DNA of 63,977 nt, counting the filler, from an uncultured bacterium (GTDB lineage: Bacteria > CAZSTA01), in NCBI GenBank assembly GCA_964609495.1. It is 6 parts of 6 records of this genome, joined end to end, with 100 filler letters (N's around TTAATTAATTAA, not from the genome) between each part and the next. Parts side by side here need not be neighbours in the genome. Positions count along the whole stretch, not along the records: positions 53,923 to 63,977 come from CAZSTA010000133.1; 5 more parts are not named here. The stretch is one strand, 5' to 3'. Positions within the stretch are counted from its first letter, which is position 1, and each line of letters opens with the position of its first letter. The notes below the pieces were generated by a model. That model was not told the origin of the DNA. It ran no database searches and saw only the letters and a list, made by a program, of their open reading frames with translations. The position numbers and the translations under genes are program-made. Of the stretch, positions 1-63,977 are shown piece after piece.

Positions 1-1
1 A

Positions 2-538
2 GATATCCCGCTGATCCCCGTCCCCGGACCAACCGCCCCGATAATTAGTCTTGTCATCTCTGGTCTTCCCACCCTCCGCTTTGTATATGAAGGTTTTCTG
101 CCCAATAAGAAGAAGCCTAGAAGAGAGATATTAGAAAAGCTTCGTGGCGAGACGAGAACGATAATTATATTTTCCGCTCCCCACAGATTGGTGGAAACTT
201 TAAGGGATATTTTCGATATATTAGGAGATAGGAACATAGCTATTGTCAGAGAGCTTACGAAGAAGTTTGAGGAGGTTATTCGGGGAAGGATAAGCGAGGT
301 TTTAGATCACTTCTCCCAAACCAAGCCTCAAGGTGAGATCACCATTATCTTGGCAGGTGCTGAGGAGAAAGGCAATAATATCCCTAGTGATATAGATGAA
401 GCTGAGATAGTCGCCAAGTTGCAAATATTGATCGAGGAAGGAGAAATATCTAAGAAGCACGCGATTAGGGTCTTGGCGAAGTTATTGCAGATACCTAAGA
501 GCAAGATCTACAAAATAGCCACAGACAGATATCCTTAG
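2..538 (+). CDS. rsmI: 16S rRNA (cytidine(1402)-2'-O)-methyltransferase, 5'-partial
   Basis: Frame is open from base 2: DIPLIPVPGPTA...SGLPTLRFVYEGFLP...FSAPHRL...IAIVRELTKKFEEVIRG...PQGEITIIL, all RsmI motifs. Confidence 0.92.
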   Translation, partial: DIPLIPVPGPTAPIISLVISGLPTLRFVYEGFLPNKKKPRREILEKLRGETRTIIIFSAPHRLVETLRDIFDILGDRNIAIVRELTKKFEEVIRGRISEVLDHFSQTKPQGEITIILAGAEEKGNNIPSDIDEAEIVAKLQILIEEGEISKKHAIRVLAKLLQIPKSKIYKIATDRYP

Positions 539-591
539 CTACTTGTGATCTCAATTTCTATCTTCAACTTTCCGAAGTTGGAAAGGAGCTG

Positions 592-1473
592 ATGTCCATA
601 AAACTCAAAGTCATAATCTGCGTCTTAGCGATAGTTTCCCTTTCTGCTGTTCAGGGAGAAAGACCGAGATTAGCGGAGAGCGGAAAGATAGCCTTCGTCT
701 CTGATAGAGAAGGCAACTTTGATGTGTTCCTTATGAACCCCGAGGGAGGAGGACAGCTTAGATTGACGAACAACAGTGCTCACGATGATGGGCCTTCCCT
801 ATCTCCTGATGGGAAGAAGGTGGCCTTCTACTCAGGAAGAAATATCAATTTTGAGATATATTCGCTTGAGATAGGGGATGGAACAAATACTAGATTAACG
901 ACCGATGGTGGAGATGATTGGGATCCAGCTTGGTCGCCAAGAAGGGGAGACGAGATCGCTTTTGTCTCTAACCGTGACGGAAATCTTGAGATATACAAGA
1001 TGAAACCCGATGGCGCTGAGCAAGTTAACCTAACTAAGAATCCATATAAGGATTATAGTCCGACTTGGTCACCTGATGGTGAGAGAATCGCTTTCGTCTC
1101 CGATCGAGACATCAATTATGAGATCTTTGGGATGAACACCGATGGAAGCGAACAGATCAATCTTACCAATAACAATGCTGATGATTGGGATCCAGCTTGG
1201 TCACCAAGAGGAGATAAGATCGCCTTCACCTCCGATCGCGACGGAAACTTCGAGATCTACGTAATGAACACTGATGGAAGCGATCAGGTGAACTTGACGC
1301 ACAATAGTGCGAATGATTTCTCTCCCACCTGGTCTCCTGACGGCAGAAAGATCGCCTTCGTTTCGAGTCGCAAGGTGAATTATGAGATCTATGTGATGAA
1401 TGCTAATGGAAGTGATCCAGGAAATATAACGAATAATGAGGCAGATGATTGGGCGCCTAGTTGGGGACCGTAA
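592..1473 (+). CDS. Secreted TolB-like beta-propeller (PD40 repeat) protein
   Basis: N-terminal signal peptide, then ~6 repeats of P.WSPDG.KIAF.SDRDGNFEIY.MN.DG. Confidence 0.88.
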   Translation: MSIKLKVIICVLAIVSLSAVQGERPRLAESGKIAFVSDREGNFDVFLMNPEGGGQLRLTNNSAHDDGPSLSPDGKKVAFYSGRNINFEIYSLEIGDGTNTRLTTDGGDDWDPAWSPRRGDEIAFVSNRDGNLEIYKMKPDGAEQVNLTKNPYKDYSPTWSPDGERIAFVSDRDINYEIFGMNTDGSEQINLTNNNADDWDPAWSPRGDKIAFTSDRDGNFEIYVMNTDGSDQVNLTHNSANDFSPTWSPDGRKIAFVSSRKVNYEIYVMNANGSDPGNITNNEADDWAPSWGP

Positions 1474-1529
1474 TTATGTCTCTTATATAAAGGGGTCGCA
1501 TAAAAATTTATAAAGAGAGGTGAAAGGAT

Positions 1530-2672
1530 ATGAAATGGTCGTTTAAGATAGGGGAGGTAAAGGGAATTGAGATCAAAGTTCATCTCACCTTTTTAATTAT
1601 CGTCGCTTGGGCTGCTTTCTACTGGGGAGTAGCTCTAAAGGGGGGAGTAGGCGGGGCTATCTTCGGGGTAATACTTATCTGTCTCCTATTTGGCTGTGTA
1701 GTGCTTCACGAATTATCTCATAGCTTCCAAGCTATTCGTTACGGATACAAAGTTGAAGATATAACCCTCCTCCCCATAGGTGGAATGGCTAAGATGGAAA
1801 GCATTCCTGAAGATCCCGCTCAGGAACTTCGTATGTCTATCGCGGGTCCTATGACCAACTTTGCAATAGCTCTTGTCCTATGGATACTGATAAAAATCTT
1901 CTTCGCAGGGCAGAGCACCCCTGGATTATATCAGGTTATGACGGAGATCAGCTTTAGAGGATTAATCCACTACCTATTCGTCATTAATATTATGCTGGGT
2001 GCATTCAACCTTATTCCTGCTTTTCCGATGGATGGAGGGCGAGTCCTTAGGGCGATCCTAGCCAAGAATATGGATTATGCTAAAGCTACTACTATAGCGG
2101 CTATGATTGGTCAGGGCTTAGCTATACTCATGGGAATGGCGGGATTCTTCATGGGTAACTTCTTTTTGATTTTGATCGCTATCTTCATCTACATGGGAGC
2201 AGAACAAGAGGGCAAGGTGACAGAGATAAAGAGTGTTCTTCGAGAATTAATTGTGGAGCAAGTGATGACCAGGGATATAAAGAGCGTCTCTTCTAGTACT
2301 CCTCTATCGGAGGTGATCGAGATCATCCTGCACAGCTATCAAGAGGACTTTCCAGTTGTGGATAACGATAAATTAGTAGGAATTCTTCCCCGTTCCTCTA
2401 TCATCTCCACGCTACATAGATCTTCTGCGGATACGCCGGTCAAACAGGCAATGAAGGAGGATTTCCCTGTAGTAACCCTTAAAACCCCGCTATCGGAAGT
2501 ATATCAGAAGATAATGGAAACCAGGATTAAGGTTATCCCAGTGATGGAGGGAGATAAATTCCAGGGGATAATAAATTTGGAGGATATAAGCGAGGCATAT
2601 ATGCTACTTTCGGCGGCAGGAGAGAGGCGAAGATCGGGGCTATCGAAACAGCAAGCTACAAAGAAGGAGTAA
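1530..2672 (+). CDS. Site-2 protease (M50 family) with C-terminal CBS pair
   Basis: HELSH zinc motif, FNLIPAFPMDGGR motif, TM segments, two CBS domains. Confidence 0.92.
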   Translation: MKWSFKIGEVKGIEIKVHLTFLIIVAWAAFYWGVALKGGVGGAIFGVILICLLFGCVVLHELSHSFQAIRYGYKVEDITLLPIGGMAKMESIPEDPAQELRMSIAGPMTNFAIALVLWILIKIFFAGQSTPGLYQVMTEISFRGLIHYLFVINIMLGAFNLIPAFPMDGGRVLRAILAKNMDYAKATTIAAMIGQGLAILMGMAGFFMGNFFLILIAIFIYMGAEQEGKVTEIKSVLRELIVEQVMTRDIKSVSSSTPLSEVIEIILHSYQEDFPVVDNDKLVGILPRSSIISTLHRSSADTPVKQAMKEDFPVVTLKTPLSEVYQKIMETRIKVIPVMEGDKFQGIINLEDISEAYMLLSAAGERRRSGLSKQQATKKE

Positions 2673-2999
2673 CCTCTTTTATGTAATAGAGGGCTTCCTC
2701 TAATACTATAGACCTCAACTATCCATAAATAGTGCTTGTATTCACAGGGATATCCAAAAGCCTTAGATACCAGAAAAGCTGAATCCTATGGTGAGCTGGG
2801 TGTTTGCTCACCTCGATATTATATTCACTCAACCTTTTTGTAGTATATCATAAAACTGAACTAAAATCGAGAGTTCCCTAATGGATTTTAGCTTCACATT
2901 ATAGAGAAGGAAAGGATGACCAGAAAAAGAAGCCTCCTATTAAGGGAGGGCCTTTAAGATCAAGAAATTATGACATCACTTGCTAAGTAATGAAATTCC

Positions 3000-3028
3000 T
3001 TGACAAAGATTATATACTATGCTAAAAT
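3000..3028 (+). promoter_or_regulatory. Sigma-70-type promoter
   Basis: TTGACA-17 bp-TAAAAT with TG extension, upstream of ORF 3065. Confidence 0.7.
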
Positions 3029-3064
3029 AAAATTAACTTATAGGCTTAAGAAGAGGTATAAGCT

Positions 3065-3763
3065 ATGGGTAAGATAGAAGAGGGCATGGTTCTCGTTCAA
3101 GCAGGAGAGTTTATTATGGGAAGCGATTATGAAGAAGCCTCAGAGCTATCTCGTGGAGTAGATATATTTCTCGATGAAGAGATAGTATTTGATGAAAGCA
3201 AACGGAAAGTTTATGTTGATGCCTTCTATATCGATATATACCCAGTAACTAATGCTCGATACAAAAAATTTATTGAGGCCACTGGGTATCCAGCCCCTTA
3301 TGTAAATGAGGATTGGGCTCGTCCCTACAGTTGGGAAAATGATGTCTATCCTAGGGGTAAGGACGATCATCCAGTGGTGTTAGTAACTTGGGAAGATGCT
3401 CAAGCTTACGTCGAATGGGCGGGAAAAAGACTTCCCACCGAGGAGGAATGGGAGAAGACTGCTAGGGGAACTGATGGAAGATATTGGCCTTGGGGAAATA
3501 ATTGGGATAAAGATCTTGCTAATAGCTGGGAATATGGCCCTCGAACCACTACTCCAGTAGCAGCTTATCCTAAAGGGGTTAGTCCTTATGGATGCTATGA
3601 TATGGCGGGAAATGTTTGGGAGTGGGTCGAGGAAGAGGGGATAATACGCGGGGGATCTTGGGGCAGCTTCGCGGCCTGTGTTCGTTGCACCTCCCGAGGA
3701 GAAATTATTCCGACTTATAGAGCCGCTTATATAGGTTTCCGCAGTGCTAAGAGCGCGGAATAA
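3065..3763 (+). CDS. FGE-sulfatase (SUMF1/EgtB/PvdO-like) domain protein
   Basis: F.MGS, PVTNARY, HPVV.VTWEDA.AY..WAGKRLPTEEEWEK.ARG, YDMAGNVWEW, RGGSW, GFR; lacks the FGE catalytic Cys motif. Confidence 0.88.
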   Translation: MGKIEEGMVLVQAGEFIMGSDYEEASELSRGVDIFLDEEIVFDESKRKVYVDAFYIDIYPVTNARYKKFIEATGYPAPYVNEDWARPYSWENDVYPRGKDDHPVVLVTWEDAQAYVEWAGKRLPTEEEWEKTARGTDGRYWPWGNNWDKDLANSWEYGPRTTTPVAAYPKGVSPYGCYDMAGNVWEWVEEEGIIRGGSWGSFAACVRCTSRGEIIPTYRAAYIGFRSAKSAE

Positions 3764-3840
3764 GTTGGGTATTTCGATGAATCCCCAGAGAATATCCAGA
3801 AAATCTCAACCGAGTTTATAAATTGAAGGGGGCTTCTGCG

Positions 3841-4857
3841 ATGAAGCGGAAATTTTTATCTTTATTTCTAATGCTATTCTTGATCCTTACTCTAAACGAG
3901 GTGCTAGCTGTCGATTTAGAAACTACAAAGAGCGGTACTCAGGCTAAGTCTGAGCTAAAAGGCACGATCCTTGAGGCTGGAGTGGAGAAGAGGATAGAAG
4001 CCCAGATAGCACCAGCTTATATAAACGGCATGAAGATGAGCCGTAATGTTATCATCTACCAGGGGAGAATCCTAGCACCTCCTGAAGTTTTTAAAGAGGA
4101 TATGGGAGCTGAGGTGAAATGGGACCCCGAAAGAAACACGGTGACTATAACTAAGGGTAAAATCTCCATAAGGATGACTCCGGGTGTTAAGCGGGTCTTC
4201 ATAAATAAGATAGGGAAGCCACTTGATATCCCTCCTATCGTTATCGATAATGAACAACTTATGATCCCTTTACGTTTCGTCAGTGAACAACTTGGCTATA
4301 TGGTGAACTGGGCCGATCGAAGGGCCCTCCTAGAAGAGAGACCGAAAGCTAAGGATATCTTCGATGATGTCCTTATGAGAATAATAACTTGGGTTGATTA
4401 TCTGCTCGCCCAGATCCTTGATTTGATACCATACGCCTTGCCTCCTATCGCTAAATCCCTCTTAGGAGTTATAATAGGGATAATCATCGGACTAATTTTG
4501 AGATGGTTTCTCGTCCAGGTTAGAAATCTCGGTGGGATCCTGATCGCCTCGACGATATCCGTTGCCTTAGTCCTCATCATATTCATCTTTGTTCTTCCTG
4601 CCCTAGGTTATAATGTCATAAATTGGGAGAAGATAAGTCAGGATATGCATAGACAAATGGCGGAGCTTACCGGGAGAGAGAGTACTCAGCGATCGGTAAG
4701 CCTCTCTGCAGAGTTACTCAAGAAGAATGTACTAGTTATAGTAGGGATCTTTATCGGCTTTATAGTTCTGGGGATCATCCTTGCGATCATAAGAGGTCGG
4801 AGAACATCTCGCAGCTCAAGGGAAGGAGGAACTACGGCTTCCAGAACCACAAGTTAA
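3841..4857 (+). CDS. Membrane protein with copper amine oxidase-like N-terminal (stalk) domain
   Basis: Signal peptide; GAEVKWD...IPLRFVSEQLGYMVNW motif; C-terminal TM helices. Confidence 0.75.
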   Translation: MKRKFLSLFLMLFLILTLNEVLAVDLETTKSGTQAKSELKGTILEAGVEKRIEAQIAPAYINGMKMSRNVIIYQGRILAPPEVFKEDMGAEVKWDPERNTVTITKGKISIRMTPGVKRVFINKIGKPLDIPPIVIDNEQLMIPLRFVSEQLGYMVNWADRRALLEERPKAKDIFDDVLMRIITWVDYLLAQILDLIPYALPPIAKSLLGVIIGIIIGLILRWFLVQVRNLGGILIASTISVALVLIIFIFVLPALGYNVINWEKISQDMHRQMAELTGRESTQRSVSLSAELLKKNVLVIVGIFIGFIVLGIILAIIRGRRTSRSSREGGTTASRTTS

Positions 4858-4870
4858 CAATTTTACGTTT

Positions 4871-5326
4871 ATGTTATTATTTTATCTTCTTCAAATTTTT
4901 TTGGGCTTTACCGCGGGAATAGTTCTTGGAATGATTCTAAAAACTGTTTTCCAGCGTGGGAGCATAGTGAAAATTCTTATAACTATAGCTGTCATAATTA
5001 TTTTCCTTCTCTCCTTCGTTTACCTAATTTCTCCTGAGCATCTTACCGAATTTATCCCGAAGGTTGGGGATAAACTTTTATCTTTAATTGATGATTTTGA
5101 TCTATACCAACTGCGATATCTAGCAGAGGATAATATTATTACTATCATCTCCTATTTACTGGGAACAATTACCGGGTGGATGTTGACTGGAAGGGTTATC
5201 TTTATAAGAGGTAGCAAAATGCCTAAGAGAGTAGCTTATGAAGTCAAACAGACTAAGAAAGAGCCGAAGGGAGAAGAACAAAAGCCACCTCCTCAACAAG
5301 AAGATAGAAGGGGGAACTATGTATGA
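4871..5326 (+). CDS. Hypothetical membrane protein
   Basis: 151-aa ORF with three hydrophobic segments; resembles the TM part of the upstream gene. Confidence 0.55.
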   Translation: MLLFYLLQIFLGFTAGIVLGMILKTVFQRGSIVKILITIAVIIIFLLSFVYLISPEHLTEFIPKVGDKLLSLIDDFDLYQLRYLAEDNIITIISYLLGTITGWMLTGRVIFIRGSKMPKRVAYEVKQTKKEPKGEEQKPPPQQEDRRGNYV

Positions 5327-5445
5327 ATAATAGGGAAAGGGTAAACCGAGCTGTAAAATTCCAAAAACCAGATCGAGTCTCAGTTATGCGTGCCTACCTG
5401 CCTGAGGCTATTTTAACTCTCCACTGGGAGATATCTATTAGTTAG
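5323..5445 (+). pseudogene. N-terminal remnant of a uroporphyrinogen decarboxylase/MtaA-like protein
   Basis: RBS (AGGGGG) and ATG give MNNRERVNRAVKFQKPDRVSV..., the typical URO-D-family N-terminus, which stops after 40 aa. Confidence 0.55.
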
Positions 5446-5476
5446 CAACATAAAAAGAAAGAGAGGTAAAAGGTTA

Positions 5477-6847
5477 ATGAATGTAGTTATCATCTTCCTA
5501 GACAGCTTTCGATGGGATCATGTCAGTGTCTATAATCGGGGTCGACCTCCGTTTGAGGGAATTGTCGCCTGCAAGACTCCTAATCTGGACCGCTTTGCCC
5601 AGAAGTGCGTCATCTTTGAAAATGCCTATCCAGAGGCTCTCCCCACGATGCCCGTTCGACTACAGTTTACGACGGGTCAACGCACTCTAGCCTCCCGAGG
5701 TTGGGAGCCGATGAAGGAAAACGACATCCCTATCCAAAAGATCCTCGGGGACCAGGGATATGTCTCGGGACTTATCGCAGACACATACCATTTCCGAGCT
5801 CCAGGGATGAACTACCATCGAGATTTCAACTGCTATCGCTGGATTAGAGGACAGGAATATGACCCCTGGTTCAGTTCACTTCCGAAACGAAACATAGATG
5901 ACTACGTCAATGAAAACTACCCGGAGATATGGCGTAAGCGGGTGGCCCAATTTCTTGCCAACACGGATGATTTTCATAGCGAGGAGGACTGGTTTCCCGC
6001 GAAGGTAGTTGATGAGGCTTGCCGATGGCTAAAAGCTAATCGAGGTTACGAGAAGGTCCTCTTATGGATCGACAGCTTTGACCCCCACGAACCCTGGGAT
6101 CCCCCTAAACGTTGGGACACCTATACCGATCCCTCCTACTCTGGAAAGAGACTGATCTTGCCGATGGGCGGACCAGTGACGAACTGGGCTACCCCTGAAG
6201 AGATTCAACATATTCGGGGACTATATGCGGGGGAGGCGGCCTTTGTAGATTACTGCTTCGGAAGGTTATTCAATTGCCTGGAGGGAGAGGGTTATCTCGA
6301 GGATAGCTTCATTATCGTGCTAGCCGATCACGGACATCCCCTTGGCGATCACGGAAAGTTCCTCAAGGGCGGAGACAGGATGTATAGCGAACTCCTCAAA
6401 GCTCCGTTCCTCGTCCACTTGCCGAACTCCGAGAACGGAGGGATGAGAACAGATGCCCTGGTCTATTTCCACGACGTGTTACCGACTATCCTGGATTTGA
6501 TGGGGCAAAAGAATAACACAGAAGCCATGCATGGAAAGAGTTTTCTCCCGGTGCTGAAGGGTGATACCAATGAGCATCGTCCGGCTATCATCACTGGTTA
6601 TCACGAAGCGCTGGAGCGTTGCATTCGCGACAAGAGATGGAGCTATGTTATTCGCCCCGAAGGCGAGCCCGATGAACTCTACGACTTGAAAAACGATTGG
6701 AGAGAGACAACTAATCTCATCGATTCTCACTATAAGGAAGCCCAGAGGCTATCAGCGATGTTTGGGGGATACTTCCGTAGGGGGCAGGTTCAGGCTGTAA
6801 AGGGAATTCAGGGTCGCTACGAAATGGCCTCGGGAAGTGTGGGCTAA
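5477..6847 (+). CDS. Sulfatase-like hydrolase (alkaline phosphatase superfamily)
   Basis: DS.R.DH, TPNLD, FDPHEPWDPP, ADHG, DVLPTILDL, ELYDL; signature reads T-M-P-V-R. Confidence 0.88.
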   Translation: MNVVIIFLDSFRWDHVSVYNRGRPPFEGIVACKTPNLDRFAQKCVIFENAYPEALPTMPVRLQFTTGQRTLASRGWEPMKENDIPIQKILGDQGYVSGLIADTYHFRAPGMNYHRDFNCYRWIRGQEYDPWFSSLPKRNIDDYVNENYPEIWRKRVAQFLANTDDFHSEEDWFPAKVVDEACRWLKANRGYEKVLLWIDSFDPHEPWDPPKRWDTYTDPSYSGKRLILPMGGPVTNWATPEEIQHIRGLYAGEAAFVDYCFGRLFNCLEGEGYLEDSFIIVLADHGHPLGDHGKFLKGGDRMYSELLKAPFLVHLPNSENGGMRTDALVYFHDVLPTILDLMGQKNNTEAMHGKSFLPVLKGDTNEHRPAIITGYHEALERCIRDKRWSYVIRPEGEPDELYDLKNDWRETTNLIDSHYKEAQRLSAMFGGYFRRGQVQAVKGIQGRYEMASGSVG

Positions 6848-6870
6848 ATTTAAGCGGAGGTAAAAATAAA

Positions 6871-7710
6871 ATGGTAACAAAGGAGGTTTTATTAATTATT
6901 TTGGCATTACCGATAATTGCCCTCTCTAGTTGCGGGGGAGTGGAGAGTTCGGGGATTATGCCTGAGGAGGGAATAAAAATTTTAACTATTATTGTTATTT
7001 ACGATAACAATCCCTATAAGGAGGGATTGGAAACCGCCTGGGGGTTCTCCTGTCTGGTGAGGGGAGCAGAGAAGACTGTCCTCTTCGATACTGGGGGAGA
7101 TGGTTCAATATTGCTCGCGAATATGAAGAGGTTAGGGATCGACCCTAAGGAGGTGGAGGTGGTCGTCCTCTCCCATATCCATGGAGATCATGTGGGAGGA
7201 TTATCTAGCTTTCTTAGTGAGAACCACGATGTTACAGTATATTTGCCAAAATCATTTCCTCAGAGTTTCAAAGATGGAGTGAAGAGATATGGAGCAGAGC
7301 CAGTGGAGGTCTATGACCCTCTGAAGATCTGCGAACAGGTCTATTCCACCGGAGAGCTCGGAGTTGGAATAAGAGAACAATCTTTGGTGATTCATACTGA
7401 GGGAGGACTAGCGGTAATCACTGGTTGTGCGCATCCTGGCATAGTAAGTATAGTGGAGAAGGCAAAAGATTTAGTGAAAGCGGAGGTCCTCTTCGTGATG
7501 GGGGGCTTTCACCTAGGCAGCAAAAGCGAAGGTGAGATAGAGCAGATCATCGCTAGCTTCAAGCAACTGGGAGTTCGCTATGCCGGTCCCTGCCACTGTT
7601 CAGGAGATCGGGCAAGGCAACTATTTGAAGAAGCTTATGGCAAGAATTTCTTGCGTATAGGTGTGGGGGAAACAATAACTATAAGTGAAGATCATATTTC
7701 AGGCAACTGA
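6871..7710 (+). CDS. MBL-fold metallo-hydrolase, probable lipoprotein
   Basis: LFDTG, SHIHGDHVGG, ITGCAHPG, GGFHL, PCHCSG; lipobox-like LSSC. Confidence 0.85.
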   Translation: MVTKEVLLIILALPIIALSSCGGVESSGIMPEEGIKILTIIVIYDNNPYKEGLETAWGFSCLVRGAEKTVLFDTGGDGSILLANMKRLGIDPKEVEVVVLSHIHGDHVGGLSSFLSENHDVTVYLPKSFPQSFKDGVKRYGAEPVEVYDPLKICEQVYSTGELGVGIREQSLVIHTEGGLAVITGCAHPGIVSIVEKAKDLVKAEVLFVMGGFHLGSKSEGEIEQIIASFKQLGVRYAGPCHCSGDRARQLFEEAYGKNFLRIGVGETITISEDHISGN

Positions 7711-7737
7711 ACCTGATATTCCTCCCCGGAGATATGT

Positions 7738-8367
7738 ATGCCCAGAATAGAACCCTTTGAGAAATACACAACCAAGTATGAGGATTGGTTCAGTAGGCAC
7801 AAATTCGCTTACGAATCGGAATTGCAAGCGATAAGAGAGTATTTACCTGATAGCGAAAATAGCCTCGAAGTTGGGGTGGGCAGTGGGCGATTTGCCGCCC
7901 CGTTGGGGATCAAATTCGGACTTGAACCATCCGCTAAGATGCGGGAGATCGCGAGGAGGAGGGGAATCGAGGTAGTTGCTGGTATTGCTGAGGCGCTTCC
8001 CTTCCTCGCTTCCAGCTTCGATCTTCTCCTGATGGTTACGACCATCTGCTTTGTTGATAACCTAGAATTGACCTTCAAAGAAGCTTATAGGGTATTAAGA
8101 GCGGATGGTTGCTTGATCCTCGGCTTTATCGATCGCAGTAGCCCCCTGGGGAAATTATACGAAAAATATAAAGCGGACAATGTATTTTATCGAGATGCAA
8201 CTTTCTATTCTACAGGAGAGGTTATCTCTGTTTTAGAGAAGACAGGTTTCAGGGATTTAAAATTTGGTCAAACCATCTTCAAGAATTTATCGGATATCGA
8301 TAGGATTGAACCGGTAAAACCAGGCTGTGGAGAAGGCTCATTCATCGTAATCAAGGCTGTGAGATAA
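7738..8367 (+). CDS. Class I SAM-dependent methyltransferase
   Basis: LEVGVGSGRF motif I, AEALPF...FD, EAYRVL. Confidence 0.88.
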   Translation: MPRIEPFEKYTTKYEDWFSRHKFAYESELQAIREYLPDSENSLEVGVGSGRFAAPLGIKFGLEPSAKMREIARRRGIEVVAGIAEALPFLASSFDLLLMVTTICFVDNLELTFKEAYRVLRADGCLILGFIDRSSPLGKLYEKYKADNVFYRDATFYSTGEVISVLEKTGFRDLKFGQTIFKNLSDIDRIEPVKPGCGEGSFIVIKAVR

Positions 8368-8385
8368 AAAGCAATAGAATACCGT

Positions 8386-8447
8386 ATCTAATGACGTGTT
8401 TGTGGCTCACTTATCCAGGTGGGTCGCAAACACGCTAAATGTTAGAC
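8386..8447 (+). other. Degenerate attC-like palindrome
   Basis: ATCTAAT...GTTAGAC ends enclosing an 18-bp stem CGTGTTTGTGGCTCACTT/AGGTGGGTCGCAAACACG. Confidence 0.5.
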
Positions 8448-8472
8448 GAAGTCAACATTTAAAGGAGCAAAG

Positions 8473-9426
8473 ATGAAATACAAACATCTATTTGGTCCTG
8501 TGCCATCGAGACGATTGGGGGTTTCTCTAGGGATAGATTTAATCCCGTTCAAAACATGCACTCTGGACTGTGTATATTGTGAGTGTGGGAAGACCACTAA
8601 TCTTACGGTAGAGAGAAAGGAATACATCCCAGTCGGTGAGATCTTCGATGAGCTAAACGAATATCTCGATAATTACCCCGATTTAGATTTCATAACATTT
8701 TCCGGTTCTGGAGAACCGACTCTGCACAGCGGTATCGGTGATATAATCAATTTTTTAAAGCAAAACTACTCCCGATATAGAATTGCTCTTCTAACTAACG
8801 GCACTCTTCTTTACCAAGAGAAATTGAGAAGCGAGGTCAAAGAAGTAGATTTGATTATGCCTTCTTTAGATGCTGTCTCGGAAAATGCTTTCAAGAGAAT
8901 CAATAGACCTCATAGCAGTTTAGATCCCCGAAGAATTATCTCCGGACTGGTTGAGTTACGCAAGGAATATCCGGGGGAAATTTGGCTGGAAATATTCATT
9001 GTCCCAGGTTTGAACGATACAAAGGATGAATTACTATCGCTGAAGAAAGCTATTCGGAGGATAAATCCAGATAGAGTGCAACTAAATACGTTAGATAGGC
9101 CTGGAACGGAAAGTTGGGTGATGGCCACAAGGAAAGAGGAATTAGAAGCGATATCATCTTATCTTGGGAATGCAGAAATTATAACAGAATTTACCTCAAG
9201 GAAGAAGATCACCAGTTTTAGCAAGGACATCGAGGGGAATATATTATCAACCTTAAAAAGGAGACCTTGCACAGCTAAGGATGTATCTCACTCCCTTGGG
9301 CTACATTTAAATGAGATTAATAAGTATCTCCAGGTGCTTCTGGAGACAGATAAAATCGAGGGTGAAGAGCAAGAAAGGGGGGTGTTCTTTAAGGTTAAAT
9401 CAAGTGGTCAGAGGGAATTGAAATAG
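8473..9426 (+). CDS. Radical SAM protein (COG0731-like) with C-terminal HTH-like region
   Basis: FGPVPSRRLG.SLGIDL, CTLDCVYC, FSGSGEPTL, LLTNG, QLNTLDRPG. Confidence 0.9.
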   Translation: MKYKHLFGPVPSRRLGVSLGIDLIPFKTCTLDCVYCECGKTTNLTVERKEYIPVGEIFDELNEYLDNYPDLDFITFSGSGEPTLHSGIGDIINFLKQNYSRYRIALLTNGTLLYQEKLRSEVKEVDLIMPSLDAVSENAFKRINRPHSSLDPRRIISGLVELRKEYPGEIWLEIFIVPGLNDTKDELLSLKKAIRRINPDRVQLNTLDRPGTESWVMATRKEELEAISSYLGNAEIITEFTSRKKITSFSKDIEGNILSTLKRRPCTAKDVSHSLGLHLNEINKYLQVLLETDKIEGEEQERGVFFKVKSSGQRELK

Positions 9427-9444
9427 TCGAAAACATATTGTATC

Positions 9445-9515
9445 ACATAACAGCGTATTTGGGTCTCATTCATCCCAACACTTTAAACACTTCGCAAACG
9501 TGCGAAACATTGAGT
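9445..9515 (+). other. Second, more degenerate attC-like element
   Basis: ACATAACAGCGTATTTG...CTTCGCAAACGTGCGAAACATTG resembles the 8386 element; the right-hand GTT core is mutated. Confidence 0.35.
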
Positions 9516-9539
9516 TGCTAAATAAAGGAGAGTCGCTAT

Positions 9540-10619
9540 ATGATATTAAACGCGGATTTAGAGAAAGCCAAAGCAAGATGGGAAGCCTGGTTTGACGGGA
9601 CCCTTAAAAAGGGTCCGATTGTTTCGATAACTGCCCCCCTTAGTAAATCCAGGGTAACACCTTTTGATGTAAAGCAACCTGATACAATAGAGGAGAGATG
9701 GACCGACGCTGAATACAGAGCAAGAGTTGTTAGAAATTCGATTATGTCCACCTGGTATGGTGGAGATGCGGTACCATCGTGGTTTGTGAATTTCGGACCG
9801 GGATCAGTTGCCTCCTATCTTGGTTCGAGAACTGAATTTGCTGATGACACAGTTTGGTTTAACCAGTTTGAGGATAACAGTCTGGAAAATATCCTTCGGA
9901 CAATTCACTACGATGAGAACAATCGCCTATGGAAGATCGCCCAGGAAATGACAAAACGGGTTCTGGAGATCGCCGAGGGAAACTTTATCGTTTCCTTTGC
10001 GGATATAGGTGGAATATTGGATATTCTAGCTTCATTGAGAGGTTCTGAACCTCTACTTGCGGATCTCGTAGATTCTCCTGAGTTGGTTCATAAATGTGCA
10101 GACAAAATCGTGGATCTTTGGCTCAGGTATTTTTATGAACTGAAGGCTATAATGGATGCTCACGGTCAGCACGGCTATACCTGTTGGATGCCTTGTTGGT
10201 CGGAGAAGGAATGGTACACCCTCCAATGTGATTTCTCTGAGATGATCTCTCCGGATATGTTCAAGGAGTTTGTAGTGCCAAGATTAGAGAAGGAGGCTTC
10301 CACGATAGGACGCTCTATCTATCACTGGGATGGTCCCGGTGAACTTCCCCATCTCGATCACATCCTCAGCGTAGAAAAGGTGAACGCTGTTCAGTATGTT
10401 TCTGTTGTCCCTCGTGATCCTCCTAACGAATCTCTCCATTGGCTTCCCTATTACAGGCGTATCGCAGAATCAGGAAGGGGAGTATTTATCTTCACTAGCG
10501 ATTTCGATCAGACCTATGAGCTTTCTCAGAGGATGCCCGCGGAGAGGCTTGCCTTTCACATCCATGCGAAAAGCAAGGATGACGCGATAGCTTTCCTGAA
10601 GAGGTTCGATCTGGAATAA
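9540..10619 (+). CDS. Uroporphyrinogen decarboxylase/methylcobamide methyltransferase-superfamily protein
   Basis: NFGPG...YLG, DILASLRG, LQCDFSEMISP.MF.EFV.P, IYHWDGPG.LPHLD.IL. Confidence 0.8.
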   Translation: MILNADLEKAKARWEAWFDGTLKKGPIVSITAPLSKSRVTPFDVKQPDTIEERWTDAEYRARVVRNSIMSTWYGGDAVPSWFVNFGPGSVASYLGSRTEFADDTVWFNQFEDNSLENILRTIHYDENNRLWKIAQEMTKRVLEIAEGNFIVSFADIGGILDILASLRGSEPLLADLVDSPELVHKCADKIVDLWLRYFYELKAIMDAHGQHGYTCWMPCWSEKEWYTLQCDFSEMISPDMFKEFVVPRLEKEASTIGRSIYHWDGPGELPHLDHILSVEKVNAVQYVSVVPRDPPNESLHWLPYYRRIAESGRGVFIFTSDFDQTYELSQRMPAERLAFHIHAKSKDDAIAFLKRFDLE

Positions 10620-10791
10620 GATGGGAATCGGGCGTGTCGGAACTTTGTCGCTTATTCTCAAGATACCTGACATTGAGCTTTGATTTAGATATAATATAAA
10701 TAACAGTTATAGTTATACATAAACGAAGTATCAGTTATTTTAAAGTCAGCTTCCATTGCACTCTATACGCTGATGGCGACTCAGCAACAGA

Positions 10792-10891
10792 NNNNNNNNN
10801 NNNNNNNNNNNNNNNNNNNNNNNNNNNNNNNNNNNTTAATTAATTAANNNNNNNNNNNNNNNNNNNNNNNNNNNNNNNNNNNNNNNNNNNN
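10792..10891. other. Artificial contig linker
   Basis: N44-TTAATTAATTAA-N44, stops in all six frames. Confidence 0.98.
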
Positions 10892-10893
10892 AA

Positions 10894-13782
10894 GCTGAGC
10901 CTGGTAGCCCTCCCACCGCTCCTGTCAGGGGTGGAGCCAATATCGAATGGGTGAAGAACCTCCGAAACAGCTTACAGCAGATATTTCCTCCCAATTATCC
11001 GACTAAGACGGAATTGGAGAGAGCTTTCCGTGAATTTCAATATATCCTAACTAAAGACCCCGGTGACGCCTCTGCACACGTGGGGATGGGCGAAGCTTAT
11101 GAGGATAGAGGGGAATTTGATAAGGCTCAAGAGGAATACCTAAACGCTTTGGAGATCGACCCTCAACTACCTAGCGCCTATAAGGGATTGGCTGATATCT
11201 ACGATCGTAAGGGAGAACATAAGAAGGCTGTTAGGTATTATTTGAAAGCGATCAATCTTTATCCTCAATATGCGGAAGCACATCTCGGCTTAGCCGCAAG
11301 CTATTACTGGCAAGGTGATATGGACAAAGCTAGGGAGGAACTCGAGGAGACGCTCAAGCAGAAAGCCAAACCAGAGACGATAAAATTCGCCTATTGGAGT
11401 CTGGGAAATATTGAGAGGGTCAAGCAAAATTATGAAGAGGCTATAAACTTCTATAACAAGGTTTTAGAGCTCGATCCCAATTTTGTGGATGCTCATATTG
11501 TAATAGCCACTGTCTATTCAATTCAGGGGGAGGTAATCAATGCTATATATGAGTATCAAGAAGCTATAAAGCTCGATCCAGATAACATAGAACCCTATAA
11601 CTCGCTAGGCAGGATATATAGGAGTATGGGAAAGTATGAAGCGACTAGGAAGATATATGGGGAGCTTTTGGATATCGTCCAGAGCGATTCTGAAAAGGCA
11701 GATATTCACCTTAATTTAGGGCGATTATACGATGCCCTGGGTAAAGTAGAGCAAGCGATCGAGGAGTATGAACATAGCCTCAAATTAAAACCCGATAATG
11801 GGCTCATTTACAAGCTACTTGGTGAGGATCTTTATCGGCTAGATCGCTACCAGGAGGCTATAACAAATTATCAGAGAGCTATCTTCCTAGATCCTAAATA
11901 TGCTGAGGCTTATGGAGGGTTAGGGGAGGTTTATCTCGCTCGAGGTGAGCTGGAGAAAGCGGAGAAGGAATTATTAAAGGCGATAGAATTAGCCCCCTCC
12001 GATTCTCGATATCATAGCAACTTAAAAGAGGTATATCAGAAGCTGGGGAAGGAAGAGGAAGCCCAAAGGGAGTCTCAGATAGTAGAAGATCTGGAGAGAC
12101 AGGTGCTGGAGGAACTTATATCTCCCAGCACTGCCTGGGAGTATGAGCGTCTGGGATTAGCTTATAAATCTATGAGAGATGAGGATAAGGCGCTGGAGAG
12201 CTTTCAGAAGAGTCTGGAATTAAATCCCAGCAACGCCGAAGTGCATAAATACCTAGGAGATATATACTCAGAGAGAAAAGATGAAGAGAAGGCAAAGGAA
12301 TCGTATCAGAGAGCCATAGCCTTGAATACCAATTATGCCGATGTTTATTACTCCCTAGGAAATATCTATCGGTCTGAGAGGAATTTAGATAAAGCTATCG
12401 AGGCTTATAAGAGAGCGATCTCCTTAGATCCCAATAATAGCCTTACCTACTACTCCTTAGCCTCGATCTATGGAGATCGAGGGGAGGTAGATCTAGCTAT
12501 TCAGGAACTGGGGAAGGCGATTCTTCTCTCCTCGGAGGAGGATATAAATACCGCTTGGTATCATTGGTATCTGGGATTGATGCTGGAGAAGAAGGGGGAA
12601 TTAAACAAAGCCACCACCTCCTATCGGGAAGCTATCGAGCTCAATCCTAAGGAAGGGGGTTTTCATTGGTCGTTAGCTCAAGCCTATCTGGATCAAGGGG
12701 AGATAGACAAGGCGATAACTGAATACAACAAGGCGATATCTCTAAATCCCAACGATGGTTCTTATCATTACTTTCTAGCCCTGGCTTATGAGAAGAAGAA
12801 TGATTTAGAAGCCGCGATCGAAGAGCTACAGATATCGACTGAATTGGAGGAGAAAAACGGCAATCTGGAGGATGCCGCTATATCTTGGGGAGAGATAGGT
12901 AGGATCTGGAAGCTGAGGGGCGAAACTGATAGAGCGATCCAAGCTTATAAGAAGGCGATCTCCTTAGTTCCTCAGATGAGGATGCAACACTCCTCCTTGG
13001 GATATATCTATCAAGATCAAGGGAATCTACTTGATGCCTTGCAAGAATTTAAGACCGCGGTTGAGTTACCACTTGACGAATTCTCAGATCCAGTCGCAGA
13101 TTATCGCTCTCTCGCTCTCATATACTTCCAGTTGGGCAGGGCCGAGGAGGCAATTGAAGCTTATAATCAAGCCCTAGCTCTAGATCCAAACGATGGTCTC
13201 AGTTGTTTGGGGATAGGTATAGCCTACTATGAAAATGGGCAACTGGAAAAAGCTGTTGAGAAGTTAGAGAAAGCCGCTCAAATATTTGAAGGCGATCCCA
13301 CTATGGAGGCTTTAGCTCACGGCTCTTTAGGAGATATATACTCCCTAGAGAGGGCTCTCGAGATGGCGAAGAGATCTTATAAGAAAGCTTTGGAATTGAT
13401 TCCCAGCGATGGGATGTATCACTTCGGCTTGGGAACGGTATATCTAAGGGAAGGAGATGAGAAGGAAGCTAGAGAGAAACGCAATATGGCTACGATTCTT
13501 TTCAAGGAGAGACCAGAGACGCTCATCCAGTCATATCAGACCTTATTATCCTATCGAGGAGAGAAGCTTTTGAACGATTATGAGAGGTTATTCCAAGAGG
13601 TTATAAAGCTTGAGCCCGCAAATGGGATAGCTCGAATGTTACTAGGGGCTATAGAATTTAATAAAGGCGATTATGAGAAAGCTAAAAAGCAATTGGAACT
13701 TTCCCTGCTTATCGTGTCCGCTAATCCACATCTCAAGGATCTGATCGAGGGAACATTATCACAGTTGAAGTCCTATGAATAG
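10894..13782 (+). CDS. Large tetratricopeptide repeat protein, probably 5'-partial
   Basis: >20 TPR motifs; frame stays open upstream of GTG 10951 to the contig edge. Confidence 0.88.
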   Translation, partial: AEPGSPPTAPVRGGANIEWVKNLRNSLQQIFPPNYPTKTELERAFREFQYILTKDPGDASAHVGMGEAYEDRGEFDKAQEEYLNALEIDPQLPSAYKGLADIYDRKGEHKKAVRYYLKAINLYPQYAEAHLGLAASYYWQGDMDKAREELEETLKQKAKPETIKFAYWSLGNIERVKQNYEEAINFYNKVLELDPNFVDAHIVIATVYSIQGEVINAIYEYQEAIKLDPDNIEPYNSLGRIYRSMGKYEATRKIYGELLDIVQSDSEKADIHLNLGRLYDALGKVEQAIEEYEHSLKLKPDNGLIYKLLGEDLYRLDRYQEAITNYQRAIFLDPKYAEAYGGLGEVYLARGELEKAEKELLKAIELAPSDSRYHSNLKEVYQKLGKEEEAQRESQIVEDLERQVLEELISPSTAWEYERLGLAYKSMRDEDKALESFQKSLELNPSNAEVHKYLGDIYSERKDEEKAKESYQRAIALNTNYADVYYSLGNIYRSERNLDKAIEAYKRAISLDPNNSLTYYSLASIYGDRGEVDLAIQELGKAILLSSEEDINTAWYHWYLGLMLEKKGELNKATTSYREAIELNPKEGGFHWSLAQAYLDQGEIDKAITEYNKAISLNPNDGSYHYFLALAYEKKNDLEAAIEELQISTELEEKNGNLEDAAISWGEIGRIWKLRGETDRAIQAYKKAISLVPQMRMQHSSLGYIYQDQGNLLDALQEFKTAVELPLDEFSDPVADYRSLALIYFQLGRAEEAIEAYNQALALDPNDGLSCLGIGIAYYENGQLEKAVEKLEKAAQIFEGDPTMEALAHGSLGDIYSLERALEMAKRSYKKALELIPSDGMYHFGLGTVYLREGDEKEAREKRNMATILFKERPETLIQSYQTLLSYRGEKLLNDYERLFQEVIKLEPANGIARMLLGAIEFNKGDYEKAKKQLELSLLIVSANPHLKDLIEGTLSQLKSYE

Positions 13783-14446
13783 TCGTATTCTGATTTTAAG
13801 TGACAACCCAGAGCTAAAGGAAAAGCTAAGAGCTAACTTAATGATGTTAGGTTATGAAGTATCATTAACTACAGGTAGCGAGGTTAAAGAGGATCTATCT
13901 CAAGTGATGGAGGTAGATCTTATAGTTATAGATCCTGAACATCCTCAGATAGATGGATCTAGGTTATGTCAGATTATAAGATCTAAGGAAGATCTTCGGG
14001 ATATCCCTGTAATTGTGATGATGCAGGAAAAAGAGCTGATAAGATTCGACTTTTCGCTAGGAATAAGCGATTTTATCCTCAAACCTTTGAGTATCGATGA
14101 ACTTGAAGGGAGAATTAGGCAGGCTTTAAGGCGAGAAAATAAGAGGGATAAGAGCGAAGTCATTAGAGTAGGTGAATTGGTGATAGATCCTATTAACTAT
14201 GAGGTCACTATAAGAGGTAAAATAGTTGATCTTACTCTCAAAGAGTATGAATTACTCAAATTTTTAGCTCTGAATAAGGGAAGAGTCTTTAGTCGAGAGG
14301 AACTTCTGGAGCGAGTATGGGGCTTCGATTACTTTGGAGGGACGAGAACAGTTGATGTTCACATAAGACGTCTGAGAGCTAAGTTAGAAAGCGAGGAGAG
14401 TTTGATAGATACGATCAGGGGAGTAGGATATAGGGTGAACGGGTAA
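13775..14446 (+). CDS. OmpR-family response regulator, GlnR-like, with atypical receiver domain
   Basis: LTLKEYELL.FL, VWGFDYFGGTRTVDVHIRRLRAKL; receiver lacks the acidic pair and the conserved Thr/Ser; no kinase gene adjacent. Confidence 0.85.
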   Translation: MNSRILILSDNPELKEKLRANLMMLGYEVSLTTGSEVKEDLSQVMEVDLIVIDPEHPQIDGSRLCQIIRSKEDLRDIPVIVMMQEKELIRFDFSLGISDFILKPLSIDELEGRIRQALRRENKRDKSEVIRVGELVIDPINYEVTIRGKIVDLTLKEYELLKFLALNKGRVFSREELLERVWGFDYFGGTRTVDVHIRRLRAKLESEESLIDTIRGVGYRVNG

Positions 14447-15010
14447 TTAATATCTTTCAAGAAATTTGTCGATTATCTCTTGGGGCAATTCATCTCTATT
14501 AGAAGGATCCACTGGGAGAACGACACTTTGCCCAGAAAGATACTTACCTACAACATCTACCAATTCTGGACGTATAACTATTAAGGCTATGAGGAATTCT
14601 CCCTTATCTAGCACCTCCTTCCAGTTGACGAATCCCCTCCCCTGCTCTAGCTCTAAAGGGCCGATCTCGTCGATAATTAGAATAGTAGAGGGAAACTCCC
14701 CCTCCTCTCCACATTTCTTATCGATACAAGTGGCTCTGGAGAGTAACCTTCTGCCCCACTCCAGAGCCGCTTCGGAGAAGCTATATCTACCTTGTCTAGG
14801 CCCAGGGAGATCTTCGTCAACTCTAGCTAAGATCTTCCTCTCTCCACTATATAAGTCTATGATCTCAATCCCTATCTCATTTCCTTCCTTAAAGATGGCG
14901 GGAGATATAAAGCCTTTACAGAGATAGCCCCTCCGTCCTACTAACTCACATAATTTTCGACAGATGACGGTCTTACCTACTCCTCGCTCGCCAGTTAAGA
15001 TCACAATCAA
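14447..15010 (-). CDS. Nucleoside triphosphatase (THEP1/DUF2478-like)
   Basis: ILTGERGVGKT Walker A, IIDEIGPLEL Walker B; TTG start after GAGGAGG. Confidence 0.82.
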   Translation of the reverse strand: MIVILTGERGVGKTVICRKLCELVGRRGYLCKGFISPAIFKEGNEIGIEIIDLYSGERKILARVDEDLPGPRQGRYSFSEAALEWGRRLLSRATCIDKKCGEEGEFPSTILIIDEIGPLELEQGRGFVNWKEVLDKGEFLIALIVIRPELVDVVGKYLSGQSVVLPVDPSNRDELPQEIIDKFLERY

Positions 15011-15030
15011 TATCTTCCTCCTCGCTAAAT

Positions 15031-15065
15031 AAACTGTGATCGTCGGGGTTTGACGATCACAGTTT
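15031..15065. terminator. Hairpin downstream of glnA
   Basis: Perfect 14-bp inverted repeat AAACTGTGATCGTC/GACGATCACAGTTT. Confidence 0.65.
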
Positions 15066-15108
15066 GAGGTGAGGTGTAACAGTAACATCAACCTATATCT
15101 GTAATCTA

Positions 15109-16446
15109 CTAGAGAGTTGGAAGATAACGATCTAGCTCATATCCAGTGACCTGAGATCTATAGTCCTCCCACTCTATCTTCTTGTTTTCAATGAGTGAGT
15201 AGAATACATGATCTCCCAGGGTCTTCCTCACTAACTCGCTGCTCTCAGCCACCTCGATTGCCTCTACAAGGCTACCAGGGAGAGTTGCTATTCCCCTCTC
15301 TGCTCTTTCCTCCTCCGTCATCTCATATACATTCTCCTTAATTGGCTCTCTTAGCTCATAACCCTTCTCAACTCCCTCTAGGCCAGCAGCCAGCATAACC
15401 GCAAAGGCGAGGTAGGGATTACAAGCAGGATCGGGAGCGCGATACTCAACTCTAGTAGCTTTCTCCCGTCCAGGTTTATATACGGGGACCCTTATTAAAT
15501 CCGATCTGTTGCGTTGAGCCCAGGAGATATACACTGGAGCCTCATAACCAGGCACCAATCTCTTGTAGGAGTTGACCCACTGATTTGTGATCAGGGTTAT
15601 CTCTGGAGCGTGCTTTAATAAACCAGCTATATACCCCTTTCCGACTTCGGAAAGATGATATTTGTCCTTAGGATCGAAGAAAGCATTCCTATCACCCTTG
15701 AAGAGAGATTGATGAGTATGCATTCCGCTTCCATTCTCCCCGAAGAAGGGCTTGGGCATAAAGGTAGCATGACAGTTATGTTTAAGTGCCACCTCTTTAA
15801 CTACCAGACGATAGGTCATTGCGCTATCCGCCATCGTCAGGGCATCGGTATATCTTAAATCGATCTCATGCTGGCTAGGAGCCACTTCGTGGTGGCTATA
15901 CTCCACGCCTATCCCCATATCCTCTAAGATTAGAACGGTCTCCCTTCTCAAATCGCTAGCTACATCCAGAGGAGTCAAGTCGAAATAGCCACCTTGATCT
16001 AAGCCCTCCATATTGTCTGGAGAACTGCTCTTAACATAGAAATACTCTAGCTCAGGTCCTACATAGTAGGTATAGCCCATATCCGCGGCTCTTTTCAAAG
16101 TTCTCTTCAGAACCCAACGCGGATCCCCCTCATGAGAGCTACCATCTGGCTCTAAGATGTCGCAGAACATCCTCGCTACCGCACTATGCTCTCTGGGACG
16201 CCAGGGGAGGATCTGGAAGGTATTGGGGTCGGGCATAGCGATCATATCGCTCTCATCTATCCTCGCGAATCCCTCGATCGAGGACCCATCAAATCCCATC
16301 CCCTCCTCTAAAGCTTCCTCTAACTCCTCATAGGTGATAGCGAAGCTCTTGAGGAATCCTAAAATATCGGTAAACCACATTCTGATGAACTTTACGTCCC
16401 TTTCCTTCGCCATTTTCAGGACATATTCTTTATCCTTCTTTTCCAT
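15109..16446 (-). CDS. glnA: Glutamine synthetase type I (GSI-alpha/GlnA2-like)
   Basis: FDGSSIEGF, HHEVAPSQHEI, TFMPKP..GENGSGMHTHQSL, NSYKRLVPGYEAP, RVEYR.PD. Confidence 0.96.
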   Translation of the reverse strand: MEKKDKEYVLKMAKERDVKFIRMWFTDILGFLKSFAITYEELEEALEEGMGFDGSSIEGFARIDESDMIAMPDPNTFQILPWRPREHSAVARMFCDILEPDGSSHEGDPRWVLKRTLKRAADMGYTYYVGPELEYFYVKSSSPDNMEGLDQGGYFDLTPLDVASDLRRETVLILEDMGIGVEYSHHEVAPSQHEIDLRYTDALTMADSAMTYRLVVKEVALKHNCHATFMPKPFFGENGSGMHTHQSLFKGDRNAFFDPKDKYHLSEVGKGYIAGLLKHAPEITLITNQWVNSYKRLVPGYEAPVYISWAQRNRSDLIRVPVYKPGREKATRVEYRAPDPACNPYLAFAVMLAAGLEGVEKGYELREPIKENVYEMTEEERAERGIATLPGSLVEAIEVAESSELVRKTLGDHVFYSLIENKKIEWEDYRSQVTGYELDRYLPTL

Positions 16447-16522
16447 ATTCGGCCTCCTTATCAGATTTTCTCCTTACTTTTCTTTTAAGAACTATTAATT
16501 CTTCCCAAATAGAACTGTTTAA

Positions 16523-16576
16523 ATTATATCATACTTTTGTTTCAAGAATGTTTCAAGGAGGTTAACTTTTTGTAAA
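16523..16576 (-). promoter_or_regulatory. glnA promoter with GlnR-box-like direct repeats
   Basis: Minus strand TTTAC-n6-TTAAC-n6-GAAAC-n6-GAAAC, then extended -10 TGATATAAT. Confidence 0.75.
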
Positions 16577-16651
16577 TTATTAAATCTTTTGATAAGGATA
16601 GAATTATACAAGCCCTGGGCAAAATCGAACCTCAAATAAAATAAAAAACTC

Positions 16652-16712
16652 TTGACGAATCTAAGTTAAATTGGTATAATCTGAATGATAATGAAAATGA
16701 ATTTCAATATCA
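16652..16712 (+). promoter_or_regulatory. Sigma-70 promoter followed by a Fur-box-like palindrome
   Basis: TTGACG-17-TATAAT, then TGATAATGAAAATGAATTTCAATATCA (27-bp imperfect palindrome) upstream of the feo locus. Confidence 0.7.
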
Positions 16713-17198
16713 ACATGAAGATCTGACTGGTATAATTGGATCTCCGTAGATCACAAAGATGAATAAGGGATAGGAATGGAATCAATAAGACCGAAATAGG
16801 AGATAATATCAAAGTGAAGGGGGAAAAGAAGTAGTATTTGGTAGAGGATTAAACAATACTTGTGAAATTGAGGGATGAGGAATGTACCAGGAAATTGAGG
16901 AATTTGAAAGATCACTTCACACAGGAAATTATAAACTTGACTTTTGCGATTTGACAAAGTGCGTGAGATATGATATAAGAGAGATGGAGTAGGTAGTGAT
17001 ACTCATAGTAGAATTTCCCTCGGTGGATGACAAAAGCAGCTCTTATACTCTCGCACCTTTTACTTGAAAGATAGAAGCGAATTCTTCTGGAAGAGCGGCT
17101 GTTTTACCTCGGCTTTAGCGCAGATTATTGGGAAAAGGGATAAAAATTATTCCCTTGGGAAGCTACTGAAAATACTTGATAATTATAGGGGGGTCAAT

Positions 17199-17801
17199 AT
17201 GCTCAAAGGATCCGACATTTTAAAAATAGTAAAAGAGGATATATTAAGAATACTAGGGGAGAGAAAAGAGAAGGTTTCACTGGAATCTATAGAAGCAGAA
17301 ATTAAAGCTTCTAATTCTTTTGTATCTAAAGCGATTGAAGACCTTGAAAAAGAAAATCTGATATTGATTGAAAAAAATCTTGTTGGATTGACAAAGATTG
17401 GACGAGATGAAGCAAAAGATATTGTTGAAAAGCATCTTGTTTTTGAAAATTATTTTAAGAGGACAAAAAATGAAGAGGAAGCCCATAAAGCGGCTCATAT
17501 TATTGAGCATTATGTTTCTGAAGAAGTTATTAAGAATATAAAAGGATTATCTACATTTAAAGAAAGAGGGATTCCTCTAATAGAATTTAAATTGGATAAA
17601 GAACTCTTAATTGCTGATATTGCTATTCCTGACAATGAACAATTTGAGAGAATAGTCAGCATGGGGATATTTCCAGGAGAGGAAATAAAGATAATAAGTG
17701 AGATCCCGAATGGTATTATTGTTAAGATAAAAAATAAAAAATTTTTTCTGGATAAAGACCTAGCAAAAGGAATTAAAGTGTTGGAATATGAAAAGGCATA
17801 A
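17199..17801 (+). CDS. DtxR/MntR-family metal-dependent regulator with C-terminal FeoA (SH3-like) domain
   Basis: wHTH, LT..G...A..IV.KH...E, AH..AH.IEH..S, SMGIFPGEEI; ATG 17199 follows GGGGGG. Confidence 0.82.
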   Translation: MLKGSDILKIVKEDILRILGERKEKVSLESIEAEIKASNSFVSKAIEDLEKENLILIEKNLVGLTKIGRDEAKDIVEKHLVFENYFKRTKNEEEAHKAAHIIEHYVSEEVIKNIKGLSTFKERGIPLIEFKLDKELLIADIAIPDNEQFERIVSMGIFPGEEIKIISEIPNGIIVKIKNKKFFLDKDLAKGIKVLEYEKA

Positions 17802-17951
17802 AGAATTGAAGAAACATTGAAGTCATCAGAAATGATATGATAGACCATTTACAAAGTAGGGGATAAGAAGTTATTCACATTGTTGCGAGATTGTTATAGG
17901 ATCATTACGCAAAGCAACTGAGAAATATAAGAACGAGGGGGGAATCTTAAT

Positions 17952-19835
17952 ATGAAAAATCTTAAAATACTCTTAATCGGTCAGCCAAATACGGGAAAGT
18001 CCTCGTTACTCAATGCCCTAGTTGGTCCAAGAGTTGTGGTATCTAATTATCCTGGGACTACAGTTGAAGTGACCAGAGCCAAAAAGAGAATTAATGATAC
18101 AGAAATTGAGTTCGTAGATACCCCCGGGATATACTCTATATCTGACAGAAGCGAAGAAGAAAAGGTTACCGAGAAGGCTCTGTTTGAAGGAGAAATAGAT
18201 GGGACGATAATAATTGCCGATGCCTCCTCCCTTGAGAGAAGCCTTTATTTAGTCTTGCAAATCTTAGAGGCAGAAATACCAGCTATTATAGCTTTAAATT
18301 TCGTGGAGGAAGCCGAAAGGAAAGGTATAAAAATTAATTCAGAAAAATTAGGGAAACTCCTTAACGTTCCTGTTATCCCTATAAATCCTCTAACTAGGAA
18401 AGGGATAGATAATCTCATAGATTCATTACTGAAAATTAGAGCAAAAGCAAATGGGTTTAGAGTTGGATATGATGATCATATAGAAGAGGCGATAAAACGG
18501 ATTAGATTAGAATTGGGGGAAAATAGGATACCAGAGAGATTTGTTACCTTGAGAATCTTAGAGGAAGATGAAGATTTCTATAAATATTTGAAAGACAGAA
18601 AAATACTTCGAGAAGTTAAAAAGAATTTACAAGAACATCCCAAAGTTGCTGAGGATATATCAATAACTAGATATGGAACAGCTTCATTTATAGCAGAAAA
18701 GGTTACTCAAATAACTTCTATAAAAAAAGAGAAAAAATCACAAGGGGATATTGACAGAGTTCTCCTGCATAAAACCTGGGGGCCATTTATTACTGGTTTA
18801 TCCTATCTTGTTATCTTTGGAATACTGCTATATCTGGGCAATCTGATACAAGGCGTTCTTATGGACTTGGCAGAAATCCTTTTATCCTCTCTAGGTCTAG
18901 GGGAATACTCTATTATCACTATGGTATTAGTTCAGGGTTTAACTGGACTTGCGGCGGGTGTTTCTATCGCTCTACCTTATATATTCTTGTTCTATTTGCT
19001 CCTAGGCTTGTTAGAAGATATAGGTCTTCTTTCCCGATTTATCGTTAATGCTGAGAGGTTTTTAAGAAAATTAGGTTTACCTGGAAAATCATTTATTCCC
19101 CTAGCCTTGGGATTAGGTTGCACCGTGCCAGCGACTAGAGCTACCAGAGTCCTATCATCTGAGAAAGAACAATTTCACACTGCCTCATTGTTTGCTTTTG
19201 TACCTTGCTCCAGTAGGATTGCCATAATAATGGGGATAATTGGATTTTATGGGGGCCTAAAGTTGGCTCTTTCTCTCTTCGCTATTTTACTTGTTGCTGG
19301 TTTAATCTGGGCTTTGGCGATAAAAAAGGTTATTCGTATAAAGAGCGAGCCTTTGCTCTTAGAACTCCCACCCTATAGAAAACCGTTACTTGGGAATGTT
19401 CTTGCTAAAAGCTGGATTAGGATGAAGGATTTCGTATATATAGTTATACCATTGTTAGTGCTTGGAGGGATAGCCTGCGGAATTTTGGATATATTAAATC
19501 TCACTAATATTATAGTAAGACCACTCTCACCAATCACTACTTGGTTAGGATTACCTGCTGTAACTATTATCCCTTTGGTATTTGGATTTTTACAGAAGGA
19601 TTTAACCGGAGCAATGCTTGTATCAGTTTTAGGCAGTGAAATATCTTCAGTTTTAACTCCTCTTCAAATTTTCACCTTTGGTATAGCAACTACTATTGGA
19701 ATCCCCTGCATAATCGCTTTAGGAATGCTTATTAAAGAATTCGGATTTAAGAGAGCAATAGCTTTAACAATAACATCCATAGCTTATGGTCTCCTATTTG
19801 CTGGTTTAACTTGGAGGATAATTTCAATTTTTTGA
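17952..19835 (+). CDS. feoB: Ferrous iron transport protein B
   Basis: GQPNTGKS, VSNYPGTTVE, DTPGIYS, LGLGCTVPA, FVPCSSR, ELPPYR.P, IPC. Confidence 0.92.
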   Translation: MKNLKILLIGQPNTGKSSLLNALVGPRVVVSNYPGTTVEVTRAKKRINDTEIEFVDTPGIYSISDRSEEEKVTEKALFEGEIDGTIIIADASSLERSLYLVLQILEAEIPAIIALNFVEEAERKGIKINSEKLGKLLNVPVIPINPLTRKGIDNLIDSLLKIRAKANGFRVGYDDHIEEAIKRIRLELGENRIPERFVTLRILEEDEDFYKYLKDRKILREVKKNLQEHPKVAEDISITRYGTASFIAEKVTQITSIKKEKKSQGDIDRVLLHKTWGPFITGLSYLVIFGILLYLGNLIQGVLMDLAEILLSSLGLGEYSIITMVLVQGLTGLAAGVSIALPYIFLFYLLLGLLEDIGLLSRFIVNAERFLRKLGLPGKSFIPLALGLGCTVPATRATRVLSSEKEQFHTASLFAFVPCSSRIAIIMGIIGFYGGLKLALSLFAILLVAGLIWALAIKKVIRIKSEPLLLELPPYRKPLLGNVLAKSWIRMKDFVYIVIPLLVLGGIACGILDILNLTNIIVRPLSPITTWLGLPAVTIIPLVFGFLQKDLTGAMLVSVLGSEISSVLTPLQIFTFGIATTIGIPCIIALGMLIKEFGFKRAIALTITSIAYGLLFAGLTWRIISIF

Positions 19836-19994
19836 ATAACGCTTGATGAGAATAACTCAAGTTGCGAATCGAAAATGGGAAGTTATAATTAGGACACTCT
19901 TTATAGATAACTCAAATGCTATCTAAATACAGATATTTATGATATCATCACAGAATGTAGTCTCCTCTTTTCCGAAAAATTTGCTCTTTATCAC

Positions 19995-20023
19995 TTGACA
20001 AATTGTAGATGATATGGTAATAT
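19995..20023 (+). promoter_or_regulatory. Sigma-70 promoter of the ahcY leader
   Basis: TTGACA-17-TAATAT with TG extension. Confidence 0.6.
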
Positions 20024-20087
20024 AAAGTAGCTGAGTTGAGCAATATAAAAATTCGAATTTCAATTGAATATAATGCTGTTAAGAACC

Positions 20088-20200
20088 CTCTTATCCAGAG
20101 CAGGCTGAGGGACTGGCCCTATGAAGCCCGGCAACCAATCTAGGATCCTCTGGATATGGTGCTAATTCCTGCAGGACTGTTTTATCCTGAGAGATAAGAG
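20088..20200 (+). ncRNA. SAM-I (S-box) riboswitch
   Basis: CTCTTATCCAGAG...GAGGGACTGGCCC.ATGAAGCCCGGCAACC...GGTGCTAATTCC...AGATAAGAG. Confidence 0.95.
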
Positions 20201-20221
20201 AGGTTCATATATAATATATGT

Positions 20222-20253
20222 TCCTCTCCTGTCCTCTTGGGAGAGGATTTTTG
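20222..20253 (+). terminator. SAM-I expression-platform terminator
   Basis: TCCTCTCC...GGAGAGGA stem followed by TTTTT. Confidence 0.8.
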
Positions 20254-20298
20254 ATGTCCGATTGAAACTGATCCTAAAAGCATTGATATAGAATATAG

Positions 20299-21594
<1,296 letters not shown>

Positions 21595-21658
21595 TTTAAA
21601 AGACGAAAATGGAAAGTGGAAAATTAAGTTTTCTCTTTCCCGACTTCATCAAAAGGAG

Positions 21659-21758
21659 NNNNNNNNNNNNNNNNNNNNNNNNNNNNNNNNNNNNNNNNNN
21701 NNTTAATTAATTAANNNNNNNNNNNNNNNNNNNNNNNNNNNNNNNNNNNNNNNNNNNN
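21659..21758. other. Artificial contig linker
   Basis: N-TTAATTAATTAA-N. Confidence 0.98.
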
Positions 21759-21759
21759 T

Positions 21760-21960
21760 GGTGATAAACCAACTCTTTTAAATAGACGACCTCAGCTTAT
21801 ATGCCCGCGTGAAGGCAAGCCTCCAATAAAATTTGGATTTGGTCCGGATGGTCTGGATCCGAATGCGGATGTTGTTGTTCTAGAAGGCGAAAATCGCCAA
21901 CTAGCTATAAATGATAAAGTCGATAGTGTCCTTAAAGCGCCAGGTTGGTGGAATGAGTAG
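21760..21960 (+). CDS. 3' end of a hypothetical protein (partial)
   Basis: Open frame from the contig edge: GDKPTLLNRRPQLICPREG...KAPGWWNE*. Confidence 0.45.
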   Translation, partial: GDKPTLLNRRPQLICPREGKPPIKFGFGPDGLDPNADVVVLEGENRQLAINDKVDSVLKAPGWWNE

Positions 21961-21983
21961 GAAGGATGATGATATAGAGCGTA

Positions 21984-22787
21984 ATGATGAATTTGTTCTT
22001 AGTAGATTGGGATGGCTGTGTTAATGGAGAAGGTGGACCCGGGAAGTCTTGGGATTTAGAGGGTGTGATTGAACTTCGGCAGGTTCTTCAGGAAGTGAAA
22101 AGAAAGGCGCCGCATTGGGGGGTTGCGGTGATGACTGGTCGAAGCGATGATTACGGTTTGGGGGCGTTGGAGGCCTTGGGATTGATAGAGTTATATCCTG
22201 AAGCCTTCTCGGGATTTGAAAATGGTGGCTTGTATCGCCGCCATAAAGATTGGGAACTTTTCTGTCACCCTTTAATTACTGATGATGTTATGAAAGCTTT
22301 TGAAATCTTTGATAAGTATGCTTATCCTCGATTATCTAAAATAAGTGAGAGATGGGAGTATAAAAGGGTGTGTAGGACGATGGCTGTGCCTGGAGAGAAG
22401 GAGGTAGAGGAATTTTTCAAGGATGCTTTAGAAATCGTGCGTGATGTAGGAGTTGAGATAGACTACAATTTTTTGGAAGACTTGGATATTACTCATGGTG
22501 GTTCGGCGGTAGATTTTATTGCCAAAAATTTGGGAAAAGGAGCAGGCCTAGAATTCGTTGTTGAGTTGATGAAGATGGATGTAGCGAATACTATTGCTAT
22601 TGGCGACAGTATCTCAGATCTTGATATGTTCAAAGTAGCCCCTCGTTCAGGCGCACCGGCTAATGCGAGTGATAAGGTCAAAGAAAAGGCAAATGTCGTA
22701 GCCAAAAAGAGGGGGCCCCAAGGAGTCGCTCAAATAATACGATACTATGTTTTTGGAGATGAATCGAGTGTTATCGTGAGAGAATAA
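21984..22787 (+). CDS. HAD-superfamily (IIB/Cof-like) phosphatase
   Basis: DWDG motif I, MTGR motif II, KG.G, IGDSISDLDM, APANA. Confidence 0.85.
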   Translation: MMNLFLVDWDGCVNGEGGPGKSWDLEGVIELRQVLQEVKRKAPHWGVAVMTGRSDDYGLGALEALGLIELYPEAFSGFENGGLYRRHKDWELFCHPLITDDVMKAFEIFDKYAYPRLSKISERWEYKRVCRTMAVPGEKEVEEFFKDALEIVRDVGVEIDYNFLEDLDITHGGSAVDFIAKNLGKGAGLEFVVELMKMDVANTIAIGDSISDLDMFKVAPRSGAPANASDKVKEKANVVAKKRGPQGVAQIIRYYVFGDESSVIVRE

Positions 22788-22801
22788 CAATGGACGATCC
22801 C

Positions 22802-23770
22802 CTAAATTGCTAATATAGCTCCTAATTTATATAGATCCCAATCTATTTCCTTCTTCTTCCCCCAGGTATCCTCTAAAGGGGTTAGGACAATCTTACCCCC
22901 GATCTCACCTGCCATCTTATCGGTCTCATCTTGTAATAGAGCCTCAATAGCAGCCGCTCCCAATTTGCTCGCTAGAACCCTATCCTTTGCAGTAGGAGAC
23001 CCCCCTCGTTGGATATGACCTAGAATACATACTCGATAATCTATCCCACTTATCTCCTTAACTTTGCGAGCGATATCAAAAGCTCCTCCGGCTTCATCTC
23101 CCTCAGATACTATGATGATACTACTCGTCTTGCCTCTAGCTCTCCCTATCGCGATCTCCCCCGCTATCCTATTGAGATCAGTTCTCGTCTCTGGGATCAA
23201 TATCTCCTCGGCACCTCCAGCTATCCCCACCTCTAAAGCGATAAAGCCGGCGTTTCTTCCCATCACTTCCACAAAGAATAATCGTTCATGAGAGGCCGCG
23301 GTATCCCTTATTTTATCGATCGCGTCTAAAGCAGTATTTACCGCAGTATCATATCCTATCGTCCAATCAGTGCCATATATATCGTTATCTATCGTTCCTG
23401 GAACACCGATTATCTGTTTATCCCATATTTGATGGAGATCATAAGCTCCTCGGAAAGTTCCATCACCACCGATCACTATCAACCCATCAATTCCAGCCTT
23501 GTCCAATATCTCAACTGCCTTTTCCATTCCTTCCTGAGTTTTAAATTCCTCAGAGCGAGCGGTCTTTATGATAGTGCCTCCTCTTTGGATTATGTTCGAT
23601 ACCGAGCTCAGGCTCATCTTGATCATATCCCCCTCAATAAGCCCCGCATACCCTCGCCGGATTCCTATCACCTCTAGCTTATTATAGATCCCAGTCCGAA
23701 CTACAGCTCTCAAACAAGCGTTCATCCCAGGGGCATCTCCACCGCTGGTCAAAACTCCAATTCTCCTCAT
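22802..23770 (-). CDS. pfkA: ATP-dependent 6-phosphofructokinase
   Basis: TSGGDAPGMNA, GGDGT, PGTIDND, EVMGR, LGHIQRGG. Confidence 0.96.
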   Translation of the reverse strand: MRRIGVLTSGGDAPGMNACLRAVVRTGIYNKLEVIGIRRGYAGLIEGDMIKMSLSSVSNIIQRGGTIIKTARSEEFKTQEGMEKAVEILDKAGIDGLIVIGGDGTFRGAYDLHQIWDKQIIGVPGTIDNDIYGTDWTIGYDTAVNTALDAIDKIRDTAASHERLFFVEVMGRNAGFIALEVGIAGGAEEILIPETRTDLNRIAGEIAIGRARGKTSSIIIVSEGDEAGGAFDIARKVKEISGIDYRVCILGHIQRGGSPTAKDRVLASKLGAAAIEALLQDETDKMAGEIGGKIVLTPLEDTWGKKKEIDWDLYKLGAILAI

Positions 23771-23951
23771 CCATAATCCCCCTTATATAAATTCTCTTAG
23801 CTATCACTTATGATCAAATCCATCCCCAATATCCGCTCTTTACTCTGAAATTATACTAAATTAACCTGAAGATGTAAATAGCTTTTCAAGAGAAATGTTC
23901 ATTTGCTTAAGTTTGTCGCTCTATCAGATTAATTTCTTAGCTCAACCGATA

Positions 23952-23980
23952 TTGACATTAATATGCAGATTTGTTATAAT
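23952..23980 (+). promoter_or_regulatory. Sigma-70 promoter of the ktr operon
   Basis: TTGACA-17-TATAAT, consensus with TG extension. Confidence 0.75.
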
Positions 23981-24016
23981 ATGTTTTGAAATTATCTGTC
24001 TTCGCAAGGAGATGAT

Positions 24017-25426
24017 CTAACGAGACGCTCTTCTCCTGTTCCCAATCTTAATCTAACGCCTCCACAGACGATAGTTTTGGGGTTCGCTTCTGTAATCATA
24101 GTGGGCTCTATTCTCCTCACTCTGCCCATAGCTAGTAGCACAAATGAGCGAGTGAGCTATTTAAATGCCCTTTTTACTGCTACTTCTGCCACCTGTGTTA
24201 CTGGATTAGTAGTAGTAGATACTGGAACTAGATATTCCATCTTTGGTCAGATAGTGATTCTCTTCCTGCTCCAAATAGGTGGGCTAGGATATATGACCAT
24301 GGCAACCTCCCTCTTTCTATTAACTGGAAGGAGGATCTACTTGAGAGAGAGGATGGCACTTCAAGAAGCCCTAGGACAATTCGGGCTTGCGGGATTAGTT
24401 CGCCTTACCATATATATTATCAAAGTAACTTTAGTGATCGAATCCGCAGGGGTGTTAGTATTATTTATCCGCTGGTTGCCTGACTTTGGGGTCGCGAAGG
24501 CTCTCTACTTCGCTATATTCCATAGCGTATCTGCATTCTGTAATGCAGGATTTGACCTCTTAGGAGGCACTTTCGGGAAATTCGGGAGTCTTACTCCCTA
24601 TGCTGAGGATGTGACTATAAGTTTAACCGTAGCTATTCTAGTGATAATAGGAGGAATTGGATTTACTGTCATCTCAGATGTCTATACCGCGAAACGACTT
24701 TCGCGGTTACCTGTCATCACAGATATCCGTACCGCGAGACGATTTTCGAGGTTATCGTTTCACTCCAAGGTTGTAATCACTATCACTGCCATCCTCCTTT
24801 TATTAGGAACTATAGTTATATTTGGGATAGAATATTCCAACCCAAATACCTTGAAGCTATTAAGTCCAAAGGGAAAGATACTAGCCTCATTCTTTCAAGC
24901 GCTGACTCCTAGAACTGCTGGCTTTAATACGATATCAATTGCCAAGATGAATAATGCGACCTTACTTCTTATAAATATCCTTATGTTCATCGGAGCTTCT
25001 CCTGGAGGAACTGGAGGGGGAATAAAAACAACCACCTTTGTAATAATAATGATGGCGGTCTGGGCAACTATGCACGGAGATGAAGAAGCTAATATCTTTC
25101 GGAGAAAGTTATCCAAAGAGGTGGTCTATAAGGCTATAACGGTGGCTTTTCTCTCGCTCAGTTTAGTTATTATAGCTACTACGTTGCTCTGTATCTCTGA
25201 AGGGAAAGGATTCCTGCCTATTCTCTTCGAGATCACCTCAGCCTTTGGAACAGTGGGCTTATCCACTGGAATCACCTCTCAAACCTCCTCCTTTGCTCGG
25301 GTTATCATTATGTTAGTTGTCTTTGCAGGACGGATAGGTCCTTTGACGGTAGTTACGTCCATTACTCTTCGCCAGAGTAAGCTGGCGAAGGTTGAGTATC
25401 CAGAGGATAATATAATGATCGGGTAA
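24017..25426 (+). CDS. ktrB: KtrB/TrkH-family potassium uptake membrane subunit (start uncertain)
   Basis: FTATSATCVTGL, SAFCNAGF, PRTAGFNT, GASPGGTGGGIKTTT, SAFGTVGLS; the conserved LTPPQ.IVLGF lies upstream of the called TTG 24077. Confidence 0.9.
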   Translation, partial: LTRRSSPVPNLNLTPPQTIVLGFASVIIVGSILLTLPIASSTNERVSYLNALFTATSATCVTGLVVVDTGTRYSIFGQIVILFLLQIGGLGYMTMATSLFLLTGRRIYLRERMALQEALGQFGLAGLVRLTIYIIKVTLVIESAGVLVLFIRWLPDFGVAKALYFAIFHSVSAFCNAGFDLLGGTFGKFGSLTPYAEDVTISLTVAILVIIGGIGFTVISDVYTAKRLSRLPVITDIRTARRFSRLSFHSKVVITITAILLLLGTIVIFGIEYSNPNTLKLLSPKGKILASFFQALTPRTAGFNTISIAKMNNATLLLINILMFIGASPGGTGGGIKTTTFVIIMMAVWATMHGDEEANIFRRKLSKEVVYKAITVAFLSLSLVIIATTLLCISEGKGFLPILFEITSAFGTVGLSTGITSQTSSFARVIIMLVVFAGRIGPLTVVTSITLRQSKLAKVEYPEDNIMIG

Positions 25427-25571
25427 TATGATCGATCTCCTCAACCGAAAGAAGAGAGCCTTGAGCGTAAGATAATGGGGATCTTCGATCCTAAAACGCT
25501 TAGCAAAATTCATCTCCAAGACCCTTCTTTTGATCACTTTGCAAATTAATAGAGGTGTGGTGGGTAGAATT

Positions 25572-26228
25572 ATGAAAAAAAGCTTTTTAGTAATAGGATT
25601 AGGCACCTTTGGCTCAAGTTTAGCTAAGGCGCTCTACGAGATGGGACATGATGTGCTGGCTGTGGACAATGATATGGACAAAGTGAGGGATATAAAAGAC
25701 TCTGTGACCGAGGCAATACAACTTGATGCTACTCACGCAGATAGTTTAAAGACCTTGGGAATAAGCAACTTTGATGTAGTGGTGGTGGGAAGGAGTACCG
25801 ATCTAGCCGATAGCATCCTCATCACCCTTAACCTGAAAGAGCTTGGAGCTAAATATATAATGGCTAAGGCTATTACGGATCCTCAGAGGAAGATATTAGA
25901 GCGGATGGGAGTCAACAGGATAGTGTTCCCCGAAATAGATATGGGGATCAGAATAGCTCGTACTCTCTCTACGCCTCAGCTAGTGGATTATATAGAGCTT
26001 ACGGATGATTATAAGGTCGAGGAATTGATAGCTCCCCCCGCTTTTGTGGGAAAGACTCTGGATGAACTAGCATTGAGGACTAGATACGGAGTTAACGTCT
26101 TAGCTATCAAGAGAGGGGGAAGGGTTAATGCTATCCCAGGTCCTGATGATACGGTTATGGAGGGAGATACTCTAGTTATAGTGGGTCAGAATGAGAAGTT
26201 GGAGAGGCTGGCTGTGAAATCGAAATAG
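25572..26228 (+). CDS. ktrA: KtrA/TrkA-family potassium uptake regulatory subunit
   Basis: VIGLGTFG Rossmann RCK_N domain, FPE.DMG, RCK_C domain. Confidence 0.9.
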   Translation: MKKSFLVIGLGTFGSSLAKALYEMGHDVLAVDNDMDKVRDIKDSVTEAIQLDATHADSLKTLGISNFDVVVVGRSTDLADSILITLNLKELGAKYIMAKAITDPQRKILERMGVNRIVFPEIDMGIRIARTLSTPQLVDYIELTDDYKVEELIAPPAFVGKTLDELALRTRYGVNVLAIKRGGRVNAIPGPDDTVMEGDTLVIVGQNEKLERLAVKSK

Positions 26229-26359
26229 ATCCCGCTATAAAGGAAACTTTTGCCTCAAACAAAACTCAAGCGAAAAGGGAACTTTTGCTTCAAATAAGAC
26301 TCAAGGTAAAAAAGTTCCCTTTTTAAGAAAGTTTCCTTTACATTATACCAGCGGGATCT
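26227..26359. repeat. Nested inverted-repeat element (MITE/REP-like; possible bidirectional terminator)
   Basis: AGATCCCGCT/AGCGGGATCT, TAAAGGAAACTTT/AAAGTTTCCTTTA and AAAGGGAACTTTT/AAAAGTTCCCTTT nested; related copy at 36303-36360. Confidence 0.7.
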
Positions 26360-26381
26360 TTATACGCTAAGATATCTTCCC

Positions 26382-29240
26382 TTAGAAGGTGAATTTGAGG
26401 GTTACAATCTGGAACGGTCTAACTTCGAGGGCGACCGTATTATCAGATGCTAACTCCAGTTGAGCTACATCCTCTTCATTCATATTGACCAAATCAACCC
26501 TCTTGACATCCTTATAGATCTTGATCTTACCCTCTACCTCCTTATCGGTAGTATTGTAGAACCTGACGATTAGAGCTTCGCTTTTCTCAGCCTTCTTGAT
26601 AGCGCTAACTACTAAATTCTCAGGCTTCACAGTAACAAAGCTCGATTCAGTGGGTAAAACACCCTCGTGACGACCAGTAGTCGAAGCTCTCACTCCTGCT
26701 ACAAATTGATGAGCGGCTTGATAGGTTTTAGCAGACTGCCAAGTTCCAGAATGGGGTATTATCGAGTACTCGAAGACGTTCGAACCCAAGCATTGAGCCT
26801 CGGGGGTAGCTAGGGAGGGGCCAGCGTTACCCTTCCGAGTCAGAAGATCATCCCTGGAGAGCCAACCAACGCTTCTAAGTAAGGTCAACGCTATCGTAGC
26901 CCCATCAGCTATATCGGTGATAGAATCAACCTCATATTCAAGCAAGCCCTTATTAGCTATCGTCACACCTCTTTCTCCGTCATTGATATCAACGAAAGTC
27001 CTTTGCGGATAGGTCCCATAAGGCTTTTCACTCCTCCACATCTCACCGCTTGGTAGAGCGATGGCTCTCTTCACCACATCGAAATGTCCCTCGGCATAAG
27101 AGTAATCGGTCTTGATATCGGTGGGGAAGAGAACGCGCAAACGATGATCTTTGACCTTGTTATCAAATTCGGTGCGAACATCTATCCTAGCCACTTGGGG
27201 ATACATAGTAACCCAACTGGTGATCGGGCAGGATACCAGACGCCCACTTCTCTGGCTTCTATCCTTAGTGATAGCTTGCGGAAGCATAAGTTTCATCTCT
27301 ATTTTGAAGGTGGTCTTGGCTGGCCCAGAATCGACTAGGGAGATCTTAGCCTTAGAATTAAAGCTAGTGATTACCTTGCTATTCTTCGCGGGAGAATAGT
27401 TATACTCATCGCCAACATCCTCAACATCCTCAAAGAGGAGAAAATTCGGATATACCTTGCCCGTGGTCTTATCGGTTACCCTTAACGCACCATTGGGATT
27501 GATCTCGACCTTGAAGTATTCGTTCTCCATAGAGTTATCCCCGGTCTTGAGCGAAGCGGTATTCTCCTTTGCACTCACCAGTTTAACCATATACGTCTTA
27601 TATCCACAGGAAGGTAATCCTTCAGCTATAAATGCGATCTTAAGTTTAGGCGCTTCCCTTAAAAATACGAGCTTAAAGGTAGTTATCTTCTCATCGGCGA
27701 CCAATTTATAGGCTTCTTCTTTAGCTTTCGCAAACGCATCTGGATCTAGGAACTTAGGCTCGACTCGAGTTACCTTGATCTCGGCTCTATTTCCCCTCTT
27801 AGAGATCTTGATGATACCAGGGGGGAAGGCAAAGCGTCTTCCAAAGGTCCTGATATCCTTCCTATCGATCTCAAAGCTAACTATAGATGGCTCAAGGCGC
27901 TCGATGATCTGATAAGGTATCTCCTTGCCTTGCTCATCTATAATCTTGAAGTCCTCAGTATCTCCCCATATCAGAGGGATATCAGCCTCGACCTTATCCG
28001 TCCTCTTCCAGCTCAGGGGATTATATACTACCAGAGCCATCTCTCCCTTCTCAAGCTGGGAAGTGTCGATCTGAGAAGAGATAGCCTCCAATCCCTTACC
28101 AACCAATAGCTCCCCGATCTGCTCAGCCTGATCGAAGCGCGGCATCATCTCTCCATGAACCTGATCTATACTACAGCCACATATAGAATCGTGAGGATGA
28201 TTCTTAATCGTGAACTTCCAAGCATGCCAGAGGAAAGCGTTAGGATAGGGAGCACCCACCGTCCACGCGAAGGCGGAGAATGGCTCAGCCCACTTCTCCA
28301 GCAAAGCTTGAATCCTCTCATTCGCCTGCTTGATATAGACCCTGGCGGAGAGAACATTAGGCAGGAGAGGCGCATACCTCGCCGCCCTCATCTCGCCCTT
28401 GTAGGTTTTCATCTCAGGTTTTGCGGCTTTGACCTTCTCCACATAGTTGACATAAGTTCCATGAACTAGCTCCGCATCCTCCAGCTTGCCATTAGCATAA
28501 GCTATTATCTCAGGGAGATCGGGTTGAGGTTCTAGGTGATCGCTTCCGTTGTTAAAGAGAAGATATCGGGTATTAGCGTAAGGGATCATCGCGTCCTTCA
28601 GACTCTTTATCCTGTCCAAAGCCATATCCAGATCGACCTTCTGTTCAACATCAGTCCCAAAAGACATACCAATACCCAGATTAGCAGCGTTTCCATATCC
28701 ACCTATCTGGTGAACGGCGAGGACGGAAGTCCCATCGGGAGACTCCCAGAGGAAGTTATCCTTTAGCTCCTCTCCTTCATCCCCTAATCCTCTAGTGAAG
28801 ATAAAGGAATCGATACCGAAGCCCTGTAATATCTGGGGCATCTGGGAGATGTGTCCAAAGGGATCGGGAACATAGCCAACTTTCATTATCCCTCCGAACT
28901 CCTCGCCGATCTTATGACCGATCATCAGATTCCTGATGGTCGCCTCTCCACTCACTAAGAACTCATCAGGGAGTATATACCAGGGACCGATCAGTAACCT
29001 TTTCTCCTCGATGAATTTCTTCAAATCCTCTTTCTTTTCTGGCCTTATCTCTAAATAGTCCTCGATAACGATGGTCTGTCCATCGAAGACGTAATACTTA
29101 TACCCAGGAATGGTTTCCAAGATATTCAGCAGTTTATCAGCAAGCTTGACCAATCTTGTTCTGAACTGCTGAAAGGTTGAATACCACTCCCGATCCCAGT
29201 GTGTTTCAGGGACTACTATTATCTCATACTTCTTACTCAA
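26382..29240 (-). CDS. GH38 alpha-mannosidase (MngB-like)
   Basis: HWDREWY, DGQT, IGPWY, PD.FGH.SQMPQIL, NG.DH, HDSICGCSID.VH, TLLRSVGWLSR. Confidence 0.92.
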   Translation of the reverse strand: MSKKYEIIVVPETHWDREWYSTFQQFRTRLVKLADKLLNILETIPGYKYYVFDGQTIVIEDYLEIRPEKKEDLKKFIEEKRLLIGPWYILPDEFLVSGEATIRNLMIGHKIGEEFGGIMKVGYVPDPFGHISQMPQILQGFGIDSFIFTRGLGDEGEELKDNFLWESPDGTSVLAVHQIGGYGNAANLGIGMSFGTDVEQKVDLDMALDRIKSLKDAMIPYANTRYLLFNNGSDHLEPQPDLPEIIAYANGKLEDAELVHGTYVNYVEKVKAAKPEMKTYKGEMRAARYAPLLPNVLSARVYIKQANERIQALLEKWAEPFSAFAWTVGAPYPNAFLWHAWKFTIKNHPHDSICGCSIDQVHGEMMPRFDQAEQIGELLVGKGLEAISSQIDTSQLEKGEMALVVYNPLSWKRTDKVEADIPLIWGDTEDFKIIDEQGKEIPYQIIERLEPSIVSFEIDRKDIRTFGRRFAFPPGIIKISKRGNRAEIKVTRVEPKFLDPDAFAKAKEEAYKLVADEKITTFKLVFLREAPKLKIAFIAEGLPSCGYKTYMVKLVSAKENTASLKTGDNSMENEYFKVEINPNGALRVTDKTTGKVYPNFLLFEDVEDVGDEYNYSPAKNSKVITSFNSKAKISLVDSGPAKTTFKIEMKLMLPQAITKDRSQRSGRLVSCPITSWVTMYPQVARIDVRTEFDNKVKDHRLRVLFPTDIKTDYSYAEGHFDVVKRAIALPSGEMWRSEKPYGTYPQRTFVDINDGERGVTIANKGLLEYEVDSITDIADGATIALTLLRSVGWLSRDDLLTRKGNAGPSLATPEAQCLGSNVFEYSIIPHSGTWQSAKTYQAAHQFVAGVRASTTGRHEGVLPTESSFVTVKPENLVVSAIKKAEKSEALIVRFYNTTDKEVEGKIKIYKDVKRVDLVNMNEEDVAQLELASDNTVALEVRPFQIVTLKFTF

Positions 29241-29259
29241 TTTACCATCCTCCTTTGTT

Positions 29260-29772
29260 TTATTGAAAGTCTGCTATCTCCTCAACTGGCTTTCTGAAGG
29301 TAGAAGTTGGTTGAACATCTGGATAACCCAAAGCGATTATCGCTACTGGATTATAATTCTCTGGAATGGTGAATAGCTCCTTAAGTTGTCTCTCATCGAA
29401 ATCACCGATCCAGCAGGTCCCTAATCCCAGCGAATAGGCGGCTAGATGCATATTTTGAATCGCCGCGGCAGTATCTTGGATACTGAAATATCTCAAGGCT
29501 TTATCCTCAACCTGCCTTCGCTCATCAAAGCGAGCACAGACGATTATAGCCACTGGTGCATTTGGCAAGAACTTAGCATAACGGCTTCGGGCAGCCATCT
29601 TCTCCTTCTTAGCCTGATCAGTGGTAACTATGAACTTCCAAGGCTGAGCGTTCATCGCGGAGGGCGCCCACCTGCCTGCCTCTATTATCTGGAGAATTAA
29701 CTCCCTAGATACGGGTTTATCTTTATATCTACGAATACTCCTCCTTCCTTTAATAGCTTCAATAACCTCCAT
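29260..29772 (-). CDS. Nitroreductase family protein
   Basis: RRSIRRY, APSAMNAQPW, QNMHLAA..LGLGTCWIG. Confidence 0.92.
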   Translation of the reverse strand: MEVIEAIKGRRSIRRYKDKPVSRELILQIIEAGRWAPSAMNAQPWKFIVTTDQAKKEKMAARSRYAKFLPNAPVAIIVCARFDERRQVEDKALRYFSIQDTAAAIQNMHLAAYSLGLGTCWIGDFDERQLKELFTIPENYNPVAIIALGYPDVQPTSTFRKPVEEIADFQ

Positions 29773-29860
29773 TACATCACCTCGCTTTCGTGAGCGGGGA
29801 GAGGGAACATCGAGATAGAGTTGATCTTCTTTATTTTCCTCTCTCCCTTGATCTTCTATT

Positions 29861-29992
29861 TTCCCCTCCCTCGATGGGAGGGGTTAGGGGAGGGTGATTT
29901 AAACAATTCTCCTAGAAACCTTTTTGAGACTATTTAATCATCTCTTTTGTTACCCCCTCACCCTAGCCCTCTCCCACAAGGGGAGAGGGAAC
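29861..29992. repeat. Pair of REP-like palindromes
   Basis: TTCCCCTCCCTCGATGGGAGGGGTTAGGGGAGGGTGAT and CCCCCTCACCCTAGCCCTCTCCCACAAGGGGAGAGGGAAC in opposite orientations; related copies elsewhere in the window. Confidence 0.8.
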
Positions 29993-30037
29993 TTGCGGAG
30001 AGAGGGTGATCTTCTTATTCCTCTCTTAGCCACAATT

Positions 30038-31309
30038 TCAGCTAACATAAGGTATCACATACGGTCCTTTGGGGATAACCGCGATCTTAGCCTCCTTGCT
30101 ATGTCTCTCCAGAGCCATCTCGATCCCTTTCTCCACCGATTCCACTGGAGTAGCAAGCAGACTATTTAGATCATCTCCAGCGATTCCTTCAGTGAAAAGC
30201 ATAATCTCCGCTTTACGCTTTGCCTTGATAAGCTCCTCGACCTCCCACTGATCCAGAGAAAAGTATCCTGGTTCATATAGCATCTCGATATACTCATCTA
30301 TATCGGTCGTCTCCATCAATAGCTTCTGAAATTCAGCGCTACCGATTCCCTCACTGCACTGAGAGGCGATCAATATCGTTCCTCCAGACTTTACGATATC
30401 CATAGCTCCTACCATACCTTTGACAGTTTGATAGTAAGTAGCATCTAGCGGATATCCCGCGGAGGTAGTTACTACGATGTCTGCTTCCCGATCTATAGGA
30501 ACTTTGACAACTTTATCAACCGCTTTAACACCAGCTAAGTGCGAAGCCTCTAGTTCTCCTGCGAAGATCCCGGTTATCCTTCGAGCTTCGTCTATCGTTA
30601 CGTTCAGGTTGAAATCCACTCCCGCCATCTTCGCTACCGCTAGAGCGGTCTCATGAACAGGATTCCCATCTAAGACGCAATTCGTAGCCTCGGCTGGTTC
30701 TAGGAGCTTAGGGCCATGGAAGTGCTTCAATGTCTCCAAAGAAGATATACCCGGACAGATGATCTTCCTTCCCCCGGAATATCCCGCCATAAAGTGGGGT
30801 TCGATAAGACCAGTGATTATCTTCAGATCGGCGTTGAGATAAGTCTTGTCTATATAAGCGGGAACTCCCAAAGGCGTATCCCCAAGATAGACATTGGAAT
30901 CGACATCCCGACAGAAGTGATTCACGATCTTATAGTTCTTGACGATCTCCTCGCCCATCATCTCAATCAACTCTTCCTCAGTATTAGGACGATGAGTCCC
31001 AGTCGCGTTGAGGATAACGATCTTATCACGAGCGATGCCGCTCTCCTCAAGAATGCGGAGTAGTGGAGGGAGGATCACTTTATTAGGAACTGGACGAGTA
31101 ATATCGGAGATCACAACACAAGCGTTATCCCTGCCCTCAGCAAGTTCCTTCAAGCTCTTCGTGCCAATGGGATTCGCAAGAACGCGCTCCAACTCCCCTT
31201 CTACATCGGCGATAGGGTCCGTTGGCGACATCTTCACTATCTTGTATAAATTATCATCGGGAATTTCAACAGTCAATCCCTCTCGACCATAGGCTAGATC
31301 GATCTTCAT
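30038..31309 (-). CDS. larA: Nickel-pincer-dependent lactate racemase family protein (LarA homolog)
   Basis: SDITRPVP, ATGTHR, IEPHFMAGYSGGRK, GYPLD...YQ.VKG, DQW. Confidence 0.88.
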   Translation of the reverse strand: MKIDLAYGREGLTVEIPDDNLYKIVKMSPTDPIADVEGELERVLANPIGTKSLKELAEGRDNACVVISDITRPVPNKVILPPLLRILEESGIARDKIVILNATGTHRPNTEEELIEMMGEEIVKNYKIVNHFCRDVDSNVYLGDTPLGVPAYIDKTYLNADLKIITGLIEPHFMAGYSGGRKIICPGISSLETLKHFHGPKLLEPAEATNCVLDGNPVHETALAVAKMAGVDFNLNVTIDEARRITGIFAGELEASHLAGVKAVDKVVKVPIDREADIVVTTSAGYPLDATYYQTVKGMVGAMDIVKSGGTILIASQCSEGIGSAEFQKLLMETTDIDEYIEMLYEPGYFSLDQWEVEELIKAKRKAEIMLFTEGIAGDDLNSLLATPVESVEKGIEMALERHSKEAKIAVIPKGPYVIPYVS

Positions 31310-31353
31310 AGCATAATTCACTCCTTTGAAGCTCTCCAACATATTATATAAAA

Positions 31354-32001
31354 TTACTTCTCCTGACCATATTTCTCCATATAACGTCTATGTCCCCTAA
31401 TAACCTCTTCTCTAGGAATAGGTTCAGGTTTTCCCAGCAATAGAGCTAGATAAACGGTCCGCGCCACATCCTCGACCATAACCGCCGCTTTCAAGGCTTC
31501 AGTGGGAGTAGGCCCTATAGTAAACACCCCGTGGTTCTTCATCAGGATCGCGCGAGAAGCACCGATCGATCTTATTATCTCCTTCCCTATCTCCTCTCCC
31601 CCGATCGGGGCGTAATCTCCAACTGGGATAGGACCTCCGAACTCATCAGCGATAGCAGTTAGATAGGGTAGTATCGGTTCTCCTAATAGAGCAAAGCTAG
31701 TGGCATAGGTTGAGTGAGTATGAACAACTCCTCCTATCTCAGAACGATGGCGATAGATATAAAGATGAGTCAAGGTATCAACTGAAGGTTTTAGCTTTCC
31801 CTCTATAATATTACCCGCAAGATCGACCACCACTAAATCCTCAGGCTTCAACTTCTCATATCTAACTCCGCTGGGCTTTATAACCACATAGCCAGTTTCC
31901 CTATCCCGTCCACTCACATTTCCACTGGTCCAGGCAACTAAACCGTTCTTTGGCAACTCTAAGTTCATTTCCCATACTTCTTGACGCAACTCCTCTAACA
32001 A
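31354..32001 (-). CDS. araD: L-ribulose-5-phosphate 4-epimerase (class II aldolase family)
   Basis: TSGNVS, IKPSGV, KPSVDT.TH, VHTHS.YAT, NHGVF. Confidence 0.88.
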   Translation of the reverse strand: MLEELRQEVWEMNLELPKNGLVAWTSGNVSGRDRETGYVVIKPSGVRYEKLKPEDLVVVDLAGNIIEGKLKPSVDTLTHLYIYRHRSEIGGVVHTHSTYATSFALLGEPILPYLTAIADEFGGPIPVGDYAPIGGEEIGKEIIRSIGASRAILMKNHGVFTIGPTPTEALKAAVMVEDVARTVYLALLLGKPEPIPREEVIRGHRRYMEKYGQEK

Positions 32002-32096
32002 GCTCAGCCCTCCTTATTCTTATCTCAATTATTATAGAATTGAAGCTAGGGGATCTTATAAAGCCCCTAGCTCCGATCATAGATACTACAGTTCAG

Positions 32097-32443
32097 TTAC
32101 ATATCCCCTGTTTCTCCATCAAGTATCGGTTCCAACTCTATAGTTACCGTTGTAGTTACACCAGGGGTAACCGTTACGTCAACCTCCTGGGTAGTGAAAC
32201 CAGTTTTCGAAGCGGTTACCTTATAGCTTCCCGCCTTCACACTATTAAGTATAGCTTCCCCATTCGCATTGGTAGCAGTTGTCTCTATCGCCTTGCCTCC
32301 CTGCCAAACGATAACTGAGACCCCCTGCAAAAGCTTACCAGATTCAGCATCAGTAACGGTGACCTCGATAGCTCCATAATCATTCTGTACTAGATCGGCT
32401 AAAGCCGCAGCTAGATCGATCCTCCCATAACCGAATCCCTCGT
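32097..32443 (-). CDS. C-terminus of a probable S8 serine peptidase with carboxypeptidase-regulatory-like domain (partial)
   Basis: Open from the contig edge: EGFGYGRIDLAAAL...GAIEVTVTDAESGKLLQGVSV...TNANG...GSYKVTASKTGF. Confidence 0.6.
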
Positions 32444-32543
32444 NNNNNNNNNNNNNNNNNNNNNNNNNNNNNNNNNNNNNNNNNNNNTTAATTAATTAAN
32501 NNNNNNNNNNNNNNNNNNNNNNNNNNNNNNNNNNNNNNNNNNN
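32444..32543. other. Artificial contig linker
   Basis: N-TTAATTAATTAA-N. Confidence 0.98.
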
Positions 32544-32723
32544 TGAGTGGGCAAACTTGTTTTTTTCCTTCTTCCTCTCCTTAAGCTCTGACTCTTTTGA
32601 GGTATCATCTATCATTATTTCCCCAAACCCCCAATTAACATCTGAGAGCTGATCGCCTAAGTTATAAGCTCTCAGCAATCAGAGTTACCAAGAGCTTCTT
32701 AGATTGAGAATATATCGGAGCTT

Positions 32724-33938
32724 CTATATCACTGTTGCCATCTGGAATACCGGCAGATACATAGCGATCATGACTCCTCCCACGATAATGCCCAAGATCA
32801 CGATCAAGATAGGCTCGAGCATCGAAGCCAGACCATCCACGGTATTATCTACCTCATCCTCATAGAAATCAGCAACCTTCTCTAACATACTATCTACTCG
32901 TCCCGTCGTCTCCCCTACAGCCATCATGGAGGTCAACATTGGGGGAAAAACCCCACTCCTCTCCAGAGGCCCAGAGATATCCTCGCCTTCCTTGATGCTA
33001 GTTCTAGCCCGCACTATAGCTCTGGCAACCACCTCATTACCGGCCGTCTTAGAGGTTATATCTAAAGATTCCAGAATAGGAACTCCGCTCGCTATCAACA
33101 GCCCCAAAGTTCTGCTGAATCTAGCACAGCTTATCTTGCTGACCAAAGGTCCGATAATAGGCAATCTTAGCTTAAGGCGATCAATAGTGAGTCGCCCTTG
33201 CTTAGTCGCATAGTATCTCTTGTATAAGAAATTCGCAATTATAGCCGCCAATATTATAACCCACCAATAAGATTTCACACCATCACTAAACCTCAAAAGC
33301 ACCCTAGTAGGTAAAGGAAGCTCGCCCCCAAACTGCTTGAACATCTTAGCGAATATGGGAACGATAAAGACGATAAGGAAAGCGGTAATAGCGAATACTG
33401 CTCCCAGAACCATAACTGGATAAAACATAGCTGATTTAACCTTGTTCCTAAGTTCAAGATCTTTCTCCAGATAGACGGATACTCGATCTAGGATCTTGTC
33501 GAGAACACCTCCTACCTCCCCCGCCTTCACCAGGTTGATATAAAGATCGGAGAAAGCCTCAGGGTGTTTGGATAAAGCTCCAGAGATATTCGACCCGCTC
33601 TCGATATCCACCTTAACCTCACTGACGATCTCACTTAAGGTCTTGTTTTCGGTCTGCCTGATCAAAATGTTAAGACAGCTAATAACAGGCAAACCAGCAT
33701 CAACCATAGTTGCAAACTGACGACTGAAAACAGCAACATGCTTTAGACCAACTTTCTTCTTTCCTCCAAGAAATGGGATACTTATCGCTCCCCTCCTGGC
33801 CCTCTTCTCCTCTATAGAGGTAACAAAATATCCAGCATTTCGCATCTTCTGAACTAAGGTTCTTTGATCTGGAGCATCTTCCGAGCGCTGGATAGTCCTA
33901 CCAGTTCTGTCCCTAGCAGTAATCACAAAAGTTGGCAT
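32724..33938 (-). CDS. pilC: Type IV pilus assembly platform protein
   Basis: FSRQFATMVDAGLP, AGEVGG.L, SAMFYP, VGE.TG, EP; two GspF domains. Confidence 0.93.
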   Translation of the reverse strand: MPTFVITARDRTGRTIQRSEDAPDQRTLVQKMRNAGYFVTSIEEKRARRGAISIPFLGGKKKVGLKHVAVFSRQFATMVDAGLPVISCLNILIRQTENKTLSEIVSEVKVDIESGSNISGALSKHPEAFSDLYINLVKAGEVGGVLDKILDRVSVYLEKDLELRNKVKSAMFYPVMVLGAVFAITAFLIVFIVPIFAKMFKQFGGELPLPTRVLLRFSDGVKSYWWVIILAAIIANFLYKRYYATKQGRLTIDRLKLRLPIIGPLVSKISCARFSRTLGLLIASGVPILESLDITSKTAGNEVVARAIVRARTSIKEGEDISGPLERSGVFPPMLTSMMAVGETTGRVDSMLEKVADFYEDEVDNTVDGLASMLEPILIVILGIIVGGVMIAMYLPVFQMATVI

Positions 33939-33964
33939 ATTTAATCACTCTCCCCCGGAATAAA

Positions 33965-35056
33965 TTAGGTTGTTCTCCTCATCGCCATTCTTCCTCCTCC
34001 CAGCATCTTGATCAAACTCTCTTGATCAAATGCTCTGGAGATGGCAACCTCATAACCTATTAATCTTTTGGTATAAAGTTCTCTGAGTGACTGATCCATA
34101 GTCTGCATCCCAAATTTAGTTCCCAGTTGAATCACCGAAGGAAGCTGATGAATCTTGCCCTCCCTTATTAAATTGCGAACGGCGGAGGTGGCGATCAATA
34201 TCTCCACCGCTGGGATTCGCCCTCCCCCACGCATCCTGGGCACCAACTGCTGACTTACCACTCCTACTAAACACTCAGCTAATTGACCTTGGACATGAGT
34301 TCTCTGGTGAGGGGGAAAGGAGGATATTATCGGATCGAGAGAATTCGCGGCGCTAGAGGTATGCATAGTAGCCATTACTAAGTGTCCTGATTCCGCAGCT
34401 TGCAGAGATATCGATATAGTCTCAAAGTCCCTCATCTCTCCAATAAAGATCACATCAGGATCCTGACGCAAAGCATGTTTTAGCGCGCTGGTGAAGGAGG
34501 GGGTATCAGAATTAACCTCCCGCTGATGAACTATGCTGGACTTATTGAGATGAATAAATTCTATAGGATCCTCTATAGTCATTATATGATATCTTCTCTC
34601 AGAATTAATTACGTCTAACATAGCCGCTAGGGTAGTAGATTTTCCGCAACCAGCGGGACCAGTTATCAAAAGTAAACCTCTTCTTTCTCGAGTCAATTCC
34701 TGAAGGATAGGGGGCAAATTAAGTTCTGCCAAGGAGGGAATACGTTGAGGAACTATCCTCAAAACTGCGCATATAGACCCCCTCTGCCGAAAAACGCTGA
34801 CTCTAAAACGCCCCACCCCAGGAAGGCTATAGGAGAAATCAAGCTCATTTTTCCCTTCAAAATGTTCCTTCTCTCTATCGTCCATTATGCTATATATTAA
34901 ACGTCTCGTATCCGCGGGAGTCAGCATTTCAAAATTAGCCTGCGTTATCAACTCCCCATTGATGCGCAGAATAGGCGGACTACCGACAGATATATGAATA
35001 TCGGAGGCAGACTTGTCGTTAGCCAGCCTCATAATCTCTCTGATCTCAATAGCCAT
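33965..35056 (-). CDS. pilT: Type IV pilus retraction ATPase, second paralog
   Basis: ASDIH, GPAGCGKSTT, TIEDPIE, ALRQDPD, GEMRD, AVRNLIREGK. Confidence 0.88.
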   Translation of the reverse strand: MAIEIREIMRLANDKSASDIHISVGSPPILRINGELITQANFEMLTPADTRRLIYSIMDDREKEHFEGKNELDFSYSLPGVGRFRVSVFRQRGSICAVLRIVPQRIPSLAELNLPPILQELTRERRGLLLITGPAGCGKSTTLAAMLDVINSERRYHIMTIEDPIEFIHLNKSSIVHQREVNSDTPSFTSALKHALRQDPDVIFIGEMRDFETISISLQAAESGHLVMATMHTSSAANSLDPIISSFPPHQRTHVQGQLAECLVGVVSQQLVPRMRGGGRIPAVEILIATSAVRNLIREGKIHQLPSVIQLGTKFGMQTMDQSLRELYTKRLIGYEVAISRAFDQESLIKMLGGGRMAMRRTT

Positions 35057-35079
35057 CTTCTCTTGCTCCCCCTTATCTA

Positions 35080-36216
35080 TCACCTAGATCCTATCTTCTG
35101 TCTTCTAGGCGTAATTCTTGCCGAAGGGGTAGGGGCGCCCTCCCCTAACATCCGCAGGAATTCCTCCCTATCATGGCATCTATTCAAGGCATCTTCATAA
35201 CTTATTAATCGTCTTTCATACAGATCTTTCAGGGCTTGATCCATAGTCTGCATCCCATATCTAGCTCCGGTCTGCATAGCCGAGAAGATCTGAAAGGTCT
35301 TCCCCTCTCTGATCAAGTTGCGAATAGCTGGAGTAGCAACTAAAACCTCTACCGCTGGTACCCTTCCCTTGCCCCCCATTCTAACCAATAATTGCTGGGT
35401 AGCTATCCCTATCAGAGAGTTAGCTAACTGGATTCTGACCTGAGGCTGTTGATGAGGAGGAAAGACATCGATTATTCGGTCGATCGCCTCAGCCGCACTG
35501 TTAGTATGGAGAGTAGCGAAAACAATGTGTCCCGTCTCAGCCGCGGTAATCGCCGTGGAGATAGTCTCAAAGTCGCGCATCTCTCCTACCAATATGACAT
35601 CAGGATCTTCTCGCAGAGCCCGCTTCAAGGCCTCGGCAAAGGAATGGGTATCGGCGAAAACCTCACGCTGATTTACTATACAGGATTTATGAGTATGAGC
35701 ATATTCGATCGGATCCTCAATAGTTATGATATGTTGCCTTCTAGTCCCATTTATATAATCTATCATCGCGGCCAGAGTTGTCGATTTCCCATGACCGGTA
35801 GGCCCAGTTACTAAGAATAGACCTCGGGGTTGCTTACAGAACTCCAGCAGGATCGGGGGTAATCCCAACTCCTCCACACCTAAGATCTTAGTAGGGATAG
35901 TTCTCAGAGCAGAGGCAACATTACCCCTCTGTTTGAAGACATTGATGCGGAAGCGCCCATATCCCGATAAAGAAAAGGAGAAGTCCAGTTCATTCTCCTC
36001 TTCGAATATCTTCTGTCGCCTTCCATCCATCAAACTATACATCAGACGGTGTGTATCAGCCGGGGTCAGAGGGTCGTATTCCGTTGGGGTGAGTTCCCCA
36101 TCGATTCGCAACGTCGGAGGAATGCCTACTGTTAAATGTAGATCAGAGGCCCCTCTCTCGAAGGTGAGCTTTAAAAGCTCTATGATATCTAAATTAGTCC
36201 CCCTAGTAGTCCCCAT
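35080..36216 (-). CDS. pilT: Type IV pilus retraction ATPase
   Basis: ASDLHL, GPTGHGKSTT, ALREDPD, TLHT, AIRNLIREGK. Confidence 0.93.
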   Translation of the reverse strand: MGTTRGTNLDIIELLKLTFERGASDLHLTVGIPPTLRIDGELTPTEYDPLTPADTHRLMYSLMDGRRQKIFEEENELDFSFSLSGYGRFRINVFKQRGNVASALRTIPTKILGVEELGLPPILLEFCKQPRGLFLVTGPTGHGKSTTLAAMIDYINGTRRQHIITIEDPIEYAHTHKSCIVNQREVFADTHSFAEALKRALREDPDVILVGEMRDFETISTAITAAETGHIVFATLHTNSAAEAIDRIIDVFPPHQQPQVRIQLANSLIGIATQQLLVRMGGKGRVPAVEVLVATPAIRNLIREGKTFQIFSAMQTGARYGMQTMDQALKDLYERRLISYEDALNRCHDREEFLRMLGEGAPTPSARITPRRQKIGSR

Positions 36217-36302
36217 TAATATCCTCCTCCTCCACCTATTATTTTCGCTCATATCGGATTCTCTCTGCGAAAGCGGACTTATCTTGTAATCACCCTCCCC
36301 TA

Positions 36303-36360
36303 ATAAAGGAAACTTTTGCCAGTTAAAAAAATATATTATAAGGTTAAGAAGTTTCCTTTA
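36303..36360. repeat. TAAAGGAAACTT-family inverted repeat
   Basis: TAAAGGAAACTTTTGCC...AAGTTTCCTTTA; same ends as 26238-26340. Confidence 0.6.
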
Positions 36361-36402
36361 ACCCCTCTCATCGCGGGAGGAGAAAATATCCTTCGATTAT
36401 TT

Positions 36403-39400
36403 TTAGTCGACTCTAGAGACTCTCAGAACCTCCTCGATCGAAGTTAAGCCAGCGAATACCTTCTCCATCCCATCCTCAATCAGCCTCTTCATACCCTCTT
36501 TTTTCGCTATCTCTCCGATATCTCCCGCTGACTTCTTGTCTATAACGAGCTGTCTTATTGGATCGGTAATTTTAAGCACCTCGTTAATGGCCATCCTACC
36601 TTTATAACCGAAATTATTACAAGCAGAACATCCTACCGCTCTATATATTGCGGGTGGTTCTCCCTCGAAGTTAGGAATAATCCTCTTTAACTCCTCTAAA
36701 GTGGGGGTATATAGTTCCTTGCATTGTTCGCATAACCTTCGCACCAACCTTTGGGCCACCGCTAGCAGAACTGCGGAAGCTATCAGGAAGGGCTCGACCT
36801 TCATATCGGTGAGACGGGTAAGAACACCAGCCGCGTCGTTAGTGTGTATTGTGCTGAAGACTAGGTGACCAGTCAAAGCGGCTTCAATAGCGCTTTCGGC
36901 CGTCTCGAAATCTCGAATCTCTCCGACCATCATAATATCTGGGTCTTGACGGAGAAAGGCTCTAAGACCTTTAGCAAAGGTGAAGCCGATCTTGGGATTA
37001 ACCTGAACCTGGTTGATACCAGCTAATTTATACTCTACTGGATCCTCAAGAGTAATGATATTCTTCTCCAGAGTATTAATTTCAGATAAGGCCGAATAAA
37101 GGGTAGTGGTCTTTCCTGAACCAGTGGGTCCTGAAAGCAAGATCATCCCATAGGGTTTTCGTATAGCCTCCCGGAAAGTCTCCAAGTTTTTCATAGAGAA
37201 ACCGAGCTTAGTGATGTCCAAAGTCTTGGGGTTACCCTCGAGGATTCTCATAACCACCTTTTCGCCATAGACAGCCGGCAAGGTGGAGACCCGGAGGTCG
37301 ATATTTATCCCTTCCCTCTCTCGCTTGAAAGTTATACGACCGTCCTGAGGAATGCGTCTCTCGGCGATATCTAGATCGGATAAGATCTTAAGACGAGAGA
37401 TTATAGCATTCTGGGCTTTCTTCAATTTATGCTGCTGAGAAGGTTCAATGGCCTCCTGAAGTATGCCATCTATACGATAACGGACAGATAACTTCTTTTC
37501 GGCTGGCTCGATGTGGATATCGCTGGCGCCCATCTGGTAGGCCTGCCTAATTATCATATCTACAAATTTGATAACAGGAGCGCTATCGGCATCTTCATCA
37601 TCGAATATTTCCTCTTCCTCCTCTACTTCCTGGGTGCTTACAATTCCCTCCACCATCTCATTCACAGAATCGGGGGTTTCATAAGCTATATCTATAGCTC
37701 TCAGGATCTGCTCTCTGGTGCTAACAACTGGCTTAACCTGCAGACCAGTCATCAACTTTAAATCATCTATAGCGAATACATTACGAGGGTCTGCCATAGC
37801 TACATGTAAGGTGTTACCATCTCTCTTTAGGGGGATTAGGGTGTGGCGTCGCGCCATTGCCTCGGGGACTAGCTCCAGAACGAAGGGATCGAAGATTATA
37901 TCATCCGTTATATCTACATAGGGAAGGTTAAGCCGTTTTGCTAAACCCTGAGCTAAATCCCCCTCGGTGGCTCCCACTGGGATCAGGGCCTCCTCTTGAG
38001 AGGCTTTATCTGGGTTTCTCTCTTTAAGGGCTGAATTTCTTTGGGTCAAGCTAGTATCTCCTGGTTTTTTCAGTCCAGTATCACCCTTAGCCTCATCAAA
38101 TATTCTTAGGCCTTCCTCCTTCGAACTTTCTCGTGGCATCAAACCATCTTCCTCTAATTCTGTCTTAGCAGTCCCCTTCGAGATTTCGGAATCCTCATCC
38201 ATCCACTCTCCGAAGACATTGTCTATCTCAATATCGATATCATCGCCCGTTAGAAAGCCACTTAACTGAGTTTCGGAAGGTTGTTCAGGGATAGTCTCTC
38301 TCTCCTCTACCCGGGGTTCCTCCTTCTCAGGGGCTATCTCCTCCTTGCCCAGGGTGGGGGCTAATTCCTCCAACGCTTTATCTTCAGATAGTATGAGGAT
38401 CTCATTCTCCTCAAGGGTATTCTCTTCCTTAACCTCGACGGCTTTATCCTGTTCTTCTTCACTTTCTCCATTGCCAAACAGTTTCTGACATACATCCATC
38501 AGTTCAGTTTCGAGACAGAGAACTGGTTTGACCCTATATCCGGAGGTTTTCTCAATCTCTCGCAGGGCAAATTCGTTGCGAGGATCGACCATAGCCACGG
38601 TTAGTTCACCGTTATGTTTTGTCATAGGCACAGCTAAATTGCTTATGATAAAATCACAAGGGACGAGGTTTACCAATTGGGGATCTACATCATCTTTACT
38701 TAGATGGGCTAAAGGAAGTCCCATATATCTTGATAGAACTTCTGCTACCTCCTCTTCCTCCGCTAGTCTCATCCTAATTATCACCTTATCTATAGTATCG
38801 CCCGTCTTCTCAGCCTCCCTTTTAACTATGTTCATCTGGGGAGGGGTTAATAATCCTCTCTCTAAAAATAGGTCCTCTAAGCTCTTCTTCCTAGGAGGGG
38901 AAGGAAGATCGACTTTTCTTCCCGAAAGGTTAAGCTTCTTCCAAATATCTCGGGCTTTGGTTATGGTGCTATCCTCCTCCATCTTGGGGGATAAATAATA
39001 GCGTCCCTGAGCATCTTCTATCTCTCTCTTTGAACATATAACCGGTTCGATCTCCAAACCGGTTAGAAGCTTCATATCTTGAATAGCAAGTGAATTAAGA
39101 GGATCGACCATAGCTACGATCAACCTTAAGCCATCCTTACGCAGGGGAAATACTTGATATTTATAGGCAATATCGGCCGGGATACTGCGCACAGCCTCGG
39201 GATCTACTATATATTGCGCGATAGATATATATGATATACCAAGCTGAGCAGCTAAGGCCGACATTATACCCTCTTCACTAATATAACCGAGATTAATTAG
39301 AGTCTCCTCTAAGGGATCCCCCGTCAACTCCTTTTCCTCTAAAGCGTCCTGAATTTGAGATTCGGTGAGGAGTGTTCTTTTCTTTAAGACATTCACCAAT

Positions 39401-39423
39401 TGTCTCTCTTTTAAGCTCATCAT
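36403..39423 (-). CDS. pilB: Type IV pilus assembly ATPase with extended N-terminus
   Basis: ASDIHIEP, ERRIPQDG, GPTGSGKTT, LRQDPD, CxxC..CxxC; three GSPII_N/MshEN-like domains. Confidence 0.92.
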   Translation of the reverse strand: MMSLKERQLVNVLKKRTLLTESQIQDALEEKELTGDPLEETLINLGYISEEGIMSALAAQLGISYISIAQYIVDPEAVRSIPADIAYKYQVFPLRKDGLRLIVAMVDPLNSLAIQDMKLLTGLEIEPVICSKREIEDAQGRYYLSPKMEEDSTITKARDIWKKLNLSGRKVDLPSPPRKKSLEDLFLERGLLTPPQMNIVKREAEKTGDTIDKVIIRMRLAEEEEVAEVLSRYMGLPLAHLSKDDVDPQLVNLVPCDFIISNLAVPMTKHNGELTVAMVDPRNEFALREIEKTSGYRVKPVLCLETELMDVCQKLFGNGESEEEQDKAVEVKEENTLEENEILILSEDKALEELAPTLGKEEIAPEKEEPRVEERETIPEQPSETQLSGFLTGDDIDIEIDNVFGEWMDEDSEISKGTAKTELEEDGLMPRESSKEEGLRIFDEAKGDTGLKKPGDTSLTQRNSALKERNPDKASQEEALIPVGATEGDLAQGLAKRLNLPYVDITDDIIFDPFVLELVPEAMARRHTLIPLKRDGNTLHVAMADPRNVFAIDDLKLMTGLQVKPVVSTREQILRAIDIAYETPDSVNEMVEGIVSTQEVEEEEEIFDDEDADSAPVIKFVDMIIRQAYQMGASDIHIEPAEKKLSVRYRIDGILQEAIEPSQQHKLKKAQNAIISRLKILSDLDIAERRIPQDGRITFKREREGINIDLRVSTLPAVYGEKVVMRILEGNPKTLDITKLGFSMKNLETFREAIRKPYGMILLSGPTGSGKTTTLYSALSEINTLEKNIITLEDPVEYKLAGINQVQVNPKIGFTFAKGLRAFLRQDPDIMMVGEIRDFETAESAIEAALTGHLVFSTIHTNDAAGVLTRLTDMKVEPFLIASAVLLAVAQRLVRRLCEQCKELYTPTLEELKRIIPNFEGEPPAIYRAVGCSACNNFGYKGRMAINEVLKITDPIRQLVIDKKSAGDIGEIAKKEGMKRLIEDGMEKVFAGLTSIEEVLRVSRVD

Positions 39424-39473
39424 TTTCCTTCACCTAATATAAAATGATAAATATCTCTTCCCCAATTTTTATC

Positions 39474-39502
39474 ATTATAACATAAATTAAAGGCTATGTC
39501 AA
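39474..39502 (-). promoter_or_regulatory. Sigma-70 promoter of the pilB operon
   Basis: TTGACA-17-TATAAT with TG extension on the minus strand. Confidence 0.75.
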
Positions 39503-39680
39503 CCTTTTCTTTTGAATAAAGTTAAATTTCGAGATTAAGCTCTAATAGCCTCTAATCCCTAAATATCGCATATTTCGCTATTCAAATCCTATAGCATAAT
39601 TTATGAGTTGCAAATTATATATAACACAGAGGTTTTTATCTGCCACTATGGATCATCAATTGTAAAGAATCTCCTCGATT

Positions 39681-40175
39681 TTAACGATCCCAAAACCAGA
39701 ACACTATTCTCTCCAAAAGCCTCATTATCTTTGTAGTTACGAATTCTCGCTTACTGCTAGGAGAAACTAAGACAGTGTATAAGCCCAATCTCTTCCCTCC
39801 TAGAACATCGGTGAAAAGTTGATCTCCTATAACCACCGTTTCAGCTTTAGAAGTGCCAATAAGTTCCCTTGCTTTCCGAAAGGCCCGTCTCCTCGGTTTG
39901 GTAGCTAGAGGGATAGCTGGTATATCTAAATCCTTCGCCACAATATCCACTCTTCGCCTACTGCCATTGGAGACGATACAGATCGCAAAATCTAACTCGC
40001 GCGCCTTTTTCATCCATTCCTTGATCTCAGAGGTAAGCTCAGTCTCCCCCCAATTCACCAGAGTGTTATCTAGATCTATGATTAATCCCCTCTTTCCCTC
40101 CTTCCTAAGCTGAAGTAAATCCAAGTCGGTAAGGGAAGCTAAATATAGATCTGGCAGTAAGCTCTCGAACATCAT
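39681..40175 (-). CDS. yqeG: YqeG-family HAD IIIA phosphatase
   Basis: DLDNTL, IVSN, KP, IGDQLFTDVLGG.RLG. Confidence 0.9.
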   Translation of the reverse strand: MMFESLLPDLYLASLTDLDLLQLRKEGKRGLIIDLDNTLVNWGETELTSEIKEWMKKARELDFAICIVSNGSRRRVDIVAKDLDIPAIPLATKPRRRAFRKARELIGTSKAETVVIGDQLFTDVLGGKRLGLYTVLVSPSSKREFVTTKIMRLLERIVFWFWDR

Positions 40176-40198
40176 ATCTCCCCAAAAAATCTTAAAGA

Positions 40199-41029
40199 TT
40201 ATTTATTAGTTCGTTTCTCCTGATAAGGAACTGGAATATATTGCACAGAAGGTCTCACTCCGACTGGCTGAGGATAAAGGGACATCAACTTATATATCTC
40301 CTCAGGCAATCCAGTTCTCACTGATAAGCCCAATTCCTTAATTTGATGAAAGGTTAAGGGACAGTCATGAGTCCACCTTCCCTCTGTTAGAACGCGGGAA
40401 ATCTCGCTCGCTTTATCTTCGCCCACTCTATCGCTTAGCAGGGATTTTATAAGCGATCTTATTTGACTTATAGCTTTGCGGGCTATATCCGCCAGGATCA
40501 AAGTCTCATCGTCGATCTCATTCTTGTCCTTCTGCTCGATCGCTTGGAGAATAGAGGCGGCAGGATACTTCCCTATCTGGGGATCAAGAGGTCCTAATAC
40601 CGCGTTCTCATCCATTATGATCTCTTCGGCGGCTAAGGCGATCATCGTTCCCCCGGACATAGCATAATGAGGGATTAAGGCGGTAACCTTAGCTTTATGA
40701 CGAGCTAGAGCTAGGGCTATCTGCTCTGTAGCTAATACCAATCCTCCTGGAGTATGCAGAATTATATCTATAGGAGTATCATCATCAGTAGTTCTTATGG
40801 CTCTAAGTATCTGTTCGGAATCCTCGATATTGATAAATCTAGAGAAAGGAAATCCTAAGAAGGCTAAAGCTTCATGACGCTGGATCAAGGTGATAACTCT
40901 GGAACCTCGCCTATCTTGAAGAACTTTTATCGCCTTTATCCTAGCATTCCCTAACATCTTATGTTGAAGACGAGGAAGCAGAAATAGCAATAGGATGAAT
41001 ATCCAAAGCAATCCCCATAAAGTACTCAT
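40199..41029 (-). CDS. SDH-family ClpP-like serine protease (DUF114)
   Basis: LHTPGGLVLA, PHYAMSGGT, LGPLDPQ, G.WTHD. Confidence 0.88.
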   Translation of the reverse strand: MSTLWGLLWIFILLLFLLPRLQHKMLGNARIKAIKVLQDRRGSRVITLIQRHEALAFLGFPFSRFINIEDSEQILRAIRTTDDDTPIDIILHTPGGLVLATEQIALALARHKAKVTALIPHYAMSGGTMIALAAEEIIMDENAVLGPLDPQIGKYPAASILQAIEQKDKNEIDDETLILADIARKAISQIRSLIKSLLSDRVGEDKASEISRVLTEGRWTHDCPLTFHQIKELGLSVRTGLPEEIYKLMSLYPQPVGVRPSVQYIPVPYQEKRTNK

Positions 41030-41049
41030 AAAAGCCTATACTCCTTATT

Positions 41050-42324
41050 CTATCTTAATCTTTCGATCTTGACTTTCGATACTCGACGCTGATCAGCCTC
41101 GACGATCGAGAAGAGCCAGTTTTTGAATTTTATGCTTTCTCCTTTTTGCGGAATCCTCTCTACTAAATTGATTAGGAAACCACCTAAAGTCTCATAATCA
41201 CCGGAGGGAAGAGAGATAGCAAATTTCTCATTTAGATAGTCTATATCTATCCTACAATCTGCTAATATCGATCCATCTTTCAACACCTGAATCTCATCTA
41301 TCTCCCCGGTAGGCTCTTCACCAATTTCTCCAAAGATCTCCTCTAAGAGATCCTTGATGGTCACTAGTCCAGCCGCACCACCGTACTCATCAACAACTAT
41401 CGCCATATGGTTCTTCTTCTCCCTTAGTTCTTGAAGCAAGCGATCCACTTTTTTGCTCTCTGGAACGTAATAGGCTGGTCTAACATATCTTTTGATGTCG
41501 CTACTTTCTCCATCAGTATAGAGTATATCGAAGATATTCAGAATCCCAATTATATTATCTATACGTTGCTTATACACTGGGAATCTAGTAAAGTCCGTCT
41601 TAAAGGCTAGATCTAACACTTCCGAGGGAGGACTATCGGCTTTAACTGCCACTACGTCGACTAAAGGGATCATTACCTCCTTAACTGAGGTAGAACTGAA
41701 GTCGAAGACGGTATGGATCATCTTCCTCTCTTCCTCCCCTAGCACACTACCCTCCTCTCCAAAGAGCATCCTTAACTCCTCCCTAGTGACAAAGACTCCC
41801 TTCACCTCCTGTTTTTTCCCCACGAGCTTCACCATTAGACTGGCGATCCCGCTGAAGAAGGTAGAAAGGGGATATAAGGTGTAGAAGATGACCCGCAAAG
41901 GTCGAATCACAGTCAGAATTATGGAGTTAGCCTTTCTCAAATAGATCGTCTTGGGAACTATCTCCCCCAAGATGAGGATGATCGGAGTTATAATCAAGGT
42001 GGTGATCCATACCTCGGATAGGCCTTCATATCTTGCTCCTCCAGGCATCTCCTTTAATAGATAGAGGAGTCTATTTATCATAGAAGTAGCTATCGCCGAG
42101 GAAGCGATAGTTGTTATATTAGTTCCCACTAAAGTTGTGCCTAACAACCGCTCTGGAGCAAGCTGTAGATTCTGTATCAAGCGAGCTCTCCTATCTCCGG
42201 TCTCCGCTAGATGTCTGATTCGCAGCCGATCACAGGATATGAAGGCGGTCTCACTGCCAGAGAAGAACCCCTCCGCTAATATACAAAAGATTATAGCTAA
42301 AATATCAATTAGAAAAATATTCAT
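41050..42324 (-). CDS. HlyC/CorC (CNNM, DUF21-CBS-CorC) family protein
   Basis: FFSGSETA, GEIVPK, CBS pair, VDEYGG..G, C-terminal CorC domain. Confidence 0.9.
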   Translation of the reverse strand: MNIFLIDILAIIFCILAEGFFSGSETAFISCDRLRIRHLAETGDRRARLIQNLQLAPERLLGTTLVGTNITTIASSAIATSMINRLLYLLKEMPGGARYEGLSEVWITTLIITPIILILGEIVPKTIYLRKANSIILTVIRPLRVIFYTLYPLSTFFSGIASLMVKLVGKKQEVKGVFVTREELRMLFGEEGSVLGEEERKMIHTVFDFSSTSVKEVMIPLVDVVAVKADSPPSEVLDLAFKTDFTRFPVYKQRIDNIIGILNIFDILYTDGESSDIKRYVRPAYYVPESKKVDRLLQELREKKNHMAIVVDEYGGAAGLVTIKDLLEEIFGEIGEEPTGEIDEIQVLKDGSILADCRIDIDYLNEKFAISLPSGDYETLGGFLINLVERIPQKGESIKFKNWLFSIVEADQRRVSKVKIERLR

Positions 42325-43164
42325 ATTAACTCTCTCTCCATAGTTATCCTAACCTGAGAGATCCTGTTACCATCCATCTTCTCGACCCGAAGGATTATTC
42401 CAGTCAGTTTTATATCCTCCCCCTCCCGAGGAACTCTTCCCAAGAAATCGTAGATCAGACCTCCTATAGTATCGAAATCTCTATCCTCAACTCCGCTAAT
42501 AGTCTCATCAGCTAAATTTAAGTTGAAAAGTTCCTCGATCATATCCACATTTAATTTAGCATCAACCAGATAACTTCCTTCACTTAAAACTTTGAAAGAG
42601 AACTCCTCATCATACTCACCTTGGATCTCTCCCACTATCTCCTCCATTAGATCTTCTAAGGTTATAAGCCCCGCAGTTCCTCCATACTCATCGACCACGA
42701 TCACTATCTCGATCTTATTTCTTTGAAATTCGGCTAAGAGAGAATCAACCTTCTTCGAATCGGGAATATAATATATAGGTCGTATGATCCTAGTTATCTT
42801 TATATCAAGGTCCTTATCCTTCAAATGAGTGAATAGATCCTTGACGTAGAGAAAGCCTATCATATTATCCATGGAGTCCTTATAAACTGGAAGCCTTCTA
42901 TGTTTCGAGGATCTCAAAACTTCTAAAGCCTCTTTCAGGGTAGAGTCGGCTTTAAGACAGATCATATCGACTCGCGGGGTCATAACTTCTCTAGCTATTT
43001 TATCTCCGAATTGAAATATGTGTCGGATCATTCTCCTCTCATTATCTTTTATAACTCCCTCCCTCCCCCCCACCTCTACTATAGTTTCTAGCTCCGCCTG
43101 AGTCATAAGATTCCTCTCAGGTATATTTCCCCTTAGAACTTTGACTATATTCTCCGTAATTACG
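42321..43164 (-). CDS. Second HlyC/CorC family protein, 5'-partial
   Basis: VMTPRVD, R.PVY, VDEYGGTAG, EDLMEEIVGEI; frame runs to the contig edge. Confidence 0.88.
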
Positions 43165-43264
43165 NNNNNNNNNNNNNNNNNNNNNNNNNNNNNNNNNNNN
43201 NNNNNNNNTTAATTAATTAANNNNNNNNNNNNNNNNNNNNNNNNNNNNNNNNNNNNNNNNNNNN
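43165..43264. other. Artificial contig linker
   Basis: N-TTAATTAATTAA-N. Confidence 0.98.
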
Positions 43265-43347
43265 TCAATCTCAGTGTTCCCTCTCCCCTCGTGGGAGAGG
43301 GATAGGGTGAGGGGGAATTATGTCTTGAACCCACTAGCGAAAAACTA
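43265..43347 (+). repeat. ~83-bp REP-containing repeat, copy 1
   Basis: Near-identical to 45723-45806. Confidence 0.85.
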
Positions 43348-43398
43348 AGAATATGATACTCCGATTAAAAAACTCAAAGATCAAAATGGGATATGATC

Positions 43399-44493
43399 TC
43401 AAGGTATTAACACCGCTTTAACAGCCTCCTTCTTATCCACAGTCTCTAAAGCCTCGGTTGATTCCTCTAATCCGAAGCGATGCGTAACTAACTTGGCGAA
43501 CTTCCCCTTATCGCTTAGCACTAAATCGACCGCCATCTTCAGATGCTTAGTATCGCTCACCCAAACACCTTGATATCTCAAGTTCTTCCTTACTATATCG
43601 GCGAAGCAATCCAGCTCAACTCTTCCTGCTGGTGCTCCAAAACCTACGGAGAGATAGGTGGCTCCAGTTCGGACTAATTTGATCCCCTCCGCGACCGCCT
43701 GAGGAAGCCCCACCGCTTCGATAGCTAGATCGACTCCTCGACCGTTAGTTATATCCATAATCATCCCCCGTCTCTCATTTTGAGTGGTTGATTTGCGATT
43801 CAAGAGATGGGTAGCTCCTAACTCCCCACCAAGCTCTAATCTAGATTCCGTTCCCCCGATCAGTATAACATTTCTCGCTCCTAAGTTCCGAGCGAAGGCA
43901 ACTGCGAATAGTCCTAGAGGGCCGGGCCCTTGAATCAAAACGGTATCCCCCAATTCAGGTGAAGCTAGATCATAGCAATGAGCGGCGGTCGCCCCTGAAC
44001 AGGAAGCTGCGACCATAATCGCTGGATCGATATCCTCATCGATTCGAATGATATCGGTATTTTCCCGCAAGACCAGATATTCGCTATAACATCCATTGAG
44101 GAAGGGATATTCCTCGCAGGATCGAGTTATTCCGTACACCCAACGGTTGGGACAGAGCGAAGGAGTCCGCTTTATCGAGCAGAAGTAACAATGTCCACAG
44201 CTTACCCCTCTATTCCAGATGATAAGATCTCCCTCTCTCAACTTCTTCCCTTCAATATCCCTCTTCTCACTTTTTATCTGAGCTATGCAACCGATCCCTT
44301 CGTGTCCTATAATCAGAGGTAGAGGAGTCCGAGAATCTCTCCCGCTCCACATATAATGCACATCAGAGCCGCATACTCCCGCGGCCTCTATCTTCACCAA
44401 AATATCGCTATCTTCCAACCTGGGAATATCAAATTCTCTTATCACCAGAGGCTTCGAGAACTCCACCATAACTGCGGCTTTAGCTTTCATCAT
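43399..44493 (-). CDS. Zinc-binding (MDR) alcohol/sugar dehydrogenase
   Basis: CGSD.H, GHE, CGHCYFC...C structural Zn, GPGPLG. Confidence 0.9.
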   Translation of the reverse strand: MMKAKAAVMVEFSKPLVIREFDIPRLEDSDILVKIEAAGVCGSDVHYMWSGRDSRTPLPLIIGHEGIGCIAQIKSEKRDIEGKKLREGDLIIWNRGVSCGHCYFCSIKRTPSLCPNRWVYGITRSCEEYPFLNGCYSEYLVLRENTDIIRIDEDIDPAIMVAASCSGATAAHCYDLASPELGDTVLIQGPGPLGLFAVAFARNLGARNVILIGGTESRLELGGELGATHLLNRKSTTQNERRGMIMDITNGRGVDLAIEAVGLPQAVAEGIKLVRTGATYLSVGFGAPAGRVELDCFADIVRKNLRYQGVWVSDTKHLKMAVDLVLSDKGKFAKLVTHRFGLEESTEALETVDKKEAVKAVLIP

Positions 44494-45487
44494 TTAACAC
44501 CTCAGATATCGAGATGGGGATTCTACACTCATTAGATTTTATAGCCGCTCGAACTACCGCTAGAGCTAACAATGCCTCCTCACCACTTACCTCTGGCTTG
44601 GCAAAAGAGCGAATGGATTCCGCAAAATCAGTCAACTCCTCCGATCTGGTATCAATTTCCTCGGTGGGGATCCTTCTTCTCCTATCCGATCCCACTTCTT
44701 TAATATACAGCTTGTTTCCATCCTCGCAATAGAGATTAGCCCGAGTCCCGTATAGGTTAACATAGAACAGAGAAGGGGTAACATAATTCGATCCTAGATA
44801 TCCCAAGGGACCCGAGGCAAACCTGAGAAGCACCAGAGTCACATCATTATTCTCAGCAGGAGTTGCCAGATGAGCGAAGAAGGAGGTCACTTCCTCGATA
44901 TCGCCTAATAAATAGCGAAGCGTGTCTGCTTGATGAACTCCGAGTTGAAGAAGAGGACCAGATGGACACCATTTATCATAATATCTCCACTGATCAGGAG
45001 TCAATCTCAATCCTCCATTGTGGGAGAAATTCGCTTCGGCCATAATTACCTTTCCTAATACTCCTTGATCGAGCAACTCCTTCATCTTCCGATGCCCACC
45101 AAATCTCCTGGTATTATGTCCTATTGCCAATAAAACCTTGTTCTCCCTACAGGCTTCTATCATCTCCTTCGCCTCGGGAATTGTGTTAGAGATAGGTTTC
45201 TCTACAAAGATATGTTTTCCTTTAGAAGCTGTAAGCAATACTTGATCTCGATGAAAGTGATTAGGCGTTATAATAATAACTCCCTCGATCTCAGGATCAT
45301 TCACGATCTCCTGTAAGTCTCTGGCTGGATAACAGCGATGTTTCTCCGCAAATTCATTCTTTATATCCTCTAAAATATCATAACAAGATAGTAATTCCAA
45401 TTTATCACATTTAATTAGAGCTTGAGCTATAGCATCTCCATAGCCCCTTATTCCTACCAAAGCTACCTTTACTGAATCGAGATTCAC
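44480..45487 (-). CDS. Gfo/Idh/MocA-family oxidoreductase
   Basis: Rossmann N-terminus, TPN..H, GKHIFVEKP, GVHQAD. Confidence 0.9.
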   Translation of the reverse strand: MNLDSVKVALVGIRGYGDAIAQALIKCDKLELLSCYDILEDIKNEFAEKHRCYPARDLQEIVNDPEIEGVIIITPNHFHRDQVLLTASKGKHIFVEKPISNTIPEAKEMIEACRENKVLLAIGHNTRRFGGHRKMKELLDQGVLGKVIMAEANFSHNGGLRLTPDQWRYYDKWCPSGPLLQLGVHQADTLRYLLGDIEEVTSFFAHLATPAENNDVTLVLLRFASGPLGYLGSNYVTPSLFYVNLYGTRANLYCEDGNKLYIKEVGSDRRRRIPTEEIDTRSEELTDFAESIRSFAKPEVSGEEALLALAVVRAAIKSNECRIPISISEVLNDES

Positions 45488-45603
45488 TTTTCCTTCTCCT
45501 TAAAAAATATACTCCACATCCTTGTCAAGCCTCTCGCAAATTCGCAGGTATCAATCACTAGTCCCATTCCCTTGCAGATAATTTATATCTCGTTTTACTC
45601 TAA

Positions 45604-45632
45604 ATTATACTGAATAACTACCAATTTGTCAA
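45604..45632 (-). promoter_or_regulatory. Sigma-70 promoter of the oxidoreductase pair
   Basis: TTGACA-17-TATAAT on the minus strand. Confidence 0.75.
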
Positions 45633-45647
45633 CACATCCGAGTGTAG

Positions 45648-45842
45648 TGTAAGCATGTAAAACTCCGTGCTGGAAAATTAAACTTTCCTTAAATCACCCT
45701 CCCCCTACTAAAGGGCTTTAGTTCAATCTCAGTGTTCCCTCTCCCCTCATGGGAGAGGGATAGGGTGAGGGGGGATTTATATCTTGAACTCCCTAGCGAA
45801 AAGCTACTTAAAATCTGCTAGCACAAAATTTTAATGCTTACA
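45648..45842. repeat. MITE-like element with imperfect ~30-bp terminal inverted repeats, containing repeat copy 2 (45723-45806)
   Basis: TGTAAGCATGTAAAACTCCGTGCTGG versus reverse complement of the right end TGTAAGCATTAAAATTTTGTGCTAG. Confidence 0.55.
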
Positions 45843-45935
45843 AGATCAGATTTTATTTTGTATTTTTCCTACATTTATGGTAAAATAAAGAAGGAGATAT
45901 TTGCATACAAGATCAGATTAAGTGGAGGGAATTAG

Positions 45936-47258
45936 ATGTTCAAGAAAAGTGTTAAAAAGATCATAATTGGGATCTCTCTGGTGTTATTGATAGGCTGGGG
46001 GATGATGTTCTATGCCTGGGCTAGTGATAGCGAGGATATGTTACGTCCTCTTATTGACACCTTCAACCTTATCAAATCTCACTACGTCAAAGAAGTGAAT
46101 AGCTCAGAACTGGTATATGGAGCGATCAAGGGGATGTTGAAGACGCTGGATGACGAGTTCAGCTATTTCTTAGACCCTGAGTCGCTTAAAGACAGTAAGG
46201 AAAGTTTGGGACAGAGCTTTGAAGGAATAGGGATCTATATCGGTATAAGGAATGATAGGCTCACGGTCATATCTCCTATCGAGGGGACTCCTGCTTATAG
46301 AGCTGGCTTGAAGTCAGGAGATTGGATCGCTGAGATCAATGGAGAACCTACTGATGATATGAACCTCGATCAGGCGATATCCAAGATAAAAGGCCCTCGA
46401 GGGACCAAGGTGACACTGGGGATAAGGAGAGGCCTAAGTCTTGAAATAAAGGAGGTTGTAATAGTTAGAGATAAGATAGATGTTCCTAGCGTAGAGGAGA
46501 AGATGATCGCTGATAACATCGGCTATATCAAGATGAGGCTCTTCGGAAGCAAAACCTCTAGGGAATTAGAGCAGGCTATACAAGAATTAGAGGCTGAAGG
46601 AATGGAGGGGCTAATCCTCGATCTGAGGAATAATGGTGGTGGCTATTTAGAAGCCGCGATTCACGTAGGTAATATCTTCCTCTCCGATAAGCCTATCGTC
46701 TATATCCAGGAGCGAAACGGGGTATCCTCTCCGATCTATGCTACTAAGAAAGCTGACCCTGATGATTATTATCTGTTAGTGCTTGTTAATGAATATTCGG
46801 CTAGTGCCTCCGAGATCGTCGCGGGAGCTATTAAGGATAATAAGCGCGGGATATTGATGGGGACTACGACCTTTGGCAAGGGAGAGGTGCAGACGATACT
46901 TTCGCTATCCGATGGCTCAGCGGTAGCCTTGACTACAGCTATGTATCTGACCCCCGCGGGTAATAACATTCATAAAGAGGGGATAGAGCCAGATATAGTA
47001 TCCAAGTCTAGCGATTATTTCTTCGCGGCGCAAGGGATAGGAGAGCCTGGAAGCAAGGTGGAGATAATAGTTGATGGCGAATCTAAAGGGGTCGCAACTA
47101 TAGATGAGGAGGGAACATTCGTTCTTCAGGATGAGATTCCCTTTGAACCTCAGGAGGAGTTGGAGAAGAAGGATAGTCAACTCCAAGATGCTATTAAGTG
47201 GATGCAAGCTAAGATAGAAGAGGGAAGTCTAAAGGTCGCCAAGGAAGAGGATAAATAA
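45936..47258 (+). CDS. Carboxyl-terminal processing protease (S41A, PDZ)
   Basis: Signal/TM anchor, GIG PDZ, DLRNNGGG, SASASEI, TTFGKG.VQ, GIEPD. Confidence 0.93.
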   Translation: MFKKSVKKIIIGISLVLLIGWGMMFYAWASDSEDMLRPLIDTFNLIKSHYVKEVNSSELVYGAIKGMLKTLDDEFSYFLDPESLKDSKESLGQSFEGIGIYIGIRNDRLTVISPIEGTPAYRAGLKSGDWIAEINGEPTDDMNLDQAISKIKGPRGTKVTLGIRRGLSLEIKEVVIVRDKIDVPSVEEKMIADNIGYIKMRLFGSKTSRELEQAIQELEAEGMEGLILDLRNNGGGYLEAAIHVGNIFLSDKPIVYIQERNGVSSPIYATKKADPDDYYLLVLVNEYSASASEIVAGAIKDNKRGILMGTTTFGKGEVQTILSLSDGSAVALTTAMYLTPAGNNIHKEGIEPDIVSKSSDYFFAAQGIGEPGSKVEIIVDGESKGVATIDEEGTFVLQDEIPFEPQEELEKKDSQLQDAIKWMQAKIEEGSLKVAKEEDK

Positions 47259-47290
47259 GAGGGAACATAATCAAGCCCCTCTCTTGATAA

Positions 47291-47329
47291 TTCCCCTCCC
47301 TTGATGGGAGGGGGTTAGGGGAGGGTGAT
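47291..47329. repeat. REP-like palindrome
   Basis: TTCCCCTCCCTTGATGGGAGGGGGTTAGGGGAGGGTGAT, matches 29861-29898. Confidence 0.8.
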
Positions 47330-47573
47330 ATAAATAGAACTGCAACAAGAGATCGATCTAGGGAGGAAACTTTATAATTTCTGCCGAGGTCGATCTCTTT
47401 TTATTCCTCCGCTTTTACCAAAGGCGAGGGAATGAAGTGCATTCCTCCTTCATAATCCTGTCTTGTCGCTCTACCTGTTCAGCTGAAGATGTAAACATAC
47501 CAACAGTTGAGGTGAACTCCTTCATATATGACTACCCCCAATATCAACTAATCTTGATCTTGATAAATGGCAT

Positions 47574-49247
47574 TCAGATTGTAGCGAGCATAATCATCAT
47601 CAGGATTAATCTCGAGAGCAGTTTTAACTCAGAGATAGCTTCCTCTAGCTTCCCTTGATCTTTATAAGCAATCCCTAGACCGGTATGAGCAGAACCATAA
47701 TTAGGATCGATCTTGATAGCAGTTTTATACTTGGAGATAGCCTCCTCTAGTTTCCCTTGATTATAATAGGCATCCCCTAGATTGTTATGAGCTAAAACAT
47801 AATTGGGATTGATCTTAAGAGCAAGCTTATACTCCGAGATAGCTTCCTCCAGCTTCCCTTGAGCTCGGTAGGCATTCCCTAGATTGTTGTGAGCATCAGC
47901 ATAATCGGGCTTGATCTTGATGGCAATTTGAAACTCCAAGATAGCCTCCTCTAGCTTCCCTTGGGCTTTATAGGCATTTCCTATATTGTTGTGAGCGTGA
48001 ACATAATCAGGATCGATCTTGAGAGCAAGTTCATACTCGGAGATAGCTTCCTCTAGCGAACCTTGAGCTTTATAGGCATTCCCTAGATTGCGGTGAGCCA
48101 AAGCATAATCAGGATCGATCTTGAGAGCAAGTTCATACTCGGAGATAGCTTCCTCTAGCGAACCTTGAGCTTTATAGACATTCCCTAGATTGTTGTGAGC
48201 TTGAAAAAGATCAGGATCGATCTTGAGAGCGAGTTTATACTCGGAGATAGCTTCCTCTAGCTTCCCTTGAGCTCTATAGGCAATCCCTAGACTATTGTGA
48301 GCATAAGCATAATAAGGATCGATCTTGAGAGCGAGTTTATACTCAGAGATAGCTTCCTCTAGCGAACCCTGAGCTCTATAGGCAAGCCCTAGATCGTTGT
48401 GAGCTTGAGCAAGATCAGGATTGATTTTGATAACAGTTTGAAACTCGGAGATAGCCTCCTCTAGCTTACCTTGATCAGTGTAGGCAAGCCCTAGATTGCC
48501 ATGAGCATAAGCATCATCAGGATTGATCTTGATAGCAGTTTTATACTCGGAGATAGCTTCCTCTAGCTTTCCTTGCTCAGCATAAGCAAGCCCTAGATCG
48601 CCATGAGCTTCAGCAAGATCAGGATTGATTTTGAGAACAGCTTTATACTCCAAGATAGCTTCCTCTAGCTTTCCTTGCTCTTTGTAGGCATTCCCTAGAA
48701 AGGTATGAATATAAGCATCATCAGGCTTGATCTTGAGAGCATTTTTATACTCGGAGATGGCTTCCTCTAGCTTTCCTTGCTCAGCATAAGCAAGCCCTAA
48801 ATTGCTATGAGCATCATCATAATCAGGATTGAGCTTGATAGCAGTTTGCCACTCAGAGATAGCTTCCTCTAGCTTTCCTTGAACACCGTAGGCCTTCCCC
48901 AGACCGAAGTGAACTTCAGCAAGATCAGGATTGAGCTTGTCGGCAGTTTGGAGCTCGGAGATAGCTTCCTCTAGCTTTCCTTGAATAAAGTAGATAAGTC
49001 CTAGACCGGCGTGAACAACAGCATCATCAGGATCGATCTTGAGAGCAGTTTGAAACTCCAAGATAGCTTCCTCTAGCTTACCTTGATCTTCGTAAGCAAA
49101 CCCTAAATTGCGGTGAGCATCAGCATAATCAGGTTTGATCTTGATAGCGAGTTTATACTCAGAGATAGCTTCCTCTAGCTTACCTTGAGCTCTGTAGGCA
49201 AGCCCTAGATTGAAGTGAGCAAAAGCATCATCAGGCTTAATCATCAC
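47574..49247 (-). CDS. TPR protein with ~16 near-identical tandem repeats; terminal frameshift
   Basis: 34-aa/102-nt period AH.NLG.AY..QGKLEEAISEYK.A.KI.PD; 1-nt deletion near 47626. Confidence 0.88.
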   Translation of the reverse strand: MMIKPDDAFAHFNLGLAYRAQGKLEEAISEYKLAIKIKPDYADAHRNLGFAYEDQGKLEEAILEFQTALKIDPDDAVVHAGLGLIYFIQGKLEEAISELQTADKLNPDLAEVHFGLGKAYGVQGKLEEAISEWQTAIKLNPDYDDAHSNLGLAYAEQGKLEEAISEYKNALKIKPDDAYIHTFLGNAYKEQGKLEEAILEYKAVLKINPDLAEAHGDLGLAYAEQGKLEEAISEYKTAIKINPDDAYAHGNLGLAYTDQGKLEEAISEFQTVIKINPDLAQAHNDLGLAYRAQGSLEEAISEYKLALKIDPYYAYAHNSLGIAYRAQGKLEEAISEYKLALKIDPDLFQAHNNLGNVYKAQGSLEEAISEYELALKIDPDYALAHRNLGNAYKAQGSLEEAISEYELALKIDPDYVHAHNNIGNAYKAQGKLEEAILEFQIAIKIKPDYADAHNNLGNAYRAQGKLEEAISEYKLALKINPNYVLAHNNLGDAYYNQGKLEEAISKYKTAIKIDPNYGSAHTGLGIAYKDQGKLEEAISELKLLSRLILMMIMLATI

Positions 49248-49274
49248 TTCTCACCTTCTCTCTCGCTTTCAAGC

Positions 49275-50681
49275 CTATCCCTCAGTTATGTTCTTAATAG
49301 CATCTTCGACTATCTGAATCTGTCTCTCCGCTCCTAGTTCCTTGAATATTGATAAGGAGGCTTGAAGATACTTTAAAGCCTCCTCCCTCTCCCCTAGATC
49401 TCTATAAATCAGTCCAATGTTTCCCAACTGATTCGCCTCTTTTTCTCCATCTCCTAGCTCCCTAGCGATCCTTAATGCTCCCTTAAAATATTCTATAGCT
49501 TTCTCATCCTCTCTCAGATCAGTATAAGCATTTCCTATATTATTGTAAGTTTGATAATCAGGCTTGATCTTGAGAGCAGTTCGCCATTCGGAGATAGCCT
49601 CCTCTACCTTCCCCTGCTCGTAGTAGGCATCCCCTAGATTGGCGCGAGCATAAACATAATCGGGATCGATCTTGAGAGCGGTTTGGAACTCCAAGATAGC
49701 GGACTCTAGCTTTCCTTGATCGAAATAGGCATTCCCTAAGTTATAGTGAGGATAAATGTAATCAGGCTCGATCTTGATAGCGGTTTTATACTCCGAGATA
49801 GCTTCCTCCAGCTTCCCCTGATCGTAGTAGGCATCCCCTAATCTGTTATGAGTATAAGCGTCATTGGGATAGAGATTGATAGCATTCTTATACTCGGAGA
49901 TGGCTTCCTCTAACCTCCTTTGCTCATAGTAGATATCCCCTAGACCGAGATGAGCATAAGCATAATTAGGGTCGATCTTAAGGGCGAGTTTATACTCCGA
50001 GAAAGCCTCCTCTACCCTACCTAGATCGTAGTAGGTATTACCTAGGCTGTTATGAGCGCCTGCATTATAAGGATCGAGCTTGATGACAGTTTGAAATTCC
50101 GAGACAGCGGACTCTAGCTTCCTTTGAACAACATAGGCATTCCCTAGACTATTGTGAGCAGAAACATAACCAGGGTTGATCTTTATAGCGGTTTGCCATT
50201 CGGAGATGGCTTCCTCTAATTTCCCTTGCTCAAAATAGACACGCCCTAGATTGTAGTGAGCTAAGGCATAATCAGGATATATCTTTATAGCGGTTTGAAA
50301 CTCCGAGATAGCCTCCTTAAGCTTCCCTTGATTATAATAGATATCTCCCAGATTGTTGTGAGCTTGAACATAATTAGGATCGGTCTCGATAGCAGTTTGC
50401 CACTCGGAGATAGCCTCATCTAGCCTCCCTTGAGTCCGGTAGGCAAGTCCTAGATTGTAGTGAGCTAAGGCATAATCAGGATATACCTTTATAGTGGTTT
50501 GAAACTCCGAGATAGCTTCCTCTAGCCTCCCTTGTCCATAGTAGGCACTCCCTAGATTGATGTGAGTGCTAGCATCATCAGGCTTGAGCTTAAGAGCGAG
50601 TTTATACTCGGAGATAGCTTCCTCGAGCTTGCCTTGATCATAGTAGGCATTCCCTAGATTATAGTGATCCTCAGCATCCAT
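49275..50681 (-). CDS. TPR protein with ~11 tandem repeats plus divergent C-terminal TPRs
   Basis: Same repeat family as the downstream gene; ATG 50681 follows GAAAGGTG. Confidence 0.88.
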   Translation of the reverse strand: MDAEDHYNLGNAYYDQGKLEEAISEYKLALKLKPDDASTHINLGSAYYGQGRLEEAISEFQTTIKVYPDYALAHYNLGLAYRTQGRLDEAISEWQTAIETDPNYVQAHNNLGDIYYNQGKLKEAISEFQTAIKIYPDYALAHYNLGRVYFEQGKLEEAISEWQTAIKINPGYVSAHNSLGNAYVVQRKLESAVSEFQTVIKLDPYNAGAHNSLGNTYYDLGRVEEAFSEYKLALKIDPNYAYAHLGLGDIYYEQRRLEEAISEYKNAINLYPNDAYTHNRLGDAYYDQGKLEEAISEYKTAIKIEPDYIYPHYNLGNAYFDQGKLESAILEFQTALKIDPDYVYARANLGDAYYEQGKVEEAISEWRTALKIKPDYQTYNNIGNAYTDLREDEKAIEYFKGALRIARELGDGEKEANQLGNIGLIYRDLGEREEALKYLQASLSIFKELGAERQIQIVEDAIKNITEG

Positions 50682-50701
50682 AATATCAACACCTTTCAAT
50701 A

Positions 50702-52105
50702 TCAACTAATCCTTATCTTCCTCGTAATACCATACTTCTCTATCCTATTCCGCAGAGTATTCCTGCTTATCCCCAATAGGCGCGCCGCCCTAACCTGATT
50801 CCCTCCTGTCTTCTGGAGAGCCTTCAGGATCAAGATCCTCTCCACCTTTGCCATCACATCCGTGTTCTCACTCACGAAAGCCTCATTTAGAGCCTCCTCC
50901 AGAAGCTCCTCCATAGATCTCCTATTTCTGGTTCCCACTCCTATATCTGGTGGTATCTGCAAATCCTCACTGCTCAAGGACGAGGTCTTAGCCAAGATCA
51001 CCGCTCGCTTCAAGCAGTTTTCCAGCTCCCTGACATTTCCCGGCCAATCATATTGCATCAGCTTATCCATCGCCTCTATGTCAATACTTCGGATCGATTT
51101 CCCCAGCTCTTGACCGAACTTCTTCAGGAAATATTTGACTAGCTCTGGTATATCCTCCTTCCTCTCTCGGAGGGGAGGAAGATGAATCGAGATCACGTTC
51201 AGCCTATAATATAGATCCTCTCTAAATCTACCCTCTTGGATGGCTTTCTCCAAATCCCTGTTAGTAGCCACTATCAATCGCACATCAACCTTGATGAGAT
51301 CACTTCCTCCCAGCCTAGTGAACTCTCCCTCCTGGATAACTCGCAATATCTTCGTCTGAGTGGAGAGAGACATATCCCCTATCTCATCGAGGAACATAGT
51401 TCCTCTATCGCTCTGCTCGAACTTGCCGATCCTCCTCTCCCTCGCTCCGGTGAAAGCTCCTCTCTCATACCCGAATAGCTCCGATTCGAGCAGGGTATCG
51501 GGGATCGCCGCACAGTTCACTGCGATGAAAGGCTTACTTGCTCTTCTGCTGTGCTGATAGATGGCTCGCGCAAACAACTCCTTCCCGGTTCCACTATCTC
51601 CTCGTATGAGGACAGTTACATCCTTCTCTGCTATCTGACCGATCATCTTGTAAACCTTTTGCATCTCCTGAGAGTTCCCGATGATCACATCTCCTCTACC
51701 CTCGCCCTCCCCTATAGGAGGATAGGCGACCATCCTCTCCATCGTTTCTTTACTAGCTAAAGCCTTCTCGATCGTCTCCTTCATCCAGGGGACATCGAAG
51801 GGCTTCAAGGTATATTCATAAGCCCCCATCCGCATCGCTTCGATCGCGGTATTCATCGTTCCGTAGGCGGTCATTACGATCACTGGGAGCTTGACATCGA
51901 ATTCTTTTATCTGCTCAAGGGTCTGCAATCCCGTCATCCCCGGAAGCTTTATATCCATTATGACCAGCTCAGGATCGCTCTCCTCGAGCTTCGTCAAAGC
52001 CTCCTCTCCCGATTCGGCTGATATTATCTCATAATCATCGGCTAATATCCTCTTAAAAGAGTAGTGAACATTAGGTTCATCATCAACTATTAATATCCTT
52101 TTCAT
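50702..52105 (-). CDS. Sigma-54-dependent response regulator (NtrC/AtoC family)
   Basis: REC domain, [34 protein letters not shown], Fis HTH. Confidence 0.95.
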
Positions 52106-53804
52106 TATCCCCTCTCTCGATAGGCAAGATTATGGTGAAGGATGTCCCAACTTCTGGCTCGCTAGCGACCTTGATCTCTCCTTTATGTTGTTCTATTATC
52201 CTATGCACTACTGATAATCCTAATCCCAATCCGCCACTTTTGGTGGTGATAAAAGGCTCGAATATCTTCCCCTTGATCTCAGGCGGAACGCCCGATCCAT
52301 TATCCGATATCTCGATGGACACTGAGTTACTATTTTCCCTTGTAGATATCCTAAGTGAACCTCCCGCGGACATAGCATCAATAGAATTCAAAAATAGATT
52401 CAAGAATACCTGTCCCATCTTATCGGGATCAGCGTTTATAAGGGACAGAGGTGAGATATCTTTCTCCAAAGCGATCTTCCTTCGGCTGAGGCGGTGCTCG
52501 ACCAGCGATAGAGCGTTATTCAGAACTCGATTGATGTCTATATATTGAGGCTCTGAATCCTTGGGACGAGCGTAATCCAGAAATTGAGTTATGATCCTAT
52601 TTATGCGATCGATCTCTCCCTCGATGATCTCGACATCCTTTGCATTGCTCTCCTTGAGAGGATGAAGTAACATCTTGATAATAGTTAGGGGATTCCTGAT
52701 CTCATGAGCCACTTCAACCCCTAGCTCTCCCATCATTCCGAGCTTCTCAATCTGCCGAATCTCCTCTTCTAAAGCCATCATCCGCTCATACAATCTCGCG
52801 TTCTCGATAGCGATAGCGGATTGATCGGCGAAGCTGGAGAGCAACTGAATCTCCCCCTGGTTAAACTCATGTTGAGTGGATTTATAGACATTGATAACTC
52901 CGATAATCCTATCCTTAACCATAAGAGGCACCGAGAGGAGAGAACACAATCCCTCCTTTTTTGCCAATTCTGGATATCTATAGCCAGGGACTTGACGAAC
53001 ATCAAGAGCAGTTAGAGGTCTCCTCGTCTCCACAACTCTCCCGATTAAACTCTCATCAACTTTAAGATTTGGCTTCCCAATATAGGCTGGGCTTCCTCCG
53101 TAAACGACCCTGATGACCAGTTCAGTTCCATCCTCGTTAAGCAACATCAACGAACAGATCTTGGTCTTCATAATATAAGCGGTTCGCTCTATGATCTCAG
53201 CTAGGATCTCCTCCAGATTCATCGTCCCGATTATTATCTTGCTTATATCTGCTAAAGCTGAAAGCTCATTCATCCTGCGATTCAAGGCATCGTAAAGTTT
53301 GGAGTTTTGAATGATCATCGCGGAGTGGGAAGCCAAGGTGGTGAGGGATTCCAAATCCTCCGTTGTGAAAGCGTTGAGTTCAGTGCTATTAACATTTGCT
53401 ACTCCAATGACTTCACCTTCTATGACTAGAGGGACCGCCAACTCCGATTTTATGTCTGCATCGACATTGACATATCGCTCATCCTTAGTGACATCGGGAA
53501 TAAGCAGAGGTTCTCCAGTCCTCGCGACCCAACCGGTGATCCCCTCCCCGATCCTCAACTCATTCACCCCGATAGCCTTATCAAATCCGCAAGCGACCTC
53601 TAGTTTAAGCATATTCGATTCTTTATCGATTAGACGAAGTGATCCGCTGGTAGCTCCACTGATCCTAACCACGGCTTCGATGATCGTGTTTAGGATCTTC
53701 TTAGGTTCCATAGTGGAGGAAGTGATGATCCTGCTTAGTTCGTATAGATTCGTTAGTCTTGATTCTTCAGATCTCACTAATTGTTTCATATCGGAAACTC
53801 CCAT
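52083..53804 (-). CDS. Cytoplasmic sensor histidine kinase with two GAF domains
   Basis: Two GAF domains, AHEIRNPL H-box, N, G1 (DNGSG), F and G2 (GLGLGL) boxes. Confidence 0.92.
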   Translation of the reverse strand: MGVSDMKQLVRSEESRLTNLYELSRIITSSTMEPKKILNTIIEAVVRISGATSGSLRLIDKESNMLKLEVACGFDKAIGVNELRIGEGITGWVARTGEPLLIPDVTKDERYVNVDADIKSELAVPLVIEGEVIGVANVNSTELNAFTTEDLESLTTLASHSAMIIQNSKLYDALNRRMNELSALADISKIIIGTMNLEEILAEIIERTAYIMKTKICSLMLLNEDGTELVIRVVYGGSPAYIGKPNLKVDESLIGRVVETRRPLTALDVRQVPGYRYPELAKKEGLCSLLSVPLMVKDRIIGVINVYKSTQHEFNQGEIQLLSSFADQSAIAIENARLYERMMALEEEIRQIEKLGMMGELGVEVAHEIRNPLTIIKMLLHPLKESNAKDVEIIEGEIDRINRIITQFLDYARPKDSEPQYIDINRVLNNALSLVEHRLSRRKIALEKDISPLSLINADPDKMGQVFLNLFLNSIDAMSAGGSLRISTRENSNSVSIEISDNGSGVPPEIKGKIFEPFITTKSGGLGLGLSVVHRIIEQHKGEIKVASEPEVGTSFTIILPIERGDNEKDINS

Positions 53805-53822
53805 TAGTTTCCCCCTCACCCT

Positions 53823-53922
53823 NNNNNNNNNNNNNNNNNNNNNNNNNNNNNNNNNNNNNNNNNNNNTTAATTAATTAANNNNNNNNNNNNNNNNNNNNNN
53901 NNNNNNNNNNNNNNNNNNNNNN
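53823..53922. other. Artificial contig linker
   Basis: N-TTAATTAATTAA-N. Confidence 0.98.
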
Positions 53923-54125
53923 GTGCCTCCGATAAGGAGAACCGCTCCTCTCATAGGCACAAAGGTATATCAGACCAACATAATTGTGATCCCGAAGAAG
54001 GTCATAATAGTGCCTGTCTGGGGGACGTTTAGAGTATGGAGGAGAGCGCCTAAGCTCATCTCTGCAACTCCCCAGATCGTTCCAAATAAAGCTATGTAAA
54101 CCAAATCTCTAGTCTTATACCGCAT
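53923..54125 (-). CDS. ECF transporter S-component-like membrane protein, 3'-partial, with an in-frame TGA at codon 52
   Basis: MRYKTRDLVYIALFGTIWGVAEMSLGALLHTLNVPQTGTIMTFFGITIMLV*YTFVPMRGAVLLIGG; TRDL.YIA.F start typical of S components; directly downstream of the ECF ATPase. Confidence 0.65.
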
Positions 54126-54212
54126 ACTCTCTCCCCTCTCTCGTTACCTCAAGATTTGAAATATCATTACTCCTACTGACTTCACAAACTTCACTTCCTA
54201 AGATCCTCATCT

Positions 54213-55646
54213 TTACAGTGGTCGAATTTTTCCTTCCTCTAACTTAAATATGTTTCGAGCGTATCTGTTTACCAACTCTTGATCGTGAGTTATAAGCAGG
54301 ATTGTATTCCCTTGTTCATTGAGCTTCTTAGTGAAGTCCATAAACTTAGTCAGATGCCCCCAATCCTGCCCTAAAGTCGGCTCATCCAAGATCAATAAAG
54401 TGGGAGTTAAAGCTAGGATAGAAGCCAAAGCCAATCTTTGTTGCTGACCACTGCTTAAAGAGTGAACCCTCTCATATCTCATATCAGTTAAATCCGTAAT
54501 CGACAGGACTTCCTCTAAACGACCATCAAGAGGAAGCCCAAAGTTATTCAACCCAAAAGTTATCTCCTCCTCAACAGTATCGCAGAAGAGTTGTTCCAAA
54601 GGATTCTGTTGGAGCAATCCGATCTCTCTCCCAAAACTCACTTTAACCCCACGTCCAAATACCTTAACCCTTCCGGAATCAGGCTTGAGCAATCCCAAAA
54701 TGATATGAGCTAGAGTAGATTTTCCGGCGCCATTGTCTCCTACTAGAGCAACGAAATCACCTTTAGCTATCTTCAAAGATAGATCCCTTAAAATAGGTTT
54801 ATCCCCATATCTGAAGGATATATCCTCCAAAGATACTATTAAATCATCGTTTTGTCTATAGTGGCTTGTCTCCTCTCTATCACCTAATTCAAGAGGCCTT
54901 ATTCCTAATTCCTCGATCTTCTCCTTCTCGCTGAATACCTCCTGCGGAGCGCCATCTAAAATTAACTTCCCCCTATCCATAACTAATACCCTGTCAGCTA
55001 GAGGCGCTACTAGAGAGGTTTTATGCTCTATGATAAAGATGGTGATCTGCTCCTCTTGATTCAAACGGGTTAGAACATCCAAGACCAACTCTGTTCCCTT
55101 TCGATCTAAGCTACCTAGAGGTTCATCTAAGATTAGTGTATCAGGATGCATCGCCAAGGTTGCGCCAATTACGACTCGTTGCTTCTCTCCTCCAGAAAGT
55201 TCTCTTACCAATTCCTGAGAATAATTTTCGATCCCCACCGCCTCAAGCCCAAACTTCACTTTATCTTTGATTTCCTCATTTGAGAGGGCTAGATTGCGCG
55301 GGCCAAAAGATAGCTCTTCCTCGACAGTTCTATTAAATAGCTGAGTCTCTGGTATTTGAAACACTGACCCAACCTTAGTCGCTATATGAGCGACTGAGCT
55401 TCCCTCAGTATCTATCCCCTCCACCACCACCTTTCCTTCCACCCTGGCATTTATGATATGAGGTATGAGACCATTTAGACATCGAGCGAGAGTGCTTTTC
55501 CCACAGCCAGAAGGACCAGTAAGCAAGACCCATTGCCCAGAAGGAATTCGCAAGGAAAGATCGCTTATCGCGATCTTATCGCCATAACTCACCGTCAGAT
55601 TCTCAATTTGGATAGCTTGCTTAGGATCTGGAATATTCGATTTCAT
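54213..55646 (-). CDS. ECF transporter duplicated ATPase (fused EcfA-A')
   Basis: Two ABC domains: GPSGCGKST/FQ.PE.Q/LSGGEKQR and GDNGAGKST/QNP..Q/LSSGQQQR/DEPT.GQD. Confidence 0.92.
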   Translation of the reverse strand: MKSNIPDPKQAIQIENLTVSYGDKIAISDLSLRIPSGQWVLLTGPSGCGKSTLARCLNGLIPHIINARVEGKVVVEGIDTEGSSVAHIATKVGSVFQIPETQLFNRTVEEELSFGPRNLALSNEEIKDKVKFGLEAVGIENYSQELVRELSGGEKQRVVIGATLAMHPDTLILDEPLGSLDRKGTELVLDVLTRLNQEEQITIFIIEHKTSLVAPLADRVLVMDRGKLILDGAPQEVFSEKEKIEELGIRPLELGDREETSHYRQNDDLIVSLEDISFRYGDKPILRDLSLKIAKGDFVALVGDNGAGKSTLAHIILGLLKPDSGRVKVFGRGVKVSFGREIGLLQQNPLEQLFCDTVEEEITFGLNNFGLPLDGRLEEVLSITDLTDMRYERVHSLSSGQQQRLALASILALTPTLLILDEPTLGQDWGHLTKFMDFTKKLNEQGNTILLITHDQELVNRYARNIFKLEEGKIRPL

Positions 55647-55649
55647 AAG

Positions 55650-55677
55650 AAAAAAGCCACCTCCCCGGAGATGGCTT
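55650..55677 (-). terminator. Intrinsic terminator in the riboswitch leader
   Basis: Minus strand AAGCCATCTCC-GG-GGAGGTGGCTT-TTTT, ending just before the ATG. Confidence 0.8.
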
Positions 55678-55739
55678 ACAATTCAAAACCTCAGATATCT
55701 CGATAGGAGAGAGAGATATCCTTGCCAATGGTTGAATTA

Positions 55740-55843
55740 GCCTCTCCTTTCCAAGCACGAGGAGGTAGGGTCGTTTCCTTCCCTACCCGAAACGGCCAAC
55801 TAGTCCCTAGGCTACGCCCTTAGGCCTGATGGCTCGGAGAAGC
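55740..55843 (-). ncRNA. Moco (molybdenum/tungsten cofactor) riboswitch-like RNA motif
   Basis: Minus strand CTCCGAGC...CCTAAG..TAGGG...GTAGGG-aagGAAAcga-CCCTAC-CTCCTCGTGCTTGGAAAGGAG. Confidence 0.82.
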
Positions 55844-55868
55844 ATTAACTCCTATTCTACTGTTATAT

Positions 55869-55897
55869 ATTTTAACACAGACCTATCGAAAAGTCAA
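55869..55897 (-). promoter_or_regulatory. Sigma-70 promoter of the Moco-ECF leader
   Basis: TTGACT-17-TAAAAT with TG extension on the minus strand. Confidence 0.7.
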
Positions 55898-55904
55898 TTC
55901 GATC

Positions 55905-57893
55905 TCACTTCAAAATCTTCACATCTAGCGGTGGAAGATCAACAACTCCCTTTAGCTTATCACCACTTATCAAATCCGTATAAACTCCATCCAATTGAAC
56001 ATACTTGACTTCATGGGTATGATTCATCAAGAAGATTATCTCCTTGCCATCTCCAACTCTCTTATTGACCTCGACTCCATGCGGCACTAGAAACACGGGG
56101 GGCTTTACATCAGAACTAAGTAAAAGCCAGCTTATGGCTTTGCGATATAGATCATCCTCGCCGATCGTTCCTACGTAGAACACTCGCCCTTTACCATAGC
56201 GATTAAGGGTAACTGCTGCCTCATCGGCATAGTAATCCTGAGTATATTTAGCAACCACTTGAGCAGTCGTAGGCTTCAATATCTCACACCAAACCTTAAC
56301 CTTATATTCCCCAGGAGAGATTCCCGGATAAACGAAGGAGATCTCATTTGAATGCTCTGGCTCTAGGGAATCGAACTCCTCGACCTCTACTCCCAATAAC
56401 TCCTTTAATTCTCCGGGCAATGGCTTATCGGTTACTAGATTACTCCAGGTCTTGAAGCCTGCTCGAGGACCCACCACCAGATTTCCTCCCTTTTCAACAT
56501 AAGAACATAGATTCTTCACGATTCTGTCGTTAAGGATAAGAAGTAGAGGAGCGATCACGACCTTATATCTGCTCAAATCATCCTCAGGATGAATAATATC
56601 CATCGGCACATCCATATCATAAACGTGATAATAGTAGCTGAAATAAGCTAAGGCTCCTCCCCGCTCGGCGAACTGCTTATTATGAGGTTGAAGTTCCAAT
56701 GCCCAACGAGCATCATAATACATGAGTATAGCGACTTCCGATTCGGCGGCTGTTCCCTCTAAAGTATCCTCGATCTTCCTCAATTCTTCGCTGGTTTGCT
56801 TGATCTCATCGAAGACTCGACCAGGGCTTCCATCATGCTTGAGGATCCCACTATGATACTGCTCCGATCCTATCCGCGCCGCTCGCCAACGGAAATAGAC
56901 GATCCCATCCGCACCATGGGCGATATCCTGATAGGTCCATAGCCTCACCTCTCCCGGTTTAGGAGCGGGATTATAAGGTCCCCAGTTCACATTGCCACAT
57001 TGCTGCTCCATCACCCAGACGTTCTTCTTCTTAATCCCCCACATCAGATCATTAGTCAGCGCTACAATCGCTGGTGTTGCTCCATGAAAGTGATAGTTGT
57101 CCCACGAAACAAAATCTAGATCTTCAGCAAGATCGAAATAGTCTATCTCATCGAATAAGCCCATCAAGTTATGAGTGATGAAGTGATGGGGAACTATCCT
57201 TCGTAGTATATCTATTTGCAACTTTTGATAGGCGACCACCGAGTCTGAGGAGAAGCGATAGAAGTCCAACAGCAAGCTGGGATTATGCTCGGCGGGCGCC
57301 TTCCAGGGAAGCGGTATTTCTTCCCAATCAGTGTAATTGTGACTCCAGAACATAGTTCCCCAAGCCTTATTCAGGGTATCCAGATCTCCATATCTGATCT
57401 TCAGCCACTTGCGGAATCCCTCGGCACAGTCTTCACAATAGCAGCGAGTCGTGCTATGATTACCAAATTCGTTATCGGTCTGCCATCCGATCACCCCCGG
57501 ATTATCCTTGTAATGCTCAGCCATCTTCGTAACGATCTTCTCCGTATACTCCCAATAGATTGGACTGTTGTGACAGTAGTGGCACCTCGTTCCCGGTCCT
57601 TTCACTTGACGATTGCTATCGACTGGCAAGATAGAGGGATGCTTATGAGTAAGCCAGGGAGGTGGCGCAGCAGTAGGCGTTCCCAACACCGTTTTAATCC
57701 CCTTCTTATCGAGCATTTCGATGATCCGATCGAGCCACCCAAAATCATATCTTCCTTCTTCGGGCTCCATCTTCGCCCAAGCAAATTCCGCCATTCTCAC
57801 TACGTTAAAATTTAATTCGCTCATCAGTTCTACATCATCCGCCCACCTCTCCTCGGGCCAATGCTCTGGATAGTAATCCGCCCCAAAATACAT
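55905..57893 (-). CDS. GH42 beta-galactosidase
   Basis: GADYYPEHW, AEFAW, LGTPTA.PP.W, DNE acid/base, VMEQQ nucleophile, YFRWR, EQYH. Confidence 0.94.
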   Translation of the reverse strand: MYFGADYYPEHWPEERWADDVELMSELNFNVVRMAEFAWAKMEPEEGRYDFGWLDRIIEMLDKKGIKTVLGTPTAAPPPWLTHKHPSILPVDSNRQVKGPGTRCHYCHNSPIYWEYTEKIVTKMAEHYKDNPGVIGWQTDNEFGNHSTTRCYCEDCAEGFRKWLKIRYGDLDTLNKAWGTMFWSHNYTDWEEIPLPWKAPAEHNPSLLLDFYRFSSDSVVAYQKLQIDILRRIVPHHFITHNLMGLFDEIDYFDLAEDLDFVSWDNYHFHGATPAIVALTNDLMWGIKKKNVWVMEQQCGNVNWGPYNPAPKPGEVRLWTYQDIAHGADGIVYFRWRAARIGSEQYHSGILKHDGSPGRVFDEIKQTSEELRKIEDTLEGTAAESEVAILMYYDARWALELQPHNKQFAERGGALAYFSYYYHVYDMDVPMDIIHPEDDLSRYKVVIAPLLLILNDRIVKNLCSYVEKGGNLVVGPRAGFKTWSNLVTDKPLPGELKELLGVEVEEFDSLEPEHSNEISFVYPGISPGEYKVKVWCEILKPTTAQVVAKYTQDYYADEAAVTLNRYGKGRVFYVGTIGEDDLYRKAISWLLLSSDVKPPVFLVPHGVEVNKRVGDGKEIIFLMNHTHEVKYVQLDGVYTDLISGDKLKGVVDLPPLDVKILK

Positions 57894-57997
57894 ATAAATC
57901 AATCCTCCTTTCAAAGTTTCACCAATGACTAGCGAAGGACTTTTTTAGTTCCGATCGAATATTCTTAAATATTCTTACTCCTCTGATTCCCCGATCT

Positions 57998-59410
57998 CTA
58001 CTTGAACTGCGGTAGATATTTGGCGTGGATTCTCAGATAATCATCGAGAATATTCTTAGCGGTATCGATATCATTGATCATAGGATCTAACAAAATCGCC
58101 TGAAGGGCAGTCTTCTTGCACCCTTTTACCGCCGCCTCTACTTCCAACTCAGCTATGGTTATCTGATTCCGACATAGATACGCAACAGGCTCGGGCAGAT
58201 CCCCCATTGCTAATCCGATAGGCCCTTTGCCACTGAGCAATGTCGGAACTTCAACGATAGCGGATTCAGGAAGATTTGTGATATGCCCTTTATTAGGGAT
58301 ATTTAACGCTAACTCATAAGAATTCAGATTCTCGGCGATCCCTAGGATGATCTCAACCGCCCGCTCGCTGCGAACCTCCTTTAGCCCATCGATGGGAACT
58401 TTCCCTGAGACCATTCCAGCTATCCTCTCCCAGGTCTTATCCCTCTCCTTCTCTGCGCCATCCCAATCGTAAAGCTCCAATCTATACTTTTCCCAGGGCT
58501 TAGTGCGTTGATCGTGGCACCAGGGGAGATACTCAGCCATATGCCCATCCCCAGGAGCAGGGAATATACCAAAAGCATTGAACATCTCTCGGGATAAGGG
58601 CATAATATTCTTCATCTCATCGCTCATTATCCTCTTAGCAAAAAGAGGATATAGGTCCTCTCCAGTCTGGGCATTTCTGATATCCAAGATCCAAGTGAAG
58701 TGATTGAGTCCCGCGGCTTTAATATCTATCATAGGCACAACCTGTTTCATCAAACTCCTTAAAGCCACCATAACATCTGGAGCTGGAGCTGAGGTCATTT
58801 TAGGCTCCTCAAGGAACTTCTTGATCTTCTCTGGAATCGGAATACCTAAATCCTCAGCCAACACCCCTCCCACGATCATATATCCAGCCATAATCTGATG
58901 GCAGACCCCGATCGCCTTAACCTTGGTATAGCGAGATAAGGCTAAACAGAGGCGAGGAACTGGATTACTATAATTGAGAAGCCAAGCCTCGGGACATAGC
59001 TTCTCCATATCGCGGGCGATGTCCATAAAGATGGGGGTATTCCGAGCCGTTTGGGAGAACGCACCTGGCCCCCCATTTTCCCCTAGAGGCTGACGAACTC
59101 CATACTTCAGCGGTATCTCCCAGTCCAGTCTCCAGGTCTTCTCCCTATCAACCGCCACGGAGACGATCACGAACTCTGCCCCATCTAACACCTCTCTCCG
59201 ATTGGTTGAGCTTTCGATCTTAATCCCAGATCCCCACTCCTTATTCATCCTCTCCGCTAACTGAGTGATGAGCTTTAGTCCTTCGGTGTTTATATCCACT
59301 AAAGCTAGAGTACTTCCCTTCAACTTCTCGCACTTCATAATATTGGCTAGATTTCCTAAGCCGAATTGAGCGCTTCCCGCTCCAATAGCTACGATTTTAG
59401 TTGGTAACAT
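57998..59410 (-). CDS. GH4 NAD-dependent alpha-galactosidase/glucosidase
   Basis: IGAGS, GENGGPG, LNYSNP, GVCH, AGLNHF, H.AEY.PW. Confidence 0.92.
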
Positions 59411-59425
59411 AACTAATACCTCCTC

Positions 59426-60292
59426 CTATAAATCTTGCTTCAATTTTTGCGCGACAAGCACGAGCCAAACCGGGAGTCCAGCTCGCGGATTATTTTTCCA
59501 ATCTAACAGGTCATTGTCAGGTTTCGTCGCGTAGGAAGGTCCTTGCCAAAATCGGGAATATTCACTGGGTTCTTCATATATCCGGAGCAAGGTAAGTCTT
59601 GATGAGATCACTGAGTTTATTATGTCACTCATAGTCCAGTGAAAAGTATAGCCCGTTAGTTTCTCTTCTTGAGCTGGATGATTGCGTTTGTGTTTTGTTG
59701 CATCGGTATCCTTTACCAGGTAGTCAGATTTGTAAGGACCAGTGTCAAAATACGGTTTTTGCATTTCAATTTTCTTCACCCTATCTTTCCAGGGTCTTTG
59801 GAATGGGTGAACATCACAGGATATGAAATGCCCGTTAGGTCTAAGTATACGGCATACTTCATAATAATACCCTATTAGATCGGAGATCCATATTGTTACG
59901 CCATTGGTGGCACATGCGAAGTCGAAGCAGTTGCTTTGCACATTCGGCATATCTGAAATATCCGCTCGAACGAATTCGATCTCCAATCCAATATTCTCTG
60001 CTCGTTCAGCAGCGATTTCCAATTGCTTTTCAGATATATCGATAGAAGTGACATCGGCACCGAGACCAGCCAAAGCGAATGACGCATAGTTGTCGCCACT
60101 GCCCAGAACACATACTGATTTTCCAGACAGGGGTTCTACATATTCTTGTATAAGCTCTAGCACTTTCGGTTCAAATGCTAATTGCGGGTTGATATGACAT
60201 CTCTTCCAGAATGCATCCTCATCTCGAAGGACTTTCCAGTCATACGATGTAGCATCCCAATACTTTTGATTAGCATAGTGAAAGGTATTCAA
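59426..60292 (-). CDS. Class I SAM-dependent methyltransferase
   Basis: VCVLGSGD, GADVTSIDIS, RILRPNG, DVHPF. Confidence 0.85.
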   Translation of the reverse strand: MNTFHYANQKYWDATSYDWKVLRDEDAFWKRCHINPQLAFEPKVLELIQEYVEPLSGKSVCVLGSGDNYASFALAGLGADVTSIDISEKQLEIAAERAENIGLEIEFVRADISDMPNVQSNCFDFACATNGVTIWISDLIGYYYEVCRILRPNGHFISCDVHPFQRPWKDRVKKIEMQKPYFDTGPYKSDYLVKDTDATKHKRNHPAQEEKLTGYTFHWTMSDIINSVISSRLTLLRIYEEPSEYSRFWQGPSYATKPDNDLLDWKNNPRAGLPVWLVLVAQKLKQDL

Positions 60293-60452
60293 TTTCCACT
60301 TACCCCCTATGTTGTCGAAAGTGCTGTTGACGGGTAGCTTCGCGAGTTATTCATCACTAGATTACTGCAAAATGGCATTTCGCATAACTCGTTTGAAAGT
60401 GGACAGTCTTGCCTATCGTAGAGAGCGTATGACGCAGGCAGGCGATTTTTCG

Positions 60453-61232
60453 CTACACAAATTTCTTCATTGGTTTATTGGGATCAACATCCTCGTCATA
60501 GAGGTCAAAACCCAACTCTTCAAAAATACTCTCAAATTCAGTAAACACATTCATAACTACTTTCTTCAAGTGAGGAAAGTTTTGATATTTACCATCAATA
60601 ATAATTTGGGTAAGTTCGTCAAAGGCTTTTGGTTTGGTCATAAACTCCTTGGATTGTGAGATAAATTGAGAGAGAGTTACGTATGGAGTTTGATTTAAGA
60701 GAGATAGAACTCTTAACATATGCAGATATATATCAAATACTAAAAGGGGAATGCCGACTTTATTTTTCTCTACGATCGCATTAAGAACTTTAGCTGTTGA
60801 CTCTTGGACTTCATGCCAGTGATTGGCGGCATACTTTAAGCACTTTTCTTCTAAGTTCTGGACTTTATACTTACCTAAGCTTTCGATAAATCTTTTGTTG
60901 ATAATTGGAAGCAATTTGTCTGAGCCTGCTATATACCAATTTTCAGTTACTTCAAGAGTTTCCTCTATATAAGTTTCTTTCGTCATCCAAAGAAGTTCGA
61001 CTAGCATACCATCGCGAATTTTACCCATACCGCCAATCTTTTTATTCCCTGGCATTTCCCGAACAAAGGCAATCAGTTCTAAATCGGAATAATCGAGATC
61101 CTCACCTCTGGTATAAGACCCCTGAGCAGCAAGAGCGATAAGATTCCCGCCAAACTTCTTCTTTATCAAAGGAATCATTTCTTTGATAACTTTTTCTCTA
61201 TCTTCGTGAGAATATTCTTTGAGACCTTGCAT
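60453..61232 (-). CDS. Kanamycin nucleotidyltransferase-like (ANT(4')-I-related) protein
   Basis: GSYTRGEDLDYSDLEL pol-beta motif; KNTase-like C-terminal helical domain; 259 aa. Confidence 0.75.
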   Translation of the reverse strand: MQGLKEYSHEDREKVIKEMIPLIKKKFGGNLIALAAQGSYTRGEDLDYSDLELIAFVREMPGNKKIGGMGKIRDGMLVELLWMTKETYIEETLEVTENWYIAGSDKLLPIINKRFIESLGKYKVQNLEEKCLKYAANHWHEVQESTAKVLNAIVEKNKVGIPLLVFDIYLHMLRVLSLLNQTPYVTLSQFISQSKEFMTKPKAFDELTQIIIDGKYQNFPHLKKVVMNVFTEFESIFEELGFDLYDEDVDPNKPMKKFV

Positions 61233-61325
61233 AAAAGGTTTCCAATCTTCCTCTATCTAGCGGATTTGAACAAATAGGAGGAATTTAGCTTTAGCTTCTG
61301 AGACGGTATATTTGTTTACATAAAT

Positions 61326-61541
61326 TTATTGAATATCGATGATCTTAAAGTCTTTCTTCCCAACCTCCGCTATATTCTCCATAGGATTCGCAAATTTTCC
61401 CTCTCTACGATCCCACAATAGGCTTCCCATTCCGCCTGTTTCTCCCTCATCTCTCTCGATTCCTGCGAACCAGAAGAGAGCAAGGATGATCGCATCCGCA
61501 GGGATCTTGCTAGAACGAAACCTTGAGGCTATATAATCCAT
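61326..61541 (-). pseudogene. GH31 glycoside hydrolase internal fragment
   Basis: FR..KIPADAIILALFWFAG...GGMGSLLWD....FANP resembles the GH31 IP.D.I.LD..W...W...FP.P segment. Confidence 0.55.
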
Positions 61542-61546
61542 CTCTT

Positions 61547-63808
61547 CTAATCCGAACAGATTTCGATCTTCCTCTCTATATCCTCAACCTTCATATTATC
61601 ACCGAAGAAAAGCACATTCCTGGACTCCTCACTATCAATCCTTAATATCCCTTCTAAATAGGTCTGAGGCTCATCGGTATCAAGCTTCTCCTTCTCCAAT
61701 CTCAGAAGCTCAACGGAGGAGTTAGAGGGAATCTGGACTTCTTCCACTCGCTCCCAGATAATATCACCTCCCAAAGTTTTATAGGAGAGCTTGAGATGAC
61801 CTTTGAGATCTTGATATAGATCGTTTATTCCCCATACTGAGATAGAGCCATCATCCTCCTTCTTAAAAGATGGCAAAACATCACTGAAGGCTCGGCGAAC
61901 GAAGTCATAGGCTATCTTTTTTCGACAATAGTAGTCAGTTACCGCATCAGCAAATTGAGGCCAACCATCGTGGAGATTCCAATATAATATCCCCCCACAT
62001 TCAAACTTTCGCCTTCGATAATGCTCTATCCAAGATTTAAGGGCTAAGGCTTGTAAGAATTGGGTTTTTATTATGTATTCCTCTAAGCTATCCGCCTTCC
62101 CGAATCCAGTCTTCTCCAGCGCATCATCAACCTTCTCCCTCCTCTTGGGGAAATACTCATCGAATGTTCCGTAGTGATAATCCCAATATTCGCTGTCAGG
62201 GGGCCAAGGTTTATCCTCTGGTAAGAAGCTCTTCACCGTCTCGAGATTTGGAGAGGAGAGATGCCCTATCTCACTCACAAAGCGAGATTCATCTTTGCTA
62301 TAGACCTCATGCTCATAGTGATAACCATGATGCCAATTATGGGTATCTCCTTTATAAGGGGAGTTGAAATCCATATCATCATCGGGATTAGTCGGACTGC
62401 TCGTCCAATAGGGACAAGTGGAATCTAATTTGGCACAGACCTTCTTCAAGACCTCCCTCTGCATCGGATGGGTCATCTTATATATCCATTCGTTCTCATT
62501 ATCACCGCACCAGAGAGCTATACAAGGATGATTCCGCAGACTCTTGACGATTATCTCCGCCTCTCGTTTTCCTTCCGCTAGAAATTCCCCATCATCAGGG
62601 TAGTGGCCACAAGCATACATAAAATCTTGCCAGATTAGGATTCCGTATTCATCGCAAAGCTCATAGAAGGCGGGATCCTCATATATTCCCCCTCCCCATA
62701 TCCGGAACATATTGAGATTTTGCTCGACCGCTAATTCGATGATCTCCTTATATTTAGCTCTATCGGTCCGGCTGAAGATGAGATCAGTTGGGACCCAATT
62801 CGTTCCCCTAACAAAGAACCTCTTGCCATTAACCGCGAAGTTGAAGGAGGTCTTACCATCTCCTTGAGGTTCCTGAATAAGAGCGATCTCCCTGATTCCG
62901 AAACGCAAGCTATGGTTATCGATCGTCTCATCACCCTTATCGACTTTGATCTCTAGATCGTATAGGTTTTGCTCTCCTAACCTATTAGGCCACCAGAGAT
63001 GGGGATCATCGAACAACTCCTCCATAATCACCTTATTCCCACCTGGTTTTAACCCCACAGAGAGAGAATCCTCGATAGAGCTATCCTTATGCTGGGCCTG
63101 CAACTCGATCGTAGCCTCCTGAAGATCATTGGTATAATTACTTATATTAAGATAGAAGGTGAGAGCCGCCTTCCCATCCCTTCTCAATCTCGTCCTGACG
63201 AATACATCCTCGATCTCAAGATCGTTGAGAGCGACTAACCTTACTCCTCTCCAAATACCAATCGTTACTACTCGCACTCCTATATCCCAGCCATAGGATA
63301 TCTGGGATTTACGAGCATAAAGCCTCTCCGGGGTGAATCTTTTGCTCAGCTTTGACATATCCTTATCAGCGGTAGCCTTTATGGGAGATGCCAAACGCAC
63401 TGTTAGGATATTATTCTCCCCTCTCTTTATCGATTCGGTGACCTCGAAGGAGCAGGGGACGAACATATTATTATGGACGCCGACCAATTCGCCATTTAGC
63501 CAAATGGTAGCGAAAGCATCTAAACCATCGAATTCAAGGCGAATCTTTCTTCCCTCGAAGTCCTCTGGGACAAAGAACTCCTTCCTATACCACCAATCCA
63601 TATCCTCCATCCAAGTGCATTTTCGATAGTTCAGTCCATAGAAGGGATCCTCTATCTTTCCTGCCCTCATCATATCTAAATGCACTTCCCCAGGAACAGA
63701 GGCTTCATATACTTCTCCAGCTTCATCGAAGGGATTATTATCACCATTAGGACAATACATCAGTTGCCAAGTGCCATTTAACGAAATTCTCTCCTTAGCA
63801 GATCCCAT
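61547..63808 (-). CDS. GH2 beta-mannosidase-like glycoside hydrolase
   Basis: L.FDGLD, RK.Q.SYGWD, WWP..LGEQ.LY, RIWGGG.YE, WCGDNE, FVSE.G. Confidence 0.92.
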   Translation of the reverse strand: MGSAKERISLNGTWQLMYCPNGDNNPFDEAGEVYEASVPGEVHLDMMRAGKIEDPFYGLNYRKCTWMEDMDWWYRKEFFVPEDFEGRKIRLEFDGLDAFATIWLNGELVGVHNNMFVPCSFEVTESIKRGENNILTVRLASPIKATADKDMSKLSKRFTPERLYARKSQISYGWDIGVRVVTIGIWRGVRLVALNDLEIEDVFVRTRLRRDGKAALTFYLNISNYTNDLQEATIELQAQHKDSSIEDSLSVGLKPGGNKVIMEELFDDPHLWWPNRLGEQNLYDLEIKVDKGDETIDNHSLRFGIREIALIQEPQGDGKTSFNFAVNGKRFFVRGTNWVPTDLIFSRTDRAKYKEIIELAVEQNLNMFRIWGGGIYEDPAFYELCDEYGILIWQDFMYACGHYPDDGEFLAEGKREAEIIVKSLRNHPCIALWCGDNENEWIYKMTHPMQREVLKKVCAKLDSTCPYWTSSPTNPDDDMDFNSPYKGDTHNWHHGYHYEHEVYSKDESRFVSEIGHLSSPNLETVKSFLPEDKPWPPDSEYWDYHYGTFDEYFPKRREKVDDALEKTGFGKADSLEEYIIKTQFLQALALKSWIEHYRRRKFECGGILYWNLHDGWPQFADAVTDYYCRKKIAYDFVRRAFSDVLPSFKKEDDGSISVWGINDLYQDLKGHLKLSYKTLGGDIIWERVEEVQIPSNSSVELLRLEKEKLDTDEPQTYLEGILRIDSEESRNVLFFGDNMKVEDIERKIEICSD

Positions 63809-63872
63809 CCGATCATCACTCCTTTTATATTTCAAGTGGTTTCAAAAAAGTTTCAGGGAGAATCGTTTAGAC

Positions 63873-63977
63873 CACCCTCCCCCCTAACTCCTCCCATCTT
63901 GGTTTTTGCTGAATTAATAAGATTATCAAAGAATCTTGTTAATTATCACCCTCCCCCTAACCCCCTCCCATCGAGGG
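63873..63977. repeat. Two REP-like units at the contig end
   Basis: CACCCTCCCCCCTAACTCCTCCCATC and ATCACCCTCCCCCTAACCCCCTCCCATCGAGGG (reverse complement of the 29861 unit). Confidence 0.75.

Follow-up and report, generated by a model that had tools for sequence, protein, structure and literature searches.

Bacteria are thought to make the molybdenum or tungsten (Mo/W) cofactor themselves, importing the metal alone, and we know of no bacterial system that transports Moco, molybdopterin or cPMP. Four described systems each resemble the present locus in part. The Moco RNA motif (RF01055; E. coli moaA leader; Regulski et al. 2008, PMC2408646) matches the same full-length model, with the P1/P2/P4/P5 cores, and shares with our leader an expression platform of the terminator type. 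The targets that it is given in the accessible text of that paper are moa, mod/tup and molybdo-/tungstoenzyme genes, whereas here the gene set is an ECF transporter. Among the transporters, ModABC, TupABC and WtpABC are regulated by this riboswitch class and serve the same pathway, as far as the available parts of PMC2408646 describe them; they are however type-I ABC importers whose soluble binding protein has a different fold, while the locus studied here has an ECF ATPase and an S-fold membrane subunit, and it does not group with these importers.

A further system is the YkoEDC-type group-I ECF transporter. Its S component YkoE (5EDL) is the best structural match of our S model, and the layout is alike, a single operon encoding the dedicated ATPase (with A-A' fused), S and T. 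It differs in that YkoE is only 15-18% identical to the S component here, and in that our system lies behind a Moco riboswitch and, in relatives, adds an extracytoplasmic lipoprotein and an NTPase_1 protein. To our knowledge, these features are not found in any described ECF system.

The lipoprotein of the relatives has the same fold as PruR (7kos, 7kom, 7rkb; PMC11194511) and as the Moco domain of sulfite oxidase/dehydrogenase. In the accessible portion of the PruR report, these proteins are pterin binders lacking the Mo-ligand cysteine (PMC11194511), and the lipoprotein resembles them as so described in being small and exported, with a cysteine-free mature part; it differs in being lipid-anchored and encoded in an ECF operon, not beside a DcpA-type signalling protein. 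Our literature search found no paper linking ECF transporters to the molybdenum cofactor, and the supplements of Regulski 2008 and Sun 2013 may give such genes generic names; the portion of Sun et al. 2013 available to us (PMC3766115) has no category for Moco uptake.

We interpret the locus as the 5' part of an operon under riboswitch control, encoding a dedicated importer of the group-I ECF type that would serve Mo/W cofactor supply and carry a pterin-type cargo, a reading to which we give about one chance in two.

Layout of the locus

The window, i.e. the whole stretch of 63,977 nt that was analysed, is joined from contigs by five identical N44-TTAATTAATTAA-N44 linkers about 10.7 kb apart. 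Position 53923 is a contig end and not a gene end, and the S gene is cut there (Table 1). Since the contig ends inside the S gene, no lipoprotein or EcfT gene of this module can be seen in the window. A 948-nt contig from metagenome run X2 extends 706 nt past this contig end; a metagenome scan with the full-length S homologue P0002 found one distant locus only, at 33% identity. All of the sequence features listed in the original prediction were recovered on the minus strand.

Table 1. Positions of the features at the locus, counted along the window
Feature	Coordinates	Strand	Remarks
Artificial linker N44-TTAATTAATTAA-N44 between two contigs	53823..53922	.	Sequence past the linker is non-adjacent in the genome
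Sigma-70-type promoter-like site TTGACT-17-TAAAAT, TG ahead of -10	55869..55897	-	10/12 matches
Moco/Tuco riboswitch aptamer RF01055; P1, P2, P4, P5 present, P3 absent	55728..55851	-	Covariance model
P1 3' strand and linker GGAGAGGCUAAUUCAA, 5' half of predicted anti-terminator	55732..55747	-	RNA folds
3' half of predicted anti-terminator, overlapping terminator left arm	55667..55686	-	RNA folds
Intrinsic terminator: 10-bp stem, 4-nt loop, U tract, up to the ATPase ATG	55646..55677	-	
Fused EcfA-EcfA' ATPase, 477 aa (P0001)	54213..55646	-	Two ABC_tran domains
S-component-like gene, 5' part, 67 codons; starts at 54125	53923..54125	-	In-frame TGA at 53970-53972

The riboswitch and its expression platform

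The leader had been proposed to be a Moco-class RNA, and the covariance model confirms this with an RF01055 match far beyond chance (65.5 bits against a gathering threshold of 36, E 1.6e-13, model positions 1-135). The conserved core is present, comprising CUCCGAGCC at the start of P1/P2, a GGAAAC-capped P4, and CCUCC...GGAAAGGAG at the P5/P1 closure; these blocks are invariant in an alignment of eight sequences.

One detail of the original prediction, in which CCG-TTT-CGG was taken for a reduced P3, is not retained, because the model leaves nearly all P3 positions empty and assigns the bases flanking them to the end of P2 and the start of P4. With the P3 columns deleted in the RF01055 alignment and a length of 124 nt, the aptamer fits the P3-less ('Tuco') subclass. 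P3-less Moco RNAs are a known subclass, correlated with tungsten-cofactor use in the accessible text of PMC2408646. The 39 upstream riboswitch matches in 38 homologous loci measure 150-220 nt, versus 124 nt here, and ten aligned ECF-linked riboswitches hold 28-62 nt at the P3 position. Over the blocks compared, our leader agrees best with the P3-bearing ECF leader of locus L009 (50/62 and 25/35 positions), and less well with the P3-less AOR leaders of genomes G001 and G002 (30/61 and 10-12/23 positions). The absence of P3 is the one feature behind the idea that this leader may be a tungsten-cofactor variant.

The predicted promoter and terminator were both found, the latter as a 10-bp hairpin at 55677-55654 followed by a U tract. 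Neither kind of site exceeds chance in the region by count (4 promoter-like sites versus 3.2 +/- 1.6 in shuffles; one terminator versus 1.4 +/- 1.2), so that the two calls carry weight because of their position and not their number. RNA folding gives two mutually exclusive structures 1.8 kcal/mol apart. In the free minimum-energy fold (-79.3 kcal/mol), 55732-55747 pairs with 55667-55686, while in the fold with the terminator enforced (-77.5 kcal/mol) the former segment closes P1. The leader thus has an expression platform, formed by the terminator right after the aptamer and a predicted alternative anti-terminator fold. Within the right arm of the terminator lies GGAGG (55660-55664), 13 nt from the ATPase ATG, which we infer to be the ribosome-binding site, 13 nt being a long spacing for one.

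These elements suggest an OFF switch. Transcription would begin at the promoter-like site, and the nascent RNA would fold into the P3-less Moco-class aptamer. With cofactor bound, P1 would keep its own 3' strand and the terminator would form, masking the GGAGG ahead of the start codon and turning the operon off; when cofactor is scarce, the P1 3' strand would instead pair with the terminator left arm as an anti-terminator, and the genes would be read. The visible products would be the fused EcfA-A' ATPase and a YkoE-like S component and, by analogy with the nearest relatives, the lipoprotein and EcfT genes would follow beyond the contig end.

ATPase and S component

The ORF taken in the original prediction for a fused ECF ATPase has two ABC_tran domains in one chain and exceeds the cut-offs of both ECF ATPase equivalogs (TIGR04520, 386.7 bits, cut-off 315; TIGR04521, 373.7 bits, cut-off 330). 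The cut-offs that it passes are those of ECF/CbiO models only.

The 67 codons of the S ORF in the window are 97% identical to the 206-aa P0002, whose structure model (pLDDT 94.6) is predicted to fold like ECF S components, in agreement with the earlier annotation. The best Foldseek match of the model is 5EDL (TM 0.61-0.64); in an all-against-representatives search the same structure gave Z 17.1 over 175 aligned residues (rmsd 4.7), followed by FolT, BioY, RibU, PanT, ThiT and CbiM at Z 7.7-10.2, and ECF S components make up 9 of the 12 best structural representatives. At the sequence level, the S profile had no significant match among PDB sequences (best E 0.3), Pfam PF09819 (ABC_cobalt, YkoE family) scored 18.4 bits, under its cut-off of 25.2, and the NCBIfam search returned no match. 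Judged by these profiles, the S component is a separate S family, and we do not file it as a member of the YkoE family. The family has 818 cluster representatives at E <= 0.001; its most conserved polar residues, among 40 sequences, are the invariant E22 and E91, present in at least 90%.

Homologous loci and operon context

We compared 80 homologous loci. They were collected with two peptide patterns from a three-sequence alignment, which bias the set to close Chloroflexota relatives, and this phylum supplies most of the homologues. Within the S family, a sister clade of 24 loci is marked by a PadR regulator, with riboswitch, lipoprotein and Moco gene each in 0/24. RF01055 lies upstream on the same strand in 38 of the 80 loci, all of them among the 56 non-PadR ones; of the remaining non-PadR loci, 10 show no match although 2.7 kb or more of upstream sequence is available, and for 8 the upstream sequence is too short. 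The original prediction had asked whether such modules might consistently sit behind other riboswitches, and in none of the 80 loci did another class turn up ahead of the module on its strand.

The usual operon reads NTPase_1, EcfAA', S, the sulfite-oxidase-fold lipoprotein and EcfT, often followed by MobB/MoeA. Among the 56 non-PadR loci, EcfAA' is found in 55, EcfT in 55, NTPase_1 in 44, the lipoprotein (sulfite-oxidase/PruR fold, between S and T) in 38, and a Moco-pathway gene in 27, with MobB, MoeA, MobA, MoaA or FmdE adjoining the module. A purpose-built profile places EcfT after S (and the lipoprotein) in 55/56 non-PadR and 23/24 PadR-clade loci; the EcfT of L027 scores 45.1 bits on Pfam CbiQ, and the copy of L040 has no Pfam match. 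The S component of the window forms a 100/98 clade with those of L001 and L002, whose operons run riboswitch, MoeA, MobB, MobA, EcfAA', S, lipoprotein, EcfT. This context in relatives strengthens the link to Mo/W-cofactor supply. Eighteen of the 56 loci have no detectable lipoprotein and these, like the 10 riboswitch-less loci, count against our best explanation.

The partner lipoprotein of the relatives

All 30 lipoprotein ORFs of the first pass have a signal peptide with a lipobox, and by sequence inspection their mature part holds no cysteine besides the lipobox one. The lipoprotein profile matches SoxC (E 2.7e-7) better than PruR (2.5e-5 for the PruR-type 7kom, 0.0094 for another PruR). 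The structure model (pLDDT 89.6) matches a sulfite dehydrogenase (E 1.8e-8, TMq 0.72) and also the PruR proteins 7kom (TMt 0.79) and 7rkb, solved with neopterin (TMt 0.74). A complex prediction for the S component with the mature lipoprotein, based on L002-led alignments and run without controls, scored 0.00. In a class-level sample of 151 genomes, strong lipoprotein matches occurred only in G001, G002 and G118, each beside an S gene; this sample is dominated by other S types and was left out of the transporter comparison below.

Cargo of the importer and alternative readings

Of the Moco-riboswitch ECF uptake system that was originally predicted, the real riboswitch and the dedicated module hold, and cofactor or pterin salvage becomes one of two live readings of the cargo. 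The cargo would most likely be a pterin-type cofactor or precursor (molybdopterin, cPMP, Moco or Wco), which the lipoprotein would capture outside the cell and hand to S. The other live reading, possible though on the unlikely side, is that the module imports the metal, i.e. molybdate or tungstate, free or complexed, with the lipoprotein as receptor for the oxyanion or metal complex and the downstream MoeA/MobB using the metal directly. Classically, Moco riboswitches do regulate mod and tup transporters (accessible text of PMC2408646). The ECF genes of the nearest relatives, G001 and G002, sit in one operon behind MoeA-MobB-MobA. Neither genome yielded a ModA, or a WtpA in a survey of that protein over five genomes, and such co-transcription where ModA was not found fits metal uptake also. 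Both genomes carry many tungsten-type AOR genes (AFOR_N matches: 16 in G001, 14 in G002). The transporter comparison covered the genomes of the 38 riboswitch loci and of 12 of 15 PadR loci (50/80 loci in all). At the thresholds used, 7 of 37 riboswitch-ECF genomes lack both ModA and a TupA-like protein, but the other 30 already hold one or the other elsewhere in the genome, which speaks against the ECF module being just the metal importer; G001 has a TupBCA-like operon with its own RF01055 match upstream, a second one on the same strand. Furthermore, the modelled fold of the partner lipoprotein is that of SUOX/PruR pterin binders and not of the Mod, Tup or Wtp proteins, the conserved glutamates E22 and E91 would suit an oxyanion poorly, and no ECF transporter for an oxyanion was found in the literature, where the titles and abstracts retrieved were general ABC reviews or unrelated. 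Salvage would not be obligatory for these organisms, since MoaC usually coexists with the ECF system (5/5 riboswitch-ECF genomes examined; 39/42 genomes with an S homologue in the class sample, PadR-type copies included).

The riboswitch does not by itself name the cargo, because Tuco riboswitches of Eubacterium limosum also control iron transporters: in the accessible text of PMC11725836, P3-less riboswitches there control two iron ABC transporters and FocA. The cargo could then be tied to pterin enzymes only indirectly (another cofactor, a non-Moco pterin, a nutrient), with the riboswitch co-ordinating its uptake with cofactor status. Monapterin and neopterin, both non-Moco pterins, are among the ligands of PruR-type proteins according to the available part of PMC11194511, and the PadR sister clade does without riboswitch, lipoprotein and Moco genes. 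We consider an indirect cargo improbable, given that the module is interleaved with MobB, MoeA, MobA, MoaA or FmdE in nearly half of the non-PadR loci, that one leader is common to module and Moco genes in L001 and L002, and that other riboswitch classes are absent upstream throughout the 80 loci. The locus could also be a decaying remnant, a switch in front of an S pseudogene and no working transporter. Codon 52 of the S ORF is an in-frame TGA, where P0002 has Gly, with a second change six codons after it, and there is no NTPase_1 gene behind the riboswitch here, unlike in 44 of 56 relatives. However, contigs of metagenome runs X2 and X4 have GGA at the TGA position, and at the second site those of X2, X3 and X4 have AGG; each change is a G-to-T on the coding strand less than 50 nt from the contig end, which makes the pair look like errors at a contig end or a private variant. 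(An alternative genetic code behind the TGA was rejected, as the other ORFs are all long under table 11 and GGA stands at this position in other runs.) The ATPase has an undisrupted ORF, an NTPase_1 gene is likewise missing from the operon strand in L012, L017 and L037, and an NTPase_1 homologue matching the operon-type profile (142 bits) is encoded elsewhere in the window; decay therefore seems very unlikely.

Returning to the pterin-type cargo, we tentatively propose, at odds a little short of even, a first bacterial uptake system for the Mo/W cofactor or a pterin precursor (molybdopterin/cPMP). It would consist of an ECF importer, an outward-facing lipoprotein of the Moco fold and a cofactor-repressed riboswitch, whose P3-less form perhaps senses the tungsten cofactor.

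Significance

A conserved importer switched off by the cofactor, set among MoeA/MobB neighbours and with an exported partner of a cofactor-binding fold, would make salvage of cofactor or precursor directly testable. Were the cargo the metal, this would be the first ECF-type oxyanion importer, and with either cargo the known ECF systems would gain one that has an extracytoplasmic binding partner. The host organisms are Chloroflexota of sediment and marsh with many tungsten-type AOR genes, and the system may therefore matter for the W/Mo economy of anoxic sediments.

Riboswitch and expression platform

The covariance model upheld the original prediction of a Moco-type riboswitch: the leader RNA matches RF01055, the Rfam Moco model, at 65.5 bits (gathering threshold 36, E = 1.6e-13), with the whole model covered. 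In the RF01055 alignment stems P1, P2, P4 and P5 are intact and the P3 columns are deleted. The CCG-TTT-CGG segment, which had been taken for a reduced P3, is thus no small P3; its bases complete P2 and begin P4. The promoter-like site and the terminator claimed ahead of the ATPase gene are both present (see table). Shuffled sequence yields such sites in similar numbers (3.2 promoter-like sites against 4 here, 1.4 terminators against 1), so the weight of these two comes from their placement. The corresponding contig of the public metagenome run X2 has one extra G after 55767, within stem P4, which reflects either strain variation or an error (depth ~4).

Two mutually exclusive folds are predicted for the 223-nt leader. 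When the terminator is enforced, P1 is closed (-77.5 kcal/mol); in the free minimum fold (-79.3 kcal/mol), 55747-55732 (the P1 3' strand and linker) pairs with 55686-55667, which includes the left arm of the terminator. Such a two-state leader, as predicted by folding, is the usual design for a ligand-dependent OFF switch. Bound ligand would keep P1 closed, the terminator would form and the operon would be off; without ligand, the P1 3' strand would pair with the left arm and no terminator would form. A GGAGG lies within the right arm, 13 nt ahead of the ATG, so translation might be masked as well.

Features of the window
Feature	Position	Strand	Details
Promoter-like site	55897-55869	-	TTGACT-17-TAAAAT; sequence scan
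RF01055 RNA	55728-55851	-	124 nt
Terminator	55677-55654	-	10-bp stem and U tract, ending at the ATG of the first gene; scan
Fused double ATPase	54213-55646	-	477 aa, first gene; ECF ATPase equivalog models
S-like ORF	start 54125	-	67 codons to contig end; in-frame TGA at codon 52
NTPase_1 homologue	14447-15091	-	214 aa
SAM-I riboswitch RF00162	20088-20200	+	88.4 bits
S-adenosylhomocysteine hydrolase gene	20338-21594	+	
Artificial linkers	10792-10891, 21659-21758, 32444-32543, 43165-43264, 53823-53922		N44-TTAATTAATTAA-N44

The window consists of contigs of ~10.7 kb each, apparently arranged by falling size and joined by five identical linkers, across which gene neighbourhoods are therefore not to be read. 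The riboswitch and ECF genes lie on the last contig (53923-63977), whose start cuts the S-like gene, so that sequence below 53923 is unrelated to them. The genes 5' of them on this contig encode GH42, GH4 and GH2 glycoside hydrolases and a methyltransferase, among which the riboswitch unit is isolated. Elsewhere in the window a SAM-I riboswitch lies directly 5' of the S-adenosylhomocysteine hydrolase gene; the riboswitches more commonly seen ahead of ahcY are of the SAH class.

ATPase and S component

The proposed fused ECF ATPase (EcfAA') exceeds both equivalog cut-offs, with 386.7 bits for TIGR04520 (cut-off 315) and 373.7 bits for TIGR04521 (cut-off 330). The S-like ORF is 97% identical to P0002, a full-length homologue of 206 aa from a JGI metagenome, which has Gly where the window has TGA. 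Contigs of four public runs (X1-X4, salt-marsh and marsh metagenomes) were compared with the stretch. X2 and X4 have C at 53972, turning the TGA into GGA, and X2, X3 and X4 have C at 53953, turning an ATG into AGG (Arg), in agreement with P0002; the best-matching run, X1, covers neither position. At both positions the window has T in place of G on the coding strand, <50 nt from the contig end. From these sequences we attribute the TGA and the ATG to errors at the contig end or to a private variant, rather than to a dead gene.

P0002 matches no family above threshold (PF09819 18.4 bits against 25.2; no NCBIfam match). Its AlphaFold model (pLDDT 94.6) is closest to the YkoE S component 5EDL, both by Foldseek (TM 0.61-0.64) and in an independent structure search (Z 17.1), followed in structural rank by FolT, BioY, RibU, PanT, ThiT and CbiM (Z 7.7-10.2). 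The suspected S component therefore has the ECF S fold but belongs to a separate sequence family, sharing its fold with YkoE while staying below the PF09819 cut-off. At E ≤ 0.001 the family numbers 818 cluster representatives, and two glutamates are the most conserved polar residues. In distant members (P0078, P0086, P0089, P0102, P0111, P0121, P0063) the S domain is predicted to share a chain with ~200 unassigned residues and NTPase_1. NTPase_1 joined the S domain in 6/17 scanned, and TonB-dependent receptor parts (Plug or barrel domains) in 2/17; these chains may be genuine fusions or artefacts of gene calling in which neighbouring genes were merged.

Homologous loci

From 133 matches confirmed in a pattern scan with one genome per species, the best 80 loci, nearly all from Chloroflexota MAGs, were retained and scanned with Rfam at gathering thresholds. 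Among these best 80 of 133, 38 carry RF01055 1.5-4.6 kb 5' of the S gene and in its orientation, and no other Rfam riboswitch class occupies that position in any of the 80. The sole other riboswitch matches are two c-di-AMP elements, downstream on the opposite strand.

ORFs of the loci were called, clustered and profiled, and representative members were named with Pfam and NCBIfam. The recurrent order is riboswitch, NTPase_1/DUF2478 P-loop protein, EcfAA', S, a ~150-aa protein weakly matching Oxidored_molyb, and a CbiQ-type EcfT; some operons have a TehB-like methyltransferase between EcfAA' and S. MobB and MoeA often follow, and MobA, MoaA or FmdE occur in some loci. In many loci, genes for a ~400-aa polyferredoxin-like protein, a 441-aa radical-SAM protein, TatC and TatA lie 5' of the riboswitch (L027 20-3704; also L025, L031, L034, L055, L058, L069 and others); the radical-SAM protein belongs to no named family, its best NCBIfam match, HxsC, being far under cut-off at 48.6 bits. 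A second RF01055 is found downstream of the ECF-Mob-MoaA cluster in L036 (10617-12577), L062 (10988-12055) and L064 (10613-12579), heading a small ORF and an FmdE-domain protein, followed in L036 and L064 by a ModA-type (SBP_bac_11) binding protein.

In a maximum-likelihood tree of 81 S proteins, a clade of 24 loci is set apart (support 100/97), with a PadR-type regulator ahead of EcfAA'-S-EcfT (PadR loci L011, L019, L028, L040, L044, L049, L060, L065, L067, L068, L071, L073, L074, L079, L080). Riboswitch, lipoprotein and Moco genes each occur in 0/24, and this clade may have a different cargo or different regulation. The remaining 56 of the best 80 comprise the 38 riboswitch loci, 10 in which at least 2.7 kb lies upstream but holds no riboswitch, and 8 with too short an upstream region; they encode EcfAA' (55), EcfT (55), NTPase_1 (44), the small protein (38) and at least one Moco-pathway gene (27). 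The window S clusters with L001 and L002 (support 100/98; identity 54% at best), in both of which the operon runs in the order riboswitch, MoeA, MobB, MobA, EcfAA', S, small protein, EcfT. In the window the riboswitch is not followed by NTPase_1; a homologue on another contig, beside glutamine synthetase and response regulator genes, scores 142 bits to the operon-type profile, with best matches of 34-38% identity.

The P3-less leader

The window RNA is shorter than the 39 ECF-linked RF01055 matches of the 38 loci (150-220 nt), and 28-62 nt fill the P3 position in all ten that were aligned. P3-less members are described as tracking tungsten-cofactor metabolism (Regulski et al. 2008, PMC2408646), and a 2024 Eubacterium limosum study treats them as tungsten-cofactor switches (PMC11725836). 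G001 and G002, the genomes of L001 and L002, have three RF01055 matches apiece: one P3-bearing, ahead of the ECF operon; one that precedes, in the same orientation, a PBP_like_2 gene, which in G001 heads a TupBCA-like operon; and one P3-less, of 111 nt, immediately 5' of an AOR gene. AOR N-terminal domain matches (tungsten-type aldehyde:ferredoxin oxidoreductases) number 16 in G001 and 14 in G002, with one AOR gene per genome behind the 111-nt RNA. In the compared blocks the window leader most resembles the P3-bearing ECF leader at L009 (50/62 and 25/35 positions) and is further from the P3-less AOR leaders (30/61; 10-12/23). By sequence, it looks like an ECF-type leader after loss of P3.

The small lipoprotein of relatives

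The gene between S and EcfT is seen in relatives, the window contig ending inside S. A signal peptide and lipobox are present in 30/30 first-pass copies, and by inspection the mature part of the printed sequences has no further cysteine. A profile built from 20 sequences finds SoxC (E 2.7e-7), two proteins of PruR type, 7kom (2.5e-5) and 7kos (0.0094), and chicken sulfite oxidase (~1e-4). The structural model (pLDDT 89.6) matches Moco domains of sulfite dehydrogenase/oxidase (E 1.8e-8, TMq 0.72) and also YedY, and aligns over the full length of pterin-binding PruR proteins, with TMt 0.79 for 7kom and 0.74 for 7rkb, whose structure was determined with neopterin. PruR proteins are described as exported, pterin-binding and without the molybdenum-ligand cysteine (PMC11194511), features paralleled here by the lipobox and the cysteine-free mature part. 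From fold and lipobox, relatives thus encode an outward-facing protein of pterin/cofactor-binding fold between S and T.

Cargo

The fold of the lipoprotein, control of the operon by the end-product cofactor and the two conserved, possibly pocket-lining glutamates of S suggest a pterin-type cofactor or precursor as cargo, a reading to which we give a probability of roughly 0.45-0.5. The chains joining S to NTPase_1 or TonB-receptor domains, if real, hint at a larger organic cargo. Import of the metal itself, as molybdate or tungstate, is the main rival and somewhat less likely: metal transporters are the classical targets of the Moco riboswitch, the ECF genes share one transcript with MoeA, MobB and MobA in L001 and L002, and searches of G001 and G002 recovered neither ModA nor WtpA, but 30/37 riboswitch-ECF genomes already have a ModA (14) or TupA-like (23) binding protein. 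The ECF transporter is thus mostly not the sole metal route, which we count for pterin, while 7/37 showed neither protein at the thresholds used and fit metal uptake.

Control of iron transporters by P3-less switches in E. limosum (PMC11725836) argues against reading the cargo from the riboswitch. Some cargo other than pterin or metal seems improbable. That the locus is dead in this organism, as the in-frame TGA could imply, is more improbable still, the codon reading GGA in X2 and X4. The presence of MoaC in 5/5 riboswitch-ECF genomes examined, and in 39/42 class-sample genomes with an S homologue versus 140/151 overall, argues against obligatory salvage.

Relation to known systems

A literature search, with supplements outside its scope, found no published link of ECF transporters to the Moco riboswitch or to uptake of its cofactor. 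Only B12, thiamin, riboflavin, queuosine and folate appear under coenzyme uptake in a 2013 riboswitch-regulon survey, which files Mo/W transporters under metal homeostasis (PMC3766115). The window copy has two peculiarities, its P3-less leader and an operon start without NTPase_1. The RNA family and the transporter class are already known; what is new is the riboswitch-ECF combination, its extracytoplasmic partner and the presumed cargo.
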